Source of the DNA: Chloroflexota bacterium
Lineage (GTDB): Bacteria; Chloroflexota; Anaerolineae; Anaerolineales; UBA4823
Length of the DNA: 63,937 nt
NCBI GenBank assembly: GCA_032124675.1
Contig: JAQBDA010000231.1
Location: forward strand, 1 to 63,937
Direction: 5' to 3'
How positions within the stretch are numbered: position 1 is the first letter of the stretch; every line of letters starts with the position of its first letter. Positions 1 through 63,937 of this stretch are shown piece by piece. The notes beneath the pieces are model-generated. The model ran no database searches, was not told the DNA's origin, and saw only the letters and a program-made list of their open reading frames with translations. A program made the translations under genes and the position numbers.

Positions 1-129
1 TTCACCAATAGACGAGCTCACTCACTGCATCATATACTTGATTAGTGTTGTTTTGGTTCATACAGCCAGTGAACCTCCTTTACGAATTGAGTGCAATTGC
101 CTGGAAATATACCATAAAACATTGAATTT

Positions 130-2100
130 TCAAGTGCATCCATCTGCATAATTAAGGAACTCCAGGTTCCACAGGGAGCTCTCCGCCGAGGGGTCCGGCA
201 CCAGATTGCAGATATCCGCTCTAGCCAGGATCAGCCTGAACCTGGAATACAGTGGCAGGGAGGGCATGTCCTCACTGAAGATGACCTGGGTCTGGCGATG
301 AGCGCTCTGGTAGAGGGCATCGTCCGGCAGGGAAGTGCGCGCCTGCTGGCATGCCTGGTCATATTCCAGGCGACTGTAGCCAGGAGCATTGGCACCTCCC
401 CAGCCCTTAGGGAACTCCGGGTAAGGTCCAGGGATCTCTGCCGTAGTGAACAGCTCACAGGCAGGCTGGGGCGAAGCAGGCCAGCCATACTGTGCCAGGT
501 TGAAGCGCCGCCCGAAAACGGCTCCCTCAGGTCCAGGGGCGAACAATTCCTCTGCCGGCAAGGAGCGTACATTAACTTCTAACCCGCACAGTGCCAGATA
601 GTCGCGGATCATCCCGGCTACCAAGCTCCGTTCCGGGTTATCCAGCGCCAGCAGTTCGACCTGGAACGATGTGCCATCCAGTACACCCGGGACACCCTGC
701 GCCTGGCGCGGGGTTGCCGGGTCGTTGTCGAGGTCGACCCAGCCTGCCGCTTGCAGCATGTTCGCGCCGGCTGCCGGGTCATACGCATACCGGGGGGCAT
801 CCGGATTGAACAGCGGGTGTGCGCCGGGGATATAGCTGTGGATCACCTGCGATCCTGTCGGGGATAGCGCATCCACGATGCGCTGGCGGTCAATGCAAAG
901 TGCCACAGCCTGGCGGACTTCTTTCAAGCCGAAGAACGCCGGCAGACCGGGGTCACTGGGCAGGATGCCGAAGGCGAGCTGTTCCCAGGCAGTATCCGGT
1001 TCGTAGAATATTGTCACTTCACCCGAATCTTGTACCTGGTGCAGCCCATCCTGAGGGTAATAATCCGCCGGAGCTTCGTCTATCAAGTCGCATTCACCCG
1101 CCTGCAGCGCAGCCAGCGCTTCGACGCCGTTCGCTGGGAAGCGGAATACCAGGTGGTCAAAGTAAGGCAGCCCCTCCGTACTGCGAAAATAGGCTTCATT
1201 CTTCGTGAGCGTGATATGATCACCGGCTACCCATTCGTCAATCACATACGCTCCCCACCCGACCGGCTGCCGGGCGGACAATTCTGCCCCTTCCAGAGCC
1301 TCAGCCGGGATAGCCTGCCAGGCATGCCGCGGTAGGGGGTGGAAGAAGTTGGTCGGATAGGATGGGTCCAGGTTGCCAGGCACACCGCGCCACTCCAGGC
1401 TTCGCTCGTCCAGTGCCTTATAGGAGTCGGTATGCTGGATCAGGTCAGGGCGCACCTGGGGGAAAAGCGCCTGGGCAACTTCGAAGGAATACAGCGAATC
1501 CTGCATGGACAGAGCCGTGCCATCCGACCAGCTCAGCCCTTCCAGTAATGTGAAACGTACGGCAAGCTGGTCCATCATGACAGATTCGCTGCCAGTCTGG
1601 CTGGGAGAATAAACGGTGGCACAGGATGTCTCCCGGCAGCCGCCGGGCAAGTAGCGGACACCCTCAACGAGTGTCGTGAGCCTGCCATCCGCGTCGACGA
1701 TCAAGTCTCCTGCTCGCACCTCCACCGTTTCCAGAGAGGCATCCCCATTTTCCAGGCTAGGTATTCTCTCCAGGATCACCGGCTGGGCAGCGTAACCGAT
1801 CATATCTATTGGCCCGTCATAGACAGCCTGGCGCACGGCGCGGGCGGCGGGAGATGAGTCTGCATACAGGAACAGCGATGCAGGTTCCTGTGTCAGGCAT
1901 ACCGACAGCACCCGCGCCGGGTCTGGTTCAGGAGTCGGGGTTCGTGCGGCAGGCGAAGCGGCGACCGTTGCAGACGTCTCGATAACAGGCGCAACCCCGG
2001 GTGGCAGATCGGGCGACGGGTAATTACACCCCGCGACAATTATAATGACAGCCAGCCCTATACAGAGCAAGCCGGGCAGATTAGCTAAATTGGTTTTCAT
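130..2100 (-). CDS. Peptide/nickel ABC transporter substrate-binding lipoprotein (family 5)
   Basis: Lipobox IIVAGC, Pro/Thr linker, family-5 motifs (WSDG..L...D, WGAYVIDEWVAGDHITL, VRQAVALCIDR). Confidence 0.85.
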   Translation of the reverse strand: MKTNLANLPGLLCIGLAVIIIVAGCNYPSPDLPPGVAPVIETSATVAASPAARTPTPEPDPARVLSVCLTQEPASLFLYADSSPAARAVRQAVYDGPIDMIGYAAQPVILERIPSLENGDASLETVEVRAGDLIVDADGRLTTLVEGVRYLPGGCRETSCATVYSPSQTGSESVMMDQLAVRFTLLEGLSWSDGTALSMQDSLYSFEVAQALFPQVRPDLIQHTDSYKALDERSLEWRGVPGNLDPSYPTNFFHPLPRHAWQAIPAEALEGAELSARQPVGWGAYVIDEWVAGDHITLTKNEAYFRSTEGLPYFDHLVFRFPANGVEALAALQAGECDLIDEAPADYYPQDGLHQVQDSGEVTIFYEPDTAWEQLAFGILPSDPGLPAFFGLKEVRQAVALCIDRQRIVDALSPTGSQVIHSYIPGAHPLFNPDAPRYAYDPAAGANMLQAAGWVDLDNDPATPRQAQGVPGVLDGTSFQVELLALDNPERSLVAGMIRDYLALCGLEVNVRSLPAEELFAPGPEGAVFGRRFNLAQYGWPASPQPACELFTTAEIPGPYPEFPKGWGGANAPGYSRLEYDQACQQARTSLPDDALYQSAHRQTQVIFSEDMPSLPLYSRFRLILARADICNLVPDPSAESSLWNLEFLNYADGCT

Positions 2101-2218
2101 TCAACTGGGGAGGTATAAATAAGGACCTGGTTTGTTTCAATAACATACACAATATTGAGAGCGAGATCAACTTTGGTGTTTGTCGGGATTTAATTCCTGT
2201 CAGGTCTGGGAATTCCGT

Positions 2219-2256
2219 CTTAACCGTCTACTGCCATCTGGTAGAAGGCGGTTAAG
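2219..2256 (-). terminator. Hairpin overlapping the stop of the ECF-linked small ORF
   Basis: cttaaccgtc pairs with ggcggttaag (10 bp, one G-T); no clear U tract. Confidence 0.4.
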
Positions 2257-2518
2257 TAACACATCGGATCGGGGTGAGGGAGACATGGGCGATCCACAGC
2301 CCAGGAAGGTTGTAAAATTTCATCGCCTGGTCGACCGGGGATGGGCGTGGGATTGCCAGGTCTCGTTCTTTATATTTGGGCTTGCAGACAGGCTGCTGCT
2401 CGCGCTGAATGGATGCCGCTACCAGCAGCAGACGGGCGCGCCTGTTGGAGCGCGGCTGCTGTTCAGATACACTATTCTTCAAAGACTGTCTTATATATGC
2501 ATCCATAACATCTCTCAC
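2252..2518 (-). CDS. Small hypothetical protein following the ECF sigma factor (possible anti-sigma)
   Basis: 88-aa ORF starting 6 nt after the sigma stop, purine-rich upstream sequence; no TM segment or ZAS motif. Confidence 0.55.
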   Translation of the reverse strand: MRDVMDAYIRQSLKNSVSEQQPRSNRRARLLLVAASIQREQQPVCKPKYKERDLAIPRPSPVDQAMKFYNLPGLWIAHVSLTPIRCVT

Positions 2519-2524
2519 ACCACC

Positions 2525-3112
2525 CTAGGTGCCCTCATAATTCCAGTCGGGCAGCGAATCTTGCCCCAGACCGAGTTTGCGCTTCAGCGTCAGACGCCCG
2601 TAGTACAGCCTGGATTTGACCGTCCCGACCGGCACCTGCAGGATATCGGCGATCTCTTGAAGCGAGAGATCATTCAGGTAGTACATCACAATTACGACTC
2701 GCTGAGGCAGCGGCAAGGAAGTAACTGCTTTCTGGACCCGCTCCCACTCGTCATTACGCTCTACTGCTGCATCCGGAAGATTTTTACCCGGAACCACCAG
2801 CCAGTCGATCAGATCCTCCAACGGTCGCGGCAGCCGGCTGCGCCGCTTGACCCAATCATAAGACAAATTTGTCGTCATGCGGTAAAGCCAGGGTTCAATC
2901 GGGCGAGCCGGGTCGATATTACCCGCAAATCGGAACAACCGTAGAAATACGTCTTGCAGCAGATCATTTGCAGCTTCATTATCCCCGGTGATCACCAGCG
3001 CGGTGCGGAACACCATACGCTGGTGCAGGTCGTACAGCTCACCCAGAGCTTCCAGGCTGCCGTTTTGCAGTTTGAGGATCAAATCACTGTCATTCGCCTT
3101 CGTCATATCCAT
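2525..3112 (-). CDS. ECF-type sigma-70 factor
   Basis: Region 2 (AANDLLQDVFLRL, WLYRMTTNLSYD) and region 4 (LSLQEIADILQVPVGTVKSRL). Confidence 0.92.
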   Translation of the reverse strand: MDMTKANDSDLILKLQNGSLEALGELYDLHQRMVFRTALVITGDNEAANDLLQDVFLRLFRFAGNIDPARPIEPWLYRMTTNLSYDWVKRRSRLPRPLEDLIDWLVVPGKNLPDAAVERNDEWERVQKAVTSLPLPQRVVIVMYYLNDLSLQEIADILQVPVGTVKSRLYYGRLTLKRKLGLGQDSLPDWNYEGT

Positions 3113-3185
3113 CCACTTTTATGGCTAGCAGCTTACAGGGCATGAATTGCGCCCTGAGATAGTATTTGTCCGGTTGTTTACATCA

Positions 3186-3235
3186 TTTTACCAGTAAAAA
3201 GTGGTATTGTAAGAATCTCACAAGACCTTTGTGAG
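3186..3235 (-). promoter_or_regulatory. Candidate promoter of the ECF gene with two dyad elements
   Basis: Minus strand TGgTAAAAT extended -10 inside the dyad ttttac-ca-gtaaaa (3186-3199); second dyad ctcacaa-N5-ttgtgag (3217-3235). Confidence 0.4.
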
Positions 3236-3479
3236 GTTTCGGACACGAAAATCGAGGGTTTCTTGCCATATACCAGCGAATATTCGTGACGAAGGAGGCG
3301 GTATGCTTCAACAAAGGTCCTTCTGGCTCATTAATCGAACAGCCGCTGCTGGTTCGCAACGACCCGTTTACGGGCGTCAGCTATCAGGATGCGAAGTTGA
3401 TCCTTCCATTTGCGCCGGGCATAGGGGTAGAACGCAGGGATCAACCACAACAGGCATAAGCTGTCTGTCCCTGCTGCAT

Positions 3480-4391
3480 TCATTGATCTTCTTCTCCACT
3501 CCGCATGCGCACGTAAGATTGGTAGCGTTCCGGATGGATTTCGCCTTCAGCCAGTGCCTGGAGTACGGCACAGCCCGGTTCGTGGGTATGGGTGCAGTCG
3601 TTGAACATACAGCCCGCCACACGCTCACGCAGCTCGGGGAAATATCCGTCCAGTTCTTCTGCTTCCATATCCCATAGTGCCAGAGCTTTCAATCCAGGCG
3701 TATCAGCGATATAGCCCCCCTCTGCAAGCGGGAACATCTCCCGCACCACAGTCGTGTGCCGGCCCTTGCTTGTCGCCTGGCTGACCTCCCGTTCGCGCAG
3801 GTCCAATCCGGGCAGTATCACATTCAGCAGGCTGGATTTCCCCACTCCGGATGGCCCGGCAAACACCGACACTTTTCCAGCCAATTGCTCGCTTAGATCG
3901 TCGATCCCTACCATAGTCTTCGCACTGGTGTAAACCACAGGATAACCCACCGCCGTGTAGCGCTCGAAAAGGTCCTGGGCTGCCTCCCGGCTGACCAGGT
4001 CGACTTTATTAGCAACGACCATGGCCGGGATAACCTGCTTCTCAGCGATGACCAGGAAGCGGTCCAGCATACCGAAGCGCGGCTCTGGCTGCTGGCAGGC
4101 AAAAACGAATACTGCCTGGTCGGGGTTGGCAATGATGATCTGCTGGTATTCCCCGCTGGGGGTGGGAGCCATGCGTGAGAGCATGCGCTGGCGCGGCTCG
4201 ACACCTTCGATCATCCCCTTGCCAGGCCCCAGCTGGCTAACCTGTACCCAGTCTCCAAGCGCGGCGACATCGCCCAGGCGCGGTCCTCTCTTCAATCGAC
4301 CGCGCAGGCGAGATACCAAATCACCACCTTCCGTCCGGACGGTATAAAAACCAGATTGGGAGCGAATGATCAGACCAGGAAACGTTTTCAA
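3480..4391 (-). CDS. rsgA: Ribosome small subunit-dependent GTPase A
   Basis: Circularly permuted G motifs NKVD, GPSGVGKS, GRHTT, DTPG; Zn finger CMFNDCTHTHEPGC. Confidence 0.96.
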   Translation of the reverse strand: MKTFPGLIIRSQSGFYTVRTEGGDLVSRLRGRLKRGPRLGDVAALGDWVQVSQLGPGKGMIEGVEPRQRMLSRMAPTPSGEYQQIIIANPDQAVFVFACQQPEPRFGMLDRFLVIAEKQVIPAMVVANKVDLVSREAAQDLFERYTAVGYPVVYTSAKTMVGIDDLSEQLAGKVSVFAGPSGVGKSSLLNVILPGLDLREREVSQATSKGRHTTVVREMFPLAEGGYIADTPGLKALALWDMEAEELDGYFPELRERVAGCMFNDCTHTHEPGCAVLQALAEGEIHPERYQSYVRMRSGEEDQ

Positions 4392-4452
4392 TACTGCACT
4401 GGGTCAGGTCCTTCTACCTGCTGAAGCGGGTTGGGAGCAGGTCAATCTTCGC

Positions 4453-6705
4453 TTATGGCTCCGGGGTCGCCTCTGGCTCGGGAGTCTTCGTCACATAGAA
4501 AGTCGACTCCCACGGATACAGCTTGGCTGGCTGACCGTAGAAATACAGTTCGACCAGGCGGCGGAATATCGGTGCGGCATAATCCGAACCCTCGCCGATA
4601 TTTTCCACAACTACAACAATAGCAATATCCGGCTGGTCTGCTCGACTGGCGTCCGTGTAGCCCGCGAACCAGGCGTGTGGGTTACCCGAGCCCGATTCGG
4701 CAGTACCCGTCTTGCCATAAACCGGGATATCCAGGCCGGTAAACCGGTGCCAGGCTGTACCGTATGGATCGGTGCTGGCTACCACACCACGCATGGCTTC
4801 CTGTATCAAAGCCAGGTTTTCCGGGCTGACCGGCAGCTTACCGTACTCTTCAGGCTCGAATAGGTTCGATTCCTGCCCCTCAGGGGAAACTACACGCTCG
4901 ATCAGCTGTGGTCTGTGCAGCGTTCCACCGTTGCCGATGGCGGCAATGAACGAAGCCACCTGGAGCGGGGTCACAAGCGTCTCTCCCTGGCCTATTGCCA
5001 GGTTGGTGGCATCCACCTGACTGGCTGGGTCGGGGATATTTCCTGCCAGCTCCTCCACACCCTCGATCCCGGTCAGGCTGACGAGTCCGAATCCACGCGC
5101 CATATCCGAGATGGCTGTGGTCATATCCTGGTTATACAGGTCCAGTCCGATATGCCAGAACCAGGGGTCGCAGGAGCGGATCAATCCTTCCGGCAGGGTC
5201 AAAAGACCACTGGGGATGGTCCTGCCATCTTGAAGGTAATGCTCATATGTCCAGTCATTCAGCCTGACCCCTTCCAGCTCATCGAAGTGGTAGCCGCACT
5301 GGTAGGTAGAATCGGCGGTATAGCGCTCGCTCTCCAGGGCAGCAGCCATGGTGATGATCTTAAATACCGAACCCAGCGGGTAAACACCCTGTGTCGCCCG
5401 GTTCAGCAGCGGGTTTTCCTGGCTGGCGAATATCTCGTTGAGCAGAGTGTAATAATTGAAGTTCAATGGCTCGAAAGCGTTTGGGTCAAAATCCGGCGAT
5501 GAGACCATGGCCAGCACGCGGCCGGTGTCCCTTTCCAGCACAACAACTGCTCCGCGGAACCCTTCCATTGACTGCTGGGCTGCCAGCTGGAAATCTTTAT
5601 CCAGAGTGGTATAGATCGACTCAGAGGGTTTGGGCGAGGTCTCTGCCAGCTTGGTGACAACCTCTCCCTGGGAGTTGAGGACGCGCAACGCACCTCCGCG
5701 TGTCCCAGAGAGATATTCCTCACCCCATTTTTCCAGTCCAGCCTGCCCAACTCGCTCGTCAATGCGGTAGCCCTTGCGCAAGTAATCTTCTTCCTGTCCT
5801 TCCTGGATCTGGCTGACGTATCCGATCAGGTGAGGCGCGATGCCGCCATCGAAGTAATAGCGGGCTCTATACGGCGTGAGCATCAATCCCGCCACCTCCG
5901 AGAGATCTCCGAAATCCTCTGCCACCTCGCTCGCCGGCACTTCCCCCAACGGCACATACCAGTCGGCACCTGCCGGAACGCTCTCGTACAGTGCCTCGAT
6001 CTCCTCCTGGCGCAGCCCGGTCAGACGCTGGATAATGCCGAACAGGTCGTCTCCCTGGTCAGGGTCAGTCAAAGCCGGGCGCAGACCGATCGCAGTGGCG
6101 TCAGTCTGGGCAACCAGGGCATGACCCTTCCGGTCGTATATATTCGCCCGTGAGGGTACATAGCGCTCCATACTCAGATAATTTCCATTTGCCAGCTCTG
6201 GCATCAGCAAGGCCTGGTCCCACTGAACACGCCACTGTCCATTTTCCAGGCTCAGATTCATCACCATCTCCCGGGACAGGTCTCCCACCAGCTCACTTTC
6301 AAGGACCGTACGATAATTGACCTGGGCGCTGGTTGGACCCATCACCAGGGAGGATAAAATTTCGCTCTCGATGCGGCTGTAAGCACCCTCTGAAGCAGCA
6401 GTGCGGTAATATGTCTCGAAATCTTCGGCATTGATCGCGTCCCGGCTGATCGAGGTGAGCATAGCATACATCCTGCCGTAATCATCAGAGCTCCAGGCAT
6501 CAAGATACGCTCGTGCAGCCGTCTTAGCATCCGGCACACTGGTGGTATTCACCGTAACTGAACCCAATGTCAGGCTGGGCGAAGGTGTGCTCGTGGGTAT
6601 TTCTGTTGCGGCCGGGCTGCAGCCTACCAGACTGACCAGCGCCAGGCTGGCAAGGGTGAGGCTGAGGACCGAGATGTGAATCTTCCGAAACAGTTTATTG
6701 GGCAC
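4453..6705 (-). CDS. Class B penicillin-binding transpeptidase with NTF2-like N-terminal domain, probable lipoprotein
   Basis: SxxK (SVFK), SxN variant (SCD), KTG (GKTGT); N-terminal hydrophobic stretch ending LVGC. Confidence 0.88.
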   Translation of the reverse strand: MPNKLFRKIHISVLSLTLASLALVSLVGCSPAATEIPTSTPSPSLTLGSVTVNTTSVPDAKTAARAYLDAWSSDDYGRMYAMLTSISRDAINAEDFETYYRTAASEGAYSRIESEILSSLVMGPTSAQVNYRTVLESELVGDLSREMVMNLSLENGQWRVQWDQALLMPELANGNYLSMERYVPSRANIYDRKGHALVAQTDATAIGLRPALTDPDQGDDLFGIIQRLTGLRQEEIEALYESVPAGADWYVPLGEVPASEVAEDFGDLSEVAGLMLTPYRARYYFDGGIAPHLIGYVSQIQEGQEEDYLRKGYRIDERVGQAGLEKWGEEYLSGTRGGALRVLNSQGEVVTKLAETSPKPSESIYTTLDKDFQLAAQQSMEGFRGAVVVLERDTGRVLAMVSSPDFDPNAFEPLNFNYYTLLNEIFASQENPLLNRATQGVYPLGSVFKIITMAAALESERYTADSTYQCGYHFDELEGVRLNDWTYEHYLQDGRTIPSGLLTLPEGLIRSCDPWFWHIGLDLYNQDMTTAISDMARGFGLVSLTGIEGVEELAGNIPDPASQVDATNLAIGQGETLVTPLQVASFIAAIGNGGTLHRPQLIERVVSPEGQESNLFEPEEYGKLPVSPENLALIQEAMRGVVASTDPYGTAWHRFTGLDIPVYGKTGTAESGSGNPHAWFAGYTDASRADQPDIAIVVVVENIGEGSDYAAPIFRRLVELYFYGQPAKLYPWESTFYVTKTPEPEATPEP

Positions 6706-7348
6706 TATTTAAAACCTGATGGAATACCGGGCAGAGGTAATCCAGCTCCGACTGGCATGCAGCCGGTAAATCTACCTGCGGTGAGAACCCCAGCCGCCAC
6801 AGGGTCCGCAAGAGATGGCATAGGGGCAGCCCCATCACATTGGCGAAACATCCCTGCATTCCTTCCACCGGATAGAAGCCGGCGTGCTGGATCGCATACG
6901 CCCCGGCTTTATCCAGCGGGTCACCCGAGGCGATATATTCCAGCATCTCCCGGTCTGAATAATCCCGCATCGGAACGTCTGTGACACACAGATCTGTGAC
7001 CAACGCTCCCTCCGGCATTCGCATCACAGCCAGAGCGCTGTACACCTGGTGCACTTTTCCTCTCAATTGCCGGAGCATGGCCTCCGCTTCAGGCTCGTCG
7101 ACCGGTTTACCCAGGAGTTCATCCCCGTCAACAACGCACGTATCAGCGGCGATCACAACTGCTTCGCCGGCGATGAGGGCCGTGCTGGCACGCGCTTTGC
7201 TCTCCGCCAGGCGAAGCACATATTTATCTCCACTCTCACCCCGCTCGGGTCGTTCATCCACCTCAACCGGCAGCACAGAAAACGTCCAGCCACCGAGGGA
7301 TAACAGCTGCCTGCGGCGTGGCGAGCTGGAGGCCAGTACCAATTTCAC
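6695..7348 (-). CDS. maf: Maf-family nucleoside triphosphate pyrophosphatase
   Basis: LVLASSSPRRRQLL, IAADT, GKP, DKAGAYAIQ, NVMGLP. Confidence 0.93.
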   Translation of the reverse strand: MKLVLASSSPRRRQLLSLGGWTFSVLPVEVDERPERGESGDKYVLRLAESKARASTALIAGEAVVIAADTCVVDGDELLGKPVDEPEAEAMLRQLRGKVHQVYSALAVMRMPEGALVTDLCVTDVPMRDYSDREMLEYIASGDPLDKAGAYAIQHAGFYPVEGMQGCFANVMGLPLCHLLRTLWRLGFSPQVDLPAACQSELDYLCPVFHQVLNSAQ

Positions 7349-7363
7349 CCGCCGATTCTAACA
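7346..7363 (-). promoter_or_regulatory. Extended -10 promoter, leaderless-type, for maf
   Basis: Minus strand TGT-TAGAAT, then 6 nt, then the GTG start. Confidence 0.55.
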
Positions 7364-7469
7364 TATCTCCCTGGCTGATTCGTTAAAGGAGATGTAGAAT
7401 CAAATGACACTGCCATTAATTCAACAGGCGGGCTGACAGCTCGTGCATTATATTCCTGAGGAGGTCCAA

Positions 7470-8045
7470 GTGCAGGCACTGAAAGATCGCATCTTGTTGG
7501 AGGGGAAGAATCTTGGCAATGGGATCCTGAAAGTCGACGGCTTTGTCAACCACCAGGTTGACCCGGTCCTGATGGATGTGTGCGGGCAGGAATTAGCCCG
7601 CCGCTTCCGTGGTGTGGGGGCCACAAAAGTGCTTACAGCAGAGATATCCGGGATCGCACCAGCAGTCACCACCGCCCTGCACCTGGGTCTTCCGGTGGTC
7701 TACGCCCGCAAACACAAGCCGATCACCATGCCCGACCAGGTGTTCCTGACCCTGACTCCTTCTCACACCAAAGGCCGTACCGTTGAGCTGATCATCTCAC
7801 CCGAATACCTGGCGGGGGGTGAGCGGGTGCTGATCGTCGACGATTTCCTGGCTTCCGGCGCGACCATCCTGGGTCTGGTACGCCTGGCGCAGACTGCGGG
7901 GGCGAAAATCGTGGGCATTGGAGCGCTGATCGAGAAGAATTTCGAAGGTGGTCGTGCAGCGCTGGAACATCTCGGCATTCAGATCGAAGCGCTGGCGCGC
8001 ATTCAATCCATGCAGGGCGACGATATTTTGTTCTCTGAAGATTAG
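7470..8045 (+). CDS. xpt: Xanthine phosphoribosyltransferase
   Basis: ILKVDGFVNHQVDP, PRPP motif VLIVDDFLASG. Start moved from 7443 to the GTG at 7470, which follows a GAGGAGG SD. Confidence 0.9.
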   Translation: MQALKDRILLEGKNLGNGILKVDGFVNHQVDPVLMDVCGQELARRFRGVGATKVLTAEISGIAPAVTTALHLGLPVVYARKHKPITMPDQVFLTLTPSHTKGRTVELIISPEYLAGGERVLIVDDFLASGATILGLVRLAQTAGAKIVGIGALIEKNFEGGRAALEHLGIQIEALARIQSMQGDDILFSED

Positions 8046-8048
8046 CCT

Positions 8049-9608
8049 ATGCCCGATTCGATCGCCATCCTGGATTTCGGATCGCAGTATGGGCAGCTCA
8101 TCGCCCGTCGAGTGCGAGAAGCGGAAGTATACAGCGAGCTCTTCCCATGGGACGCACCTGCCAGCCAGGTGATGGCTCTGAGCCCGAAGGGTTTCATCCT
8201 CTCAGGCGGACCGGCGTCCGTCTACGAACCCGGCGCTCCGTACATCCCAGCCTACGTGCTGGATAGCGGCCTGCCGATACTCGGCATCTGCTACGGCATG
8301 CAGGCGATCACCCAGGCGCTAGGGGGGCGGGTCGCGCCTGCCGCAGAACGCGAGTACGGACCCGCCCATCTGGAGACCCTGCCCGCCAACCCACTGCTCA
8401 CGCCGGGCAGTCAGCGGGTATGGATGTCGCATGGTGACCGCATCGAGGTCGTTCCGCCCGGGTTCATCCCCCTGGCACAAAGTGATAACTCACCAATCGC
8501 GGCCATCGGCGACCTGCAGCGCCGGTACTACGGTTTGCAGTTCCACCCCGAAGTCCACCACACACCTGGCGGGTCAGAAATCCTGCGCCGCTATGTGGTT
8601 GATATCTGCCAGGCAATCCCTGGCTGGACGCCTGATTCGATCATCACAGAGAGCGTGGAGCGCGTGCGGAGGCAGGTTGGTAAAGATATGGTCATAGCGG
8701 CGGTCAGCGGGGGCGTGGACTCCAGCGTGGCAACCGCCATGGTGCAGCGCGCAGTGGGTGAGCAGCTTGTCGCAGTATTTGTAGATACCGGACTCCTGCG
8801 CCAGGGAGAAGTAGCCCAGGTACGCAAAGCGCTGCACGAAAACCTGGAGGTCGAGTTGGTTGTGGTGGATGCCGTTGGCGCCTTCATATCCGCCCTGAGC
8901 GGGGTGACCGACCCTGAGAGCAAGCGCCGTATTATCGGGGAACTGTTCATCCGCACTTTCGAGGCGCAAGCCAGACAGTTCGGAGAGCCGCGTTTCCTGG
9001 TGCAGGGCACGATCTACCCGGACGTGGTCGAATCCAGCGCACCCGACCGGGCGAAAGTGCACCGTATCAAGACCCACCACAATGTGGGTGGGCTGCCGGA
9101 AGAGATGCAGTTCGAGCTGGTCGAGCCGCTGCGCTATTTATTCAAGGATGAGGTACGGGGCGTGGGTGAGGCGCTGGGCTTACCCGCCAGCCTGGTGTGG
9201 CGCCAGCCGTTCCCCGGTCCGGGACTGGCCGTGCGCTGCCTGGGAGATGTGACCCAGGTGCGTCTGGATAGGCTGCGAGCAGCGGATGCTATTCTTACCA
9301 CTGAGCTTGCCTCCGCCGGGCTGCTGCGCATGGGTCACGAGGGTGACCGGCTTAGTGGTACGGCACAGGCCTTTGCAGTGCTGCTGCCTGTACGCTCGGT
9401 GGGTGTGATGGGCGATCAGCGCACTTACCAGGAAGCGGTCGTCTTGCGTGCCGTTACCACCGAAGACTTCATGACCGCCGATTGGGCGCGCCTGCCTCAC
9501 GATCTGCTGGCACGCATTGCCAACCGCATCGTCAATGAAGTGCCAGGAGTCAACCGGGTGGTCTATGATATCACCAGCAAGCCGCCCGGTACCATCGAGT
9601 GGGAATAA
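8049..9608 (+). CDS. guaA: GMP synthase (glutamine-hydrolysing)
   Basis: [36 protein letters not shown]-terminal KPPGTIEWE. Confidence 0.97.
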
Positions 9609-9628
9609 GCCCGAGTTTAGGACGAAAT

Positions 9629-11251
9629 TTACTCCCTTGCCCAATCCCAGACCCAATACAGCACAGCAGTGGCGACCCCCAAGCCGAGAGTCTTGAACAG
9701 ATCCACTACCTCCCAGGGCAGGTAAGTATATCGGCGCAGGTACCAGGGCAGGAACCAGGCCAGTATCAGAACCGAGCTGACCAGCGCCCGCCGCAGCCAG
9801 GGGTCATGCCGGGCTCTCTGGGCTGCCAGCACCCAGGCTGCCAGTGCCACCTGCAAGCCGGCAAATGCTTCCCTGTAGCGCGGGTTATCCCACTGGTCTC
9901 CGCCACCCCGGTAAGAGGCAATCAGAATACCCAGCCACACGACCAGGCTGATCCCCAGGACCAGACGGATATTCCCGGTGCCATCCTGGCTTCCGGCATC
10001 CACCCGTCGCATGGCGCGCAGCGGTGCGTAGATCAGGAAAACCAGCAGCAGCGTCCACCCGGCTGCACGCCAGATGGCAATCGCCCTCCAGATCAGGGCT
10101 CCGGTCGCATCGCTCAGCGCGGCTGGCAGGAATGGCTGGACGATCCCGTAAACCAGCAGCATGGGAGCATGTGCCCATTCCGGGGTACTGTCGAAGATCT
10201 TCTGCACCCAGCCTGAGGCGCGCTCGCTGAGGTAGGCCTGCCAATCGGCGGACTTCTTCACCCACCAGCCCACCAGCTCGACCGGATTTGACACTCCCTG
10301 CGGTGCGAAGCTGCCCCATGTGAACCACAGCCCGGCGAGGACCAATACTGCCAGCAGGGCCAATATCACCCACACCCGGCGCTGCCCCCTGAGCCCTCCC
10401 AGGAGAACGCCTGGACCTGCAGCTGCCGCCAGGATGACAAGCATCAACAGCAGCAGTCCAGCGAACGGTGGAGAGAAAGGCAGGCACAGCAGCAGTGCAG
10501 CAATGACCCAAAACAGGCTGCTCCACGAGCGTTCCTGCAGGTATTGCAAAAGGCCGTAAAACGCGGCTGCTGACAGGGTTATAGTAAAGGCTTCGCGCAT
10601 CTGTGAGCTTCCAATCAGCACCGCTTCGGGGTAGAAGACCAGCAGCCAGGCAGCGATGGCAGCCGCCTCGGCATTCCAGGCGCGCCTGGCAAACGCCCAG
10701 GTGAATAAGATTGCCAGAGATGAAAATGCGGCAGTCAGCGTGATGATCAGCAGGGGTGGGTGTGCCTCGCCCGGCAGGAAGCGGTACACAGCCGCACTCA
10801 TGAACAGCAGACCGCCGTACTGGTCATAGCGCCGGTAGCCGCCCTGAAAGGCTTTCAACAATGATTTCTCAGATTGAGAGAGGTCCCAGGCGCTACGATC
10901 CCGGTCATAGGCATCCGACATCACGTAGCCGTTCAGTTCTGCGGGAGAGCCATACCCCCAGACCGGCAGCCCAGTATGCCAGATGACTCCTATCCCCAGA
11001 CGCAGCAGGGCCGCTGCGATCAGCAATCCACCCAGCCAGCCTGGAGGAGTCTCTCTGCGCACCAACCACCATCCCACCCACAGCATTCCAGCACCCGCTG
11101 CCAGGACTGCCAGGAAAGGGAACCAGCCGGTGACGCTCATGTAACCGCTCGAGACCCAGGCCAGGCCAAATGCCAGCCCGGTCAACACAGCCAAGCAGGC
11201 TGCCAACAAGACCACCTTCGGTATGGGCTGCCTGTCCACTGGCTGACTCAC
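9629..11251 (-). CDS. Polytopic membrane protein, GT-C-like glycosyltransferase or polymerase candidate
   Basis: Many hydrophobic segments, a large loop with SDAYDRD, ArnT/PMT-like YP...S..MRE segment; lies within the glycan locus; GTGA-coupled to the upstream GT4. Confidence 0.55.
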   Translation of the reverse strand: MSQPVDRQPIPKVVLLAACLAVLTGLAFGLAWVSSGYMSVTGWFPFLAVLAAGAGMLWVGWWLVRRETPPGWLGGLLIAAALLRLGIGVIWHTGLPVWGYGSPAELNGYVMSDAYDRDRSAWDLSQSEKSLLKAFQGGYRRYDQYGGLLFMSAAVYRFLPGEAHPPLLIITLTAAFSSLAILFTWAFARRAWNAEAAAIAAWLLVFYPEAVLIGSSQMREAFTITLSAAAFYGLLQYLQERSWSSLFWVIAALLLCLPFSPPFAGLLLLMLVILAAAAGPGVLLGGLRGQRRVWVILALLAVLVLAGLWFTWGSFAPQGVSNPVELVGWWVKKSADWQAYLSERASGWVQKIFDSTPEWAHAPMLLVYGIVQPFLPAALSDATGALIWRAIAIWRAAGWTLLLVFLIYAPLRAMRRVDAGSQDGTGNIRLVLGISLVVWLGILIASYRGGGDQWDNPRYREAFAGLQVALAAWVLAAQRARHDPWLRRALVSSVLILAWFLPWYLRRYTYLPWEVVDLFKTLGLGVATAVLYWVWDWARE

Positions 11252-12414
11252 AGCATAATCCCTTCCAGTATCCGTTGAGCTCGAGATTCCCAGCTGTAAC
11301 GGTCGGCGTTCATCCGTGCCTCTCTGCCGAGGTCAGCTCGACGTTGGGCATCTTCGCTCAACCCTTGGATTGCTGTCACCCATGAGTTTGCATCATCCGG
11401 CGGCAGGAAGATGGCGAAATCCTGCTCCAGCACCTCCTTCAGAACCGGCAAATCGCTTGAGAGGATGGGCCGACCGCTCGCCATATACTCGAAGAGCTTC
11501 ATCGGGCTCAGGTAGCGGGCAATATCCCCGCCGGAAGAGGCAGCCACATGCCGCTGGTAGGGCATCAGCAGCACATCGCAGGCAGCCTGATAGACCGGCA
11601 GCTCCGCATTGGGAATAAAACCGGTCAGTATGACATTGCTCAGGCCTGCTTGCTGTGATTGCAACTGTAGTCGTTCGACATCTTGAGGCTCGCCACCAAC
11701 CAGCAAGAAGATCGCTTCCGGCAGGCCGGCAGCCATTGCGAGCATCAATTCCACCCCGCGGCCTCGATAGAGGTGCCCCGTATAACCAGCCACTATGACC
11801 TGGTCGCTCAGGCTAACTCCCAGCCCTTCCTCAATCGAACGCCGCGCCGCGTCCCTTCCCGGCAGATTGGTATAGCGTGATAAATCCACCCCATCCGGGG
11901 CAACAAGGCTGAACGGCTCATCAACGGGTGCGCTGAACTTATCTGCCAGGTCATAGAGCAGGCTGTGTGTGATCACTACCAGGCGCCGCTTCCCACGACC
12001 GCGCAGGAAAGCCCGGAACAGGAGCGGAGCCATTAATCCCTTGGGCAGATCGTGAACTTCATATATTGTGGGCACCCCCAGCATGCTGCCTATGGCAGCC
12101 GCCTGGGGCAGACGGGTGTAGAGCAGGTCAGCGTTCCAGCCGCGCGCCCAACCTACCGAGCGGAAGCCAAAATCATAGCGCCTAAGCTGCGGAATGGCAG
12201 TCAGCCAATCCACTGTAAACCGCTGCTTCAGCCCGTAGTGGTGAGCCAGCTCGCCCCATTGAGTCTCATCGACCGATCTGGCAGCACCCGCGGCGGGCAC
12301 AGCCAGACGCACCTCATGACCCAGTGCGGAGATCGCCTGGCACATCTTCATCACCTGCATGGTATTGGCACGCCGGGCCGGGATCTCACTGGGAGCGATA
12401 ACGGCAACGCGCAT
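11248..12414 (-). CDS. Glycosyltransferase family 4
   Basis: GT-B motifs (YTGHL..GRGV, SPMKLFEYMASGRPILSSD). Start moved from 12645 to the ATG at 12414, 2 nt after the flippase stop. Confidence 0.9.
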   Translation of the reverse strand: MRVAVIAPSEIPARRANTMQVMKMCQAISALGHEVRLAVPAAGAARSVDETQWGELAHHYGLKQRFTVDWLTAIPQLRRYDFGFRSVGWARGWNADLLYTRLPQAAAIGSMLGVPTIYEVHDLPKGLMAPLLFRAFLRGRGKRRLVVITHSLLYDLADKFSAPVDEPFSLVAPDGVDLSRYTNLPGRDAARRSIEEGLGVSLSDQVIVAGYTGHLYRGRGVELMLAMAAGLPEAIFLLVGGEPQDVERLQLQSQQAGLSNVILTGFIPNAELPVYQAACDVLLMPYQRHVAASSGGDIARYLSPMKLFEYMASGRPILSSDLPVLKEVLEQDFAIFLPPDDANSWVTAIQGLSEDAQRRADLGREARMNADRYSWESRAQRILEGIML

Positions 12415-12416
12415 TG

Positions 12417-13781
12417 CTACGCCTGCTCCGTCACCGGCAAGCGCGCTGCCAGGAGCAGCCTGACCTTGGCAAACGATATCAGCGAGGCAGCAATGTAAAA
12501 TGCCGATAGCAGAGCTGCACTCGCCAGATACCCGTAGCGCGGTACGAACAGCAGGATGCCAATCACCTTCGTTGCCGCCAGGATGACATTCAGTTTGGCC
12601 GGGAAATCCGGACGCCCGAGGGCCAGGAGTGCATTCCTGCGCCAATAGAAGATATTTGCAAATAGAAAGCCTGCCATCAATATCAGCAGCGCCGGATATG
12701 CCGGCAGGAACTCGGGGGTATATAAAAAGGAGATCAACGGACGGCCAAACACCCCCAAAACGAGCACTGCCGGCAGGGTATAGCTGGCTGCCAGAATCGA
12801 ACCCTGCCTCAGCACTGCGCGCAGGTCCTGCCAGTTTCCGCGCGCCGCCTGGCGGGTCAGCTCAGGATAAGTCGCCTGAGGCAGCGGGCTGACCGGCAGC
12901 TGGATGATATTTGCCAGGGAAATCGCCAGCTTGTAATACCCAGTCTCAACCGGACCGCGAAAGAAAGACACCCACAGTAGCTCGCTGTCTTTATTGATCA
13001 GGCTCAGCGAGGCGCTGATGTTGGTGTTCACTGCGAAATGCCTCATCTCACGCCATTCTGGCTTGAGGGTGGAAACCGGCGTGCGCCACCAGTCTCTCCC
13101 CCAGTTACGGTTGGCTTCCAATAATGCCCCCGAGCTGAGGCTCAATGCTCCAACGGCTTTGCCGCCCAGGTATGCGAGCAGCACCCCGACCATACCCCCA
13201 TCTGCCAGGTATACGATCGCGACCAGGCACAGCGTGACGATGCTCTGCACGAGCGAAAGGGCAGCCACATTGCGGAATCGATCGAATATTTGCAGCAGAC
13301 CCATCGAGCTCTCTGAGACCAGGTTTGCCAGCACGATCATGCCATAAAGGATAAACCAGCCTGTGGTGCTGGGGTCTTTGGCGAGGAAACGAGCTGCCAG
13401 TGGTGCGAGAGCGCAGAGCAGCCCAAACGCCAGGATGGAAGCCGCCATCTCTACCAATAAGGCGCTCTTGAATACAGTCGCTGCCCGCCTCTGGTCGCCT
13501 GCCTCGCTGTACTGGGCTACATATTTGATCACCAGCTCTCCCATGCGGAACGAGACCAGCTTGTTGATCACACTGGTAAACATGATAATCGCGCCAAGTA
13601 TGCCGTAGCTCTCTACCCCCAGCAGACGCGCGACCAGGATTCCCTGCAGCATGCTTAGGGCAGCCGACACCCCGGTCGCGCTGAACAAATACCCGGAATT
13701 CTTAACTACCCGGCGGGTCAACTCGTTTTGGAACAGGCGATGGAAAAGCCTGCGCACCCAGGAGTATATCGAGTGGATCAT
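12417..13781 (-). CDS. Wzx/MOP-family oligosaccharide flippase
   Basis: KNSGYL..A, LVARLLGVESYG, GYYKLA...P.....TYPEL pattern; many TM segments. Confidence 0.85.
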   Translation of the reverse strand: MIHSIYSWVRRLFHRLFQNELTRRVVKNSGYLFSATGVSAALSMLQGILVARLLGVESYGILGAIIMFTSVINKLVSFRMGELVIKYVAQYSEAGDQRRAATVFKSALLVEMAASILAFGLLCALAPLAARFLAKDPSTTGWFILYGMIVLANLVSESSMGLLQIFDRFRNVAALSLVQSIVTLCLVAIVYLADGGMVGVLLAYLGGKAVGALSLSSGALLEANRNWGRDWWRTPVSTLKPEWREMRHFAVNTNISASLSLINKDSELLWVSFFRGPVETGYYKLAISLANIIQLPVSPLPQATYPELTRQAARGNWQDLRAVLRQGSILAASYTLPAVLVLGVFGRPLISFLYTPEFLPAYPALLILMAGFLFANIFYWRRNALLALGRPDFPAKLNVILAATKVIGILLFVPRYGYLASAALLSAFYIAASLISFAKVRLLLAARLPVTEQA

Positions 13782-13835
13782 AGTGTGGCAGGACGGATTA
13801 GGGCGGCTTGCCGAGGTGCCTGAGCACCAGGCCGA

Positions 13836-14834
13836 TCAGCCGGTGTCAATCTGGCTGGCCCAGCTGCGTTCTTCATTGTACCAGGCTACCATCCTGGTCA
13901 TTCCTTCCAGCAGCGATACGCGCGGCTCCCAGCCCAACAGGCGTCCGGCTTTCTGGACGTCAGCCCAGTTCGCCAGCATATCAGCTGGATGTGCTGGTTG
14001 GGACACAACCCGTGCTTTTTGACCGATCAGCTCCTCCAGCATTTCAATGACCTGGTTTATCTTGACCATCTCATGTCCGCCGAGGTTGATAATCTCGTAC
14101 CCTAAGGGTCTCAAGCCAAGCACTGTGCCATTGGCAATATCGTCTACATAGGTAAACCCGCGCCTCTGTTCGCCATCTCCGTTCAATCGCAGCGCCTGCC
14201 CCTCGCTGATCCAACGGGTAAAGCGGAACATCGACATATCCGGTCGCCCGGCTGGACCATATACGGTGAAATAACGAAATATGGTCACATCCAGACCATT
14301 AAGATAGTGATAGACGTGGCAAAGCGCTTCTGCACTTTTCTTGCTGGCAGCATATGCCTGCAGGGGGTGGTCGCTGGGTGTATCTTCCGGCGTAGGCAAA
14401 GGAGCGTCATCGCCATAGACACTGGAGGTGGAGGCCAGAACGAACTTGGGCACAGCATTCCGTTTGCAGAACTCCAAGAGGTTGAGGGTTCCGGTAATAT
14501 TGGTGTCCAAGTAGACCCACGGATTCTCCACCGATTGGCGCACCCCGGCACGTGCAGCCAGGTTGATCACGGCCGAAAAGACCGGTCCGGCATCTTTCAC
14601 GCCGTAGGCATATTCCAATGAGTCAACACTTGAACGGTCGCTGATATCCAGGCGATGAAAATTGAAATTAGGCAGAGATTGCAGGCGCTGCAGGCGGTAT
14701 TCTTTCATGCGCACGTCGTAGGCATCGTTCATGTTATCGACGCCGACAACCGTATGCCCTTGCTCCACCAGCAGCTCAGCAACTCTGGAGGCAATAAAAC
14801 CGGCCGCGCCGGTCAGAAGGTAACGCGCCATCAA
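13836..14834 (-). CDS. NAD-dependent epimerase, UDP-hexuronate 4-epimerase-like
   Basis: TGAAGFIAS, NLAARAGVRQS, YAASK, FTVYGPAGRPDM. Confidence 0.88.
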   Translation of the reverse strand: MMARYLLTGAAGFIASRVAELLVEQGHTVVGVDNMNDAYDVRMKEYRLQRLQSLPNFNFHRLDISDRSSVDSLEYAYGVKDAGPVFSAVINLAARAGVRQSVENPWVYLDTNITGTLNLLEFCKRNAVPKFVLASTSSVYGDDAPLPTPEDTPSDHPLQAYAASKKSAEALCHVYHYLNGLDVTIFRYFTVYGPAGRPDMSMFRFTRWISEGQALRLNGDGEQRRGFTYVDDIANGTVLGLRPLGYEIINLGGHEMVKINQVIEMLEELIGQKARVVSQPAHPADMLANWADVQKAGRLLGWEPRVSLLEGMTRMVAWYNEERSWASQIDTG

Positions 14835-14892
14835 TTTCTCCTACCGCTGCCTAGAAAAGACTTGTTGAACGTTCGAATCACCGGTTTCATGA

Positions 14893-16218
14893 TCAGATGC
14901 GGAAGACCTTTGGATCCGCCCGACCGGCGCTGCCGAGTGCGTTTCGAGTGTCGACGATGAGTTTGGCCGCATCCTGTATCGCCGGGTAATCATAGCTGCT
15001 ATGGTCTGTCACAATAACCACACAATCTGCTTCCCGCGCGGCGGTTAACATATCTGGGGCGCTCTCCAGCCGCCACCCTTCATGATCCAGATGGGGGATA
15101 TAAGGGTCATGGTAAGAAACCCTGGCGCCTTTCTGCTTGAGCAAGCCGATCACATCCAATGCCGGCGATTCACGCAAGTCGTCGATATCCGGCTTATAAG
15201 CCACCCCCAGCACCATAATGCGGCTGCCTTTAATCGGCAGGCTGTTGTCATTCAAAACGTCCTGGATCTTGCCCACCACATAGCGCGGCATGCCGGTATT
15301 GATCTCTGATGCCAGCTCGATGAAACGAGCGGTGTAGTTCAGGGCGCGCAGCTTCCACGACAGGTACAGCGGGTCGATGGGGATGCAGTGCCCGCCCAGA
15401 CCCGGACCGGGGGTAAATTTCATAAATCCAAATGGTTTGGTCGCCGCGGCGTCGATCACCTCCCAGACGTCCACGCCCAGCCGGTCGCACATTAACGCCA
15501 TCTCGTTGACCAGACCGATGTTAATCATGCGGAATGTATTCTCCAGCAGCTTTGCCATCTCCGCCACCTCGGCAGAGGATACCGGCACGACAATCTGCAG
15601 TGCCTGAGAGTACCATTCAGTTGCCACGTCCGTGCAGTCAAGGGTGATGCCGCCGATCACCTTTGGAGTATTGAGCGTCGTCCAGTCCTGGCGACCGGGA
15701 TCGACGCGCTCTGGGGAGAACGCCAGAAAGAAATTCTCCCCGACTGTCAGTTCGTGGTTTTCCTCCAGCTTGGGAAGCAAGATCTCACGCGTTGTACCCG
15801 GATAGGTGGTTGACTCGAGCACGACGACCATATTGAGATGGATGTATTTCGCCAGCTCTTCAGCAGCACTCAGAATATAAGACAGGTCCGGATCACCTGT
15901 CTTACGTAAAGGCGTGGGCACGCAGATACTGACGGCATCCACATCCTTCAAGGCTGAGAAATCGCTGGTCGCGGTCAGCTTCCCGGAGGCTACCAGGCGC
16001 TTCACCTGCTCATCCGGTATATCCTGGATATAGCTCTGCCCGCGCATTATCGTATCGACTTTGACCGTATCCGGCTCGATGCCGGTTACGCGGAAACCCG
16101 TCTCGGCAAAAACGACTGCCAGCGGCAGACCAACATACCCAAGACCTAATACTGCCACAGAAGCAGTATGATCGCGGAACTGTTCAATTAGATTTGATTT
16201 TATAGATTGAGTGTTCAT
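14893..16218 (-). CDS. UDP-N-acetylhexosamine 6-dehydrogenase family (WecC/WbpA/TviB-like)
   Basis: GLGYVGLP, ICVPTP, LESTTYPGTT, FSPER, KLLENTFR, GPGLGGHCIPIDP. Start likely 16218 rather than 16248. Confidence 0.9.
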   Translation of the reverse strand: MNTQSIKSNLIEQFRDHTASVAVLGLGYVGLPLAVVFAETGFRVTGIEPDTVKVDTIMRGQSYIQDIPDEQVKRLVASGKLTATSDFSALKDVDAVSICVPTPLRKTGDPDLSYILSAAEELAKYIHLNMVVVLESTTYPGTTREILLPKLEENHELTVGENFFLAFSPERVDPGRQDWTTLNTPKVIGGITLDCTDVATEWYSQALQIVVPVSSAEVAEMAKLLENTFRMINIGLVNEMALMCDRLGVDVWEVIDAAATKPFGFMKFTPGPGLGGHCIPIDPLYLSWKLRALNYTARFIELASEINTGMPRYVVGKIQDVLNDNSLPIKGSRIMVLGVAYKPDIDDLRESPALDVIGLLKQKGARVSYHDPYIPHLDHEGWRLESAPDMLTAAREADCVVIVTDHSSYDYPAIQDAAKLIVDTRNALGSAGRADPKVFRI

Positions 16219-16240
16219 TGGAGACCTTTTACTCGCGGTT

Positions 16241-17131
16241 TTACCCATCGGTATATCCGTAATAATTGGATAGATCGTTCTGTATTTTATGATTCAAGCG
16301 TTGGATTTCAGCATCTGTAAGATAATCCCGATATCCCCCGACCTGCCCTTTTCTGGTTTTGTATGACTCCTGGTCCGATTTCACTGCCGGGTTGAGTATA
16401 CCATCTCGAAAACTCCCCTTCAGCTCCATCTTGCGCATGTTCTCGAAGGCTGCAAACTCAACGGCTTCATTAATAGTTTCAGCATCGATCATCGTTAATC
16501 CAAGGAAATCGAGCACCCGCCGCAGCTCGCCATACGGGTCCTGTTTCATATCCTCATAGCGCACCAGCAAGAACCCCTTCGGGATTTCACGGTTCTCCGC
16601 CCAGATATTGTAATAGCTCAAGATGGTATCGAAGCCTCCCTGCCGACGATCGATGAACTCTGATAGGTTCCCGCTGTACACAGCTTTACGAGACTCGTAA
16701 GGGTTGTCCCCGAACAGACCGCCCCTTTTCTTCATCTCGAAATAGCTGGAGACGATCACATCCCGCGGATCACGTACCAGGAAGATAATTTTTTTATGGC
16801 GAAATTTCTCTTTCGACCTTTCAAGCTCTTCCGGCTTTTTGAGCATGGGGCGGTCTTCGTGAACCACGGTGATCATCGGCAGCAGCGGGTGTGGCTTTGT
16901 ACTCCAGCGCAAGAACAAGATATCCTCATCCTGGGGAAGCTTGAAATACTGGCTGATCCCACGACCGGTCATCAACCGCAACCATGTCCGTCCGCACTTA
17001 GGATATGAAATGATATAAACATCAGTCTTGCGATGGGCATACCAGCGCCTCAGATCCCCAGGCACCAGAGATTTAGCCCGACTACGTACTACAACGGGTA
17101 ATTTAGCGTAGTATTTCCGCATTTTATTCAT
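16241..17131 (-). CDS. PAPS-dependent sulfotransferase
   Basis: 5'-PSB SYPKCGRTW, 3'-PB VRDPRDVIVSSY, VRYEDM, C-terminal RKGQVGGY. Confidence 0.88.
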   Translation of the reverse strand: MNKMRKYYAKLPVVVRSRAKSLVPGDLRRWYAHRKTDVYIISYPKCGRTWLRLMTGRGISQYFKLPQDEDILFLRWSTKPHPLLPMITVVHEDRPMLKKPEELERSKEKFRHKKIIFLVRDPRDVIVSSYFEMKKRGGLFGDNPYESRKAVYSGNLSEFIDRRQGGFDTILSYYNIWAENREIPKGFLLVRYEDMKQDPYGELRRVLDFLGLTMIDAETINEAVEFAAFENMRKMELKGSFRDGILNPAVKSDQESYKTRKGQVGGYRDYLTDAEIQRLNHKIQNDLSNYYGYTDG

Positions 17132-17172
17132 ACAGATGGGGAATTGGACAGCCGTGTACTTTCTGTAAAGGA

Positions 17173-17799
17173 TCAGAACAGGTTGAGCTGCCGAGGATTA
17201 TCTTTATCAACCGGAGCCTGTTCCTGACTGCCGGCATTCTTATCAGCCCTAGCAATTAAATCCGGTATCTTTTTGAAGTCCTCTTCGATGGTCGACATCA
17301 ACGAGCGCTGGTGCAGTCCGGCGGCGGGATGGTACATCGCCACCACCAGTCTACCTCTTACCTGCATGGCTTTCCCGTGCACATCACTGATCTTCGCATT
17401 CGGCATGAAATACATTAACGAAAAACGTCCCAGCGTAACGATAACTTTAGGGTCAATGGCTTGAATCTGCCGCTCCAGGTACTCGCTGCAGGCAGAAATT
17501 TCATCCGCCTGGGGGTCACGGTTGCCGGGTGGTCTGCACTTCACCACATTGCCGATGAACACATCCGTGCGCTGCATTCCGATCTTGGCAAGCAAATCGT
17601 CCAGAACTTTTCCGGCTGCACCGACAAACGGTCTACCCTGCTCGTTTTCGTGAAAGCCTGGTCCCTCTCCGATGAACATTATCTCCGCATTGGACGGTCC
17701 CTCGCCCGGGACAGCGTTCTTACGCGAATGGTGCAGGTCACAATTCGTGCAGCCTGAGACCTGCGTGGCGATCTTTTCCAGCTCCTGCGCGGCATTCAT
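17173..17799 (-). CDS. Uracil-DNA glycosylase family 4
   Basis: CTNC, FIGEGPG..E...GRPFVG.AG, NVVKCRPP.NRDP, HPAA. Confidence 0.93.
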   Translation of the reverse strand: MNAAQELEKIATQVSGCTNCDLHHSRKNAVPGEGPSNAEIMFIGEGPGFHENEQGRPFVGAAGKVLDDLLAKIGMQRTDVFIGNVVKCRPPGNRDPQADEISACSEYLERQIQAIDPKVIVTLGRFSLMYFMPNAKISDVHGKAMQVRGRLVVAMYHPAAGLHQRSLMSTIEEDFKKIPDLIARADKNAGSQEQAPVDKDNPRQLNLF

Positions 17800-17810
17800 A
17801 ATTAACTCCT

Positions 17811-18413
17811 CTACTCCTCTGCGGCTGCGATTGGATCAGAACCTGCCAAGCCCAGCATTGCTCTTCGCCCAACACTCTGATCCAGCCATTCGATGTAGGT
17901 CTTATCCAACCCTTCTAAAGTCATGATTAAAGCATCTTCCTGGTTATCTTTGTAGTAACGCGGGCGACGACCTACGATATTAAAACCAAAACGCTGGTAC
18001 AGCCTTTGGGCGGCGGTGTTCTGTTCTCTCACTTCCAGAGTGGCAAGACGCGCTTCAAGCCGGAAAGCCTCTCGCATCACGCTAACCATCAACCGGGTGG
18101 CAATCCCCTGACCTCGAAACTCCGGGTGGACAGCGATAGAGGCAATATGGGTTTCATCAAGGATCATCCACACTACCACGACCCCAACAATCAAGCGGCT
18201 CTCATCTGGCAGCTCTATCTCCGCCACCCTTAGAAATGAACTCTGGTTCTCCAACAGCTCGTAGCGATATGCACTTTCAGGCCAGGGCAAGGAGAAGGAC
18301 TGGCGGTCAATAGTTAGCACCTGCTCCAGGTCATCTTGCCGCATAGTACGGATATGCAGCATGGCAAAAAGCTCCTCTGGCAAGGCGGCACGGATCGAAC
18401 TGCGGGCTTTCAT
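17811..18413 (-). CDS. rimI: Ribosomal protein S18 alanine N-acetyltransferase (GNAT)
   Basis: PW, DETHIASIAV...RGQGIA, LEVR..N..AQRLY..FGF, RPRYY; ATGA-coupled to tsaB. Confidence 0.88.
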   Translation of the reverse strand: MKARSSIRAALPEELFAMLHIRTMRQDDLEQVLTIDRQSFSLPWPESAYRYELLENQSSFLRVAEIELPDESRLIVGVVVVWMILDETHIASIAVHPEFRGQGIATRLMVSVMREAFRLEARLATLEVREQNTAAQRLYQRFGFNIVGRRPRYYKDNQEDALIMTLEGLDKTYIEWLDQSVGRRAMLGLAGSDPIAAAEE

Positions 18414-19081
18414 GGCTCTGGGATGGGTGTGTTGTAGTGAAGATAGATTGGAGCGAGAGACGCAGGATCATCTATCGCACCATTCTGCAGGCGGCGCCAT
18501 GCAATTTCTGCCAGGAAGGATGGTCTGCGGATTGAGTGCGCTGGAGAGGCAAGGATGACGTTCTTTCGTTTGCGCCTCAACAGGCGCTGCTCGTCTCCGG
18601 TGAGCTCTCCGCATATCAGTGTCGGGGACTGAATCTGCTGGCTAAGTTCCGCGGCGGTCATCACTTGGGGTGGAGCCAGAGGCTTCCAGTTTTTCTTCTC
18701 CCATTTGTAGGTTCCCACAGCCAGCCGTCCGCGCCCGGTGCGCAGCAAGGCTGCCATCGGCCCTTCGCGCGGCGGCTGGGCTGCAGCAAGTACATCCAGG
18801 GAGGGAACACCAATGATGGGGATATGGTGAACATAGACCAACCCTTTTGCCAGCGACAGGCCAATTCGCAGCCCGGTAAATGAGCCCGGACCCAGCGCAA
18901 CCGCCACGCTGCTCAACTGCTCGGCAGGAACATCACACTTTGCCAGCATATCGGCAATCGCAGGAGCCAGCTCGACAGTGTGGTAGTTCTGGCTGGTCCA
19001 TAAGGTTTCGCAAAGCACCTGTGCGCCGTCATACAGCGCAATACCGACCATACGGGTGGAGGTATCCAGAGCCAACAGCAT
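18410..19081 (-). CDS. tsaB: t6A biosynthesis protein TsaB
   Basis: LALDTST, VALGPGSFTGLRIG, C-terminal PIYL. Confidence 0.93.
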   Translation of the reverse strand: MLLALDTSTRMVGIALYDGAQVLCETLWTSQNYHTVELAPAIADMLAKCDVPAEQLSSVAVALGPGSFTGLRIGLSLAKGLVYVHHIPIIGVPSLDVLAAAQPPREGPMAALLRTGRGRLAVGTYKWEKKNWKPLAPPQVMTAAELSQQIQSPTLICGELTGDEQRLLRRKRKNVILASPAHSIRRPSFLAEIAWRRLQNGAIDDPASLAPIYLHYNTPIPEP

Positions 19082-19578
19082 CAGCGCACTCCGTACACCT
19101 GTCGGCGAATATCGGTCAGCAACTCTAAGTACCGTCTCCCAACTGCTGAGAACAGCATATCACGCTGCACGTCATCGATCCAGCGCATGCTCACCCAAAG
19201 GTGCTCTTTGGGTAAGGCAGGCTGGATGCGATTTGCCCATTCGATAACCAGAGGGCTTGTGTCCAACATCATTTCCAGATCAAGCTCGACAGCTTCCATT
19301 GGCCCACCCAGGCGATAAGCATCCAGGTGGTACAGGGTCTGTTGATACGGACCGCGGTAAACATTTACCAGCACAAACGATGGGCTGGAAACTGAATCCA
19401 GCGAGCCCCACCCGGCAGCTATCCCTTGGACAAAGGTCGTTTTGCCAGCTCCCAGCTCTCCAGCCAGGCAGATCGTATCTCCCGCATGCAGCAGACCACC
19501 CAGGCGCATCCCTACCCGCCTGGTTTGTTCCGGGCTGCGGCTGATAAACTCCATCGAGTTCGCATTAAAGACAGGCAT
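19081..19578 (-). CDS. tsaE: t6A biosynthesis ATPase TsaE
   Basis: GELGAGKTT Walker A, SPSF, HLDAYRL, IEWA. Confidence 0.93.
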   Translation of the reverse strand: MPVFNANSMEFISRSPEQTRRVGMRLGGLLHAGDTICLAGELGAGKTTFVQGIAAGWGSLDSVSSPSFVLVNVYRGPYQQTLYHLDAYRLGGPMEAVELDLEMMLDTSPLVIEWANRIQPALPKEHLWVSMRWIDDVQRDMLFSAVGRRYLELLTDIRRQVYGVR

Positions 19579-19660
19579 ATCAACAAAAATTATACAGCCT
19601 AATAGCCGTTCTGTGAGAGTTTACCTGGAGCAATATCCTGCGGAAGATGGCAGAGAATAC

Positions 19661-21835
19661 TCAATTCCTGATCTCCAGCCTGGCAAGTGAGGCTGCCACA
19701 CGCTTCAGACCAATTTCCTCGAAGAAGATATCTACGATCTCATCATCATCCTGGATGCGGCTGTTGAGCACCATGCCTTCTTCCCAGACCGGATGGAAGA
19801 CACGCATCCCGGGGTGGTAGCGGCGTTCGATCAGCGGTGCTGGATCGTCCTGTGGTTTTTGCCAGCGCTCCGAGGCAGTGCTACCTACAGCTGCCCTGCC
19901 ACCCAGACGACTTACCTGTACATCATCCAGCAGATCAGCAGGGATATCGTCCAGGAAGCGGGAGGGCTCAACCGGTTCGGTATACCCATAGGAGCTGCGG
20001 CTTTGAGGATATACCAGGTACAGGCGATCTTTGGCACGCGTAATCCCCACGTAGAACAAGCGCCTTTCTTCCTGCATCTCTTCGGGTTCTTCAAATGACC
20101 GGCTGTGCGGCAGCACCCCATCGACCAGCCCGACAAGAAAAACGCTCCCAAACTCCAACCCTTTGGCAGCATGCAGTGTGAGCAGGGTTGGCACATTGGC
20201 GCTGGCCTCGATGGTATCTTGATCCGATACAAGGGCTACCCGCTCTAGGAACGCGTCCAGCCCCTGCTCCTGAAATTCTGCCGCTAACCTGCGCAGCTCG
20301 AACACATTCTCCCAGCGTTCACGACCCTCCTCACTGCCGTCATCCAGATAGGACTGGTAATCGATATCCTCCAGGATTAAATCCATCAGGACTATGGGCG
20401 GCAGCTGGTCCACTTCTTCCCGCCAGCGCCTGAGATGGGAACCAAAAGAGACCAGGACCGCGGCCGCACGAGCCGGAAAATGATCCGGTTTCACAGGTTG
20501 GTCATTATTACCCATACCCAGCAGCGCTTCCCCGGTAGATTTACCGGTTTGCTGAGCATAGGTACGCAAAGCCAATAAGGTTTTATTCCCAATCCCGCGC
20601 GCCGGGGTATTGATGATGCGCGTCAGGCTGATATCGTCATTCGGGTTGCGCACCAGACGCAAATAGGCAATCACGTCCTTGACCTCTCGCCGTCCATAGA
20701 AACGCTGTGCTCCAACCAGCTTGTAGGGCAGCCCGGCATGTAAGAATGCCTCTTCCAGCAAGCGGGATTGGGCATTGGTGCGGTACATCACTGCAAAATC
20801 ACCCGGCTGCGCCTGCCCACGCCCCACCAGATCTGCAATCGTATCCACCACATAGGAGGCTTCGAGACGATCGTCAAAAGTCTCCATCAGGATCGGGCGC
20901 CGGCCCGTCCCGCGGTCGGTGAATAATTTCTTGCGCACTCGATGCGGGTGGCGGTCGATCACCGCCATAGCGGTATCCAGGATTATCTGGGTAGAGCGGT
21001 AATTCTGTTCCAGCACGATGACCTGGGTATCAGGAAAATCCTCTTCCAACCGCAGCAGGTTGCGATAATCTGCCCCGCGCCAGCCATAGATCGATTGGTC
21101 GGTGTCCCCAACCACAAAAAAATTGCGGTGCAGCGAGACCATATGCCTGAGCAGGGTATACTGGGCCAGATTGGTATCTTGGAATTCGTCGACAAGGACG
21201 TGCTCATACCGGCGGGCGTATTTCTCGCGCACCGGGGGAGTATTTTCCAGCAGGAATGCCGTCCACAGCAGCAAATCATCGAAATCCAGTGCATTGCTCG
21301 CCAAAAGCAGCTCCTGGTAGCGGCGGTAAACCCGTGCAATTACCTCATCCCGGTAGGTCTGCACCGGGAAGTCATCGGGCAGAAGCAGTTCGTTCTTGGC
21401 ATTGGAGATCGCACCGTGCACAGCATGCGGGCGGTAGCGTTTCTCATCCAGATTAAGGTCATCCAACGCCCGGCGGACGACACTGAGCTGGTCGTCGGAA
21501 TCGAATATGACGAAGTTCGATTCAAAGGGGAGATGACCCGCCTCGCGGCGCAGGATACGCGCGCAGGTGGCATGGAACGTACCCAGGGTCAATCCATGAG
21601 TGCTCTCCCCCAGAAGCTCGGACACTCGGCTTTCCATCTCGCGGGCGGCCTTATTGGTGAATGTTACCGCCATGATCTGGTAAGGGCGCACTGCCATGGC
21701 ACCGATCAGGTATGCGATACGGTGGGTTAGCACCCTGGTTTTGCCAGAACCCGGCCCTGCCATCACCAGCACCGGTCCCAACCCGGCCATCACCGCTTGC
21801 CGCTGTGGATCGTTGAGGTCTTGAAGGAAGTCCAT
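19661..21835 (-). CDS. pcrA: UvrD/PcrA ATP-dependent DNA helicase
   Basis: AGPGSGKT, TFTNKAA, VDEFQDTN, VGD.DQSIYGWRGA, LEQNYRS, HAAKGLEF, EERRLFYVGITRA; Tudor-like C-terminus. Confidence 0.95.
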   Translation of the reverse strand: MDFLQDLNDPQRQAVMAGLGPVLVMAGPGSGKTRVLTHRIAYLIGAMAVRPYQIMAVTFTNKAAREMESRVSELLGESTHGLTLGTFHATCARILRREAGHLPFESNFVIFDSDDQLSVVRRALDDLNLDEKRYRPHAVHGAISNAKNELLLPDDFPVQTYRDEVIARVYRRYQELLLASNALDFDDLLLWTAFLLENTPPVREKYARRYEHVLVDEFQDTNLAQYTLLRHMVSLHRNFFVVGDTDQSIYGWRGADYRNLLRLEEDFPDTQVIVLEQNYRSTQIILDTAMAVIDRHPHRVRKKLFTDRGTGRRPILMETFDDRLEASYVVDTIADLVGRGQAQPGDFAVMYRTNAQSRLLEEAFLHAGLPYKLVGAQRFYGRREVKDVIAYLRLVRNPNDDISLTRIINTPARGIGNKTLLALRTYAQQTGKSTGEALLGMGNNDQPVKPDHFPARAAAVLVSFGSHLRRWREEVDQLPPIVLMDLILEDIDYQSYLDDGSEEGRERWENVFELRRLAAEFQEQGLDAFLERVALVSDQDTIEASANVPTLLTLHAAKGLEFGSVFLVGLVDGVLPHSRSFEEPEEMQEERRLFYVGITRAKDRLYLVYPQSRSSYGYTEPVEPSRFLDDIPADLLDDVQVSRLGGRAAVGSTASERWQKPQDDPAPLIERRYHPGMRVFHPVWEEGMVLNSRIQDDDEIVDIFFEEIGLKRVAASLARLEIRN

Positions 21836-21843
21836 CTCAAGCG

Positions 21844-21872
21844 ATTGTACCGTTACGCCAGATGCATGTCAA
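21844..21872 (-). promoter_or_regulatory. Sigma-70 promoter of pcrA
   Basis: Minus strand TTGACA-17-TACAAT, 8 nt before the ATG. Confidence 0.8.
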
Positions 21873-21921
21873 CTTTAAGACCAATCCCAACGCCAACCAG
21901 GCGGCTGTGGAAGATTGGCAG

Positions 21922-21950
21922 TTGCATAGACTCAACCTCTTTGCTAAAAT
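21922..21950 (+). promoter_or_regulatory. Sigma-70 promoter of holB, leaderless-type
   Basis: TTGCAT-17-TAAAAT with TG extension, 6 nt before the ATG at 21957. Confidence 0.7.
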
Positions 21951-21956
21951 TTTGTC

Positions 21957-22943
21957 ATGAACTGGGATGTGCTCGGACACGAGTGGGCCGTTGCGGCGCT
22001 TAAAGCACATATCGCCAACAACAGCTACCGGCACGCTTATCTATTCACCGGACCACAGGGGATTGGCCGGCGAACACTGGCCCTGCGCTTTGCTCAGGCG
22101 CTGAACTGCCCGCAGCCGGTCTCTCCAGGCGAGCCGTGCCGCTCCTGCCGCAGCTGTCTGCAAACAGAAAACATGCAGCACCCCGATCTAGCCATTCTGC
22201 AAGCTGAACGCATCGGCGGGGTATTAAAGGTCGACCAGGTGCGTGAGCTCCAGCACAGCCTGTCCCTGGCTCCATACCAGGCACAACACCGAATTGCCAT
22301 CCTGCTGCGCTTCGAAGAAGCGAATCCCAGCGCATCCAATGCCCTGTTAAAGACACTGGAGGAACCGCCCCGGCATGTCGTACTCATCCTGACTGCTGAG
22401 AGCGGAGAAGGATTGCTGCCGACCATCGTATCACGCTGTGAGCTGCTGCGCTTGCGTCCACTCAAGCTGGAAACGGTCCAGCATGGCCTGCAATCCCAGT
22501 GGCAGGTACCTGAGGAGCAGGCTCGCCTCCTGGCACATCTCTCCAGCGGGCGCATTGGCTACGCACTCAGCCTGTACCAGCAGTCCGAGCTTATGCAGCT
22601 GCGCCAGGAGATTCTCGACGACCACAACAGCTTGCTGTCCTCCAGCCGGGTCGAACGCTTTGCCTATGTCGAAGACCTGGCGAAAGATAGAGAACGGCTG
22701 CGCCAGGCACTGGAGATCTGGCAGTCGCTATGGAGAGATGTGTTCCTGCACGCCTCCGGCAGTGCTGCCCCGCTTGCTAACCTGGACCGGATGGAAGATA
22801 TAGATGCCTTATCCAAGAGGTTTGAGCCTCAGCATGCCTCCCGCATGGTCGCATTGCTGCAGAGGCATATCACCCTGCTGGGGACGAACGTAAACTCTCG
22901 CCTGGCTGCAGAGGTCCTCATGCTGGATCTGCCCTTTTCATAA
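21957..22943 (+). CDS. holB: DNA polymerase III delta-prime subunit
   Basis: HAYLFTGPQGIGR, Zn site C..PC..C.SC, HPD, ANPSASNALLKTLEEPP, LLPTIVSRC. Confidence 0.93.
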   Translation: MNWDVLGHEWAVAALKAHIANNSYRHAYLFTGPQGIGRRTLALRFAQALNCPQPVSPGEPCRSCRSCLQTENMQHPDLAILQAERIGGVLKVDQVRELQHSLSLAPYQAQHRIAILLRFEEANPSASNALLKTLEEPPRHVVLILTAESGEGLLPTIVSRCELLRLRPLKLETVQHGLQSQWQVPEEQARLLAHLSSGRIGYALSLYQQSELMQLRQEILDDHNSLLSSSRVERFAYVEDLAKDRERLRQALEIWQSLWRDVFLHASGSAAPLANLDRMEDIDALSKRFEPQHASRMVALLQRHITLLGTNVNSRLAAEVLMLDLPFS

Positions 22944-23043
22944 AGATCGCGCCCTGATCCGGCACTCAGTAATAGACTTGCCAATTTGAAAACCTGTGCA
23001 CCTGGCATATGTGCTATACTCTACGCCAAGAAGAGAATGCGTT

Positions 23044-25176
23044 ATGTCCATCCTTCGTAAATTTCTGCCAGACCCACCTCAGAAAAGCGAAAATCACACA
23101 ACACGCGCTTCGCTCGAACTGATGTACAACATCAGCCGGGAGCTCGCGTCTGCTCTCGACCTGCAAACCGTGCTGAATCGGGTCTTATTCCTATCGATGA
23201 AAAACGTGGGTGCCAGCAGCGGCAGCATTATCGTTCTGGATGAATATGGGCAGCCGATTGAGTCAGCGCTGGTGATTGGCGAGCGCGTCCACAAACAAAC
23301 TACCCAGCAGCTGCGGGCGACCTTCGAGCGCGGCCTGGCGGGCTGGGTGCTGCGCAACAATCAGCCTGCTCTGATCCCCGATACCAGTAAAGACGAACGC
23401 TGGCTGCACCGTCCGGACGACGATACGACCCGCACCGGTCCGAAATCGGCTGTCAGCGCCCCAATCGCTGCCCGCGAGCAGGCCATCGGGGTGATGACTC
23501 TCGTCCACCTCAACCCCAATACATTCACAGAAGAGCACCTCGCCTTGGTACAGGCAATCGCCGATCAGGCGGGTATCGCAGTGCAGAATGCACGCTTATA
23601 TGCTGAGAGCCAGCGCCAGGCACGGGTGATGACTGCCCTGGCTGAAAGCGCGGCTACCATCACCGCCACGCTCAAATTAGATGATGTACTGCAGAGAATT
23701 TTAGAGCAGATCAGCCAGGCCTTGCGGGTGGACGCCGTCTCTCTGGCTCTGCTCGACCCGAACGGCTCCGAACTGGTATTCCGCGCCTCAACTGGACCCA
23801 AGAGTTCAGAAATCATCGGTCTGCGTCTGTCCATCGGACAGGGGGTCGCGGGCTGGGTGGTGCGAGAGGAGCGCGGCGCGGTGGTGATGGAACCTGAAAA
23901 AGATCCCCGCTTCTATCCCGGCATCGACCAGCTGATCGGATTCGAGACCAAAGCGATCGCCTGCGCCCCTATTCGCTCGCGCGGCCAGGTTGTTGGCGTG
24001 CTGGAGGCACTCAACCCCCAGGGTGGCAGCTTCGATGCAGACGCATTATTGGTTCTGACCGGCATCGGCAGCCTGGCTGGTTCTGCAATCCGCCATGCAC
24101 AGCTTTTCGAGCGCATACAGGCCGTGAACCAGCGCTACCGTGAGCTGTTTGAAGACAGCATCGATTCGATATTGATTACCGATTGGGAGGGACGGATCGT
24201 AGAAGCCAACCGGCAAGCAGCTTTACTGATGGACGTCGAATCCGACAACCTGCTGGAGATGGGTATCAGCCAGTTAAGCATCGTGGAAAAAGAATTCATC
24301 GGTCCTCGCTTCTCAAATCTGACTACGGGCTCCACCGTCTCGTATGAAACAAATATCCACACCCAGTCCGATAAACACGTGCCGGTGCAGGTACATGCCC
24401 GGGAAGTCAATATCGAAGGCGTCCCACACCTGCAGTGGATATTGCGCGACATAACCGAACGCAAGAATCTGGACAATATGCGCAATGACCTGCTGGCTAT
24501 GATCTATCATGATCTCCGTTCCCCACTGGCAAATGTTGTTTCCAGCCTGGATGTCATGGAAACCTTGCTGGGAGAAGACGCAGATCAGACCATCAGCTCG
24601 CTGCTGAATATTGCCATGCGTTCCACAGAGCGCATCCAGCGTCTGACGAATTCTCTGCTGGATATCCGACGGTTGGAATCCGACCAGCCGATCGGAAACC
24701 GGGGCGCGGCATCACCAGCTCAGATGATCAGCGAAGCCATTGAGATTGTCTTGATAGCCGCCGAGAACAAAGACCAGACCGTGAGCACCCTAATAGCGGA
24801 CAATTTGCCCGATGTCTGGGTGGATGTGGATATGATCCGCCGGGTGATGATAAACTTATTAGAGAACGCAGTGAAGTACACGCCTGCGGAGAGCTCCATC
24901 ACCATCGCAGCGGAACTGCAGGATGAGGAGATCCTGGTCTGGGTGCAGGACAACGGTCCCGGAATTCCATCCGAGGATCAGGAACGCATCTTCGAGAAAT
25001 TCACCCGTCTGCACCCGGATGAGGGACCCAAAGGTCTGGGACTGGGACTCTCATTTTGCAGGCTGGCGGTCGAGAAACACGGCGGGCGAATATGGGTCGA
25101 AACACCCGAAGATGGAGGCTCTTGCTTCAAGTTCACCTTACCTGCGAGCGAATCGAAAGAGGTTCCCCGGGAATAA
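23044..25176 (+). CDS. Cytoplasmic histidine kinase, GAF-GAF-PAS-HisKA-HATPase
   Basis: Two GAF-like repeats, PAS ending DITERK, H-box HDLRSPL, NLLENAVKY, DNGPG, GLGLGL. Start likely 23044. Confidence 0.9.
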   Translation: MSILRKFLPDPPQKSENHTTRASLELMYNISRELASALDLQTVLNRVLFLSMKNVGASSGSIIVLDEYGQPIESALVIGERVHKQTTQQLRATFERGLAGWVLRNNQPALIPDTSKDERWLHRPDDDTTRTGPKSAVSAPIAAREQAIGVMTLVHLNPNTFTEEHLALVQAIADQAGIAVQNARLYAESQRQARVMTALAESAATITATLKLDDVLQRILEQISQALRVDAVSLALLDPNGSELVFRASTGPKSSEIIGLRLSIGQGVAGWVVREERGAVVMEPEKDPRFYPGIDQLIGFETKAIACAPIRSRGQVVGVLEALNPQGGSFDADALLVLTGIGSLAGSAIRHAQLFERIQAVNQRYRELFEDSIDSILITDWEGRIVEANRQAALLMDVESDNLLEMGISQLSIVEKEFIGPRFSNLTTGSTVSYETNIHTQSDKHVPVQVHAREVNIEGVPHLQWILRDITERKNLDNMRNDLLAMIYHDLRSPLANVVSSLDVMETLLGEDADQTISSLLNIAMRSTERIQRLTNSLLDIRRLESDQPIGNRGAASPAQMISEAIEIVLIAAENKDQTVSTLIADNLPDVWVDVDMIRRVMINLLENAVKYTPAESSITIAAELQDEEILVWVQDNGPGIPSEDQERIFEKFTRLHPDEGPKGLGLGLSFCRLAVEKHGGRIWVETPEDGGSCFKFTLPASESKEVPRE

Positions 25177-25195
25177 TATTGGTTAGAAAATATCG

Positions 25196-26071
25196 ATGCG
25201 ACAGATAAAAAAAGGTATTTACTACGAAGATACGTATTTGGGAGTAACGCTCGGCGCCCTGGTATTTCCACACGGCACAATCACGGTTGACGCACCATTG
25301 AGACCAGAAGACGCCCGGTCATGGCGCTCTGCCCTGATGAACTTGCGCGGCGGCACAAACCGCCTGATGATCTCCCTTGACTCCCATCTGGACAGGACCC
25401 TGGGGGCACGATCGATGGAGAGCACGATCCTCTCCCACCAAAATACCGCCCAGATCTACCGCAACCGACCATTGGTCTTCAAGGGGCAAACGGTTGAAAG
25501 CGGCGCGGAGTGGGAAACATATAACGATGTCGTCGGCACGCGCTGGGTATCGCCGGATATTACATTCACCCATCAGATGACCCTGCATTGGGGGGGTCCA
25601 GAGGTGATCATCGAACATCACCCCGGGCCAACACCGGGTTCGATATGGGTGATCATCCCGGAGGAGCAGGTGATGTACGTGGGGGATACCATTGTGCCGG
25701 ACCAGCCTCCCTTTCTAGCCAATGCTGAGATCGACGAATGGCTCGAGAATATTGAACTGCTCAATACGACTTACAAGAATTTTGTGGTTATCAGTGGGCG
25801 CGGGGGACCGATTGCAAGAGAGGAGATCCGTGCTCAGGTAAGACATTTGAAGAAGATAGCCAGGCAAATGGAGCGGCTGGCTGCAAAAAACGCCCTTCCT
25901 GAGACGACAGAAGACCTGATCCCCAAACTGCTCGGTGATTTATCCTTCCCAGAGGAATATTACGAAAAATACGCCTTACGCCTGCGGGCAGGTCTGTACC
26001 AGTACTACAGCCGCCAGTACCATCATCAGAACACGTATGATCTCAGTGAAATAGAAGAAAAACAAGAATGA
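25196..26071 (+). CDS. Metallo-beta-lactamase-fold protein with degenerate metal motif
   Basis: Fold pattern (VDAP, DSHLDR in place of HxHxDH, GPTPGS, VGDT, SGRGG). Confidence 0.6.
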   Translation: MRQIKKGIYYEDTYLGVTLGALVFPHGTITVDAPLRPEDARSWRSALMNLRGGTNRLMISLDSHLDRTLGARSMESTILSHQNTAQIYRNRPLVFKGQTVESGAEWETYNDVVGTRWVSPDITFTHQMTLHWGGPEVIIEHHPGPTPGSIWVIIPEEQVMYVGDTIVPDQPPFLANAEIDEWLENIELLNTTYKNFVVISGRGGPIAREEIRAQVRHLKKIARQMERLAAKNALPETTEDLIPKLLGDLSFPEEYYEKYALRLRAGLYQYYSRQYHHQNTYDLSEIEEKQE

Positions 26072-26130
26072 CCGGCTAGAGTGCCGGTTCGCAGGCACAA
26101 TTGGTCGTCTTTCCGGGCACTGAATCACCT

Positions 26131-27267
26131 ATGCCTACCTACCAGTATCTACCCATCTATGAATTGAGCCGGGGAGACATTGTTGAGTCTGTGCACTATG
26201 GGGCAATCGCAGTGGTGAACGCTTCAGGTGATTTGATCGCCTCATACGGTGACCCCTACACGATCACCTTCATGCGCTCGGCTGCCAAACCCCTGCAGGC
26301 CCTGCCATTCATCGAGCAGGGCGGTCCTGAGTATTACAAACTGACCTCGCGTGAGATCGCGTTGGTGTGCGCCTCCCATGCTGGCACAGACGAACACGTC
26401 GCAGTGCTGACCTCCATTCAAACCAAATCTGGCATCTCCGAATCCGATCTTCTGTGCGGGGTGCATCCGATCGCCCATAAACCAACACGAGACGCGCTCG
26501 ACCGGAGAGGCGAGACGCCTACCGTGAACCGCCACAACTGTTCCGGCAAGCACACCGGCATGCTTGCCTTTGCCAGACTGCGCGGGCAGCCTGCCCAAGA
26601 CTATATAAACCCCGATCACCCTGTCCAGCAGTCCATCACGCGAGTATTTTCTGAAATGTGCGGTCTGCCGCTGGATCGGATTGGGATCGGTATCGATGGC
26701 TGTTCCGCTCCCAATTTCGCGGTGCCGCTATACAACGCAGCCCTTGCCATCGCCCGTCTCTGCGACCCGGTCTTGTCCAACCCACCACTCCCGAACAAAA
26801 GGTCAGACGCCTGCCGAACGATTACCAATGCCATGATCGACCATGCAGATATGGTCGGAGGTCCAGACAGCTTCGATACCCACCTGATGCAAGCAGCCCA
26901 GGGCAGGCTGCTCTCGAAGGGAGGCGCTGAGGGATACCAGGTTATCGGCATCATGCCCGCAGCTTTATTTCCCGGATCACCAGGGCTGGGTGTGGCAATT
27001 AAGGTGTCAGACGGCGACTTGAAGAGCCATACCGGATCGGTCAGCAATCCAAGAGGCCAGGTCCGCCCGGCTGTGTCGATGGAAATCCTCCGTCAGCTCG
27101 GAGTGTTGGAGCCAGGTACAGCAGGAGACCTGGCTGAGTTTGGGCCTGAGTTTCCGGTTTACAATTGGCGTAAACTGCTGGCAGGCAGTGGGCGTCCCAG
27201 CTTCCAGCTCGAGATCGAGAGGAACCAATTCTCACCCGGCGAGATCCATTCTCCGGTAGAAAATTAA
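26131..27267 (+). CDS. L-asparaginase II family (Rhizobium AnsA-like)
   Basis: RSAAKP, ASHAG, HNCSGKHTGM, DGCSAP, SKGGAEG. Start likely 26131. Confidence 0.85.
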   Translation: MPTYQYLPIYELSRGDIVESVHYGAIAVVNASGDLIASYGDPYTITFMRSAAKPLQALPFIEQGGPEYYKLTSREIALVCASHAGTDEHVAVLTSIQTKSGISESDLLCGVHPIAHKPTRDALDRRGETPTVNRHNCSGKHTGMLAFARLRGQPAQDYINPDHPVQQSITRVFSEMCGLPLDRIGIGIDGCSAPNFAVPLYNAALAIARLCDPVLSNPPLPNKRSDACRTITNAMIDHADMVGGPDSFDTHLMQAAQGRLLSKGGAEGYQVIGIMPAALFPGSPGLGVAIKVSDGDLKSHTGSVSNPRGQVRPAVSMEILRQLGVLEPGTAGDLAEFGPEFPVYNWRKLLAGSGRPSFQLEIERNQFSPGEIHSPVEN

Positions 27268-27273
27268 CCCATT

Positions 27274-27945
27274 ATGGAACCCCAAGAGTTAGCATTCGCA
27301 GTTCACCAGATCCTCCTTGAGACCTATGGTGTGCCCACCTGGCGAAACCCGCTGCCGCCGCTGGATGAGTTGGTCTCCACCATCCTGTCCCAAAACACGA
27401 ATGATACCAACCGCGACCGTGCTTTTGATTCCCTGCGCGCCCGCTTCTCTACCTGGGAAGCAGTACGAGATGCAGATGAGCAAGACGTCATTGAAGCCAT
27501 CCGCCTGGCAGGTCTGGCAAACCAGAAAGGGCCGCGCATACAGGCCATCTTCAGACAGATCACTGCCGAGACGGGTGCCCTGAACATTGATTTTCTTAAT
27601 GACCTGCCTGCAGATGAAGCGGAGGCATGGCTGCTCAAGTTCAAAGGCGTCGGTCCAAAAACAGCGGCCATCGTCTTGCAGTTCTCATTGGAAAAACCTG
27701 CCTTCCCGGTGGACACCCATATTTACCGCGTCTCGGGTAGGATTGGGATGCGACCGGAAAAAATGTCCGTTGAGCAGGCACATAAACACCTGGCTGGGCT
27801 GTTCCCCGCCGAGGCATACTATACAGACCACCTTAACCTGATCCGCCTTGGGCGGGAAGTATGCCAGGCACGCAAGCCCAGGTGCCCCGACTGTCCGCTG
27901 CACGAGCTATGCGATTATTACCATGCCACCTACAAAACTGAATGA
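27274..27945 (+). CDS. nth: Endonuclease III (HhH-GPD, 4Fe-4S)
   Basis: LSQNTND, GVGPKTA, VDTH, CQARKPRCPDCPLHELC. Confidence 0.9.
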   Translation: MEPQELAFAVHQILLETYGVPTWRNPLPPLDELVSTILSQNTNDTNRDRAFDSLRARFSTWEAVRDADEQDVIEAIRLAGLANQKGPRIQAIFRQITAETGALNIDFLNDLPADEAEAWLLKFKGVGPKTAAIVLQFSLEKPAFPVDTHIYRVSGRIGMRPEKMSVEQAHKHLAGLFPAEAYYTDHLNLIRLGREVCQARKPRCPDCPLHELCDYYHATYKTE

Positions 27946-27946
27946 T

Positions 27947-28840
27947 ATGACCAATCAGCCAAACTCAAAAGAGCACATCCAGAAGACTCTAACAGAACTC
28001 AACGCTCGCCTTTTCGACCTGGCGGCTTCCGCGCTGCCGCAGGAATCCGAAAGCACCTTGCAGGAGGTCATGCGATTGGTGGAGCAGTTGTCCATCCAGA
28101 TCTCCTCCAGCCAGGATAAATTTCAGCAGGATTTGCAGCAGGTGGAGCAGGAGAGGAACAATTATATATCGGTAGTGACCCACGAGCTGCGGCTGCCGAT
28201 GACTTCGATAAAAGGCTACACCGATCTGCTCCGCCAGGGCGTGGTGGGACCCCTAAATGAACAGCAGTTCAGTTTCCTGGATACGATCCGCAGCAATGTG
28301 GATCGCATGTCAGCGCTCCTATCCGACCTATCAGATATCTCTCGAATCAACACCGGGCGGATGGTGCTTGATATCAAGGCTCTGGAGATCGAGAAGGCTC
28401 TGAATGAGGTCCTGCAGAGCTTAAAACCTGCCTGGGCAAAGAAAAAACAGCAGGTCGAGGCAGACCTACCGGCAGGTCTGCCACCCGTCGCGGCAGACTA
28501 CAACCGGCTGCCCCAGGTGATGACTAATTTACTGCGCAATGCGATAATGTATACGCCGGAGGGTGGTAAGGTAACTATACAAGCCAAAACCGAGGGTGAA
28601 CAGCTGCGGATCGAGGTGGTCGATAACGGGATCGGGATGAAGAGTGAGGATCAGGCCAGGCTGTTCAGCCCGTTCTTCCGTTCCGATGATACTTATGTGC
28701 GCGATCAGCCTGGATGGGGGACCAGCCTGCATGTATCCTCGAAGCTGGTTCAGATCATGGGTGGTTCCATTGGAATGTATAGCCAGGCGGATTCTGGCTG
28801 CGTTTTCTGGTTCTCACTGCCCCTGTATGGTGATGGTTGA
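27947..28840 (+). CDS. Histidine kinase with only a coiled-coil N-terminus
   Basis: THELRLPMTSIKG, NLLRNAIMY, DNGIGM, FFRS; atypical G2 box PGWGTSL. Start likely 27947. Confidence 0.85.
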   Translation: MTNQPNSKEHIQKTLTELNARLFDLAASALPQESESTLQEVMRLVEQLSIQISSSQDKFQQDLQQVEQERNNYISVVTHELRLPMTSIKGYTDLLRQGVVGPLNEQQFSFLDTIRSNVDRMSALLSDLSDISRINTGRMVLDIKALEIEKALNEVLQSLKPAWAKKKQQVEADLPAGLPPVAADYNRLPQVMTNLLRNAIMYTPEGGKVTIQAKTEGEQLRIEVVDNGIGMKSEDQARLFSPFFRSDDTYVRDQPGWGTSLHVSSKLVQIMGGSIGMYSQADSGCVFWFSLPLYGDG

Positions 28841-28928
28841 GCAGTGTTCTGCGTAGCTGTTCGGAATCCGATCCAGGGCATACTCCGATGAAGGGTGAGC
28901 ATAAGATATTCAGCTTGTGGAGAGGAGT

Positions 28929-29537
28929 ATGAAAACTCGCAAAGATGGAAAGCGGCATAGGCTGCTTTTATACCGCCGGACGATGGACCGGCTGTGGATC
29001 GCCACATTAATCCTTGGACTGCTCCTCGGAGCGATCTGGCTGTGGTTTTGGGTCAGCGACACCCCCATTCTCGACCCGGGAAATGAGATCTGGCTGCTCG
29101 CCGGGTCGGCCGTTTCCCTTGGCTTTACGTTATTTGCTTTCATATCGCGGCAGGCGGCTTATGTCCAACCGCGCCTGGATCATCTGCGGCTTGTGACACC
29201 CTTCCTGCGTTTGAGCATTTCATACAAGCGCATCCGCAATGTCCATCCAGCGGCTTTCCAGCAGCTTTTCCCTCCCGGCAAGGCAAGCTGGGCACAGCGC
29301 AGCCTGCTGGACCCATTCTATGGTCGCACAGTAGTGGTGGTCGAGCTTACTTCGTACCCATTGTCACCTTTTTTACTGCGGCTTTTCCTTTCCCCGCAGA
29401 TGTTCTCTCCCCAATCCTCGGGTTTTGTGTTCGTCGTTCCGGACTGGATGGCGTTCTCAACCGAGGTCGATTCATTCCGCACTTCCTGGATGCAGGCTCG
29501 CAAACGCCGTAGTTCCAAGCGCTCAAGAGGCTGGTAA
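28929..29537 (+). CDS. Hypothetical membrane protein (two TM segments plus soluble domain)
   Basis: GAGGAG SD before the ATG at 28929; two hydrophobic segments. Confidence 0.7.
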   Translation: MKTRKDGKRHRLLLYRRTMDRLWIATLILGLLLGAIWLWFWVSDTPILDPGNEIWLLAGSAVSLGFTLFAFISRQAAYVQPRLDHLRLVTPFLRLSISYKRIRNVHPAAFQQLFPPGKASWAQRSLLDPFYGRTVVVVELTSYPLSPFLLRLFLSPQMFSPQSSGFVFVVPDWMAFSTEVDSFRTSWMQARKRRSSKRSRGW

Positions 29538-29550
29538 GCCCGGAAGGTTG

Positions 29551-30189
29551 TCAGCCCAATCTGAAGCTGCGGCGATGCTCAGGGCACGCCCCCTGCCTGC
29601 GCAGTGCTTCCCGGTGCTTGGCAGTCCCGTACCCTTTGTGCTCTGAAAATTCGTACCCGGGGTATCTGTTCTCCAGCTGGCACATCATCGCATCCCGCGC
29701 TGTCTTGGCAAATATTGATGCAGCGGCAATGCTCAACGACCGCTGATCGCCTTTGACTATCGATGTATACGGTACCGCTATTCCCGGCAGCTTGAGATAA
29801 TCGACCAATATATGGTCGGGCCGGACTCTCAGGCGATGGACAGCTCGTCTCACTGCCAGCTGCACAGCCGGGACAATACCCAAAGAATCGATTTCGGAGT
29901 GTGTGGCTAATCCCACTTCCCACGCCAGCGCAATCCCCTTCAATCGTCCCGCCCAGCTCGCTCGCTGCGCGGGAGCCAGCCTTTTGGAGTCATCGACCCC
30001 ATCCAGCAGACCCGCCAGGGAAGGTTCGGCGGGCAAAATAACCGCCGCGGCAGTCACCGGACCGGCCAGTGCTCCTCGCCCCGCCTCATCCACTCCGACC
30101 ACATTGTGGAGGCCTTGCTCCCACAACATGGATTCAAGGCTGAAGTCGGGTTTGAAGGGCAGATCAGCTGGATCAAAACTGGTTGGCAT
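29551..30189 (-). CDS. rnhB: Ribonuclease HII
   Basis: GVDEAGRGALAGPV, DDSK, KGD..SLSIAAASI.AK..RD, HKGYGT..H. Confidence 0.95.
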   Translation of the reverse strand: MPTSFDPADLPFKPDFSLESMLWEQGLHNVVGVDEAGRGALAGPVTAAAVILPAEPSLAGLLDGVDDSKRLAPAQRASWAGRLKGIALAWEVGLATHSEIDSLGIVPAVQLAVRRAVHRLRVRPDHILVDYLKLPGIAVPYTSIVKGDQRSLSIAAASIFAKTARDAMMCQLENRYPGYEFSEHKGYGTAKHREALRRQGACPEHRRSFRLG

Positions 30190-30916
30190 GAACCATATCA
30201 TATAAGCCGCGGAGAGCGTTTATCCGGATCGTAAATAGATCCAATGCCATACGCAGTGAATCCTTCAGAACGCTCACCTTGCTCTCCGGATTGAAGTACC
30301 AGGGAATCGGCAGCTCGATAATCTTATAACCCCTCATTTTGGCAACAAACAATACCTCAACATCAAACGACCAACCCTTGATCATTTGCAGCTGGAAAAG
30401 TTCTTCTGCCACACCTGCCCGGAAGCATTTAAATCCGCACTGTGTATCGTGCAAGCCTGGCAGCGCGAACAGCCGGATCAGGCCATTAAATATCCGCCCC
30501 ACAAAATGGCGGTAATAAGGCTCGTCATACCTAACGGCACCGGCTGCTTCGCGAGAGGCGATCGCAATATCGAAGCCAGACAGCTCTGGTGGGAGAAACC
30601 GGTTGATCTCGCTCACCGGCATGGAGAAATCTGCATCACACATGAAGCGATATTCGCCCTTGGCTGCAAGCATGCCCTGCTGAACCGCGATCCCCTTACC
30701 GCGCTCCTCCACCTGCAGCACGCGCAGCTGAGGGTGTAATCGCGCGTACTGCTCGGCAATCTCCAGGGTTCGGTCCTGGCTGCCGTTCTCGACAAAGAGG
30801 ACCTCTGTCTGATATGGCTGTTCGTGCAGGAATGAAACTACCTTCTCTATCGTCTTTGGAAGGCGCGTTTCTTCATTGAAAACGGGGATAATGATCGAGA
30901 GGAAGATGGAAGACAA
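30173..30916 (-). CDS. GT2 glycosyltransferase, dolichyl/undecaprenyl-phosphate glucosyltransferase-like
   Basis: LSIIIPVFNE, GKG.AV..G, DAD, DTQCGFK, WSFDVE. Confidence 0.88.
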   Translation of the reverse strand: MSSIFLSIIIPVFNEETRLPKTIEKVVSFLHEQPYQTEVLFVENGSQDRTLEIAEQYARLHPQLRVLQVEERGKGIAVQQGMLAAKGEYRFMCDADFSMPVSEINRFLPPELSGFDIAIASREAAGAVRYDEPYYRHFVGRIFNGLIRLFALPGLHDTQCGFKCFRAGVAEELFQLQMIKGWSFDVEVLFVAKMRGYKIIELPIPWYFNPESKVSVLKDSLRMALDLFTIRINALRGLYDMVHANQF

Positions 30917-30940
30917 TGGAGATCTGACCTATTCTGAGAC

Positions 30941-31771
30941 TCAAGCCGCGAAAAAGATATAAATCACGAAGGCTGCCAGGATGATGATATTGATCAATAT
31001 AAGCCCTCCTAAGATCATCCACTGCCGCGAGGAGAATGGCAGCCTCTCCACATTGGAAAAGGTGCTGTCGATGCGCTCGAACTGAGCAGCCGCCGAATCG
31101 ATCCTATCTTGCGCCCGGGCCTGGCTGGTGATGGAAAATTCATCCTGCTCACCGGTTACAGTGTCCAACGAATCGTTATCAGGTACAGTAAACAGATCCA
31201 CAATTTTCTGTACCTGCTCATTAGCGTACAAAACCCGGCTCTGCACGATCCCTGCTATGAAACGATCCAGAGCGTCGATAAGCACGATGCGGACGATCGG
31301 ACGGACGGTCTCGATATGAATACCCGGATTGGTGAAAACCAACACAGGCTCGATCTGCACCTGTCTCTCTCCATGGGAAGCCAAAAAGTCTGTTATTGCC
31401 CTTGACATGCTTTCGGTGCTCGTCAGCAGGTTATCGTCAGCCGGCTTGTAGGTGTGTTTACGATCGTCGATGATCTCCCAGCTATCACCCTTGGCCCGAA
31501 ATACACCACGCAGCATGCTGGAATTTAACACCCAGATTCCGGCTGGCCCAACCAGTACCAGAGGTACGTATGTTTCTGATCCTGCCAGCCGAAAATTACG
31601 CAGCATAAAGTATTTGTTTGACACAATACGCTGAAACGCTGCAATCACCATTTCCTGCGCTTCTGCATCCTGAGACGCTCCGCGCCCTACTCTTAATGAA
31701 CCCCAGATCTTACCTCGCGATTTTGACTGTCCATCTTGACTTTGGACCTCAGTACAGTCGATAACATTCAT
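30941..31771 (-). CDS. NERD-like (nuclease-related) domain protein with C-terminal TM anchor
   Basis: LVLVGPAGIWVL resembles the NERD core; hydrophobic C-terminus WMILGGLILINIIILAAFVIYIFF. Confidence 0.55.
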   Translation of the reverse strand: MNVIDCTEVQSQDGQSKSRGKIWGSLRVGRGASQDAEAQEMVIAAFQRIVSNKYFMLRNFRLAGSETYVPLVLVGPAGIWVLNSSMLRGVFRAKGDSWEIIDDRKHTYKPADDNLLTSTESMSRAITDFLASHGERQVQIEPVLVFTNPGIHIETVRPIVRIVLIDALDRFIAGIVQSRVLYANEQVQKIVDLFTVPDNDSLDTVTGEQDEFSITSQARAQDRIDSAAAQFERIDSTFSNVERLPFSSRQWMILGGLILINIIILAAFVIYIFFAA

Positions 31772-31807
31772 ACTTGCACCTCGATATAATCTATCCTCCG
31801 ATACAGA

Positions 31808-32578
31808 TCATGCTGCCTGGCTCTCTATCGGATCCATATAGGCCCGCATAAGGCGCAGATTTTCTTCGATTAATGATTTCCGGTAATAATTCAACAGTTC
31901 ATCAGGCAAGCGAGAAAACACTTCGTCATTCATCCGTTCACCGGATCCGAGCAGGTGGTAGTACTCGTCTGGAGAGATTCCCTGCCGGGCAGCGAAGACT
32001 TCCACGGTCTGAACCCTGGCACCGGGACGAAGCTGTTCTGCCAGGTAATCACGCCAGTGATATAGATAAGTATCCGCCACGAACGGCAGCCAGTTGAACG
32101 GGTATGCATGCGTGATGCTCGCCGCCGTGCCGTTTGTCAGGTTGGGCAAGATCTCCTGATCCAGATATGAGCGCAGGACATTATGGAGATACAGCCGTCT
32201 GGAGAACGTCTCCCAGCCAGCCCTTTTGCCGAACACCGGCAGGAAGATATCCCTTACCCACAACCAGTCTGCCTGCAGGTGACACAGGTAGCCGGCGATA
32301 AACGCTGCTTGTGAAGGAGGCATCTTACCCGGGTGAGAGAGTCCTGCGTGGCGCCGGACGAGCAGCGCCCAGGGTGGTGCTGCATTTTTCCTCAGAGGGA
32401 CTTCGAAAAAATGCGTCTCCTGGCGCGCCTGGTTAGAGACTGTCTGGACATCAGGTGCCGTATTCCCAAACAGAAAGGCAGAACGCTCACGATTTATCAG
32501 CGCACCAACTTCAGCCGGCAGCTGTGGATGCTCCAGGAGTTCCTTAGCCACGCTTAGATGGTAGAAGGGCGTTGGCAT
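31808..32578 (-). CDS. Zinc-dependent phospholipase C family protein
   Basis: N-terminal MPTPFYH, G..APD, GYLCHLQAD, HNVLRSYLD metal-ligand pattern. Confidence 0.7.
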   Translation of the reverse strand: MPTPFYHLSVAKELLEHPQLPAEVGALINRERSAFLFGNTAPDVQTVSNQARQETHFFEVPLRKNAAPPWALLVRRHAGLSHPGKMPPSQAAFIAGYLCHLQADWLWVRDIFLPVFGKRAGWETFSRRLYLHNVLRSYLDQEILPNLTNGTAASITHAYPFNWLPFVADTYLYHWRDYLAEQLRPGARVQTVEVFAARQGISPDEYYHLLGSGERMNDEVFSRLPDELLNYYRKSLIEENLRLMRAYMDPIESQAA

Positions 32579-32667
32579 ATATTTTATTATACGCCAGTAA
32601 CTTGATTTGAGATTTAGACCTAAGAAAAGCGCGAGGAATGAGTAAACCAGACAAGCCGGCGCGGCTG

Positions 32668-32979
32668 TTAGATGACAGGCACTCCTTCGAGCCAGTCCTG
32701 CTCAGCCTTGGATTGACCCACGACCAGTGCATCCCTCCCGCCGAAATCGACCACACGCAGCGGCTGTGTTACCTCAAACGTGCTGGCTTCCCTCGGGACC
32801 CGTTTGCCAACCATGAAATTCTTCCCCGTCTTAAGCCGCGCGATCAGGGCTTCTCGCTCGATCAGCAGATGGTCAGAGAAGGTCGGACCGCGGCGTTCAT
32901 ACGCACGCACCCAATCCACCTCTCCATTGGGTTTATAATGAACAGCCTCAACGACGCCATCAAATTTATTCTTTGCCAT
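32668..32979 (-). CDS. Hypothetical protein, 103 aa
   Basis: GGGAGG SD before the ATG at 32979 (ORF track starts at 33054). Confidence 0.65.
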   Translation of the reverse strand: MAKNKFDGVVEAVHYKPNGEVDWVRAYERRGPTFSDHLLIEREALIARLKTGKNFMVGKRVPREASTFEVTQPLRVVDFGGRDALVVGQSKAEQDWLEGVPVI

Positions 32980-33062
32980 TGTGCTGCCTCCCAACTGATA
33001 TTGGTATTTTGGATTCTTGTAGTGTTGGGAATATTCGCTGCATACTTCAAGCAATTTACGAT

Positions 33063-33139
33063 TGGTCGGGGCGGGCGGACTTGAACCGCCGACCCCCGCG
33101 TCCCAAACGCGGTGCGCTACCGGTCTGCGCTACGCCCCG
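33063..33139 (-). tRNA. tRNA-Pro (anticodon TGG)
   Basis: 77-nt cloverleaf: acceptor CGGGGCG/CGCCCCG, anticodon arm CCGCG-TTTGGGA-CGCGG, T-loop GTTCAAGTC, encoded 3' CCA. Confidence 0.97.
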
Positions 33140-33148
33140 AGCGCAATG

Positions 33149-33178
33149 AGTATAATGCGTATTAGGCAGGATCGTCAA
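33149..33178 (-). promoter_or_regulatory. Promoter of tRNA-Pro
   Basis: Minus strand TTGACG-18-TATACT, 9 nt before the mature tRNA. Confidence 0.65.
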
Positions 33179-33209
33179 GTAGTAGAAATCTACCTGGAGG
33201 ATATCCCCT

Positions 33210-33947
33210 TTGCTCCCCTCACTCTATCACGCCCATAACAGTATCCATTCAGACGATCTCCCTTTTTGGCTCGAGCTTGCTGAACGCCAGGGTGGTCCCA
33301 TCCTCGAGCTGGGCTGCGGGACGGGCCGTGTGCTCTCTCATCTGTCAGCAGTGAGTGGAGGCCTAATCGGTTTGGATCATGACCGCGCTATGTTGAAGTT
33401 CCTCGCCGACAACGCGGCTGTATCGGCGCCGTCGAAGACACCCATCTTCCAGGCGGATTTCACCAAATTCCACCTGGGGATCCGTTTTAACCTCATTATT
33501 CTGGCATGCAATACATACAGCACACTCACTGCCGACCTCAGGCAAGGACTTCTGGAAAGAGTGGCTTTCCACCTCCACCCGGGTGGGATGTTCGCTGCCA
33601 GCATGCCCAACCCAATACTCCTGGGAAAGCTGCCCCGCCAGGCAGAGCTTGAGGTGGAAGATGTTTTTCCACACCCTGAGCACGGGGAGCCAGTACAGGT
33701 GAGCAGCGCATGGGTACGCTCAAACAGACAGATGACCATTACCTGGCTGTACGACTGCTTGCTGGCAGATGGCAGCGTGGAGCGGATTCAATACCAGGTC
33801 CTGCAAAATATTATCCCGGTCGATACCATCATTGATGAATTCCATTCCGCAGGTTTGAGGGTAATAGGAAGATATGGAGACTTCGACGGTTCAGCATTCA
33901 CCGACGAAAGCGCTGATCTAATCCTGGTTTCTAAGGAGGGGGGATAG
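33210..33947 (+). CDS. Class I SAM-dependent methyltransferase
   Basis: ILELGCGTGR, IGLDHD, QADF; GGAGG SD before the TTG start. Confidence 0.88.
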   Translation: MLPSLYHAHNSIHSDDLPFWLELAERQGGPILELGCGTGRVLSHLSAVSGGLIGLDHDRAMLKFLADNAAVSAPSKTPIFQADFTKFHLGIRFNLIILACNTYSTLTADLRQGLLERVAFHLHPGGMFAASMPNPILLGKLPRQAELEVEDVFPHPEHGEPVQVSSAWVRSNRQMTITWLYDCLLADGSVERIQYQVLQNIIPVDTIIDEFHSAGLRVIGRYGDFDGSAFTDESADLILVSKEGG

Positions 33948-33994
33948 CAGCTTTGGTAAGTAAGCCACCAGTGCCGCATAGGTGGGTATAATTA

Positions 33995-34029
33995 TGATCG
34001 GGAGGCAGGGCAACCCTGCCTCCCGATCA
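33995..34029. terminator. Perfect hairpin between convergent genes
   Basis: tgatcgggaggcaggg-caa-ccctgcctcccgatca (16-bp arms). Confidence 0.65.
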
Positions 34030-34067
34030 CTCAACTCACCGCTGCGTATGCAATGATCAATGAAACT

Positions 34068-35171
34068 TCAATAACGCAGCAGACCGCCGATTCCGTCATA
34101 ATCCCCCAGTGTGATCTCGTCATGGATAACTTCGACTTCTCCACCCGACTGCATCACTGTCCTCACCGATAATTCAATGACATCTAGAATCTGGTCGAAC
34201 GCGCCATCACAATATGGGCACGATGGCAGCTCACGGGTTGTAACGAAACCACATCCCTGGCATCTGCTGCCCGGAGTGCGCAGTCCATCGCGGATCACCA
34301 GTGTCTGGATGCGACCTTCATGCAGTGCACCGAGCGTGTCTTCCAGGCCTGCAACCCCGCCGCGCCCCTTGGCGGCTCCGGTGATCACAGCCTCAACCAC
34401 CCGGGCTTTCCGGTGCTCTTCCGCCTCTGAGCTAACCTGCATCGCCCGCTCCAATACTTCCGTATGACTGGCAGTCATGCTCATCGGAAATGTACCAACC
34501 ACCAGACTCTGCCAGGATTTTGACAGTTGGGCAAGGAATGGGCTCACATTATCTTCCGTACCACCGATCAGGATCCGCCGAACATTATTCTCTGTGAAGA
34601 ATCGACCTGCAAATTCAGCCGATTCCTTGAAATTTCTCTCCGCTGCTTCTTCGACATAATTAGTCTTGCCGGCAACCCCACCGCGCCGGCCCTGCGCCTG
34701 TGAGCCTCCACCCCGCTTGGTGTGGCGGATCTCCTCACCGATCACTCCATCCTGTTCTTGGAGCTCACCAAGATGGAAATAGAATAATCGCGCTCCCTGT
34801 TTATCCACCAGGGCAACACCATATCCACCGTAAGAATCGAGCAGATCGGCCAGCGGCTTCACATATGGGCGATCTGCGATCCGCACCCGGCTGCGGACAG
34901 GCACGGCCAGGGGATAATGTCGAAAAAAGTTTTCATCTGAACAAGAAAAAATCACCACGCTGCGACCCGACCAGTCGAATTCATGATCGAAATAACGCTC
35001 CACTGTTGTAACATCCTCCGGAAGATCCACCTCCTTAAGCATGCTTCGCAGGCGGAGTTTGAGGGTATCAGAGCTGCCCTCTGCGGGTTCAGTATTGAGA
35101 TAAACACTGAGCACCGGGGATTTGCCCTTATAACCCAACAGTTCCCTAAGGTCTTTCTCAGTCAACATCAC
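34068..35171 (-). CDS. Bacterial eRF1/aRF1-like release-factor family protein (baeRF-type) with Zn ribbon
   Basis: N-terminal VLSVYLN, central loop HTKRGGGSQAQGRR, C-terminal L7Ae-like region with CQGC..CPYC and GGIGGLLRY-like end (DGIGGLLRY). Confidence 0.75.
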   Translation of the reverse strand: MMLTEKDLRELLGYKGKSPVLSVYLNTEPAEGSSDTLKLRLRSMLKEVDLPEDVTTVERYFDHEFDWSGRSVVIFSCSDENFFRHYPLAVPVRSRVRIADRPYVKPLADLLDSYGGYGVALVDKQGARLFYFHLGELQEQDGVIGEEIRHTKRGGGSQAQGRRGGVAGKTNYVEEAAERNFKESAEFAGRFFTENNVRRILIGGTEDNVSPFLAQLSKSWQSLVVGTFPMSMTASHTEVLERAMQVSSEAEEHRKARVVEAVITGAAKGRGGVAGLEDTLGALHEGRIQTLVIRDGLRTPGSRCQGCGFVTTRELPSCPYCDGAFDQILDVIELSVRTVMQSGGEVEVIHDEITLGDYDGIGGLLRY

Positions 35172-35297
35172 TGCCTCCTGTTTGTGAAAATCGGTCTGTA
35201 AATGTGGTTCAATTGAACGCTGTCCAACCAGTCAGGGCCTGAGTCCTGGATAAGCTAGCTGCGCGAGAAATGCCAATGATTGACCAGACTCAAGGAG

Positions 35298-36248
35298 TCA
35301 GCCCAACTGCTTCAGTTTTTCGAATAACTCTCGCTGTTGTGTGGACAATTTATTTGGAACCTTCACTTTTACTCTCGCGTAAAGGTCCCCGCGTTGCTCA
35401 GGGGTCTTGATATGGGGCATCCCTTGCCCAGCCAGTCGTATTGTCTGCCCTGGCTGAGTACCGGGTGGGATGGTCAGCACTACATTCCCGGTCAGCGTGC
35501 GCATGGTTACTTCACCACCCAGTACAGCAGTGAATAAATCTACTGGCAGATCAGAATAAATGTCGCTCCCTTTCCGTTCATATCCCGGTGCATCGGCGAC
35601 TTTGATCACCAGATACAGATCACTCTTCGCACCGTTTGGGTTCGACACAGCACTCGGCACCCTGACTTTTGTGCCGGTTCGAGCACCGCGCGGAATTTTT
35701 ATCTCCAGCCGGCGACCATCCACCTCAATACGGCGCGTGGTGCCATGAAACGATTCCTGCAGGCTGATCTCTACACTGTGCTGGACGGCCTGGGCTGGGA
35801 CCCGCCTGCGCGTTTGTCCCGTCCCGCCTCTGCCAAATTCAATGTCTGGCATCCCAGCCATGCCGCCAAATATACGCCGGAAGAAGTCCGAAAAGTCTCC
35901 CAGACCTCCCCCAAACAGGTCTTCGACGTTACCTACATCAACCCGGACATTGCCGCTCCCAGGCGTAGTGGTAAACCAATCCTCCCAGTTGAAGCCTCCC
36001 GGGCTGCCGCCGCGTTGCTGCCAGGTATTGTACGAATCCCCTAACTGGTCGTAGCGAGACCTTTTCTTAGTGTCTCCTAATACCTGATAGGCTTCATTTA
36101 TTTCTTTAAATTTTTCTTCTGCCTGGTTGTCACCAGGGTTGTGATCGGGATGGAATTTCAAAGCCAGCTTGCGGTAGGCTCGCTTGATCTCATCTTCCTT
36201 GGCTTTGCGATCGACACCCAGGATCTTGTAATAATCTTTATATTCCAT
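35298..36248 (-). CDS. Class B J-domain chaperone (CbpA/DnaJ-like, no Zn finger)
   Basis: [12 protein letters not shown] motif, G/F-rich region, DnaJ C-terminal domain (RGDLYA). Start likely 36248. Confidence 0.9.
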
Positions 36249-36257
36249 ATCACTTAG

Positions 36258-36287
36258 ATTGTATGCGCATCCGGTATCCAGAGTCAA
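36258..36287 (-). promoter_or_regulatory. Sigma-70 promoter of the J-protein gene
   Basis: Minus strand TTGACT-18-TACAAT, 9 nt before the ATG. Confidence 0.65.
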
Positions 36288-36462
36288 GCACCTTTTACCA
36301 GTTTTTATATAACTCTTATAGGATCGATGCAGTTATATGGGTATAGGAGTTGTTTGATCAGGTGACACCTGCTCTAACACCCCTGTAATACCATAAATGC
36401 GCAGCCTGAGTCTTATTCATTTTGTAGGTTCTTAACAGATTAAATCATGCTATGATTGGGTC

Positions 36463-37638
36463 ATGTCCCCAGAGCAAGAGCGCATTTTGGTCGTCGAAAG
36501 CGATCCCGCGAACAGCGAGCTGATCGCCCGGCAAACACTGCGCCCCATGGGCTATAAAGTTCAAGTGGTGCGCGCGGCGGGTGAAGCTATTCAGCAAGCG
36601 ATCACTTTCAGCCCGGATATTATCATTGCCAACCTTCATTTACCGGATTTGAGCGGCAAAGATCTATTGGTGGCCTTGACATCTCAGGGCATCGCTGTCC
36701 CTGTGATCGCGATCGCGAATCGAGGTTCTGAATATGACCTGGTTCAGGCTTTCCGTCTAGGGGCATCCGACTTCCTTATCTCCCCAATCCGGGAAGCCGA
36801 AGTGATATCAGCGGTCGAAAGAGTCCTGAAACAGATGCGCGCTCGCCGTGAGCGTGAGCGCCTGGAGAAACAGCTCAACCAGACTAATCAAGAGCTCCAG
36901 CAGAGGGTGCGAGAACTGACCACTATCTACTCAATCGGGAAGGCTGTCACATCGATCACGGACCAACCACTGTTGTTCGATAGGATTGTCGAGGGGGCAG
37001 TTTATATCACTGGCGCGGATTGCGGCTGGCTTCTGCTGCGCCAGGAGAACACGGACAGCTTCACGCTCAGCGCCCAGTTAAATCTCCCTGACCAATATGC
37101 TGAAAAATTGAACCAGCCGTGGGATGATGGGATCAGCGGCCTGGTTTCGCTTTCCGGTGAATCCTTATCCATCCACGGAGAGCCATTGAAGAGGTTTAAG
37201 ATCTCTCGCCTGGCACGAGCGCTCCTGGTCATACCGATAAAAGCGAAGAAAGAGGTCATCGGCTTGCTCGTGGTGGCAAGGACAACCCCCAGACCATTTG
37301 GCCCAAGCAATCAGGCGTTATTGGAAGCGGTAGCCGATTATGCCTCGATTTCACTGGTGAATGCCCGGTTGTTCCGTGCCATTGAAGAGCGCGCCCTCAG
37401 CCTGCAAAAATCCGCTGAAGCTGCGCAAGCGACAGCAGTCTTTCGGGATGCAGCCTTCCGGAAAACACAGCTGCAGCTGGAAGAGCCACTGCAGAGTGCA
37501 TTACACACGATCAAAGAATTACTGGTGGGCGAGAACAGTCGTTTGAATACCACACAGAAAACCCTGCTGAAATCTACGCAGGAAAATTTATCTTATGCAT
37601 TAAAAGAATTGGGAAAGTCACTCGAAACAGGCAAGTGA
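36463..37638 (+). CDS. Atypical receiver plus GAF domain protein
   Basis: REC fold with IIANLHLPD (Asp to Asn), coiled coil, GAF domain, His-less DHp-like tail; TGcTATGAT 6 nt before the ATG. Confidence 0.82.
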   Translation: MSPEQERILVVESDPANSELIARQTLRPMGYKVQVVRAAGEAIQQAITFSPDIIIANLHLPDLSGKDLLVALTSQGIAVPVIAIANRGSEYDLVQAFRLGASDFLISPIREAEVISAVERVLKQMRARRERERLEKQLNQTNQELQQRVRELTTIYSIGKAVTSITDQPLLFDRIVEGAVYITGADCGWLLLRQENTDSFTLSAQLNLPDQYAEKLNQPWDDGISGLVSLSGESLSIHGEPLKRFKISRLARALLVIPIKAKKEVIGLLVVARTTPRPFGPSNQALLEAVADYASISLVNARLFRAIEERALSLQKSAEAAQATAVFRDAAFRKTQLQLEEPLQSALHTIKELLVGENSRLNTTQKTLLKSTQENLSYALKELGKSLETGK

Positions 37639-37673
37639 ACACAACTCTATCACCTCACTCACACATTATCTGA

Positions 37674-39599
37674 ATGCCTAACGAACAAATCTTCATCATC
37701 CTCTCAAATTCACAAACCAGCCGTCTGCTCGAGGAAACAATCCTGGTTCCGCATGGATATCGGGTCACTCAAATAAGGGAGGCGGAAACTCTGGAACTAT
37801 TGCTGGACTCCCAACCACCGGATCTGATCATTCTGGAAGACAAGATTGCGGACGGCAGCGGTCTGGAACTCGCCGCAGGTCTGCAGGAACGCCACCCTCT
37901 CCTGCCGCTCATCCTGGTATCCGATCCATATTCGGAAGCTCTATTGCTGCAAGCCTTGCGCAGCGGGATATGGGATTATCTATTCCCGCCATTCGATGCC
38001 GGCGATGTGCTTGGGGCAGTGGAGGGCACACTGCAGAGGCAGAAACGGATATCAAGCCTGGTTCAAGAGACCGGAGACCAGACCCCAGGGATGGTGCCTC
38101 AGCGGGTCAAGAACCTTGAAGCACTGCAGCAGATCGGGCGCCAAGTAACCTCTATCCTGGACCTGGATAACGTCCTTGCCGCAGTTGTGGATGCGGCAGT
38201 CGATATAACGGGTGCAGAAGAAGGCAGCCTGCTGCTGGTAGATGAGAACAGCGGCGAGCTGTATATGCGTGCGGCACGCAATTTCCATGAAGATTTTGTG
38301 CGTAAATTCCGCCTACCTATCGAAGACACGCTGCCTGGTGAAGTACTGCGCACCGGACAGCCCCTGCTGATCAACACCGCCACACCCAAGAAAATCAAAA
38401 CCTCCTATTTAGTCCATACGCTGATGTACGTACCCATGACAATCGGGGACCGGGTAGTCGGCGTGCTGGGCGTTGATAATCGCCGCAGCGGTCAACCTTT
38501 CTCCAGCTACCACCTCGAAATGATGCACGCATTGGCTGATTATGCTGCGATTGCCGTCGAGAACGCCCGGCTGTTCGCAGATTCCGAGGTCGAGCGGGAA
38601 AAATACGAAACACTGCTGAGCAGCGTACAGGACAGCATCATCATCCTCGACCAGGATAACCGGGTCTTGTTGGTGAACCCCGCTGCACGCGCGGTCCTGG
38701 AATTGGAAGGAGAGAGGGTTGAATACCGGCCTTACAAAGATGTGATCCACCACCCGGATTTGATCGAGCTGCTTGCTGATAGAGAGACCAGCCATCCATA
38801 CCGGGGTGAGGTTGCACTTGAAGATGGGCGGGTGCTCAGCGCGCAGGTTACACCCATTCCTGAGATGGGTATTGCAGTGGTCATGCAGGATATCACCTAC
38901 CTGAAGGAGCTGGATCGCATAAAAACCGATTTTGTCAATACGATCTCGCATGATCTGCGCTCACCGCTGACCGCCATCCAGGGATATATCGAACTGGTGC
39001 GCCGGGTGGGACCGCTCAACGAACAGCAGTTGGAATTCACCCGCCGCATTCAGTCCAGCGTCCAAAATATAACCACCCTGATCAATGACCTGCTGGAGCT
39101 CGGGCGCATAGAAGCCGGGTTCGACGCGCGGAAAGAGGTTATCCCATTGTCCGCCGTAATCCGCTATGCAGTCGAGAGCATGCAGGGTCAGGCTGCTGAA
39201 AAAGAACAAACCCTGGAGCTAGAACTACCGGAAGCGCTGCCCCACGTACTGGGCAACCCGCTCTACCTGCGGCAAATGTTCACCAACTTAATCGAAAATG
39301 CGCTGCAGTATTCGACGTCTAAAGGGCAGGTTAAACTGCGTGCACAGGCCAGGGATGCCCAGGTGATTGTTCAGATCACCGATACCGGTATAGGGGTACC
39401 GCTTGCCGACCAGCCTTATATTTTCGATAAGTTCTACAGGGGGAGCAATTTGCCACCCGATTCCCAGGGAACCGGATTAGGATTGGCGATCGTAAAGATC
39501 ATCGTTGAAAACCACCGCGGCCGGATATGGATCGAATCGGTTCCCGGAAAAGGTTCCACCTTCACCATTATCCTGCCCACGATCGATCAAGAGCTGTGA
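37674..39599 (+). CDS. Hybrid kinase: atypical REC-GAF-PAS-HisKA-HATPase
   Basis: DLIILEDK receiver, GAF, PAS ending QDIT, SHDLRSPLT, NLIENALQY, DTGIG, GTGLGL. Confidence 0.9.
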   Translation: MPNEQIFIILSNSQTSRLLEETILVPHGYRVTQIREAETLELLLDSQPPDLIILEDKIADGSGLELAAGLQERHPLLPLILVSDPYSEALLLQALRSGIWDYLFPPFDAGDVLGAVEGTLQRQKRISSLVQETGDQTPGMVPQRVKNLEALQQIGRQVTSILDLDNVLAAVVDAAVDITGAEEGSLLLVDENSGELYMRAARNFHEDFVRKFRLPIEDTLPGEVLRTGQPLLINTATPKKIKTSYLVHTLMYVPMTIGDRVVGVLGVDNRRSGQPFSSYHLEMMHALADYAAIAVENARLFADSEVEREKYETLLSSVQDSIIILDQDNRVLLVNPAARAVLELEGERVEYRPYKDVIHHPDLIELLADRETSHPYRGEVALEDGRVLSAQVTPIPEMGIAVVMQDITYLKELDRIKTDFVNTISHDLRSPLTAIQGYIELVRRVGPLNEQQLEFTRRIQSSVQNITTLINDLLELGRIEAGFDARKEVIPLSAVIRYAVESMQGQAAEKEQTLELELPEALPHVLGNPLYLRQMFTNLIENALQYSTSKGQVKLRAQARDAQVIVQITDTGIGVPLADQPYIFDKFYRGSNLPPDSQGTGLGLAIVKIIVENHRGRIWIESVPGKGSTFTIILPTIDQEL

Positions 39600-39703
39600 C
39601 CTCTCCTTAAAGTCGCCTCCGCCGGGGCGGTGAGGGTGTTGCCCAGCGGAGGCTTTCGCCAAAGGAGGAAACAGCGATGAACATGAAGAGAGAAGTAATT
39701 CGT

Positions 39704-39750
39704 ATCCCGTTATCTGGTTAATATCATACCGGAGAACGGGATTTTCGTTT
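39704..39750 (+). terminator. Intrinsic terminator-like hairpin
   Basis: atcccgtt/aacgggat and tctggt/accgga stems followed by tttcgttt. Confidence 0.55.
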
Positions 39751-39869
39751 ATTGTCGAAGATCATGAGTTACGCGTGATTATTCTCACAAATATTTGTGA
39801 CAAAGCGTCTCTCAATTAGTGATACCTGTAGTTACAGGTTGTCAATATTCGAAGTGCATCCTGAGGTAT

Positions 39870-42677
39870 TTATCGCTTTGCGACCCAACCTGCGACCAGC
39901 TTGGTGATTTCCGCCGCCAATGACGGCACGAACAACAGCGGCATTATAAATCGCCACTGGCTCCAGCCGAGAGGTATTGTATTGAAGATGGGGTTCAGAA
40001 AGGGTATATAGATGACTGCCAGCAGCAACACTAAAGAGGTAAGGACTGCATAATTCATCCATTTATTTCCGAACACCCCTATTTTCAAGATCGGATAGTG
40101 CTCCGACCTGGCTGTGTATGCCCGCAATAACTCGGAAAACGAAAGGGTAACGAATGCCATCGTCTCAGCAAATTCCGGCTGCCCCGGGTACAGCCGCAAG
40201 CCGGTGAAATATGCATATAATGTCACGAGGGTGATCGCAATAGTCTGAACGGCAATGCCAACCTGCATGAAGCGATTGATAATCGGCTCAGAAGCTGGGC
40301 GTGGAGGGTAGTCCATGATGTCCGGATCGCCTTTTTCTGTGCCCAAAGCCAGTGCTGGGGCGCCATCGGTCAGCAAGTTCAGCCATAACAGCTGGATAGC
40401 CGTGAGTGGAGAGCGGCGGGTGAACAACGTGCCAAAGAAGATGATTGCGATCTCAGCCAGGTTGCAGGATAGCAAGTAGTACACGAATTTGCGGATATTG
40501 CTGTAGATCACACGCCCCTGCTCGACAGCAGAAACGATGCTGGCATAGTTATCATCTGTCAGCACCATGTCCGCGCTTTCCTTGGCGACATCGGTGCCGG
40601 TAATACCCATCGCCACCCCGATATCCGCCCGTTTGATCGAAGGGGCATCGTTAACCCCATCCCCGGTCATGGCGACCACTTCCCCGTTGGCTCGCAGCGC
40701 CTCGACGATCCGCAGCTTGTGCTCAGGCGAGACGCGGGCAAACACATCCGCGGTCTTAACCTCGCGCTGCAAGGTCGCATCATCCATCCCCGCCAACTCA
40801 CTGCTGGTGAGCACTTGATGCCCGGGCTGCAGCAGACCGATCGATTCCGCGATGGCGCGGGCAGTTTTCGGATAATCACCGGTGATCATAATCGTGCGGA
40901 TACCGGCTGCACGTGCCTTCTCCAGGGCAGCCGGCACTTCAGCCCTCGGCGGGTCGATCATACCAACCAGACCGACAAATGTCAGGTCTTCCTCCAGGAT
41001 ATCTGGAGTGATCTCGGACGGTTCTTCAGGCAGCACCCGGTATGCCATCCCCAAAACGCGCAAAGCATCCTGGGTCATGGTATCGTTCGCTTGAAGAATG
41101 CGCATGCGCTGGCTCTCGTCCAGCGGAATGGCATGATCATCCATCCGCTGGTAATGCGTGCAGCGCTCCAAGACCAAGTCGGGCGCTCCCTTGACAGTGA
41201 TGACATATCCTTTGAGTCTACTGTTCTGGTCGCTGAATGGCGAAATATCCTCAGATTTCGGATACTCAAGCACATGTATCGTGATCATCCGTTTGCGCGC
41301 AGAGTCGAAGGGCACCTCCTGGACACGCGGGTACGCAGCGTTCAAATCACGAATCTCTGCCCCGGCCTTTGCCGCAGCGACCAGCAGCGCACCTTCGGTG
41401 GGGTCCCCGACCATTCGATAAGCTTCTTTGCCGTTGGTAGAACCGGCAATCTCCAGTTCAGAGTCATTGTTCAACGCGGCAACCCATAACGTGGTTAAGA
41501 TCGCCTGGTAATCGATAAGTTTGATCGGGGTCTCGTTGACTATAAATTCCCCATAAGGCTCGTAACCGCTGCCTGTGATCGAGACGAACTCACCATCCGC
41601 CCAGAGACGAGTAGCAGTCATCTCGTTTTGGGTAAGGGTACCGGTTTTGTCGGAGCAGATCATACTGGCTGATCCCAGGGTCTCCACAGAAGACAGCCGC
41701 CGGATCAGAGCATGGCGTTTGATCATCTCCCGCATGCCCAGCGCCAGGCTGATCGTTACAATCGCCGGCAATCCCTCCGGCACAGCTGCGATAGCCAGAC
41801 TGACCGCGATGATAAACATATCCAGCGGGTCAGAGCCCTGCAGCAAGCCTACAACGAAAACCAGACCGCAAACAACCAAGGCGGCCCATCCAAGTGTCTT
41901 ACCCAGGCGATCCAGGCGGCGCTGCAGCGGAGTGGGTTCATTCTGAACGGATTGGAGCATCTCCGCGATGATCCCGATCTGGGTGTACATACCGGTCGCC
42001 ACGACCAGCCCGCGGCCGCGGCCGTAATTTACGATCGTACCCATAAAGGCGGTGTTCTTGCGATCGCCCAGAGGGATATCCGATTCGAGTGTGGCTGAGG
42101 CGTCCTTCTGCACGGGTACCGATTCGCCGGTCAGGGCAGCCTCCTCAACCCGTAAATTTATCGCCTCCAGCAAACGGATGTCTGCCGGCACATAATTGCC
42201 CGCTTCCAGCAGCACCAGATCTCCGGGGACAAGCTCGCTGGCAGGCACCATCTGGCGAGAACCATCTCGCAATACGTGCGCTTCGGGAGCCGCCAGCTTT
42301 CTCAAAGCTGCCAGCGCTTGCTCGGCACGCCGCTCCTGGAAGACGCCCAGAGCTGCGTTCAAGATCACAATAGCCATGATCGCTGCAGCTTCGAAGTAAT
42401 CCCCTAACAGGGCGGAGATTACCGCCGCAACGATCAGCAGTATGACGACGAAGTTGTTGAATTGCTCCCACAACATCTGCCAGAAAGTTGTCGGAGGCGC
42501 TTCTTTCAATTCGTTATGACCAAATTCTTCCAGGCGTCTGGCAGCCTCCAGCATGGTCAACCCCCCTTCCGGCGGGGCATCGAGCTGGCGTAATACATCA
42601 TCTTTATTCACAGCATGCCAGGCATCTGGGCCGGTTTTTGCCGTAAAGAACTGCGGGGAAAACTTTTTCGTTGCCAT
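39870..42677 (-). CDS. P2A-type (SERCA-like) cation-transporting P-type ATPase, probably Ca2+
   Basis: TGES, VPEGL, DKTGTLTQN, KGAPD, DPPR, TGD, GDGVND, QLLWLNLLTDG. Start likely 42677. Confidence 0.93.
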   Translation of the reverse strand: MATKKFSPQFFTAKTGPDAWHAVNKDDVLRQLDAPPEGGLTMLEAARRLEEFGHNELKEAPPTTFWQMLWEQFNNFVVILLIVAAVISALLGDYFEAAAIMAIVILNAALGVFQERRAEQALAALRKLAAPEAHVLRDGSRQMVPASELVPGDLVLLEAGNYVPADIRLLEAINLRVEEAALTGESVPVQKDASATLESDIPLGDRKNTAFMGTIVNYGRGRGLVVATGMYTQIGIIAEMLQSVQNEPTPLQRRLDRLGKTLGWAALVVCGLVFVVGLLQGSDPLDMFIIAVSLAIAAVPEGLPAIVTISLALGMREMIKRHALIRRLSSVETLGSASMICSDKTGTLTQNEMTATRLWADGEFVSITGSGYEPYGEFIVNETPIKLIDYQAILTTLWVAALNNDSELEIAGSTNGKEAYRMVGDPTEGALLVAAAKAGAEIRDLNAAYPRVQEVPFDSARKRMITIHVLEYPKSEDISPFSDQNSRLKGYVITVKGAPDLVLERCTHYQRMDDHAIPLDESQRMRILQANDTMTQDALRVLGMAYRVLPEEPSEITPDILEEDLTFVGLVGMIDPPRAEVPAALEKARAAGIRTIMITGDYPKTARAIAESIGLLQPGHQVLTSSELAGMDDATLQREVKTADVFARVSPEHKLRIVEALRANGEVVAMTGDGVNDAPSIKRADIGVAMGITGTDVAKESADMVLTDDNYASIVSAVEQGRVIYSNIRKFVYYLLSCNLAEIAIIFFGTLFTRRSPLTAIQLLWLNLLTDGAPALALGTEKGDPDIMDYPPRPASEPIINRFMQVGIAVQTIAITLVTLYAYFTGLRLYPGQPEFAETMAFVTLSFSELLRAYTARSEHYPILKIGVFGNKWMNYAVLTSLVLLLAVIYIPFLNPIFNTIPLGWSQWRFIMPLLFVPSLAAEITKLVAGWVAKR

Positions 42678-42784
42678 ATTCTCCAATACCATCCAGGCCA
42701 ATAAGCCTGTTTACAAACAGGCGGGCATCGAGATTTGTCGGATTATAACATTTCGTGAAATTTACCTCATATCACTCGCAGCAA

Positions 42785-42813
42785 TTGCACCCCTGTAGAT
42801 CGCATTGTATAAT
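42785..42813 (+). promoter_or_regulatory. Sigma-70 promoter of icd
   Basis: TTGCAC-17-TATAAT about 90 nt upstream of the ATG. Confidence 0.7.
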
Positions 42814-42904
42814 CAACCCGGACTGCTATCATTCGCAGCTGGCCGGGGATTCGTACTGACCTCTCTGCCGCTGATTTGCAAGTACTTTTCCAAGGGAGCG
42901 TAAT

Positions 42905-44209
42905 ATGAGCTATCAAAGCATACAGGTTCCACCAGATGGGGGGAAAATATCAATAGATAATGGAGTGCTGCAGGTTCCGGATAATCCGGTAATCCCGTTC
43001 GTCGAAGGCGATGGCACCGGTAGGGACATCTGGCGGGCATCGGTGCGCGTCTTCGATGCCGCAGTAGACAAAGCTTATGCCGGAGAGCGAAAAATCCACT
43101 GGATGGAGGTGTTGGCAGGAGAGAAAGCCTACAACAGCTTGAATTCATGGCTGCCAGATGAGACCGTACGGGCATTTCGTGAATTCCTGGTCGGGATTAA
43201 AGGACCCCTGACGACACCCATTGGTGGCGGCATCCGTTCCCTCAATGTCGCCTTGCGAAAAGCGCTCGACCTGTACGTGTGCCAGCGCCCGGTTCGCTAT
43301 TTCAACGGTGTCCCTTCCCCTGTAAAACACCCAGAGTATGTGGATATGGTCGTCTTTCGCGAGAACACTGAAGATATCTACGCAGGGATTGAATTCGAAG
43401 ACGGTACCCCAGGAAATCTGCGCTTTCAAGAGCTAATGCGAGAGAACTTCCCCCAGGAGTATGCAAAGATCCGCTTTCCAGACAGCACCGGGTTCGGGGT
43501 CAAACCGGTTTCACGGGAAGGCACTTACCGGCTGGTGCGCGCGGCTATCCAGTGGTCTCTGGATAGCCAGCGCCATAGTGTAACGCTGGTACATAAAGGT
43601 AATATTATGAAGTACACCGAAGGATCCTTCCGCAACTGGGGGTACGAGCTGGCAGAAGCAGAGTTTGGCGATCGAGTCTACACCTGGTCGCAGTGGGAAC
43701 GCACCAAATCAGACCAGGGTGAAGCTGCTGCCAATGCCGAACAGGACAATGCTCTAAAAGCCGGCAGATTGCTGGTCAAGGATGTAATCGCCGATATCGT
43801 ATTCCAGCAAACCATCACCCGAGCGCGCGAGTTCGATGTACTGGCGACCATGAATCTCAATGGCGATTATCTATCCGATGCCCTGGCAGCCCAGGTGGGC
43901 GGGATCGGGATCGCTCCGGGCGGGAATATCAACTACACCAGCGGGCATGCGGTATTCGAAGCCACGCACGGTACTGCTCCTAAATATGCCGACAAAGACG
44001 TGGTCAATCCCGGCTCAGTCATCCTTTCCGGAGAGATGATGCTGCGCTATATGGGCTGGCACGAAGCTGCCGAACGCATCATCAAAGGCATGGAGGGCGC
44101 AGTCGCCGCCAAAACTGTCACTTACGACTTCCACCGCCTGATGGAGAATGCCGTGCTGCTGAAATGTTCCGAGTTCGGCGATGCGGTCATTGCTCATATG
44201 GATGGTTGA
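42905..44209 (+). CDS. icd: NADP-dependent isocitrate dehydrogenase (E. coli-type)
   Basis: [42 protein letters not shown] (KY suggests NADP), VTYDFHR. Confidence 0.95.
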
Positions 44210-44237
44210 TCCTACTGCCTGGTTTGTATATCGGATG

Positions 44238-44265
44238 GGGGTGCTGGGATTCGGCACCCCTTTTT
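44238..44265 (+). terminator. Intrinsic terminator of icd
   Basis: ggggtgc/gcacccc stem followed by TTTTT. Confidence 0.8.
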
Positions 44266-44282
44266 AGTTGATATTTGCCGCA

Positions 44283-45593
44283 ATGCCCGATACAGGTCCG
44301 CTGACAGAACTGGTCGAAATCCCTTATGGTGACACCCTGCTCAAGGTGGATGTCCCCCGCAGGTGGTTGGGAGAAATGGTACAGCCGCCGGTAATATCTC
44401 CGATGGGTGAGCCCGACCATCTGATCCATAAGGCCCTCAACAATCCTATTGACACCCCCAGGATAGAACAGATCGCCAAACCGGGGCAGCAAGTCGCCAT
44501 CCTGGTGGATGATCACACTCGCAAGACACCTGCCCGGCGTATGCTCTACCAGCTGCTGGAACGGCTGGAGTCGGCCGGCATCCGGGAGAGGGAAATCTGC
44601 ATCGTGCTGGCATTAGGCAGTCACCGGGCGATGAACGCCTGTGAAGTGGAGGACAAGCTCGGGGAAGAGATCGCCAGCCGTTATGAGATTGTCAACACTC
44701 CCGGTTCGGATCGAGCTGAATTCCGGCATCTTGGCACAGCTTCCAGCAATATCCCGGTATGGATACATCACCGGGTAACTGATGCTGACATACGTATCGG
44801 GTTGGGGATGATCACCCCTCATATGGATGCCGGGTTCAGCGGGGGTGCCAAGATCGTCCTGCCGGGAGTGTGCAATGACCTGACAGTGAACGCCTTTCAC
44901 GTCCGCTCTGCATATCTGACGGGCAACCCTCTGGGGGATGCCAATGCCCCACTGCGTCGCGATCTCGAAAGTGCCGTCGCTGAGCTGGCTCCTCTGGACT
45001 TCATCCTCAATGCAATCCCAACCTTGCACGACGAGACCTACACATGTGTTGCCGGTCATCCGGTCAAAGCGCATCGTGTCGGGGCGGTTTATGCCCGGAA
45101 GGTATTCCAAGCATCTGCCAGAAAGAAGTACCCAATAGTGGTCGCTGGATGCTATCCCTATGAGCATGACCTGTGGCAGAGCATGAAAGGGATGTGGTGC
45201 AGCGACCTGCTCACCGCAGATGGCGGCAGTCTGGTGCTGCTGACCACAGCCAAAGAAGGTACACGGGCGACACCCAATCTCCCCGGGTACATCGGCATGG
45301 ATCCGGAGAGCCTGCTGGCCGACCTCGCATCAGGCAGCGCAGTGGATCAGAAATCAGCAGCTACCGGGGTCATGGTGGGGCGCATGAAGCAGCGCATCAA
45401 TATTTCACTGGTATCCGGCGGGTTAAACCGAACCGATGCACGTTCCATGGGGTTAACATACTTTAAATCTGTTGAAGAAGCCCTGGAACAAGCCGCAGGA
45501 AGGCTGCAGCCAGCCGACCTACAAGGATCCATTGGATTTATCCCGTATGCTGGACTTGTTCTCCCGCTGGTAGACTCTCGCAGCCTGTCGTAG
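44283..45593 (+). CDS. LarA-family (nickel-pincer nucleotide-dependent) racemase/epimerase
   Basis: DDHTR, LGSHR, PHMDAGFSGGAK, a His after the GGAK region (AFH) and LWQSMK match the LarA active-site pattern. Start 44268 or 44283. Confidence 0.85.
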   Translation: MPDTGPLTELVEIPYGDTLLKVDVPRRWLGEMVQPPVISPMGEPDHLIHKALNNPIDTPRIEQIAKPGQQVAILVDDHTRKTPARRMLYQLLERLESAGIREREICIVLALGSHRAMNACEVEDKLGEEIASRYEIVNTPGSDRAEFRHLGTASSNIPVWIHHRVTDADIRIGLGMITPHMDAGFSGGAKIVLPGVCNDLTVNAFHVRSAYLTGNPLGDANAPLRRDLESAVAELAPLDFILNAIPTLHDETYTCVAGHPVKAHRVGAVYARKVFQASARKKYPIVVAGCYPYEHDLWQSMKGMWCSDLLTADGGSLVLLTTAKEGTRATPNLPGYIGMDPESLLADLASGSAVDQKSAATGVMVGRMKQRINISLVSGGLNRTDARSMGLTYFKSVEEALEQAAGRLQPADLQGSIGFIPYAGLVLPLVDSRSLS

Positions 45594-45744
45594 ATTATCC
45601 CTCAACGCTTACAAGGGTAATATTCGGCACAGAAACTGGATTTGATCCCAGGAGCGAGGACAATTTAAGCTCGAATCTAAGATCAACTGAAAAACCGGCT
45701 GCGGAATCAGGAACAGGAGGTAGCTTATACGAATATAATAACTA

Positions 45745-45789
45745 TTGACATCGACCTTGCTTAAAACTACCTTTATAAATTGTTACAAT
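45745..45789 (+). promoter_or_regulatory. Candidate promoter and operator of the amino-acid ABC operon
   Basis: TTGACA-17-TACCTT followed by the dyad attgt-t-acaat (45779-45789). Confidence 0.35.
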
Positions 45790-45790
45790 A

Positions 45791-46606
45791 ATGGAGAAGA
45801 AGCTCATGAAACACAAACAATATCTTATTATCGCCGTTCTGCTCATGACACTGCTGTTATCTGCCTGTGCATCGAACACGGGGTCCTCGGATGAAGGATA
45901 CCTAGGAACAATTAAAGAGCGTGGCAAACTGGTGGTCGGCACCTCGGCCGACTATCCGCCCTATGAGTCTGTGAACGAGGCGGGCGAATTCGCCGGTTAC
46001 GACATGGACTTGATCCGCGAGATTGGCAAACGGATGGGTGTGGAAGTCGAGATCAAGGATATGGCATTCGATGCCTTGATCGCCGCAGTACAGGAGAAGA
46101 AGGTCGATGTCGTCATCGCCGCGATGCAGTCCTCACCGGAACGGGATGAGAAAGTAGATTTCACAATCCCCTACCACTATCAGAAGGACGCCTTCCTGGT
46201 TGCTGCCGATTCAACCATCGTCCTCAACAAAGCCATGGACGCAGCCGGTCACAGCATCGGTGTGCAAACCGGCACCATCCAAGAGCAGTGGACGCTGGAT
46301 AACCTGGTACCTGCCGGCACGAGCGAAGATCAGGTCTTCCGCTATGAACGCGTCGATCAGGGGGCGCTGGATGTGAAAGCCGGGCGGGTCGACCTGCTGT
46401 TCATCAACGCCGACCCTGCCGCGGAGCTCGCCGCCGAACTGGGTATCAAGGTTGCCCTGGTTACCGACGAGACCGTGATCGGTGGACAATCCATCGCTCT
46501 GCCAGAAGGCGAGAAGCAGCTGCAGGATGAACTCAACCGCATCCTGGGAGAGATGGAAAGTGATGGAACTCTGCAGCAGCTGCTGGAAACATGGGGCATA
46601 CCTTAA
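45791..46606 (+). CDS. Polar amino-acid ABC transporter substrate-binding lipoprotein
   Basis: Lipobox LLSAC, VGTSADYPPYE, FDALIAAV, GVQTGT. Confidence 0.9.
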   Translation: MEKKLMKHKQYLIIAVLLMTLLLSACASNTGSSDEGYLGTIKERGKLVVGTSADYPPYESVNEAGEFAGYDMDLIREIGKRMGVEVEIKDMAFDALIAAVQEKKVDVVIAAMQSSPERDEKVDFTIPYHYQKDAFLVAADSTIVLNKAMDAAGHSIGVQTGTIQEQWTLDNLVPAGTSEDQVFRYERVDQGALDVKAGRVDLLFINADPAAELAAELGIKVALVTDETVIGGQSIALPEGEKQLQDELNRILGEMESDGTLQQLLETWGIP

Positions 46607-46617
46607 CCTATATCTGG

Positions 46618-46659
46618 GGAGCATCTTGCCGGATGGGTCGGTAAGATGCTCCGTTTTCT
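46618..46659 (+). terminator. Intra-operon hairpin after the SBP gene
   Basis: ggagcatcttgcc/ggtaagatgctcc stem followed by gttttct; the usual position for a partial terminator or stabiliser. Confidence 0.65.
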
Positions 46660-46673
46660 GACCGGCTGAACCG

Positions 46674-47324
46674 ATGGGTTTCTTACAAGATCTGCTGCGC
46701 CTTTTCCCTTATCTGCTGACCGGTATCGGGATCACGATTGGTGTAACGGTCATCGCATTAACCACCGGATTCACGCTGGGCGTGCTGTTGGCGACCTTAC
46801 GGGTCTACGGTGGTCCAGCCTCGCGCTGGTTTGCTGCAACATACAGCCTGATCATCCGTGCGGTCCCGGTCATCGTCGTGATCTTCATCCTGTTTTTTGT
46901 CATAGCTCGATTTGTAGACCTATCACCATTCCTTTCCGGTTCCATCGCGCTGGGTCTTGCCAGCGGGGCATATCAATCGGAGGTCTTCCGGGGAGCGATC
47001 CTCTCCGTTCCCGGGGGGCAGATGATGGCCGCGCGTGCGATCGGGATGAGCAGGAGTAAAGCAATCCGCTATATCGTCCTGCCGCAGGCCATGCGCCTGG
47101 CGATCCCTCCCTGGTCTAATGAAGCTGCCATCGTCCTCAAAGACTCCTCCCTGGTGTATGTGATCGGGGTGGCAGAAATCCTGCGCCGCGCCGAATATGT
47201 AAGCGCCCGTACGCTGCAGCCATTCCTCGCCTTCGGTGCTGCCGCTGTGATCTATTTTGCCCTGACCTTCATTACCAACCGCGTCCTGGACTACCTCGAG
47301 CGGCGCTACAAAATCCTGATGTGA
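46674..47324 (+). CDS. Amino-acid ABC permease
   Basis: IRAVP, EAA loop [30 protein letters not shown]. Confidence 0.92.
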
Positions 47325-48106
47325 CGGAGCAGCCCATGAGCGAGCAAACCATCCTGCGCATCGAAAACCTGCATAAAGCCTTCCAAAATACGGAAGTGAT
47401 CAAGGGCATCTCTTTTGAAATCCAGGAGAGAGAAGTGGTCGTCATCATCGGACCCAGCGGCACCGGTAAAAGTACCCTGCTGCGCTGCATTAACCTGCTG
47501 ACCCGACCGGATATGGGCCGCATCTGGCTCGAGGACCTGGAGATTACCGCCCCAAACACCAAAGTCGACCAGGTCAGGCAGCACATCGGCATGGTCTTCC
47601 AGGATTTCAACCTCTTCAATCACCTGACCGCACTGCAGAACGTAACCATCGGGATGACCAAAGTGCTGAAGATGAAACCTGACGAGGCGCACCAGAAAGG
47701 TATGTGGGAGCTTGAGCGGGTGGGGCTGGTGGACAAAGCAGAATCGTACCCTGCCCAGCTCTCTGGGGGTCAAAAACAGCGCGTGGCCATCGCCCGCGCT
47801 CTGGGTATGAATCCATCCGTCATGCTCTTCGACGAGCCTACATCGGCTCTCGACCCCGAGCTGATCGGAGAAGTGCTGAACGTTATGCAGAAGCTGGCGG
47901 AGGAAGGCATGACTATGCTGGTCGTCACCCACGAGATGGGGTTCGCACGGGAAGTCTCCGATCGCATCATATTCATGGAAAACGGTGATATCGTCGAGCA
48001 GGGACCCCCGAAGAAGCTATTTTACAATCCGGAATTCGAGCGCACGCGGGACTTCCTGTGGAAGATAACTGAACTGTACGGAAAACAAGAACCAGGAGAG
48101 GCTTGA
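47321..48106 (+). CDS. Amino-acid ABC ATP-binding protein (GlnQ-like)
   Basis: [37 protein letters not shown]. Confidence 0.94.
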
Positions 48107-48792
48107 GCATGCTCGATAGCCTGGTTATCTACCTTCAGCGTATTGGACCAGACCTTCTGCAAGGGGTGATTCTCACCCTGGAGCTTACTGTGGTCGCCCT
48201 GGCAGTGGGGCTGTTGTTCGGGCTGCCGGCGGCGCTGGCGCGAGTCTATGGCGGCAGAGGGCCGCGAAGCATTGCCCTGGCATATATCGAAATATTCCGC
48301 GGCACTCCCTTGCTGGTACAGCTTTTCATTGTGTATTACGGCCTGCCCGACCTGGGTCTGACCTTCTCCCGTATGGCTGCCGCGTTCATCACCTTGGGTA
48401 TGAACAGCGGTGCGTACCAGGCCGAATATTTTCGCGGAGCGATCCAGGCGGTGGGCAGCGGGCAAATGGTTGCTGCCCGGGCAATCGGTATGTCACAGAT
48501 GCAGGCAATCCGCTATATTGTCCTGCCTCAGGCGCTGCGGCTGGCTCTACCTGCCTGGTCTAATGAAGCAGTCTCGATGATAAAATACACCGCGGTCGTC
48601 TTTCTGATCGCCGTCCCAGACCTGATGGGCAAGGCGAAAATTTTGGCAGGACGCTACTTCAATCCAATCGAGATCTATCTTACCGTAGCATTGATTTATA
48701 TCGTCCTGGTTGCAGCTGCGACCTGGATCGTACGCACTGTGGAGATCAAAATGCAGACACCGGGGTTGGAACTGGAAGTCGAAAGGCATTGA
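48103..48792 (+). CDS. Amino-acid ABC permease
   Basis: [18 protein letters not shown]...GQ..AARAIGM. Confidence 0.92.
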
Positions 48793-51389
48793 TGCTGGAT
48801 CGAGAGACAAAGCGGGCGTTGGAAGTCGGCTTCCAACCCGGGCAGATATTGACCAGCCCGGCGCAAACTGCTGCCTACCAGCTCGACGCGGGCATGGAGA
48901 GACATATACCCGACGGTGTGGTCCTGCCCGAAAATGCCGCTCAGGTATCGATGCTCGCCCGCTGGGCTGCCCAGCATGGGATATCACTGACCGCCCGCGG
49001 CGCCGGCACCAGCTTCACCGGTGGCTCGATCGCCGCTCCAGGTGGCGTGATTGTCAGCTTTGCCCGGATGAAAGAGATCGTGGAGGTGAACGAGACTAAC
49101 CGGCAGGCTGTTGTCCAGCCGGGGGTTATCACGAATGTGCTGCAGAGATATATCCTGCCGCTGAACCTAGTTTATCCTCCCGACCCGGCCAGCCACTCGG
49201 TATGCACGCTGGGCGGCAACATCGCTGAGAACGCCGGCGGCCCGCACTGCTTGAAGTATGGGGTTACAGGCAACTACGTGCTTGGATTGCAGACCGTCCT
49301 CGCCGGCGGGCAGGTTGTGTCTTTGGGAGGCAAGGCTCTGGACCCGCCCGAATATGATTTCACCAGCCTGGTCACCGGGTCAGAGGGCACTCTGGTGCTG
49401 GTCACTGCTGCTACGCTGCTGCTGCGGCGCCCATTTCAAGGCGTACAGGCTCTCACCGCCAGCTATACCACTGTGGCACAGGCTGGTATGGCCGTCTCGG
49501 CGGTGATTGCGGCAGGTCTCATCCCGGCTACTATCGAGCTGATGGATAACGGCATGATCAACATCGTCGAAGATTATCTGAACGCAGGCTTCCCCCGGGA
49601 AGCCGGGGCAATGCTGATCATCGACGTGGATGGCTATCCCGAAAGCCTGGACGCACAGCTGTCGCAGGTCGCGGATATACTGAGAAAATTCCAGCCAATC
49701 GAGGTCAAGACCGCCCGCACAACCCAGGAGCGCGAGTTGTTGTGGAGGGGCAGGCGCAGCGCGGCCGGAGCGATTTCACGCATCAGCCCAAACGAGCTGC
49801 TGGTAGACGTGAGCGTACCGCGCTCCCTGCTGGCTGAAACGATCCTGGCAATCAACCAGATCGGGCAGAAGCACAGCTTCCGGGTATGCTATCTGGCGCA
49901 TGCCGGGGATGGCAATCTCCACCCCAACCTGCTGTGCGACTTTTCGAAGCAGGGAGAAAGGGAAAGGGCACTGCTCGCAGGGGGCGAAATCCTGCACCAC
50001 TGCGCCCAGATCGGCGGCTCGATCAGCGGCGAGCACGGGGTCGGCCTGGAGAAGCGCGATTATCTGAATACGATGTATGCTCCAGGTGAGATCGATGCGA
50101 TGTTAGAGATCAAGCAGGTATTCGATCCACAGAACCTGCTGAACCCCGGCAAGATATTCCCGGTCGATCACAAGCCGGACAGAGAATCATTCACCCGACG
50201 CGCCAGCCTCCCCGGCACGTATTTCCAACCCGCCAGCCCTGTGGAAGCCGCCGATGGTCTGCGCGCCCTGCAGGCTGCAGGTACACCGACCAATATCACC
50301 GGTGGTCGTACCCACTGGCGGGGCGACCCGCCCCAGGGGACTGTGCTTTCCTCCGCCGGTATGCACGGCATCCAAAAAATATCCGCTGACGATCTGTATG
50401 TCACTGCCCGCGGCGGCACATCGCTTGCAGAGCTTCAACAGGTACTTGCAGAACGAGGGTTCTGGATTCCTGTACACAGTGGTCAATCTGAGAGCACTTT
50501 GGGCGGCGCGCTGGCTGCTAACGCCAATGGCCCTCTGCGTGCCTTATATGGCGGGCTGCGCGACCAACTTCTGGCTGTCGAAGTGGTCCTGGCGGACGGG
50601 CGGCTGATGCGCTTTGGGAAGCCGCTGGTCAAAGATGTAGCCGGCTACAACCTCAGCAAACTTCAGGTTGGTGCCTACGGTACTCTCGGACTGATTACTG
50701 AAGCTACAATGAAGCTGGTTCCGCTGCCAGGTGCCCGCCGAAGTCTGATCGCTTCCGTGCCAGATTTGGAGCAGGGTTTACGCTGGGGTTATGAGGCGCT
50801 GCGGCAGGCCATTACCTGCTCCGGGATCGTGCTGGTGTCGAACCCAATCGGAAACAACAGCCTTCCAGGTATCACTCTGGTCTGTACTTCTGAAGGACAT
50901 CCGCTGGATGTCACAGCAGAAATGAATAGCTTATCAAACATATTGACCCGGTGCGGCGCAGACGTGCAGAGAGAGACCGTCAAGACCAGCGCAGCCCAGC
51001 AGTGGGAGGAGCAGTTTAAACATGCCGAGTTTGTCGCACGCGCAGCCGTTCCGCCTGAAAACCTGAGTGGCATGTGCGCGCTTCTATCGACTCACGACCT
51101 GCCATTTGTCATGGATATCACCAACGGTATGCTGGCAGTGACCAGTTCGACGGCCGCTTCTGGCGAGCTTCTCAACAGTTTACGAGCGAGTACTGAGCCG
51201 CACGGGTATGCCCTGATGGCGGCTGGCCCCAGGTCGCTGCTGGGCGAAGTCGACCTATGGGGTAGGCCGCGCCAAAGCCATGAGCTGATGGGCAGGCTCA
51301 AACTGCGCTGGGACCCTGCCGACATTCTCAACCGCGGAGAGTTCATCTCTCCACTATTCCCACGCAGCAAAACGCTGCAAGTGGCATGA
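48789..51389 (+). CDS. Fused FAD-linked 2-hydroxyacid oxidase subunits (GlcD-like plus GlcE-like)
   Basis: First half: RGAGT..GG, PPDPAS, TLGGN.AENAGG, HAGDGNLH, GEHGVG, LLNPGKIF. Second half: KDVAGYNLSKL..GAYGTLG, WDPADILN. Confidence 0.88.
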   Translation: MMLDRETKRALEVGFQPGQILTSPAQTAAYQLDAGMERHIPDGVVLPENAAQVSMLARWAAQHGISLTARGAGTSFTGGSIAAPGGVIVSFARMKEIVEVNETNRQAVVQPGVITNVLQRYILPLNLVYPPDPASHSVCTLGGNIAENAGGPHCLKYGVTGNYVLGLQTVLAGGQVVSLGGKALDPPEYDFTSLVTGSEGTLVLVTAATLLLRRPFQGVQALTASYTTVAQAGMAVSAVIAAGLIPATIELMDNGMINIVEDYLNAGFPREAGAMLIIDVDGYPESLDAQLSQVADILRKFQPIEVKTARTTQERELLWRGRRSAAGAISRISPNELLVDVSVPRSLLAETILAINQIGQKHSFRVCYLAHAGDGNLHPNLLCDFSKQGERERALLAGGEILHHCAQIGGSISGEHGVGLEKRDYLNTMYAPGEIDAMLEIKQVFDPQNLLNPGKIFPVDHKPDRESFTRRASLPGTYFQPASPVEAADGLRALQAAGTPTNITGGRTHWRGDPPQGTVLSSAGMHGIQKISADDLYVTARGGTSLAELQQVLAERGFWIPVHSGQSESTLGGALAANANGPLRALYGGLRDQLLAVEVVLADGRLMRFGKPLVKDVAGYNLSKLQVGAYGTLGLITEATMKLVPLPGARRSLIASVPDLEQGLRWGYEALRQAITCSGIVLVSNPIGNNSLPGITLVCTSEGHPLDVTAEMNSLSNILTRCGADVQRETVKTSAAQQWEEQFKHAEFVARAAVPPENLSGMCALLSTHDLPFVMDITNGMLAVTSSTAASGELLNSLRASTEPHGYALMAAGPRSLLGEVDLWGRPRQSHELMGRLKLRWDPADILNRGEFISPLFPRSKTLQVA

Positions 51390-51399
51390 GGAAAAGTAT

Positions 51400-52719
51400 A
51401 TGAATGAGGCATACGAATTTGCAGATACTACTCGTTGGGCATCGAGCGTCCTGATGCCCAGTTTTTCCGCCGACTGGCCCCTGCTGCCGGTCGAGCGTGC
51501 AGAAGGTGCGTATCTCTACACTACAAATGGGAAACGCTACCTAGACTTCACTTCCGGCATCGCGGTCACCAATGTCGGGCACGGTCACCCGAAAGTTCTG
51601 GCGGCTGCCAGGGAACAGATGGAAAAATTCTCCCACAGCGCGGTTGGCATCACGCTGCACGAACCGCTCTTACAGCTCACACAGGCATTGACCGAGGTGA
51701 TGCCCTCCGGCATGGATATGTATTTCTTCGGCAATAGTGGAGCCGAAGCAGTAGAAGGAGCGTTGAAGCTGGCACGCTACGTTACCGGTCGTCCGGGTAT
51801 CATTGCATTCGAAGGCGGCTTTCACGGGCGCACCTACGGGGCTGCATCGGTTACATCTGTCAAGTCGAAATACCGCGATCATTACGAGCCGTTCGTCCCG
51901 GGCGTGTATTTTGCACCCTACGCCTACCCCTACCGCTGCCCCTGGGGAGATGATGAAGGATCGACAATCGCCTGGAGTATCGCAGGCATCGAGACCATCT
52001 TTGATCGACTGATACCGCCTACACAGGTCGCGGCAATGCTGGTCGAGCCTGTGCAGGGAGAAGGGGGTTATGTGATACCTCCAGCCGGCTTCCTGCATGC
52101 CCTGCGCCGCATCTGCGATGAGCATAATATTTTGCTGATCCTGGATGAAGTCCAGACCGGTTTTGGGCGGACGGGCGAGATGTTCGCAGCCCAGGTAGTC
52201 GATGTCCGCCCGGATATCATGGCAATTGCCAAAGGCATCGCCAATGGGTTCCCTCTCAGCGCTACTGCAGCCAGCCATGAGTTAATGAGCCTCTGGAAGC
52301 CAGGCGCTCACGGGACTACCTACGGCGGGAACCCGATTGCCTGCGCCGCTGCTCTGGCGACCCTGGAAGTGATCCGGGAGGAGAATCTTCTGGAGAACTG
52401 CCGTATAATGGGAGTGAAACTGCTGCGGGGTATGCAGCAGTTCAAGGAGCAGTATGACTTCATCGGAGATGTGCGCGGACTCGGGCTGATGTTGGCGATG
52501 GAGATGGTCGTGCCTGGGGGTAAATCCCCCAATCCTGAAGCAGCAACTGCCGTCCTGAACAACTGCCTGGAAGGCGGTCTGGTCGGCTATATGGCCGGAC
52601 TGCATGGGCAGGTAGTGCGGCTGATCCCACCCCTGAATGTCAGCGAAGAACAAGTAGGAGAAGCGCTGCGCATCCTGGCGGGAAGTCTGGCGGAATACAA
52701 TCAAGTAATTGCAGGCTAG
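51400..52719 (+). CDS. Class III PLP aminotransferase (GabT-like)
   Basis: YLDFTSGI, SGAEAVEGA, FHGRT, EPVQGEGG, DEVQTGFGRTG, AKG, GTTYGGNP. Confidence 0.92.
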   Translation: MNEAYEFADTTRWASSVLMPSFSADWPLLPVERAEGAYLYTTNGKRYLDFTSGIAVTNVGHGHPKVLAAAREQMEKFSHSAVGITLHEPLLQLTQALTEVMPSGMDMYFFGNSGAEAVEGALKLARYVTGRPGIIAFEGGFHGRTYGAASVTSVKSKYRDHYEPFVPGVYFAPYAYPYRCPWGDDEGSTIAWSIAGIETIFDRLIPPTQVAAMLVEPVQGEGGYVIPPAGFLHALRRICDEHNILLILDEVQTGFGRTGEMFAAQVVDVRPDIMAIAKGIANGFPLSATAASHELMSLWKPGAHGTTYGGNPIACAAALATLEVIREENLLENCRIMGVKLLRGMQQFKEQYDFIGDVRGLGLMLAMEMVVPGGKSPNPEAATAVLNNCLEGGLVGYMAGLHGQVVRLIPPLNVSEEQVGEALRILAGSLAEYNQVIAG

Positions 52720-52733
52720 ATGAGGAGCGACCC

Positions 52734-53360
52734 ATGCCAGTAAAGATCCTGATAGTAGATGATCACAGCGTAGTGCGCCAGGGATTGAGGATGTTCCTCT
52801 CACTCGACGCAGACCTGGAGGTGGTTGGGGAGGCCAGCAACGGTCAGGAAGCGATCGAGATGGTCGAAAAGCTCAATCCCGACGTGGTTCTGATGGACCT
52901 GCTGATGCCGGTGATGGACGGCATCACAGCCACCCAGATCATACGCAGGGATTTCAGCCACAGCGAAGTGGTCGCTCTGACCAGCGTATTGGAAGACGCT
53001 TCGGTGGTCAACGCGGTGCGCGCCGGCGCAATCGGCTATCTGCTCAAAGACACGCAGGCCGACGAACTATGCCGGGCGATCAAAGCCGCAGCAGCGGGAC
53101 AGGTGCAGCTTTCCCCTAGAGCTGCGGAGCGTCTGATGCGCGAGATCCGCGCTCCCGAAAGCCCGGAGAAGCTCACCGAGCGTGAGACTGATGTGCTGCG
53201 TCTGTTGGCATCCGGTATGGCGAACAAAGAGATCGCCCTCGAGATGCACATCAGCGAAACCACAGTCAAGACCCATGTCAGCAACATCCTGATGAAATTA
53301 GGTGTCCCCAGCCGCACGCAGGCAGCGCTGTACGCCGTCCGGATTGGCCTGGTCTCATAG
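52734..53360 (+). CDS. NarL/LuxR-family response regulator
   Basis: VDDH, DVVLMDLLMP, GYLLKD, LTERE..VL.L...G..NKEIA..ISETTVKTHV. Confidence 0.95.
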   Translation: MPVKILIVDDHSVVRQGLRMFLSLDADLEVVGEASNGQEAIEMVEKLNPDVVLMDLLMPVMDGITATQIIRRDFSHSEVVALTSVLEDASVVNAVRAGAIGYLLKDTQADELCRAIKAAAAGQVQLSPRAAERLMREIRAPESPEKLTERETDVLRLLASGMANKEIALEMHISETTVKTHVSNILMKLGVPSRTQAALYAVRIGLVS

Positions 53361-53396
53361 TAATTTCGTCTTAAAAAATATCGAGTCCTAAACCAG

Positions 53397-53422
53397 GCGG
53401 CGCAGACCATGGTCTGCGCCGC
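53397..53422. repeat. Perfect 26-bp palindrome
   Basis: gcggcgcagacca|tggtctgcgccgc with no spacer, 36 nt after the regulator stop. Confidence 0.85.
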
Positions 53423-53598
53423 TAATTGTATCAATCTTCACGCACAAACAACACCTGAACTTCTTCTGTCATTATCCCGAACTGACGTATTCTCCTACGA
53501 AAGGATGAGATTGAATCGTACCCGGGCGGGATACCTGGAACTAAAATAGCCGTTATGATATGTATAAGTGCTCCCGCTGGGAGACCGGGAATATATCT

Positions 53599-55077
53599 AT
53601 GCATACCAATCGACATCGAATCACACTTTTTATATTCTTTTTTGGTCTTTCTATGATCAGCTGCAACCTGCTGGCTCAACAGCCGCTCCCGCAGAACAGC
53701 GTGGACGCCCTGTACACCCAGGCAGCTCAAACGGTTCAGGCACAACTAACCCAGCAAGCCATCAGTACTCAAGCCGTGCAGATAACCGGTTCGTCGGATA
53801 ATCCGCTTTCTGCTGCAACCCTTACGGCTATCCCAACCCTGCCGCAAGATCTCAAACCGACAGCCACGCCGACCGTCATGCCATCTGCAACAGCAACACT
53901 ACCCCTCCCAACGCCTCTGCCACCCACCGCTACAAGCGCGCCAGTCCTGTGTGACCAAGCCGGGTTCATCAAGGATGTAACCATTGCAGACGGCACATCA
54001 TTCTCACCAGCTGCCGAGTTCACCAAGGTCTGGCGGTTGAGAAATATAGGATCATGTACCTGGAATTCGAGTTATTCGCTTGTATATGTCAGTGGTGAGA
54101 GAATGCGCGTCTCCAAATCAATCCCTCTTGCAGGAAATGTGCGCCCTGGAGAGGCGGTTGACATCGCCGTCGATCTGCTGGCACCCCCCGATCAAGGCCG
54201 TTACCGCGGCTACTGGATGCTGTCCAATGCCGATGGGGAGATTTTTGGGATCGGTAAAGAGGCCGATAAATCCTTCTGGGTCGAAATTCGGGTGACCTCA
54301 CCAAACCAGCGCTTTGCTTATGATTTCGCTATCAATATGTGCACAGCCACCTGGCGCAGCAGCTCGAACAGCCTGAGCTGTCCTGGTGATCCGACCAGCA
54401 AGGATGGCTCTGTGGTGCTGCTCGAGCGACCAGAGCTGGAAAATGGTCGCAGAGAAGACGAATCCACACTATGGAGCAGACCAGAATCTACCCGTGATGG
54501 CTGGATCCAGGGGGTTTACCCGCCTTACAAAGTCCGGGCCGGAGATCACTTCCTGTCAGAAGTTGGCTGCCTGGCAGATAACGAGGGCTGTGAAGTCGTG
54601 TTCGCGTTGGATTACCAGGTTTCCGGCGGATCTGTGAAGAACCTGGGTGAGTGGTATGAGATCTCTGATGGAGCTACAACCGATATCGATATAGATCTAT
54701 CCGGACTGGAGGGAAAAACCATCCAGTTCATCCTCAGCGTAACCAATTACGGAAAACCAAGCCAAGCGAATCCATTCTGGCTGGTACCTGCTGTGCGTCA
54801 GAACCAGCCTGCGCCAACGCAGGAGGTTTACGCCCCAGTGATTGAGTCTGCCCGGCGCAGGCTAGCAGAGGACTTGAACCTCGACATCAACGAGATTAAA
54901 GTGGTCAGCTTCGAGCTGGCCGAATGGCAGGACAGCTGCCTGGGAGTTAAACTGCCCGACGAGATCTGCAGTGAGGACGAAATACCGGGCTACAAGATAA
55001 ATATGAACACTTCCAAAAAGGCATACGAAGCGCATACCAATATGGATGCCAGCATCGTCTACTGGTTCGAACTGTAG
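53599..55077 (+). CDS. Multi-domain lipoprotein with an NBR1-type Ig-like (FW) domain
   Basis: Lipobox SMISC, Pro/Thr linker, FIKDVTIADG....FTKVWRLRN.G.CTW pattern; C-terminal WQDSCLG...C...PGY domain. Start likely 53599. Confidence 0.75.
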   Translation: MHTNRHRITLFIFFFGLSMISCNLLAQQPLPQNSVDALYTQAAQTVQAQLTQQAISTQAVQITGSSDNPLSAATLTAIPTLPQDLKPTATPTVMPSATATLPLPTPLPPTATSAPVLCDQAGFIKDVTIADGTSFSPAAEFTKVWRLRNIGSCTWNSSYSLVYVSGERMRVSKSIPLAGNVRPGEAVDIAVDLLAPPDQGRYRGYWMLSNADGEIFGIGKEADKSFWVEIRVTSPNQRFAYDFAINMCTATWRSSSNSLSCPGDPTSKDGSVVLLERPELENGRREDESTLWSRPESTRDGWIQGVYPPYKVRAGDHFLSEVGCLADNEGCEVVFALDYQVSGGSVKNLGEWYEISDGATTDIDIDLSGLEGKTIQFILSVTNYGKPSQANPFWLVPAVRQNQPAPTQEVYAPVIESARRRLAEDLNLDINEIKVVSFELAEWQDSCLGVKLPDEICSEDEIPGYKINMNTSKKAYEAHTNMDASIVYWFEL

Positions 55078-55165
55078 CCTGAAGTTTGTGAATTGCCACC
55101 GGCAGCCTGTTGTGATCCCCAAAGGGTCATTAAGGTATAATAGCCATCAGAGAAAGGAGAAAACG

Positions 55166-55774
55166 ATGTTCTCGAATATCTCAATTAACCGCACCAGAAA
55201 GATCGCAAAGCTGTTTGGCCTGCTAATGGTAGCTGCTCTCCTGGCGGCTTCAATACCGCAGATGGCTTACGCAGCACCTGCACCTGCTGTAACAGTGACA
55301 TGTGCAAGATACCACAATGTGGTGTCAGGGGATACAATCTCCGCCCTCTCGGTGACATATGACATCTCGGTCGCCGAGCTGGCTGCAGCCAATGACCTCA
55401 AAGAGCCCTATACACTTCTCATCGGTCAGCGCCTGTGCATCCCCGGTAGTACAACCACATCCAGCGGCAGCACATCGACCTCAACCAGCTCAAGTTCTTC
55501 AGCTCCGGTCATCGCCGTCGAGCGGGATGGAAAATTCCTGGTGATCAACGTTGCAAACTTCCCCAAAAAGGGCAACTATTATGTTAAGATCAAGAAGGGT
55601 CATTGGGGCACCGATACCCCCTGGTACAAGATTGGCATCTTCCGCACCAAGAAAAACACGGACGTAACCCGTTCTTTCAGGCTGCCCAGCAACTTCTTTG
55701 ACCCCTCATTGATTACAGTTTGTTTGAAGAACGCCAAGACGGATGGCGTCACCTGCGTGCCCCACTGGGAGTAA
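55166..55774 (+). CDS. Secreted LysM-domain protein
   Basis: AAAGGAG SD, signal peptide ending AYA, LysM (HNVVSGDTISAL..YDISVAELAAAN.L......GQRL.IP), Ser/Thr linker. Confidence 0.85.
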   Translation: MFSNISINRTRKIAKLFGLLMVAALLAASIPQMAYAAPAPAVTVTCARYHNVVSGDTISALSVTYDISVAELAAANDLKEPYTLLIGQRLCIPGSTTTSSGSTSTSTSSSSSAPVIAVERDGKFLVINVANFPKKGNYYVKIKKGHWGTDTPWYKIGIFRTKKNTDVTRSFRLPSNFFDPSLITVCLKNAKTDGVTCVPHWE

Positions 55775-55850
55775 GGGTCAGCAAGGAAGACAATAGCATC
55801 CATTGACAAAAATGGGCTCCGTGGAGGATACAGCCATGGAGCCCTGGTAT

Positions 55851-57977
55851 TTAAGCTGGAAGAGGCACGCTGGCGAAGATGCGGGTGCCATTCTGCGGCC
55901 TGCTTTCAACCAGCAGCTCTCCTCCAAGTTCTTCAATCCGCTCACGCATGGTGTGCAGCCCAAAATGACCGGGGTAGTCCTGACTTGTATCGAAGCCGGC
56001 GCCATCATCTTTTACTTCCATGCGGATCGTTCCATTGAGGCATGCCAGACTCACGGTCACATGGCTGGCGCGAGCATGCTTGACGATATTATTCAACGCC
56101 TCCTGTGCTACCCGGTACAGCGACTCTTTCATCCGTAAAGGGATCGGGGGCTCCTCGCACAAATCCAGGTTTACCTCGATCTGGTGGCGGGCGGAAATCG
56201 CCTCGGCGCGCTTGTTCAAGGCAGCTACCAGACCCTCCGAATCGAGCGATTCGGGCCGCAGCTCGAAGATCAACGCCCGCATCTCAGCCAGCCCTGCTTC
56301 GGCCAGTGAGAGCACATAATCCAGCGGACTGGCGAGCTGGTCGATCTCCGTCTCCGGGCGATCTACAAGGGTTCGGGCTGTGCGTGCCCCCAAGGCAATC
56401 CCATACAATGCCTGTGAGACAGAGTCGTGCAGTTCTCTCGCCAGGCGCTGCCGCTCTTCTAATGCTGCCAGGGTCTGGGCGCGTTCGTAGAGGCGGGCAT
56501 TTTCGATGGCAACCGCTGCCTGGTTGGCAAACGCCAGCACTAACTGTGCATTTTGGTGGGTGAATTGATCTGGCTGATCGTGATCTACCCGCAGAATACC
56601 GATGATTCGCTCTTTGACCATCAGGGGTACTCCCAGCCAGGAGCGCACATAGTCCAGGGTCTCGCCAATATCACCAGCACGGTGGAATTCGATCTCTTCT
56701 GAATCGACCCCTGCATCCCTGATATCGGCGTAGATCACAGCGTTCCGCGTGCGCATCACCTTCCGGTAGCCCGAAGGCTGCCTGACCGGTATGCGCATGC
56801 TCAGGACCAACTCCCGGTTTGCCGGTCCCACATAGTCCATAAATACGAAATATCCATCATCAATCGTGGCAATACCTGCACCGGTATAGTCCAGCACAGT
56901 CTTTAGCTGGCCAAGCACGAGCTCGAGCAGCGGTCTCAGCTCCAGGGTGGAGGCAACATTGCGACCTAATTCCAACAACGCAGCGATCTCCCGGGTTCGC
57001 TCCGCCACACGCTGTTCCAGCAACTGGTAGGCCTGTTCTAGCTCTTCATTGACCTGCGAAATCTCACTCGTCCGCTGGCGGACAGATACTGCAAGCTGAG
57101 ACTGGCGGTTGACCGATAAGTACACAAGGCTGGCAATCAGCAGGACGATGGTCAGCAGCCCGGCTTGGAAGATCAGCAGATCACTGCGAATGGCTGCATA
57201 CCAGCCCCCTTTCGGCACACCCGCCAGGACCCAGATACCGTCTGGCAGGTTAATCCGCTGGGCGAGCGGGTTAGCCCGGGTGACTTCTTCCGAGCCGTAG
57301 AATATCTGCCCGGATTGATCCTGCAAGACCAGATCATATTCCTCCGCGCGCGTTCCGACACCTGCCAGTTCCAGGATGGGACGCAGGTCTATCACCAAGG
57401 TCACCAGCCCCCAGTACCGGTCGCCCTGGTAGACTGCCCTGCGAGCGATCACTCCGATCCCGCTGTCCGCCAGCTCGGTAGGCCCGCTCAAGACAATCTG
57501 TCGCGTTTCGATGGCACGCTCAACATCAGCCTGCACGCCCGGGCGTGGATCATTCAGCGGGTCGTAGCCAACAACCCGCACATTGTCTTCGATCGGGTAA
57601 ACATAATAGACCACCCCTCCTGGGGCAACCGCGATGGTGCGGATTCCGCTCGTACTGCTGTAAACACCCGCGGCAAAAAGCTCGAAATTATTACCGAAAT
57701 TCTCGTCCTGGATCACCACCTGAGAGAAGGCGTACAGTCCATCCAGCAAGGAGATACGGCGGTTCAGGGCTGCCGACAGCGCACTGGCACGCAGGGACAC
57801 CAGGTCTGCGGCGCGGGATTGAGCTTCATTCAGCAGACGTGACTCATACCAGCGGCTGGCAAGCCACCACGCGGGGAGCATTATCGCCAGTGCCAGCAGT
57901 GTAGCCAGCAAAGCGCCTACGATAGGGCGCTGCAGCCAGCTCCGCAGGCGCTGGATGAGTGACAATCTCTGATTCAT
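55851..57977 (-). CDS. Membrane sensor kinase, CHASE-like plus GAF plus HisKA_3 (NarX/NarQ-type core)
   Basis: Two TM segments flanking an extracytoplasmic domain, GAF, EERQRLARELHDSVSQ, QEALNNIVKHA, DDGAGF, GHFGL. Confidence 0.9.
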   Translation of the reverse strand: MNQRLSLIQRLRSWLQRPIVGALLATLLALAIMLPAWWLASRWYESRLLNEAQSRAADLVSLRASALSAALNRRISLLDGLYAFSQVVIQDENFGNNFELFAAGVYSSTSGIRTIAVAPGGVVYYVYPIEDNVRVVGYDPLNDPRPGVQADVERAIETRQIVLSGPTELADSGIGVIARRAVYQGDRYWGLVTLVIDLRPILELAGVGTRAEEYDLVLQDQSGQIFYGSEEVTRANPLAQRINLPDGIWVLAGVPKGGWYAAIRSDLLIFQAGLLTIVLLIASLVYLSVNRQSQLAVSVRQRTSEISQVNEELEQAYQLLEQRVAERTREIAALLELGRNVASTLELRPLLELVLGQLKTVLDYTGAGIATIDDGYFVFMDYVGPANRELVLSMRIPVRQPSGYRKVMRTRNAVIYADIRDAGVDSEEIEFHRAGDIGETLDYVRSWLGVPLMVKERIIGILRVDHDQPDQFTHQNAQLVLAFANQAAVAIENARLYERAQTLAALEERQRLARELHDSVSQALYGIALGARTARTLVDRPETEIDQLASPLDYVLSLAEAGLAEMRALIFELRPESLDSEGLVAALNKRAEAISARHQIEVNLDLCEEPPIPLRMKESLYRVAQEALNNIVKHARASHVTVSLACLNGTIRMEVKDDGAGFDTSQDYPGHFGLHTMRERIEELGGELLVESRPQNGTRIFASVPLPA

Positions 57978-58187
57978 AGATCACGTCCCAGCAGTTTAAT
58001 CGCTGATCATGTCCATTATACAAAAATTTGGAGGAATATGTTGACGAACCCGATCCTTATGGAATTGCCTTGGGAAAAAGATCACAGACGGAAATCCTGA
58101 GGTACAATCATCGCAAATAGAAAGATGATATTTAAAACCATGGCACTGGGGGGAGCCTGGAATCAATTCGATATAAGGAGATATTCA

Positions 58188-58655
58188 ATGAAAGGCAATG
58201 ATAAGGTCATCGCATGTTTAAACGACCTGCTGTCAGACGAACTGACAGCGATCAACCAGTACATGGTACACTCCGAAATGTGCGCCAACTGGGGGTACGA
58301 AAAGCTGCACCAGATCACCGAACAGCGGGCTATCCAGGAGATGAAGCATGCTGAGATGCACATTGCTCGGATCATCTTCCTGGAGAGCACTCCGGTAGTC
58401 AATCAATACAAGAAAATCACCATCGGCAAAGACGTGACCGCGCAATTACAAGGTGACCTCGACGCCGAAACCGAGGCTGTCAAAGTATACAATGATGGCA
58501 TTCGTCTGGCAGTCGAAGCCGGTGATAACGGCACCCGCGAGATGCTCGAGGCCGTCCTCAAAGATGAGGAAGGTCACCTGGACTGGCTCGAGGCTCAGCT
58601 CGACCAGATCAGCCAGATGGGCATCCAGAACTACCTTACCGAACAGCTCGGTTAA
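58188..58655 (+). CDS. bfr: Bacterioferritin
   Basis: AAGGAG SD; ELTAINQY, EMKHA (heme Met), DEEGHLDWLE ferroxidase ligands. Confidence 0.95.
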   Translation: MKGNDKVIACLNDLLSDELTAINQYMVHSEMCANWGYEKLHQITEQRAIQEMKHAEMHIARIIFLESTPVVNQYKKITIGKDVTAQLQGDLDAETEAVKVYNDGIRLAVEAGDNGTREMLEAVLKDEEGHLDWLEAQLDQISQMGIQNYLTEQLG

Positions 58656-58700
58656 AGGCGATTAAAACGCTATCCTGAAAACGAACATTTTGGGGAGTAC

Positions 58701-58734
58701 AAACAGGGCCACCTCAAACGAGGTGGTCCTGTTT
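58701..58734. terminator. Bidirectional terminator between bfr and the TspO-like gene
   Basis: aaacagggccacctc-aaac-gaggtggtcctgttt: 15-bp stem with one G-T and A/T ends. Confidence 0.8.
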
Positions 58735-58744
58735 ATGCCAACGG

Positions 58745-59524
58745 TCAGCCTGCAGGAGCCGGCGCCGGAGCCCGTCTGCGGTGATAAATAACACCGGCAA
58801 TCAGCAAGACCACCACAGCTCCGGAGGCGACCCATGCAGCCGCTGCCACGCTCGGGGTACCGGCATGCTTGACCGCGATGCCCACGAACGCCCAGATGAT
58901 GACCAGAAGGTAAGCTGCATCGCCTCGGGTGAACGCTATCAGCCCTGCGATAACAGTACTTGCAGCCAGCATGATCGCCGTCCAGATCTCATCACCGATC
59001 CCCCACCCGCTCCAGTTCAGATAGCTCAGCAAAGATGTAGCGTTGGCGATGGTCGCCACCGTTATCCAGCCCAGATAAATGCTGAAAGGGACATCCACCA
59101 GCCATTTCTCAGCCCTGGGCACCTCCACCAGACCGATCCCCAGGCGCAGGTAAATAGCGATCAACAGCCCCAACAAGACGACCATTACCACCAATGTCAG
59201 CGGGAATATGTTGTAATGCCATAGGAACAACCAGACGATATTGGCAAGGCAGCTCAGGATGAACAGCACATCGATGCTTGCCAGGCGGGGATTGGTGCGC
59301 TGAGCAGGCAGCACCTGGTAAACCGAGTAAAGGATCAACCCGAGATAGATCACCCCCCATATAGAAAAGACATATCCCGCAGGCACAAAGTAGACCGGAA
59401 AGCGATCCGAAATCTCACCGGTCATCTGTCCATTCAATGGCAAGGCATTTGCCAGCCCATTTATAGCAATGGTAGCCATCACGGCCAATATAACGAGCAT
59501 CTGTACGGTGACACTTCGCTTCAT
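58745..59524 (-). CDS. Tryptophan-rich sensory (TspO/MBR-related) membrane protein
   Basis: PAGYVFSIWGVIY, NIVWLFLW, PFSIYLGWITVATIAN; multiple TM segments; GGAGG SD. Confidence 0.78.
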   Translation of the reverse strand: MKRSVTVQMLVILAVMATIAINGLANALPLNGQMTGEISDRFPVYFVPAGYVFSIWGVIYLGLILYSVYQVLPAQRTNPRLASIDVLFILSCLANIVWLFLWHYNIFPLTLVVMVVLLGLLIAIYLRLGIGLVEVPRAEKWLVDVPFSIYLGWITVATIANATSLLSYLNWSGWGIGDEIWTAIMLAASTVIAGLIAFTRGDAAYLLVIIWAFVGIAVKHAGTPSVAAAAWVASGAVVVLLIAGVIYHRRRAPAPAPAG

Positions 59525-59643
59525 TTTGAAACCTCCATATTAATGCTTCGAACAGAAATTAAGCGGATGAGTGATAGTGGTGAACATCTAGGCGGGTAAC
59601 TCCCTCCAATGTTTTCAGGACATCTGCATGAATCCTGGGCTTG

Positions 59644-60204
59644 TTACTCTACAAGATGGGCGGCGGCATCGCGTGAATGGACTACCTTCCCATACGTGCC
59701 ATCCAACGCTGCCAGAAATGACCGGTGGACAAAATCCGCAGTAACCTGCTGCCCCTCAAACTGGAGGTCCCGTGTTGCACAGGCGTCCCCGGCGATAAGA
59801 CATTCGAAACCCAGATCATTAGCTGCGCGTACAGTGGCATCGACACACATATGGGTCATCATACCGCAGACCAGCAGCCGGGCAACCTGGCTGCCGTGCA
59901 GGTGCTCCAGCAAATGGGTTTCCCGGAAGCTATTCGGGAAGTGTTTTTGGATCACGGTTTCGCTTTCCCGCGGTTGTATCGATGGGTGAACCTCAACCCC
60001 CGGCGTTCCCGGTTGGAAGAAAGCTGCTCCAACCTGGGTGGCGATGTGCTGGACAAAGACCACCGGCTGTTGGGTCTGCCGGAAATAATCCAGGAGATAT
60101 CCGGCTTGCTGGCTGGCTTCAAGGCTACCGACAAGTTCCATTTTCCCGCCCGGAAAATAGTCGTTCTGGATATCAACCAGCAAGAGTGCGGTTTTCTTCG
60201 TCAT
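59644..60204 (-). CDS. Cysteine hydrolase (isochorismatase family)
   Basis: ALLLVDIQNDYF, KHFPNSF, GMMTHMCVDAT. Start likely 60204. Confidence 0.9.
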   Translation of the reverse strand: MTKKTALLLVDIQNDYFPGGKMELVGSLEASQQAGYLLDYFRQTQQPVVFVQHIATQVGAAFFQPGTPGVEVHPSIQPRESETVIQKHFPNSFRETHLLEHLHGSQVARLLVCGMMTHMCVDATVRAANDLGFECLIAGDACATRDLQFEGQQVTADFVHRSFLAALDGTYGKVVHSRDAAAHLVE

Positions 60205-60361
60205 CGAGCACCTTTCAATTACGGGATATCGATTGACACCGTTCAAGCAGGATCAATCGCTGATTTAAGGTTAGCGTTATAATCTTACCATCCATTCAGT
60301 GGACACTATACCCTGCTCTCGTTTCCGGCCCACCCAGCCAATACTGCTACGGATATGACCC

Positions 60362-61585
60362 ATGATCACCCCAGAAAAAATCGACGAATGGATCAAAGAA
60401 GCCGCAGAGCGACCTGAATCTGCGTCCATGATCATCCAGCACCTCGCAAAGCGGCTGCGCTATCTGGCGCAGCGCAATGAAGAACTGCACAATGAGAACA
60501 TCGCCCTGATGTCCGGTGAACGGGTTGAGGAGTACGAACGCCGTATCACTCATCTGGAATACCAGCTCGACCTTCTTAAGCGCAGGCTCAGCGCTGAGAT
60601 AACGCTGCCGGATGCCGCAGGTGATCCTTATCAAATCGAAGCTTCCCGGCCAACCAAAACCAGCAGCATACTGGTGTATGACCATCTAGGTCATATCCTC
60701 CGCCTCCCGGTCAACCTGGAGGAGATGGAAAGCGGCGCTATGCTATCCTACATCCAGACCGATATTGCCCGCAGGCAGGAGCCACCCGGGATGCTGGCTC
60801 TGCTTTCGTCCGATGAGCTGCTGCTGGTGTTCAATTCTGGGCGGGTCGCGGCGCTTCCTGTGGAGGAGATAGCCGCCTCCCCGGCAGGCGGACAGCTAAC
60901 CCTGGACCAGGCACCCATCCCGGATGAGCCGCGCGGTATCGAACGTCTGGCATGCCTGGTGCCGATTGCCAGGCTGCCCCTGATCGATTCGATTATTCAG
61001 GTCAGCCGCAAGGCTTATGCCAAGAAAATTGGGTCCTCGATGATCGAAACGATCCTGGCAAACCAGTATATCGGTTCCGGGGTAAATTTACCTGCCGACC
61101 AGACTTTAAATGTCATCCTGTGTGGAAACGCGGACCAGCTTATCCTGGTCAGCCGAATGGGATATCTCTTACGCATCGAAGCCCGGCATGTATCACATTC
61201 TATCGAGGCTGCGATGCGCTTAGGAAAAACCGATCACCTCGTCTCGGGGTTCCTGATCTATCCTCAACAATCGGTTCTGGTAGCTACACAAACCGGGAAG
61301 CTGATCCATCGTGCGGAGGACAGCTTCGAGGTCAGCACTACTGCCCACACCAAAGGCTTGCCCGTGGTTTCAAAATCCCGCCGTGAGCAGGGCGTGCGGG
61401 TTGTCGGCGCGGCGGCGGTCAGCGAGGATGACTGGGGTGCTGCTCTGCATAAGGATGGGACGATCACACTGCACTCTATGACAGACTTATTTGCCAGCGG
61501 GACGATCCCTGTGGATAGCGAACTGCTGGTATTCACCCGCCTGCCGCTCCCCAGGGCTGAGGTGCGTACCACCGGTGAGGGCTGA
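60362..61585 (+). CDS. Coiled coil plus stand-alone gyrase/topo IV C-terminal beta-pinwheel-like repeats
   Basis: Six repeats of about 50 aa with a hydrophobic strand followed by a Gly turn (SILVYDHLG, ELLLVFNSG, SIIQVSRKA, QLILVSRMG, SVLVATQTG, WGAALHKDG); no topoisomerase catalytic core. Confidence 0.7.
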   Translation: MITPEKIDEWIKEAAERPESASMIIQHLAKRLRYLAQRNEELHNENIALMSGERVEEYERRITHLEYQLDLLKRRLSAEITLPDAAGDPYQIEASRPTKTSSILVYDHLGHILRLPVNLEEMESGAMLSYIQTDIARRQEPPGMLALLSSDELLLVFNSGRVAALPVEEIAASPAGGQLTLDQAPIPDEPRGIERLACLVPIARLPLIDSIIQVSRKAYAKKIGSSMIETILANQYIGSGVNLPADQTLNVILCGNADQLILVSRMGYLLRIEARHVSHSIEAAMRLGKTDHLVSGFLIYPQQSVLVATQTGKLIHRAEDSFEVSTTAHTKGLPVVSKSRREQGVRVVGAAAVSEDDWGAALHKDGTITLHSMTDLFASGTIPVDSELLVFTRLPLPRAEVRTTGEG

Positions 61586-62926
61586 GTGGGATTGAATATC
61601 GGCCTGGACTTCGGTACATCCAATTCCGGCGTGGCGGTCAGCGATGGCGAACGGGTGAAGCTGCTCGCCATCGACCAGCAGAATATGCTGCCCGAGGTGG
61701 TGAAATCCATCCTGTATATCGATCGCAGCCACCGCTGCACCATCGGGCAGGAAGCCATCGAGTTGTACTACCGGCATAACGTCAACCGCCTGCGCCGCTA
61801 CGTGAAGAAGCGGGCAGGCGAGCTGGATTTTCGCGGCGCTGAGATGTACTACGTGCGAGATGTCTATGTTTACGTGGACGAGCTCAAGCCGGGACGGCTG
61901 CTGCAGTACCTGAAAACCACGCTGCGTGAGCCCAGTGGACCCAACGGCTATGCGGGCACGCAGGTCTTCGATCGCTATTACGAAGTGACCGACTTGATCG
62001 GAGCCTATCTGCAGGAGCTGAGGAAACGCGCCGAAACGCTGCTGGGGGAACCGGTCAGTGGGGCAACCCTTGGCAGACCAGTGAAATTTTCAGACGACCC
62101 GCTGGCAGACCGTCATGCGGAAGAGACGCTGCGCCAGGCTGCGCTCCAGGCAGGGTTTACACGGGTGGATTTCGAGCTTGAACCGGTGGCAGCAGCACTG
62201 TACTACGAGAAGACGCTGGATCGTCCGCAGAATGCCCTAATCTTCGACTTCGGCGGTGGCACGCTGGATATCGCCATCATGCACCTGGGGGACCCTGCAG
62301 GACGTCGCGTCTACGCCAGCGGCGGGATCGGCATCGCCGGCAGCGACTTCGACCGGACGATCATCCAGAAGCGCCTGCTGACCCACTTTGGCCAAGGAGA
62401 GGTGCACCACCAGCCAGAACTCCTTGATCTGATCCAGGCTGTGCCAGATTGGGTTGCCCTGCCTGAAATGAGCACACCTCTCACCCGCCAAAACCTGGAG
62501 ACCGCCATCCAGAACGGCATCGCCCCAGCCAGGCTAAGCGCATTGATAGCATTGATATTCAACGACCTGGCGTTCTCATTCTACAACCAGGTCGAAGCAG
62601 CTAAAATCGCCCTATCGGAGCGTGGAACAGCAGTCATCAAGCTGCAGAACCAGGGTATCGATCTTTGGGAGCTGTACACACGGGCTCAGTTCGAGGCGGA
62701 TATCTACGAGCAGCGGGTGGAAATTCAGAAAGTGCTGCTGGAGACAGTAGCCGCTTCCGGGCTGGAACCAGACCAGATCACAGCAGTTGTCCGGACCGGT
62801 GGGTCGTCCAATATCCCGGTGTTCAGTGCCATGCTGGGTGAAATCTTCGGTCCCGAGCGGGTGATTGCATCGAACACATTCAGCAGCGTGGTCTCCGGGC
62901 TGGCGATCCGCGCTGGCAGCAGATAA
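61586..62926 (+). CDS. Hsp70-family ATPase lacking the substrate-binding domain (YegD-like)
   Basis: GLDFGTSNS, EPVAAA, DFGGGTLD, GSDFDR, TGGSSNIP; ends after the NBD. Confidence 0.88.
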   Translation: MGLNIGLDFGTSNSGVAVSDGERVKLLAIDQQNMLPEVVKSILYIDRSHRCTIGQEAIELYYRHNVNRLRRYVKKRAGELDFRGAEMYYVRDVYVYVDELKPGRLLQYLKTTLREPSGPNGYAGTQVFDRYYEVTDLIGAYLQELRKRAETLLGEPVSGATLGRPVKFSDDPLADRHAEETLRQAALQAGFTRVDFELEPVAAALYYEKTLDRPQNALIFDFGGGTLDIAIMHLGDPAGRRVYASGGIGIAGSDFDRTIIQKRLLTHFGQGEVHHQPELLDLIQAVPDWVALPEMSTPLTRQNLETAIQNGIAPARLSALIALIFNDLAFSFYNQVEAAKIALSERGTAVIKLQNQGIDLWELYTRAQFEADIYEQRVEIQKVLLETVAASGLEPDQITAVVRTGGSSNIPVFSAMLGEIFGPERVIASNTFSSVVSGLAIRAGSR

Positions 62927-62991
62927 GACTTTCGACGAAGCCCATAGCTCTTGCTTACAGAACTGAGTGCTTGCGTTACATGTCTCAGCCT

Positions 62992-63627
62992 TCAAGTACT
63001 TACAATTCTTGCAGCAACCCCCGAATAAAGTGCAGCCACACCAAAGAGCATGATCACCACCCCGGAAATCCGGTTGACCCACAGCAAGAGACCTGGTCGC
63101 ATTTTCTGGCCAAATAAACCCACCCCGGCGCTCAGGATGAACCACCACAGCGCAGAGCCAAGGAATACTCCAACCACAATCAATATGGCGGAAAGCAAAT
63201 CCCGGCTCTCCGCCACCAGCCCCAGACCGGTGAAGACTGCTGCAAATGCGATGATCGTGACCGGGTTGGTCAAAGTTAGGAAGAAAGTCGACAGATACGC
63301 GCTGACCAGGCTCTCATTTTTCAGCTCACCATCCTCAACCTGTGGTCTGCTGACCAGGGTGCGGTAGCCCAGGTAAAGCAGGTACAGCCCGCCAACGACC
63401 TTCAGCACGTCCTGGTAGCCGATCAGAAAACCGGCAATGAAGCTCAGCCCGAAAGCTGCGATTGCCCCGTAAACAGAATCGGCGCTAGCTGCCCCCAACC
63501 CAGACACCAGCCCGGCAGCCCGCCCGTACGCCAGCGTGCGCCGGATGCACAGCACACCGATCGGCCCCACCGGCGCGGCGATGGAAAAGCCGATCACCAG
63601 GCCGCGTAAGAAAAGGCCAGCATCCAT
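62992..63627 (-). CDS. LysE-family translocator
   Basis: IAAPVGPIGVLC, G...GLGAA.AD, TLTNPVTI. Start likely 63627. Confidence 0.9.
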   Translation of the reverse strand: MDAGLFLRGLVIGFSIAAPVGPIGVLCIRRTLAYGRAAGLVSGLGAASADSVYGAIAAFGLSFIAGFLIGYQDVLKVVGGLYLLYLGYRTLVSRPQVEDGELKNESLVSAYLSTFFLTLTNPVTIIAFAAVFTGLGLVAESRDLLSAILIVVGVFLGSALWWFILSAGVGLFGQKMRPGLLLWVNRISGVVIMLFGVAALYSGVAARIVST

Positions 63628-63637
63628 ATACCCACCA

Positions 63638-63937
63638 CTAACGATCACCGGTCCGTTGCCCGACTAGCGTGAACAGGCTGTCCTCGGGCTTCACGGGATC
63701 GAAGCTGAACCTGCTGTACGTGACCACATCTCTTAACCCAGCCTGCTCAAATAGCGATCGCGCCTGCCGCTGGGTATATGAGCGCGTGGCAGGTGAGCGG
63801 TGGTGAAGCTCCTCCGCCAACACCACGCCGTCCAGTATCACCTGGTACAGGTCTTCGGTGTGCTCGCACGCCGTCTCCGGCTCATAGCGGGAGCGCGCCA
63901 CCCGGCGGATGACCGCCCCATCCTGGGGGCGTTCTTC
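63638..63937 (-). CDS. Partial CDS open to the window edge, probably a SAM-methyltransferase C-terminus
   Basis: The frame stays open from 63937 (EERPQDGAVIRRV...). The tail LFEQAGLRDVVTY resembles class I methyltransferase C-termini. Confidence 0.5.
   Translation of the reverse strand, partial: EERPQDGAVIRRVARSRYEPETACEHTEDLYQVILDGVVLAEELHHRSPATRSYTQRQARSLFEQAGLRDVVTYSRFSFDPVKPEDSLFTLVGQRTGDR

What the first reader, a model, noticed from the sequence alone, without database searches (positions are those of the whole stretch)
60362..61585. Stand-alone gyrase-type beta-pinwheel with a coiled-coil head
Seen: about 75 aa of heptad-like helix (LRYLAQRNEELHNENIAL...ITHLEYQLDLLKRR), a linker, then six repeats matching the GyrA/ParC C-terminal blade pattern. 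There is no breakage-reunion domain or recognisable GyrA box. Established: this domain binds and bends DNA and is normally fused to a type IIA topoisomerase. Inference: an oligomeric DNA-wrapping nucleoid protein, or a trans-acting accessory or inhibitor of gyrase/topo IV. Basic patches in blades 3 and 5 (SRKAYAKK, SKSRR) fit DNA binding.
Basis: partly seen in the sequence, partly recalled or inferred. Interest (0 to 1): 0.72.

Follow-up and report, generated by a model that had tools for sequence, protein, structure and literature searches.

The report
Gyrase-type pinwheel paired with truncated Hsp70
A protein built from a leucine-zipper-like head and a much-diverged copy of the DNA-wrapping domain of gyrase is always encoded together with an Hsp70 ATPase that lacks its client-binding half, which points to an undescribed two-protein ATP-driven machine in filamentous sediment bacteria (Anaerolineae) and not to a spare part of gyrase.

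Summary
ORF 60362-61585 (407 aa) has a helical heptad head of about 78 aa, a 20-aa variable linker and a six-bladed beta domain. AlphaFold and Foldseek place that domain only with GyrA/ParC C-terminal beta-pinwheels (top 20 PDB hits, E down to 1.8e-17; ordinary propellers E>=0.2). Sequence similarity is weak but real (PDB 1wp5 E=6e-8). There is no GyrA box and no breakage-reunion domain, and the genome keeps two full-length GyrA-type proteins with their own CTDs.

The gene is translationally coupled to a YegD-like, NBD-only Hsp70 ATPase (61586-62926). The ATPase gene starts within 300 nt in 79 of 80 related loci and lies about 1.1 kb downstream in the 80th. The two genes are present together in 11 and absent together in the other 30 of 41 related genomes. 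A natural NBD-pinwheel fusion exists in another genus.

The pinwheel is net acidic (-7, against +6 for the genome's own GyrA CTD). It keeps only 5 of 19 conserved basic GyrA-CTD columns and evolves about twice as fast as its partner, while the head is the most conserved part.

My best reading is an accessory, lineage-restricted split Hsp70-like machine in which the pinwheel acts as the client-binding module. Full DNA wrapping is unlikely, and the ligand is unknown.

The parts
60278..60283 (+). TATAAT -10-like hexamer, 78 nt upstream of the start codon. It is the candidate promoter of the two-gene operon.
   Evidence: Read from the sequence. A perfect or near-perfect (G)TATAAT lies upstream of the start codon in most related loci, usually 25-32 nt and sometimes 50-108 nt. 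The generic two-hexamer scan did not call it, so no convincing -35 was found.
60362..60595 (+). Head, residues 1-78: a short helix (4-16), the invariant R17-P18-x-S20 turn, then two heptad segments (18-51 and 53-79) with Asn at two 'a' positions. It looks like a leucine zipper.
   Evidence: AF2 helices. Heptad core and invariant surface residues across 75 homologues. Mean pairwise identity is 70%, the highest of any region. The head profile finds only 156 proteins in 1.84 billion representatives; the full-length ones are 350-446 aa and the distant ones inspected pair the head with a repeat-rich C-terminal part.
60596..60658 (+). Variable, acidic, disordered linker, residues 79-99.
   Evidence: pLDDT below 50 for residues 79-97. 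Pairwise identity is 15% and the length varies. Mean net charge is -2.5.
60659..61546 (+). Six-bladed GyrA/ParC-CTD-type beta-pinwheel, residues 100-395. It has no GyrA box and is net acidic, with a conserved basic cluster in blade 3 (R216, K217, K221, K222) and blades 5-6 (K313, K331, R340, R341, R346).
   Evidence: AF2 and Foldseek. Sequence matches. Charge and conserved basic columns.
61547..61585 (+). Disordered C-terminal tail (residues 396-407) and TGA stop at 61583-61585. The stop abuts the start codon of the next gene.
   Evidence: pLDDT below 50 for residues 399-407. Sequence ...GGTGAGGGCTGAGTG.... In 27 of 61 related loci the two genes overlap by ATGA or GTGA.
61586..62926 (+). Partner gene: a YegD-like, NBD-only Hsp70 ATPase of 446 aa with all nucleotide-binding motifs intact and no substrate-binding domain.
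   Evidence: Pfam HSP70 E=3.9e-24. NCBIfam NF008673 E=3.2e-48 over residues 5-443 of the protein and 3-445 of 450 in the profile, but 164.7 bits against a cut-off of 331. Foldseek on the read-through model gives DnaK/BiP NBDs, target-normalised TM up to 0.81. Motifs DFGTSNS, K110, E199-P, DFGGGTLD and TGGSS-IP are invariant or nearly so in 61 partners. Adjacency and co-occurrence.

Best explanation
Genes 60362-61585 and 61586-62926 form one accessory two-gene module found in Anaerolineae (Chloroflexota).

Gene 1 is an ancient, strongly diverged duplicate of the DNA-wrapping C-terminal domain of a type IIA topoisomerase A subunit. It has gained a leucine-zipper-like head. Gene 2 is an Hsp70 nucleotide-binding domain with no client-binding domain (YegD type).

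Proposed working:
- The two proteins are made together from a translationally coupled operon and form a complex.
- The head dimerises as a parallel zipper, and its invariant surface docks the ATPase.
- The two flexibly tethered pinwheels take the place of the missing Hsp70 substrate-binding domain as the ligand-facing module.
- ATP binding and hydrolysis in the NBD gate binding and release, or the assembly state, of the pinwheels.
- The ligand is most likely bound locally at the conserved basic cluster in blades 3 and 5-6. It could be a short stretch of nucleic acid or an acidic partner. It is not wrapped around the rim as in gyrase.

Shown here: the fold, the loss of gyrase-specific features, operon coupling, co-inheritance, intact ATPase motifs, and a natural NBD-pinwheel fusion.
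Inferred: physical complex, head-ATPase docking, dimerisation, the ATP-gated mechanism, and the ligand.
For: Fold and origin.

Coupling of the two genes:
- The Hsp70-like ORF starts within -14 to +300 nt in 79 of 80 species-level loci; the 80th has it 1.1 kb downstream.
- ATGA or GTGA overlap in 27 of 61 loci; the window has TGA immediately followed by GTG.
- Distant subfamilies, including an Aggregatilineales one, are also followed by a 442-452-aa Hsp70.
- No other neighbour is conserved.
- Among 41 related genomes the same 11 carry both genes, 29 carry neither, and the 41st (G435) has no pinwheel gene and only the 36%-identical YegD-like fusion.
- Identity to the window falls in the same order for GyrA, the ATPase and the pinwheel, which fits vertical descent with joint loss.

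Fusion evidence: in genus g249 a 766-aa protein joins a YegD-like NBD to a C-terminal domain homologous to a bona fide GyrA-box CTD paralogue (hhalign prob 94%, E=1.2e-7, 255 columns; blastp E=3.7e-9). The order NBD then pinwheel mirrors Hsp70's NBD then SBD.

ATPase competence: motifs are invariant in 61 of 61 partners, and the fold is an Hsp70 NBD, not MreB or ParM.

Head as docking or oligomerisation element:
- Pairwise identity is 70% for the head against 47% for the pinwheel and 15% for the linker.
- Many exposed polar residues are invariant.
- Among the full-length hits, the head occurs only in proteins of 350-446 aa like this one, out of 1.84 billion representatives.

Against a gyrase-like wrap.

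Expression: an estuary metatranscriptome contig (98-99% identical) spans the gene junction at 61266-61771.
Against: - No direct evidence of a complex. A read-through single-chain AF2 model built with a partly paired 106-row alignment gave pTM 0.54, and the head pLDDT fell from 81-88 to 66-80, so no confident docking was found.
- One distant homologue (L091) has no adjacent Hsp70.
- The head profile matches nothing in the PDB (best E=0.04, coiled-coil noise), so no known Hsp70 cofactor fold is indicated.
- Pinwheel charge varies across subfamilies from -13 to +5, so charge does not settle the ligand.
- At 19% identity the alignment to GyrA CTD may be off by 1-3 residues, so the 5-of-19 count is a lower bound.
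- The metatranscriptome contigs also cover the divergent upstream gene, so DNA carry-over is possible.
Confidence: 0.5

Rival explanations
1. One reading: a self-sufficient oligomeric DNA-wrapping or DNA-bending nucleoid protein, a Gac-like stand-alone CTD made bivalent by the coiled coil. On this view the neighbouring ATPase is incidental or only a folding helper.
For: - The fold descends from a DNA-wrapping domain.
- A conserved basic cluster remains in blades 3 and 5-6.
- Stand-alone GyrA CTDs that bind DNA exist: Borrelia Gac (PMC10127594).
- The operon has a strong constitutive-looking -10 element.
Against: - Net charge is -7, and the family mean is -4.3 against +5.2 for relatives' GyrA CTDs.
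- 14 of 19 conserved basic columns are lost, there is no GyrA box, and blade 1 is the least conserved.
- The gene is patchy and strictly co-inherited with the ATPase.
- The pinwheel evolves about twice as fast as the GyrA CTD.
- The same genomes can carry a separate, basic, GyrA-box-bearing stand-alone CTD that fits a Gac-like role better.
Confidence: 0.13
2. The pinwheel protein is a cofactor of the YegD-like ATPase, for example a nucleotide-exchange or ATPase-activating factor. It would be loosely analogous to GrpE, which is a coiled-coil dimer plus a beta domain. The machine's real clients would then be bound elsewhere.
For: - Strict pairing and translational coupling.
- The head is the most conserved region, and the ATPase is conserved to match.
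- The layout is a coiled coil plus a beta-rich domain.
Against: - No sequence similarity of the head to GrpE, BAG or J domains.
- A 300-aa six-bladed pinwheel is large for a pure exchange factor.
- The NBD-pinwheel fusion puts the pinwheel where Hsp70 has its client domain.
- The NBD alone has no client site.
Confidence: 0.15
3. A conflict or defence module. An NBD-only Hsp70 acts with a fast-evolving sensor domain, as in the Hsp70-containing NTPase conflict systems described in multicellular prokaryotes.
For: - Patchy, accessory distribution.
- The pinwheel evolves about twice as fast as the ATPase.
- Hsp70 proteins lacking the peptide-binding domain have been noted in conflict systems of multicellular bacteria (PMC7159879).
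- The hosts are filamentous Anaerolineae.
Against: - No PADLOC hit.
- The only PHROG hits are a weak topoisomerase II match and generic Hsp70-like families.
- No effector such as a nuclease or toxin is in the pair.
- Neighbours are housekeeping genes that differ between lineages, not defence islands.
- Identity ranks follow GyrA, which fits vertical descent and not horizontal spread.
Confidence: 0.1
4. A trans-acting regulator or decoy of gyrase or topo IV. The free CTD-like domain would compete for DNA or for CTD-binding partners, with the ATPase controlling its availability.
For: Homology to the CTD. CTDs are known protein-interaction platforms, for example ParC CTD with MukB (PDB 4mn4, among the hits).
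Against: - No linkage to gyrA, gyrB, parC or parE in any locus.
- Carriers and non-carriers have the same complement of full-length A subunits.
- The rim residues used by gyrase are mostly lost.
Confidence: 0.07

Closest known systems
GyrA/ParC C-terminal domain (beta-pinwheel, Pfam PF03989; structures 1wp5, 1suu, 1zi0, 3uc1)
   Same: Six-bladed beta-pinwheel fold. It shares the blade sequence pattern (hydrophobic strand, G, K/R) and detectable homology.
   Different: - It is a separate gene with no breakage-reunion domain.
- It has no GyrA box.
- It is net acidic, with 14 of 19 conserved basic columns lost.
- It adds an N-terminal zipper head and a conserved helix (residues 225-234).
- It has an obligate Hsp70-NBD partner.
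Borrelia burgdorferi Gac (GyrA CTD made as a separate DNA-binding protein; PMC10127594)
   Same: A GyrA-CTD-type domain that exists free of the topoisomerase core.
   Different: Gac is translated from an internal start inside gyrA, so it is identical to the enzyme's own CTD, and it binds DNA. The protein here is a distinct, highly diverged gene with a coiled-coil head and an ATPase partner, and its DNA binding is untested.
YegD-type NBD-only Hsp70 (E. coli YegD, NCBIfam NF008673; PMC13580251)
   Same: The partner aligns end to end with the YegD model (residues 5-443 of the protein against 3-445 of 450 in the profile). It has an Hsp70 NBD and no linker, basket or lid.
   Different: It scores below the equivalog cut-off (164.7 against 331 bits). 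E. coli yegD lies next to kinase and phosphatase genes and has no pinwheel partner (PMC13232886). No function is established for YegD.
Canonical Hsp70 (DnaK: NBD, linker, SBD)
   Same: The same ATPase fold and motifs. The rare NBD-pinwheel fusion has the same domain order as NBD-SBD.
   Different: The peptide-clamping SBD is absent. A topoisomerase-derived pinwheel is supplied in trans here, or in cis in the fusion. No J-domain or GrpE gene is linked.

Membership tests
GyrA/ParC C-terminal beta-pinwheel superfamily | Six roughly 50-residue blades forming a beta-pinwheel, not a classical propeller | tested here: met
   AF2 pLDDT is above 90 over most of residues 101-394. The Foldseek top 20 are all GyrA/ParC CTDs (E 1.8e-17 to 2.9e-8), and ordinary propellers start at E=0.23.
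GyrA/ParC C-terminal beta-pinwheel superfamily | Match to the Pfam repeat model PF03989 above its gathering score | tested here: not met
   The window protein has no hit at E<=1. Distant family members do pass, at 28.7, 33.8 and 41.7 bits against a cut-off of 27, so homology is bridged through relatives.
DNA gyrase subunit A (TIGR01063) | Full-length match over the curated cut-off, including the breakage-reunion domain | tested here: not met
   28.1 bits against a cut-off of 877, and only CTD positions 540-771 align. The JGI label 'DNA gyrase/topoisomerase IV subunit A' on homologues is an over-annotation.
DNA gyrase subunit A (TIGR01063) | GyrA box (QRRGGKG-type) in blade 1 | tested here: not met
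   Blade 1 (residues 100-141) has no such motif and is the least conserved blade at 32% identity. The genome's true GyrA has QARGGRG, and the other stand-alone paralogue has QKRGGMG.
DNA-wrapping CTD (functional class) | Basic outer rim that binds and bends DNA | tested here: inconclusive
   Net charge is -7 against +6 for the own GyrA CTD. The family mean is -4.3 against +5.2. Five of 19 conserved basic columns are kept and 7 family-specific basic positions appear in blades 5-6. Binding itself cannot be tested in silico.
Gac-like stand-alone CTD | Produced from an internal start within gyrA | tested here: not met
   It is an independent gene on another contig from gyrA (C231 against C95 and C165) with 19% identity to the CTD.
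YegD (NF008673 equivalog), for the partner gene | Score over the curated cut-off | tested here: not met
   164.7 bits against 331, although the alignment is end to end. It is a YegD-like subfamily, not an equivalog.
Hsp70 NBD, for the partner gene | Phosphate-1, phosphate-2 and adenosine motifs and catalytic Lys/Glu, with no SBD | tested here: met
   The motifs are invariant or nearly so across 61 partners. The protein is 446 aa and Foldseek aligns it to NBDs only.
Parallel dimeric coiled coil (leucine-zipper type), for the head | Heptad a/d hydrophobic core with buried Asn at 'a' positions | tested here: met
   Positions 28/32/35/N39/42/N46/49 and 55/58/62/65/69/72/76 are conserved in 75 sequences. 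The oligomeric state itself cannot be tested with these tools.
Known anti-phage defence systems (PADLOC) | Match to a defence-system protein model | tested here: not met
   The best E-values are 0.056 and 0.0039, on short stretches only.

The most novel reading that the evidence does not exclude
This could be a new class of split Hsp70-type machine. The peptide-clamping domain has been replaced by a topoisomerase-derived beta-pinwheel, supplied in trans through a zipper head, or in cis in one genus. That would make an ATP-gated, bivalent binder or remodeller of DNA or another polymer. It would also give the first functional logic for NBD-only (YegD-type) Hsp70s.
Probability: 0.3. Interest if true: 0.8.

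Novelty: new variant of a known kind. Interest (0 to 1): 0.6.

Why it matters
- NBD-only Hsp70s of the YegD type are widespread and have no established function. An obligate, co-inherited partner, plus a natural fusion, gives a concrete and testable hypothesis for what such an ATPase acts through.
- It is a clear case of the gyrase DNA-wrapping domain being reused outside topoisomerases. The gyrase-specific features are lost and a new oligomerisation or docking head is gained.
- It corrects a recurring database label: homologues are called 'DNA gyrase/topoisomerase IV subunit A'.
- Anaerolineales turn out to carry at least three independent accessory CTD derivatives.

Tried and rejected
1. Complex prediction. 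The two window genes lie in one frame separated by a single TGA, so I folded the read-through (TGA read as Gly) with 15 naturally in-frame or fused homologues plus 90 unpaired rows. The result was pTM 0.54 with lower head confidence. This gives no evidence for a defined docking pose and I treat it as inconclusive.

2. Head against known cofactors. The head profile finds nothing in the PDB below E=0.04, and Pfam gives only coiled-coil noise.

3. Defence system. PADLOC and PHROGs give no meaningful hits.

4. Stress regulon. No CIRCE, HAIR, LexA or sigma-32-type elements lie upstream in 73 loci; only a conserved -10 box and the ribosome-binding region are shared.

5. Single-ORF fusions in L047 and L058 as fusion evidence. 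Both come from Microflora Danica ('MFD') MAGs, which I believe (from my own knowledge, not from a tool result) are Nanopore assemblies, and the tail of L058 looks frameshifted, so I give them little weight.

6. Synteny test for a clean insertion or deletion in a same-genus non-carrier (G404). The flanking-gene homologues are only 58-59% identical and sit on different contigs, so this was uninformative.

7. RarA/MgsA as a third component. It is adjacent in L003 and L004 and near in L001, but a RarA-like ORF recurs in only 3 of the 80 loci, so I rejected it.

8. Literature searches for the pairing found nothing.
Full report
OBSERVATION

The ORF 60362..61585 (+, 407 aa) exists as described. AlphaFold2, run with a 66-sequence alignment of homologues (A1), gives mean pLDDT 85 and pTM 0.76. 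The model has helices 4-16, 18-51 and 53-79, a disordered stretch at 79-97, and an all-beta domain at 101-394 with pLDDT mostly above 90.

Foldseek against the PDB returns only GyrA/ParC C-terminal domains in the top 20: 1wp5 at E=1.8e-17, then 3uc1, 1zi0, and 1suu with target-normalised TM 0.74. The next hits are ordinary propellers at E>=0.23.

Sequence evidence is weaker but significant:
- phmmer against PDB sequences: 1wp5 E=6e-8 and 1zi0 E=4e-4.
- NCBIfam gyrA: E=4.7e-7 for residues 144-376 against GyrA 540-771, at 28 bits against a cut-off of 877.
- hhalign of the family against 18 GyrA CTDs from the own genome and relatives: prob 93%, E=2.4e-7, 19% identity.
- Pfam PF03989 misses the window protein but passes its threshold in distant members of the same family.

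Blade motifs start at residues 103, 153, 210, 260, 304 and 359. There is no GyrA box. The head has two heptad segments with conserved a/d positions and nearly invariant Asn at two 'a' positions (N39, N46). By established coiled-coil rules (my knowledge of GCN4-type zippers), buried Asn of this kind favours a parallel in-register dimer.

CONTEXT

The stop codon TGA (61583-85) is followed immediately by GTG, the start of a 446-aa protein. That protein matches Hsp70 (Pfam E=3.9e-24). It aligns end to end with the YegD model NF008673 (E=3.2e-48), but below the equivalog cut-off.

In the read-through AF2 model this part superposes on DnaK and BiP nucleotide-binding domains, with target-normalised TM up to 0.81. 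All nucleotide-binding and catalytic motifs are invariant or nearly so across 61 partners. There is no substrate-binding domain. According to PMC13580251, YegD consists only of a DnaK-like NBD, and no function is established for it.

FAMILY AND LINKAGE

- More than 644 homologues of about 390-435 aa exist, and the named ones come from Anaerolineales MAGs. Many are mislabelled 'DNA gyrase/topoisomerase IV subunit A'.
- In the GTDB species collection, 149 loci encode a relative. The 80 best that were kept are all Chloroflexota, Anaerolineae or Anaerolineales MAGs.
- In 79 of those 80 loci the Hsp70-like gene starts within -14 to +300 nt of the end of the pinwheel gene. In the 80th it lies 1.1 kb downstream.
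- 27 of 61 loci have an ATGA or GTGA overlap between the two genes.
- No other neighbour is conserved. Aromatic amino-acid genes recur in 8-15 loci, and a RarA-like ORF recurs in 3 of the 80.
- A head-only profile finds just 156 proteins among 1.84 billion representatives. The full-length ones are 350-446 aa, and the distant ones inspected pair the head with a repeat-rich C-terminal part.
- These hits include distant subfamilies, one of them from Aggregatilineales. Two of these are also followed by a 442-452-aa Hsp70 and one is not.

PHYLETIC PATTERN

Among 41 related genomes the pinwheel gene is found in 11. The ATPase, at 65% identity or more, is found in exactly the same 11. Neither is found in 29, including high-quality same-genus and same-family genomes; the 41st (G435) has no pinwheel gene and carries only a 36%-identical YegD-like NBD fused to a pinwheel-like domain. 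An even sample of the phylum gave 2 of 401 with the head model. This is therefore an accessory, co-inherited pair.

Identity to the window falls in the same order for all three proteins, across G402 / G401 / G412 / G406 / G410:
- GyrA: 94 / 82 / 74 / 73 / 73
- ATPase: about 87 / 77 / 72 / 73 / 65
- pinwheel protein: 77 / 53 / 48 / 47 / 43

This fits vertical descent with losses, and the pinwheel protein evolves about twice as fast as the others. Within the protein, pairwise identity is 70% for the head, 15% for the linker, 32% for blade 1 and 44-56% for the other blades.

IS IT A DNA WRAPPER OR A GYRASE PART?

The genome has a true GyrA with GyrA box QARGGRG, a second full-length A subunit with its own CTD, and a further stand-alone CTD paralogue. 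Carriers and non-carriers of the pair have the same complement of A subunits. The protein therefore does not replace a missing CTD.

Charge points away from wrapping. The window pinwheel has net charge -7 (pI 5.7) and the family mean is -4.3. The own GyrA CTD is +6, relatives' GyrA CTDs average +5.2 and the ParC-type CTDs of the own genome and relatives average +4. Of 19 columns that are conserved basic in GyrA CTDs, 5 stay basic in the family. Seven family-specific basic positions cluster in blades 5-6. The alignment could be off by 1-3 residues, so this count is a lower bound.

Other subfamilies range from -12 to +3, and the fusion pinwheels are +2 and +5. I conclude that a gyrase-like wrap is unlikely and that a local anion-binding site remains possible.

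FUSION EVIDENCE

While checking the ATPase I found that one genus of another family in the same order (G435, G438, G439) encodes a 766-aa protein with a YegD-like NBD, 36% identical to the window partner over its full length. It is fused to a C-terminal domain of about 320 aa with six blade-like motifs at 37-54-aa spacing.

That domain is homologous to the GyrA-box-bearing stand-alone CTD paralogue: hhalign prob 94%, E=1.2e-7 over 255 columns, blastp E=3.7e-9, and a six-frame genome hit at E=3.6e-5. Its direct match to the family studied here is weak (E=0.015).

So an Hsp70 NBD and a GyrA-CTD-type pinwheel have been joined independently, in the order NBD then pinwheel, where Hsp70 has its client-binding domain.

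EXPRESSION AND REGULATION

A perfect or near-perfect TATAAT lies upstream of the start in most loci (60278-60283 in the window). No CIRCE, HAIR, LexA or sigma-32 elements were found.

The sequence is held by marine, estuarine and other sediment metagenomes. Contigs from one estuary metatranscriptome, 98-99% identical, cover both genes, and one spans the junction at 61266-61771. DNA carry-over cannot be excluded.

MECHANISM

Shown here:
- The fold.
- Divergence from gyrase function.
- Operon coupling and co-inheritance.
- ATPase competence.
- An independent fusion of the two domain types.

Inferred:
- The two proteins form a complex.
- The zipper head dimerises, and its invariant surface docks the equally conserved ATPase.
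- The pinwheels are the ligand-facing module, gated by the ATPase cycle.

The attempt to predict the complex as a read-through single chain did not give a confident arrangement: pTM 0.54, with head pLDDT lower than in the protein folded alone. Head-NBD docking therefore remains an inference from conservation.

The rivals are set out with their tests in the report sections:
- A Gac-like autonomous DNA binder.
- A GrpE-like cofactor of the ATPase.
- A defence module.
- A gyrase or topo IV regulator.

COMPARISON AND NOVELTY

The closest known things are the GyrA/ParC CTD itself, Borrelia Gac (PMC10127594), YegD (PMC13580251, PMC13232886) and canonical Hsp70. Hsp70 proteins without the peptide-binding domain have been noted in conflict systems of multicellular bacteria (PMC7159879), but not together with a pinwheel. 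Full-text searches found no description of this pairing.

Two earlier first-stage notes of this scan saw the same pairing, one on this stretch and one in another genome. They are not independent evidence.

I rate this a new variant of known kinds: known folds in an undescribed, conserved, co-inherited combination whose function is unknown.

Noticed in passing
L007:1282-2385 (own genome, contig C288, outside the window): A second stand-alone GyrA-CTD paralogue of 367 aa. It has a short N-terminal helix, a GyrA-box-like QKRGGMG, a PF03989 match at E=5e-16 and net charge +6. It fits a Gac-like DNA binder better than the protein in this finding does. It occurs in 14 of 41 related genomes, independently of the pinwheel/Hsp70 pair.
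   Followed up: partly
L121:1884-4184 (G435 contig C295); also G438 and G439: A 766-aa natural fusion of a YegD-like Hsp70 NBD with a GyrA-CTD-type domain (hhalign prob 94% to the GyrA-box paralogue). Only two such proteins are present in the 5.8-billion-protein collection.
   Followed up: partly
L047:4995-7508 and L058:5001-7535: The pinwheel and Hsp70 genes read as one ORF of 840 and 844 aa. Both loci are from Microflora Danica ('MFD') MAGs, which I believe (own knowledge, not a tool result) are Nanopore assemblies, and the junction in L058 looks frameshifted. These may be assembly indels and not true fusions.
   Followed up: partly
L033:6170-7255: This is the only one of 80 loci where about 1.1 kb separates the pinwheel gene from the Hsp70-like gene. 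The content of the insert was not examined.
   Followed up: no
window 61586-62926, partner residues about 72-98: The Hsp70-like NBD carries a long two-stranded beta-hairpin insertion (strands 480-492 and 495-506 of the read-through model) in a region that is much shorter in DnaK. It may be a YegD-family feature and a possible interaction element.
   Followed up: no
L003 and L004 at 8556-9938; L001 at 11113-12282: A RarA/MgsA-type AAA+ gene lies directly after the pair in L003 and L004 and a few genes away in L001. A RarA-like ORF recurs in only 3 of the 80 species loci, so it is probably lineage synteny.
   Followed up: partly
window 60000-61039: The estuary metatranscriptome contig that covers the start of the pinwheel gene also runs across the divergent upstream isochorismatase-family gene. 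The cause is either DNA carry-over or antisense or read-through RNA.
   Followed up: no

Follow-up and report, generated by a model that had tools for sequence, protein, structure and literature searches.

A beta-pinwheel protein paired with an NBD-only Hsp70-type ATPase in Anaerolineae: a candidate two-part ATP-driven machine

Hsp70-family proteins consisting of a nucleotide-binding domain (NBD) alone, such as YegD, are widespread and raise the question of what a motor without a substrate-binding domain (SBD) acts on. The gyrase pinwheel is found as a naturally stand-alone protein in Borrelia burgdorferi, where the C-terminal domain (CTD) of GyrA is produced as Gac from a start within gyrA, a basic DNA-binding protein without an ATPase partner. 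YegD of E. coli (i.e. NF008673/PRK11678, 'molecular chaperone') is of unknown function (PMC13232886; likewise the passages on YegD in PMC13580251), and its gene adjoins yegI, pphC and yegJ, with no pinwheel gene (PMC13232886). A gene pair that brings these two protein types together was examined in a window of 63,937 nucleotides (i.e. the whole stretch of DNA analysed) from an uncultured member of the Anaerolineae (Chloroflexota). No published description of this pairing was found in the literature on YegD, Hsp70, pinwheels or gyrase CTDs, in line with the preliminary description of this DNA, which knew of no such system.

The gene pair and its products

Both genes lie on the forward strand. 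The first (pin; 60362–61585, including its TGA stop) encodes a pinwheel protein of 407 aa and the second (hsp; 61586–62926, including the stop) a YegD-like, NBD-only Hsp70-family ATPase of 446 aa. At the junction (61583–61588), the TGA of pin (61583–61585) is followed directly by an in-frame GTG (61586–61588), and an SD-like GGTGAGGG (61574–61581) is located within the 3' end of pin, 5 nt ahead of this GTG. An in-frame TTG at 61592 provides an alternative start for hsp, giving a gap between the genes of either 0 or 6 nt. Programmed read-through of the in-frame TGA was considered and set aside; the frame relation is not kept in relatives, in which ATGA overlap predominates, and thus there is no sign of read-through. 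Predictions of sigma-70 promoters and intrinsic terminators between 60100 and 63100 did not exceed shuffle counts and none was usefully placed. The pair is single copy and of native base composition (G+C of 0.57–0.59 versus 0.555 for the genome).

The hsp product was assigned to the Pfam HSP70 family (PF00012; E = 3.9e-24, 85.2 bits versus a threshold of 20.6), with matches confined to the NBD portion of the model and with MreB models as secondary matches. Residues 5–443 aligned to positions 3–445 of 450 in the YegD model NF008673 (E = 3.2e-48), at a score of 164.7 bits that falls far below the curated equivalog cut-off of 331. The catalytic motifs were all intact, namely phosphate-1 DxGT (DFGTSNS), the lysine (K in YLKT), the glutamate of EPxAA (EPVAAA), phosphate-2 DxGGGT (DFGGGTLD) and the adenosine motif GGxxxxP (RTGGSSNIP). 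At 446 aa the chain has the length of a YegD-like, NBD-only protein (~450 aa) and stops directly past the NBD, without a DVLLLD-type linker, SBD or lid; its alignment to the DnaKs of the same genome ends at the last NBD helix, ahead of their DVLLLDV linker.

More than 640 homologues of the pin protein were found, all of ~400 aa, and the family was analysed in two alignments (A1 and A3). The N-terminal head (residues 1–79; 60362–60598) is predicted to form three helices in an AF2 model (4–16, 18–51 and 53–79), and alignment columns showed it to be better conserved than any other part of pin (W10, R17, P18, R31, N46, L49, L65-E66-Y67-Q68 and R74). A head profile retrieved 154 clusters only from 1.84 billion representative proteins, in which the head was positioned at the N-terminus of proteins of ~340–450 aa (mostly 380–420) or of shorter fragments; no other architecture containing the head was detected in this set. 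Two weak internal matches to the profile look like chance coiled-coil matches. Following the head is an acidic, disordered linker (residues 80–100; 60599–60661), which is variable in alignment A1 and modelled with low confidence (pLDDT <50 at residues 80–88 and 91–95).

The remainder of the protein (residues 101–394; 60662–61543) is a six-bladed beta-pinwheel of the GyrA/ParC-CTD type, with six blade motifs visible in the alignment. The window protein matched GyrA/ParC CTDs in profile (TIGR01063, E = 4.7e-7) and PDB searches (1wp5, E = 6e-8), whilst the family profile had no PDB matches other than GyrA/ParC CTDs (best E = 1.8e-17). For the AF2 model (pLDDT 87.7), the top 20 Foldseek matches in the PDB were all GyrA/ParC CTDs (5.7e-17 to 1.5e-7, probability 1.00). 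The PF03989 repeat model gave no match to the window protein at E ≤ 1, and precomputed PF03989 matches exist for a few homologues. Coverage of the topoisomerase subunit A model was restricted to positions 540–771 of 800; the breakage-reunion core and catalytic tyrosine of a type IIA topoisomerase subunit A are lacking and the N-terminus is instead the unrelated helical head. Three features read from the bare sequence in the preliminary description were thereby confirmed: the abutment of the two genes with zero gap (by ORF calls and the sequence itself), the pinwheel identity of the first protein (by profile, PDB and Foldseek matches to GyrA/ParC CTDs) and the second protein as an ATPase with all nucleotide-binding motifs and no SBD (by the intact motifs and the end of the chain after the NBD).

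Pairing and fusion across relatives

An hsp gene was directly downstream of pin, on the same strand, in all seven loci of a smaller set and in 79 of 79 related loci, counting only those with room downstream of pin. The downstream genes of the 79 loci were 61–86% identical to the window hsp. The median gap from pin stop to hsp start was 3 nt, and ATGA overlap occurred in 30 of 76 loci. Where genes had been called, hsp was also downstream, with 3-nt gaps in L009–L011 and L008 as the exception. Single ORFs containing pin and then the NBD, in order, were observed in L008 (P0037), L059 and L069; these may be assembly errors. All three derive from a single project, in MAGs that carry contig_N names and were taken as long-read assemblies. 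More divergent pairs were present in other families of the Anaerolineae (L104, L109, L110, L116 and L117), L117 having two tandem NBD paralogues after the pin gene, and one further divergent pair (L105) was separated by an inserted gene. Over 74 loci, identity to the window pin correlated with identity to the window hsp (r = 0.88), as vertical descent would predict, and in a phylum sample the pin orthologues and the close hsp orthologues were in the same two genomes. NBD paralogues from the pinwheel-linked clade also occur in some genomes without a pinwheel neighbour (L103, L106 and L108), indicating that the NBD can apparently exist alone.

The family was limited to Chloroflexota in all searches made and was present in ~7% of 401 genomes sampled from the class, indicating that the system is not essential. 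Clustering of 461 flanking ORFs from 80 loci revealed no third conserved gene, with no family present in more than 14 loci. Bacterioferritin, rubrerythrin-like and kinase-like genes recurred as neighbours, which is attributable to the gene order that closely related genomes share locally. Neither a J-domain nor a GrpE gene was linked to the pair among these flanking ORFs.

A second family, a Rosetta-stone fusion, carries the NBD and the pinwheel in one polypeptide of ~800 aa and comprises at least 125 clusters at 90% identity. Two fused proteins, of 801 and 825 aa (from genomes G250 and G322), contain YegD-like NBDs that are 40–43% identical to hsp by BLASTP, or 42–44% in another comparison, and C-terminal regions that independently match GyrA/ParC CTDs (TIGR01063, E = 7.5e-7; PRK05561, E = 2e-6). 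Precomputed PF03989 matches exist for several members. The order of parts is NBD, a linker of ~30 aa, a short 'LxLLxRRI' helix and the pinwheel; the head domain is missing and only its last helix motif is retained. An AF2 model of one member (pLDDT 86.5, pTM 0.77 over 796 residues) suggests that NBD and pinwheel hold a defined arrangement. The neighbourhoods of four fused genes had nothing in common and consisted of varied housekeeping genes.

In a tree of NBDs, 15 split, seven divergent split and 14 fused sequences formed one clade together with a few unpaired paralogues (SH-aLRT 98), and stand-alone YegD-like proteins of other Chloroflexota fell outside it. As judged from this phylogeny, the pinwheel–NBD association was shown to have had a single origin. 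The split and fused pinwheel profiles were modestly similar (hhalign probability 92%, E = 5.9e-7), no more so than either was to true GyrA CTDs, so that two separate recruitments of the pinwheel, instead of one split, could account for the two families; divergent pin proteins that match both profiles argue for a continuum. The two genes are adjacent across relatives, are fused in part of the lineages and agree in phyletic pattern, and it is strongly supported that pin and hsp constitute one conserved functional unit. The two-gene system proposed for this locus is supported by the adjacency, for which a gene-neighbourhood survey had been suggested as a check, by the fusions, by the single clade and by the correlated divergence.

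Proposed mechanism and rival explanations

We hold with moderate confidence that pin and hsp are two halves of one Hsp70-derived, ATP-driven machine specific to the Anaerolineae. Hsp would be the motor, a YegD-clade Hsp70 NBD with a complete catalytic site and an ATPase activity predicted from its motifs. Pin would be the target-binding module, standing in for the canonical SBD with a six-bladed pinwheel whose ancestor was the subunit A CTD of gyrase or topoisomerase IV. The pinwheel is covalently attached to the C-terminus of the NBD in one branch of the family, whilst in the branch of the window the two are separate polypeptides, which a translationally coupled operon would produce. In the latter, the conserved three-helix head may dock on the NBD and so take over the role of the covalent link; it may dimerize as well. 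Docking of the ATPase by this coiled coil, as put forward in the preliminary description, is plausible. The head is the best-conserved part of pin, is absent from the fused family and is found in the pin family only. When split and fused NBDs were compared column by column to locate a docking surface, conservation showed no regional clustering and scattered type-II sites only. The ATP or ADP state of the NBD would control binding or release of the ligand of the pinwheel, either a nucleic acid or a protein. Judged from the genes around the pair, its role would be a cellular one particular to the lineage, in proteostasis, stress or nucleoid biology, rather than defence.

An alternative is a module of DNA architecture or topology, in which the pinwheel binds or wraps DNA, or mimics a GyrA/ParC CTD on a topoisomerase- or SMC-type partner, and the ATPase loads, releases or remodels the complex. 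The pinwheel is homologous to the DNA-wrapping GyrA/ParC CTDs and to nothing else, its profile alignment with full-length E. coli GyrA begins in the helix preceding the CTD, and conserved basic residues occupy blade-motif positions (R114, R161, R216, K221, K222, K313, R340, R341 and R346). An MgsA/RarA-type gene also follows the pair in L010 and L011, but DNA-metabolism genes are not conserved neighbours of split or fused loci. The GyrA box of blade 1, Q(R/K)RGG(R/K)G, which marks DNA-wrapping CTDs, was absent from all 119 pin and all 111 fused sequences, whereas GyrA of the same genome has QARGGRG. The pin pinwheel has a net charge of -6 and a pI of 5.85, and median net charges were -5 for the pin family and -4 for the fused family; as a test of DNA binding net charge is weakly informative, since the GyrA CTD of the same genome is itself neutral (net charge 0; a second GyrA/ParC-like CTD has +6). 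The earlier proposal that the pinwheel supplies DNA or topoisomerase targeting was therefore not supported, given the acidic pinwheel and the missing box, and we regard a topology module as rather unlikely. About as unlikely is a new class of Hsp70-type machine, a 'DNA-directed Hsp70', whose ATPase would power a gyrase-derived pinwheel that holds on to DNA or to a DNA-bound or topoisomerase/SMC-type partner. If such a machine did exist, it would remodel nucleoprotein complexes in filamentous Anaerolineae, and the orphan YegD branch of Hsp70s would for the first time have a concrete partner and a logic of targeting.

A co-chaperone role, which would place the pair in the proteostasis network without a target of its own, is improbable. 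GrpE, a nucleotide-exchange factor, combines a long helical region with a beta domain, and the layout of pin, a helical head and a beta-rich domain beside an Hsp70 NBD, recalls it. Pin could on this account be a GrpE-like exchange or activating factor of the NBD, or the NBD could act in the manner of Hsp110 on DnaK with the pinwheel as an adaptor; two full-length DnaK-like proteins are encoded in the same genome (contigs C291 and C236), and NBD-containing DnaK derivatives of unrevealed role are widespread according to passages of a 2026 review (PMC13580251). However, no sequence or fold similarity to GrpE or other exchange factors was detected, linked J-domain and GrpE genes are lacking, and covalent fusion of NBD and pinwheel in a large family is more in keeping with a client- or target-binding module than with an exchange factor that acts transiently. 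Anti-phage defence or another conflict role, which the compact, self-contained module and its patchy distribution in the class might suggest, is very improbable. A PADLOC scan (PADLOC-DB 2.0) of both proteins gave nothing significant, the best matches being short (E = 0.056 and 0.0039). A nuclease, protease, TIR, Sir2 or membrane effector is lacking, and a viral structure library yielded viral topoisomerase subunits only. Neighbours are metabolic or housekeeping genes that differ between loci, and the single copy, native base composition and correlated divergence likewise speak against defence, a role raised in the preliminary description that thus found no support. It is just as hard to credit that the NBD polymerizes and pin links the polymer to cargo, analogous to ParM/ParR, for all that the NBD has the actin/Hsp70 (ASKHA) fold, matches MreB models secondarily and is duplicated in tandem in L117. 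The best matches of hsp are clearly Hsp70 and YegD rather than MreB, ParM or FtsA, an adaptor fused to its motor does not suit a filament-plus-adaptor design, and polymerization is not known from any Hsp70-type NBD.

Interpreted as a two-part machine, the pinwheel-linked clade answers the architectural half of the question posed by NBD-only Hsp70s; strict operon linkage sets the partner, to which many lineages add covalent fusion, and fusion or fission within a family is a classic signature of interacting proteins. That partner is a domain otherwise known from type IIA topoisomerases only, so that a gyrase pinwheel has here been put to use without the rest of the topoisomerase. The split pair and the fused chain are defined systems, of two components and of a single chain respectively, that lend themselves to expression and assay.

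Comparison with known systems

Hsp and E. coli YegD are alike in comprising ~450 aa of Hsp70 NBD alone, but hsp scores far below the YegD cut-off and so is not an equivalog, and it falls in a clade of its own that is linked to a pinwheel partner. The 'DnaK derivates' of Myxococcales (PMC13580251, in the passages concerned) are similar in being Hsp70 NBDs that lack an SBD and have gained domains of unknown function. The passages on YegD in that review mention neither a pinwheel partner nor a fusion, and the family described here was confined to Chloroflexota in all searches made.

Canonical Hsp70 (i.e. DnaK) shares the ATPase fold and catalytic motifs with hsp, and the fused relatives follow the logic of DnaK, in which the NBD comes first, followed by a linker and, at the C-terminus, a beta-rich module. 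The hydrophobic linker, beta-sandwich SBD and helical lid of DnaK are all absent from hsp, and the beta module is instead a topoisomerase-derived six-bladed pinwheel, which in the window is a protein in its own right, its gene lying upstream of that for the NBD. With GyrA/ParC CTDs (PF03989) pin shares the six-bladed pinwheel fold and significant homology, but it differs from them in lacking a topoisomerase core and GyrA box, in being mildly acidic and in having a unique three-helix head. Gac and pin are both gyrase-type pinwheels without a topoisomerase core; pin differs in being the product of an independent gene, in carrying a head domain and in having an obligatory Hsp70-type neighbour.

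Organization and products of the pin-hsp locus

The pinwheel gene pin (60362-61585, + strand, 407 aa) ends in a TGA at 61583-85 and is followed by the Hsp70-type gene hsp (61586-62926, + strand, 446 aa), whose GTG start at 61586-88 is the next triplet. A Shine-Dalgarno-like GGTGAGGG at 61574-81 (+) lies 5 nt upstream of this GTG. As an in-frame TTG at 61592 (+) is a possible alternative hsp start, the gap is either 0 or 6 nt. Re-derivation of both ORFs confirmed the coordinates and abutting arrangement reported in the preliminary description. The immediate neighbours, all on the - strand, encode a weakly matched TspO/MBR-like membrane protein (58745-59524), an isochorismatase-family hydrolase (59644-60246) and a convergent LysE-type exporter (62992-63648), none of which is conserved beside the pair at other loci. 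A bacterioferritin gene (58125-58655, + strand) is found a short way upstream, as in 14 of 80 related loci, and a rubrerythrin-like gene occurs near the pair in another 14. Although both are iron or oxidative-stress genes, their recurrence probably reflects local synteny.

Hsp matched the Pfam HSP70 model (E 3.9e-24) and, end-to-end, the YegD model NF008673 (E 3.2e-48; 164.7 bits, below the curated cut-off of 331). Alignment to the two DnaK-like proteins of the same genome demonstrated an intact catalytic site, with all catalytic motifs retained and the chain stopping at the last helix of the nucleotide-binding domain (NBD), without the DVLLLDV linker, substrate-binding domain (SBD) or lid.

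Pin gave weak but specific matches to GyrA/ParC C-terminal domains (CTDs), i.e. TIGR01063 (E 4.7e-7, model positions 540-771 of 800) and the ParC CTD 1wp5 (E 6e-8), and a family profile of 119 homologues matched only GyrA/ParC CTDs in the PDB (E 1.8e-17 to about 1e-8). An AlphaFold2 model based on the same alignment (pLDDT 87.7, pTM 0.81) contained helices at residues 4-16, 18-51 and 53-79, disorder at 80-95 and a beta-rich region (101-394) of six repeated units with three or four strands each. The top 20 Foldseek matches of this model in the PDB were all GyrA/ParC CTDs (5.7e-17 to 1.5e-7) and the next was not significant. A GyrA box was present in 0/119 family members, whereas the GyrA of the same genome has QARGGRG. 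The pin pinwheel has a net charge of -6 (pI 5.85; family median -5), as compared to 0 for the CTD of this GyrA and +6 for a second GyrA/ParC-like CTD of the genome. Elsewhere in the genome, another contig (C288:6220-7323, + strand) encodes a second stand-alone gyrase-type pinwheel protein (367 aa) with a short acidic N-terminal coil, a true GyrA-box-like QKRGGMG, a PF03989 score of 58.2 bits (cut-off 27) and no Hsp70-type neighbour; similar proteins of about 355-390 aa occur in other Anaerolineae (G567, G660, G587 and G751).

Conservation of the pair and its fused counterparts

Taxon-labelled pin homologues in a public genome collection were all from Chloroflexota, mostly Anaerolineae metagenome-assembled genomes (MAGs), bar one Bacteroidota-labelled bin, and all carriers found were uncultured MAGs. 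The Bacteroidota-labelled contig (L102, JBLMZU010000271.1) carries a typical Anaerolineae pin-hsp pair, and a YegD-like gene was seen in a Nitrospinota-labelled bin (L198, CAVPRW010000034.1); both labels are probably binning errors. Hsp was directly downstream of pin on the same strand in 7/7 loci of a first set, and downstream on the same strand in all 79 loci extending far enough, one locus without hsp being left out as it ends 139 nt past pin. The median distance from pin stop to hsp start was 3 nt, with an ATGA overlap in 30 of 76 loci. Most loci with called genes shared this layout (3-nt gaps in L009-L011), and in L008 the pin ORF continues in frame into the hsp start. Identity to the window proteins was 61-86% for hsp and 39-77% for pin, with hsp consistently better conserved, and the two values co-varied (r = 0.88, 74 loci). 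No flanking gene family was present in more than 14/80 loci, indicating that there is no third conserved component. Within a 401-genome sample of the phylum, a true pin orthologue was detected only in the source genome and G330, which were also the sole genomes with a close hsp orthologue.

Strict abutment is not obligatory, as a 391-aa gene without assigned function separates pin from the NBD gene in L105 (1342-5095) and in L044 the two genes are about 1.07 kb (1066-1088 nt) apart. Single ORFs running from pin straight into the NBD were observed in L008 (8001-9764, pin homologue P0037), L059 (3989-6511) and L069 (4001-6535); those of L059 and L069 span 840-844 aa, and that of L008 is interrupted further on by a frameshift. 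All three are from MAGs of one project whose contig_N names were taken to denote long-read assemblies, and these ORFs may represent either a second, in-order fusion type or indel errors of such assemblies.

Fusion in the opposite order was demonstrated by hsp searches of the phylum and class samples, which detected NBDs inside open frames of about 800 aa. Fused proteins of 801 and 825 aa in two genomes (G250 and G322) begin with an NBD that shares 40-43% identity with hsp by BLASTP (genome search: 42-44%). The remaining C-terminal stretch of about 350 aa by itself matched GyrA/ParC CTD models (TIGR01063, E 7.5e-7, in one; PRK05561, E 2e-6, in the other). A search seeded on the C-terminal part yielded NBD-pinwheel proteins of 780-820 aa in at least 125 clusters. 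Their sources include Ardenticatenaceae, Candidatus Leptofilum and Promineifilaceae, and their sole annotation is 'Hsp70 family protein'; several among the 120 fused clusters listed had precomputed PF03989 matches. Profile-profile comparison showed split and fused pinwheels to be homologous (probability 92%, E 5.9e-7). An AlphaFold2 model of one fused member (796 residues, pLDDT 86.5) assigned residues 1-445 to the NBD and 498-787 to the pinwheel, with a linker of lower confidence and then a helix (477-488) between them; its pTM of 0.77, high for a two-domain chain, suggests that the predicted domains hold a defined mutual arrangement. The fused protein of G322 (L013, 3335-5812) also contains about five tandem copies of (V)VHDR, inserted just past its NBD's first phosphate-binding loop.

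The three-helix head of pin (residues 1-79) is its most conserved part (mean column identity 73%, 36 loci), with invariant W10, R17, P18, R31, L42, N46, L49, V55, L65-Q68 and L72. A head profile searched against 1.84 billion representative proteins matched only 154 clusters (114 at E <= 1e-10), in which it forms the N-terminal part of proteins spanning roughly 340-450 aa (mostly 380-420) or of fragments shorter than this, indicating that the head exists only in the pin family; two weak internal matches (634-aa and 343-aa proteins, E about 1e-5) look like fortuitous coiled-coil similarity. The helix between the fused NBD and pinwheel carries a near-invariant 'NLxLLxRRI' that aligns with the end of the head, 'LEYQLxLLKRQ'. 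As fused proteins keep only this last helix motif of the head, we infer that the head is a non-covalent stand-in for the tether and would bind to the NBD, perhaps forming dimers as well.

Origin and distribution of pinwheel-linked NBDs

More divergent split pairs were found in other Anaerolineae families (L104, L109, L110, L116 and L117, together with L105 and its inserted gene); their pins matched both split and fused profiles and so bridge the two families. In L117 (2644-6596, G646), and likewise in G726, two NBD paralogues in tandem (3803-5236 and 5145-6596) lie downstream of the divergent pin. A maximum-likelihood analysis of 55 NBDs, with the DnaKs of the source genome as root, placed every pinwheel-linked NBD (15 from split pairs, 7 from divergent split pairs and 14 from fused proteins) in one clade (SH-aLRT 98), along with four or five paralogues that are unpaired. 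Two groups fell outside this clade, namely YegD-like proteins from other Chloroflexota families that stand alone, without a pin neighbour, and NBD proteins of roughly 600 aa with a different C-terminal domain. The single clade indicates that the association arose once in this NBD lineage; on this sequence evidence, it appears to have one origin with later rearrangement by fusion or fission. The two-gene system put forward in the preliminary description was thus borne out as a pairing by the adjacency in the neighbourhood survey, co-variation, natural fusions and this clade. Fused forms were present in about 17 genomes of the class sample and split forms in about 10, and no genome of this sample was seen to carry both.

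One unpaired paralogue of the pinwheel clade (L103, 3994-6284) has no pin upstream, and a 288-aa P-loop protein (GAPDSGKST) overlaps its stop. Sister YegD-like proteins of about 600-627 aa (L111 3356-5158, L112 3322-5205, L113 3449-5317, L114 3582-5426 and L115 664-2481) end in a different, unannotated domain (about 160 aa) in which LSGLPxIRxAQADK, VAYDA and GGN motifs are conserved. This group suggests that target modules are exchanged among the YegD-type NBDs of Anaerolineae.

Proposed function and relation to known systems

The pair is probably an Hsp70-derived ATP switch with the pinwheel as its target-binding module. We infer a coupling in which the nucleotide state of the NBD would govern engagement of the pinwheel with its ligand, by analogy with the control of the SBD by the NBD in DnaK. 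That this ligand is DNA, one of the targets originally suggested, is possible given the GyrA/ParC CTD ancestry of the pinwheel and its conserved basic blade residues. With an overall acidic domain, no GyrA box and no DNA-metabolism gene among the conserved neighbours, however, DNA targeting is left without positive support. The further suggestion of a defence role is unlikely, as PADLOC returned no significant match, the neighbours are housekeeping genes that differ between loci, and the pair has native composition, is single copy in its genome and carries no effector domain. Minor alternatives to the ATP-switch reading are that the pair acts as a co-chaperone, in the manner of GrpE or Hsp110, or forms an actin-like polymer.

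No paper describing an Hsp70-pinwheel pair or fusion was found in a full-text literature search. A 2026 review (PMC13580251) notes many DnaK-derived NBD proteins with added domains of unknown role, and its passages mentioning YegD do not refer to a pinwheel. The closest named relative of the hsp ATPase is E. coli YegD, itself uncharacterised according to passages of PMC13580251 and PMC13232886. We class pin-hsp as an Hsp70-family ATPase whose putative client module is non-canonical and is either outsourced to a partner protein or fused.
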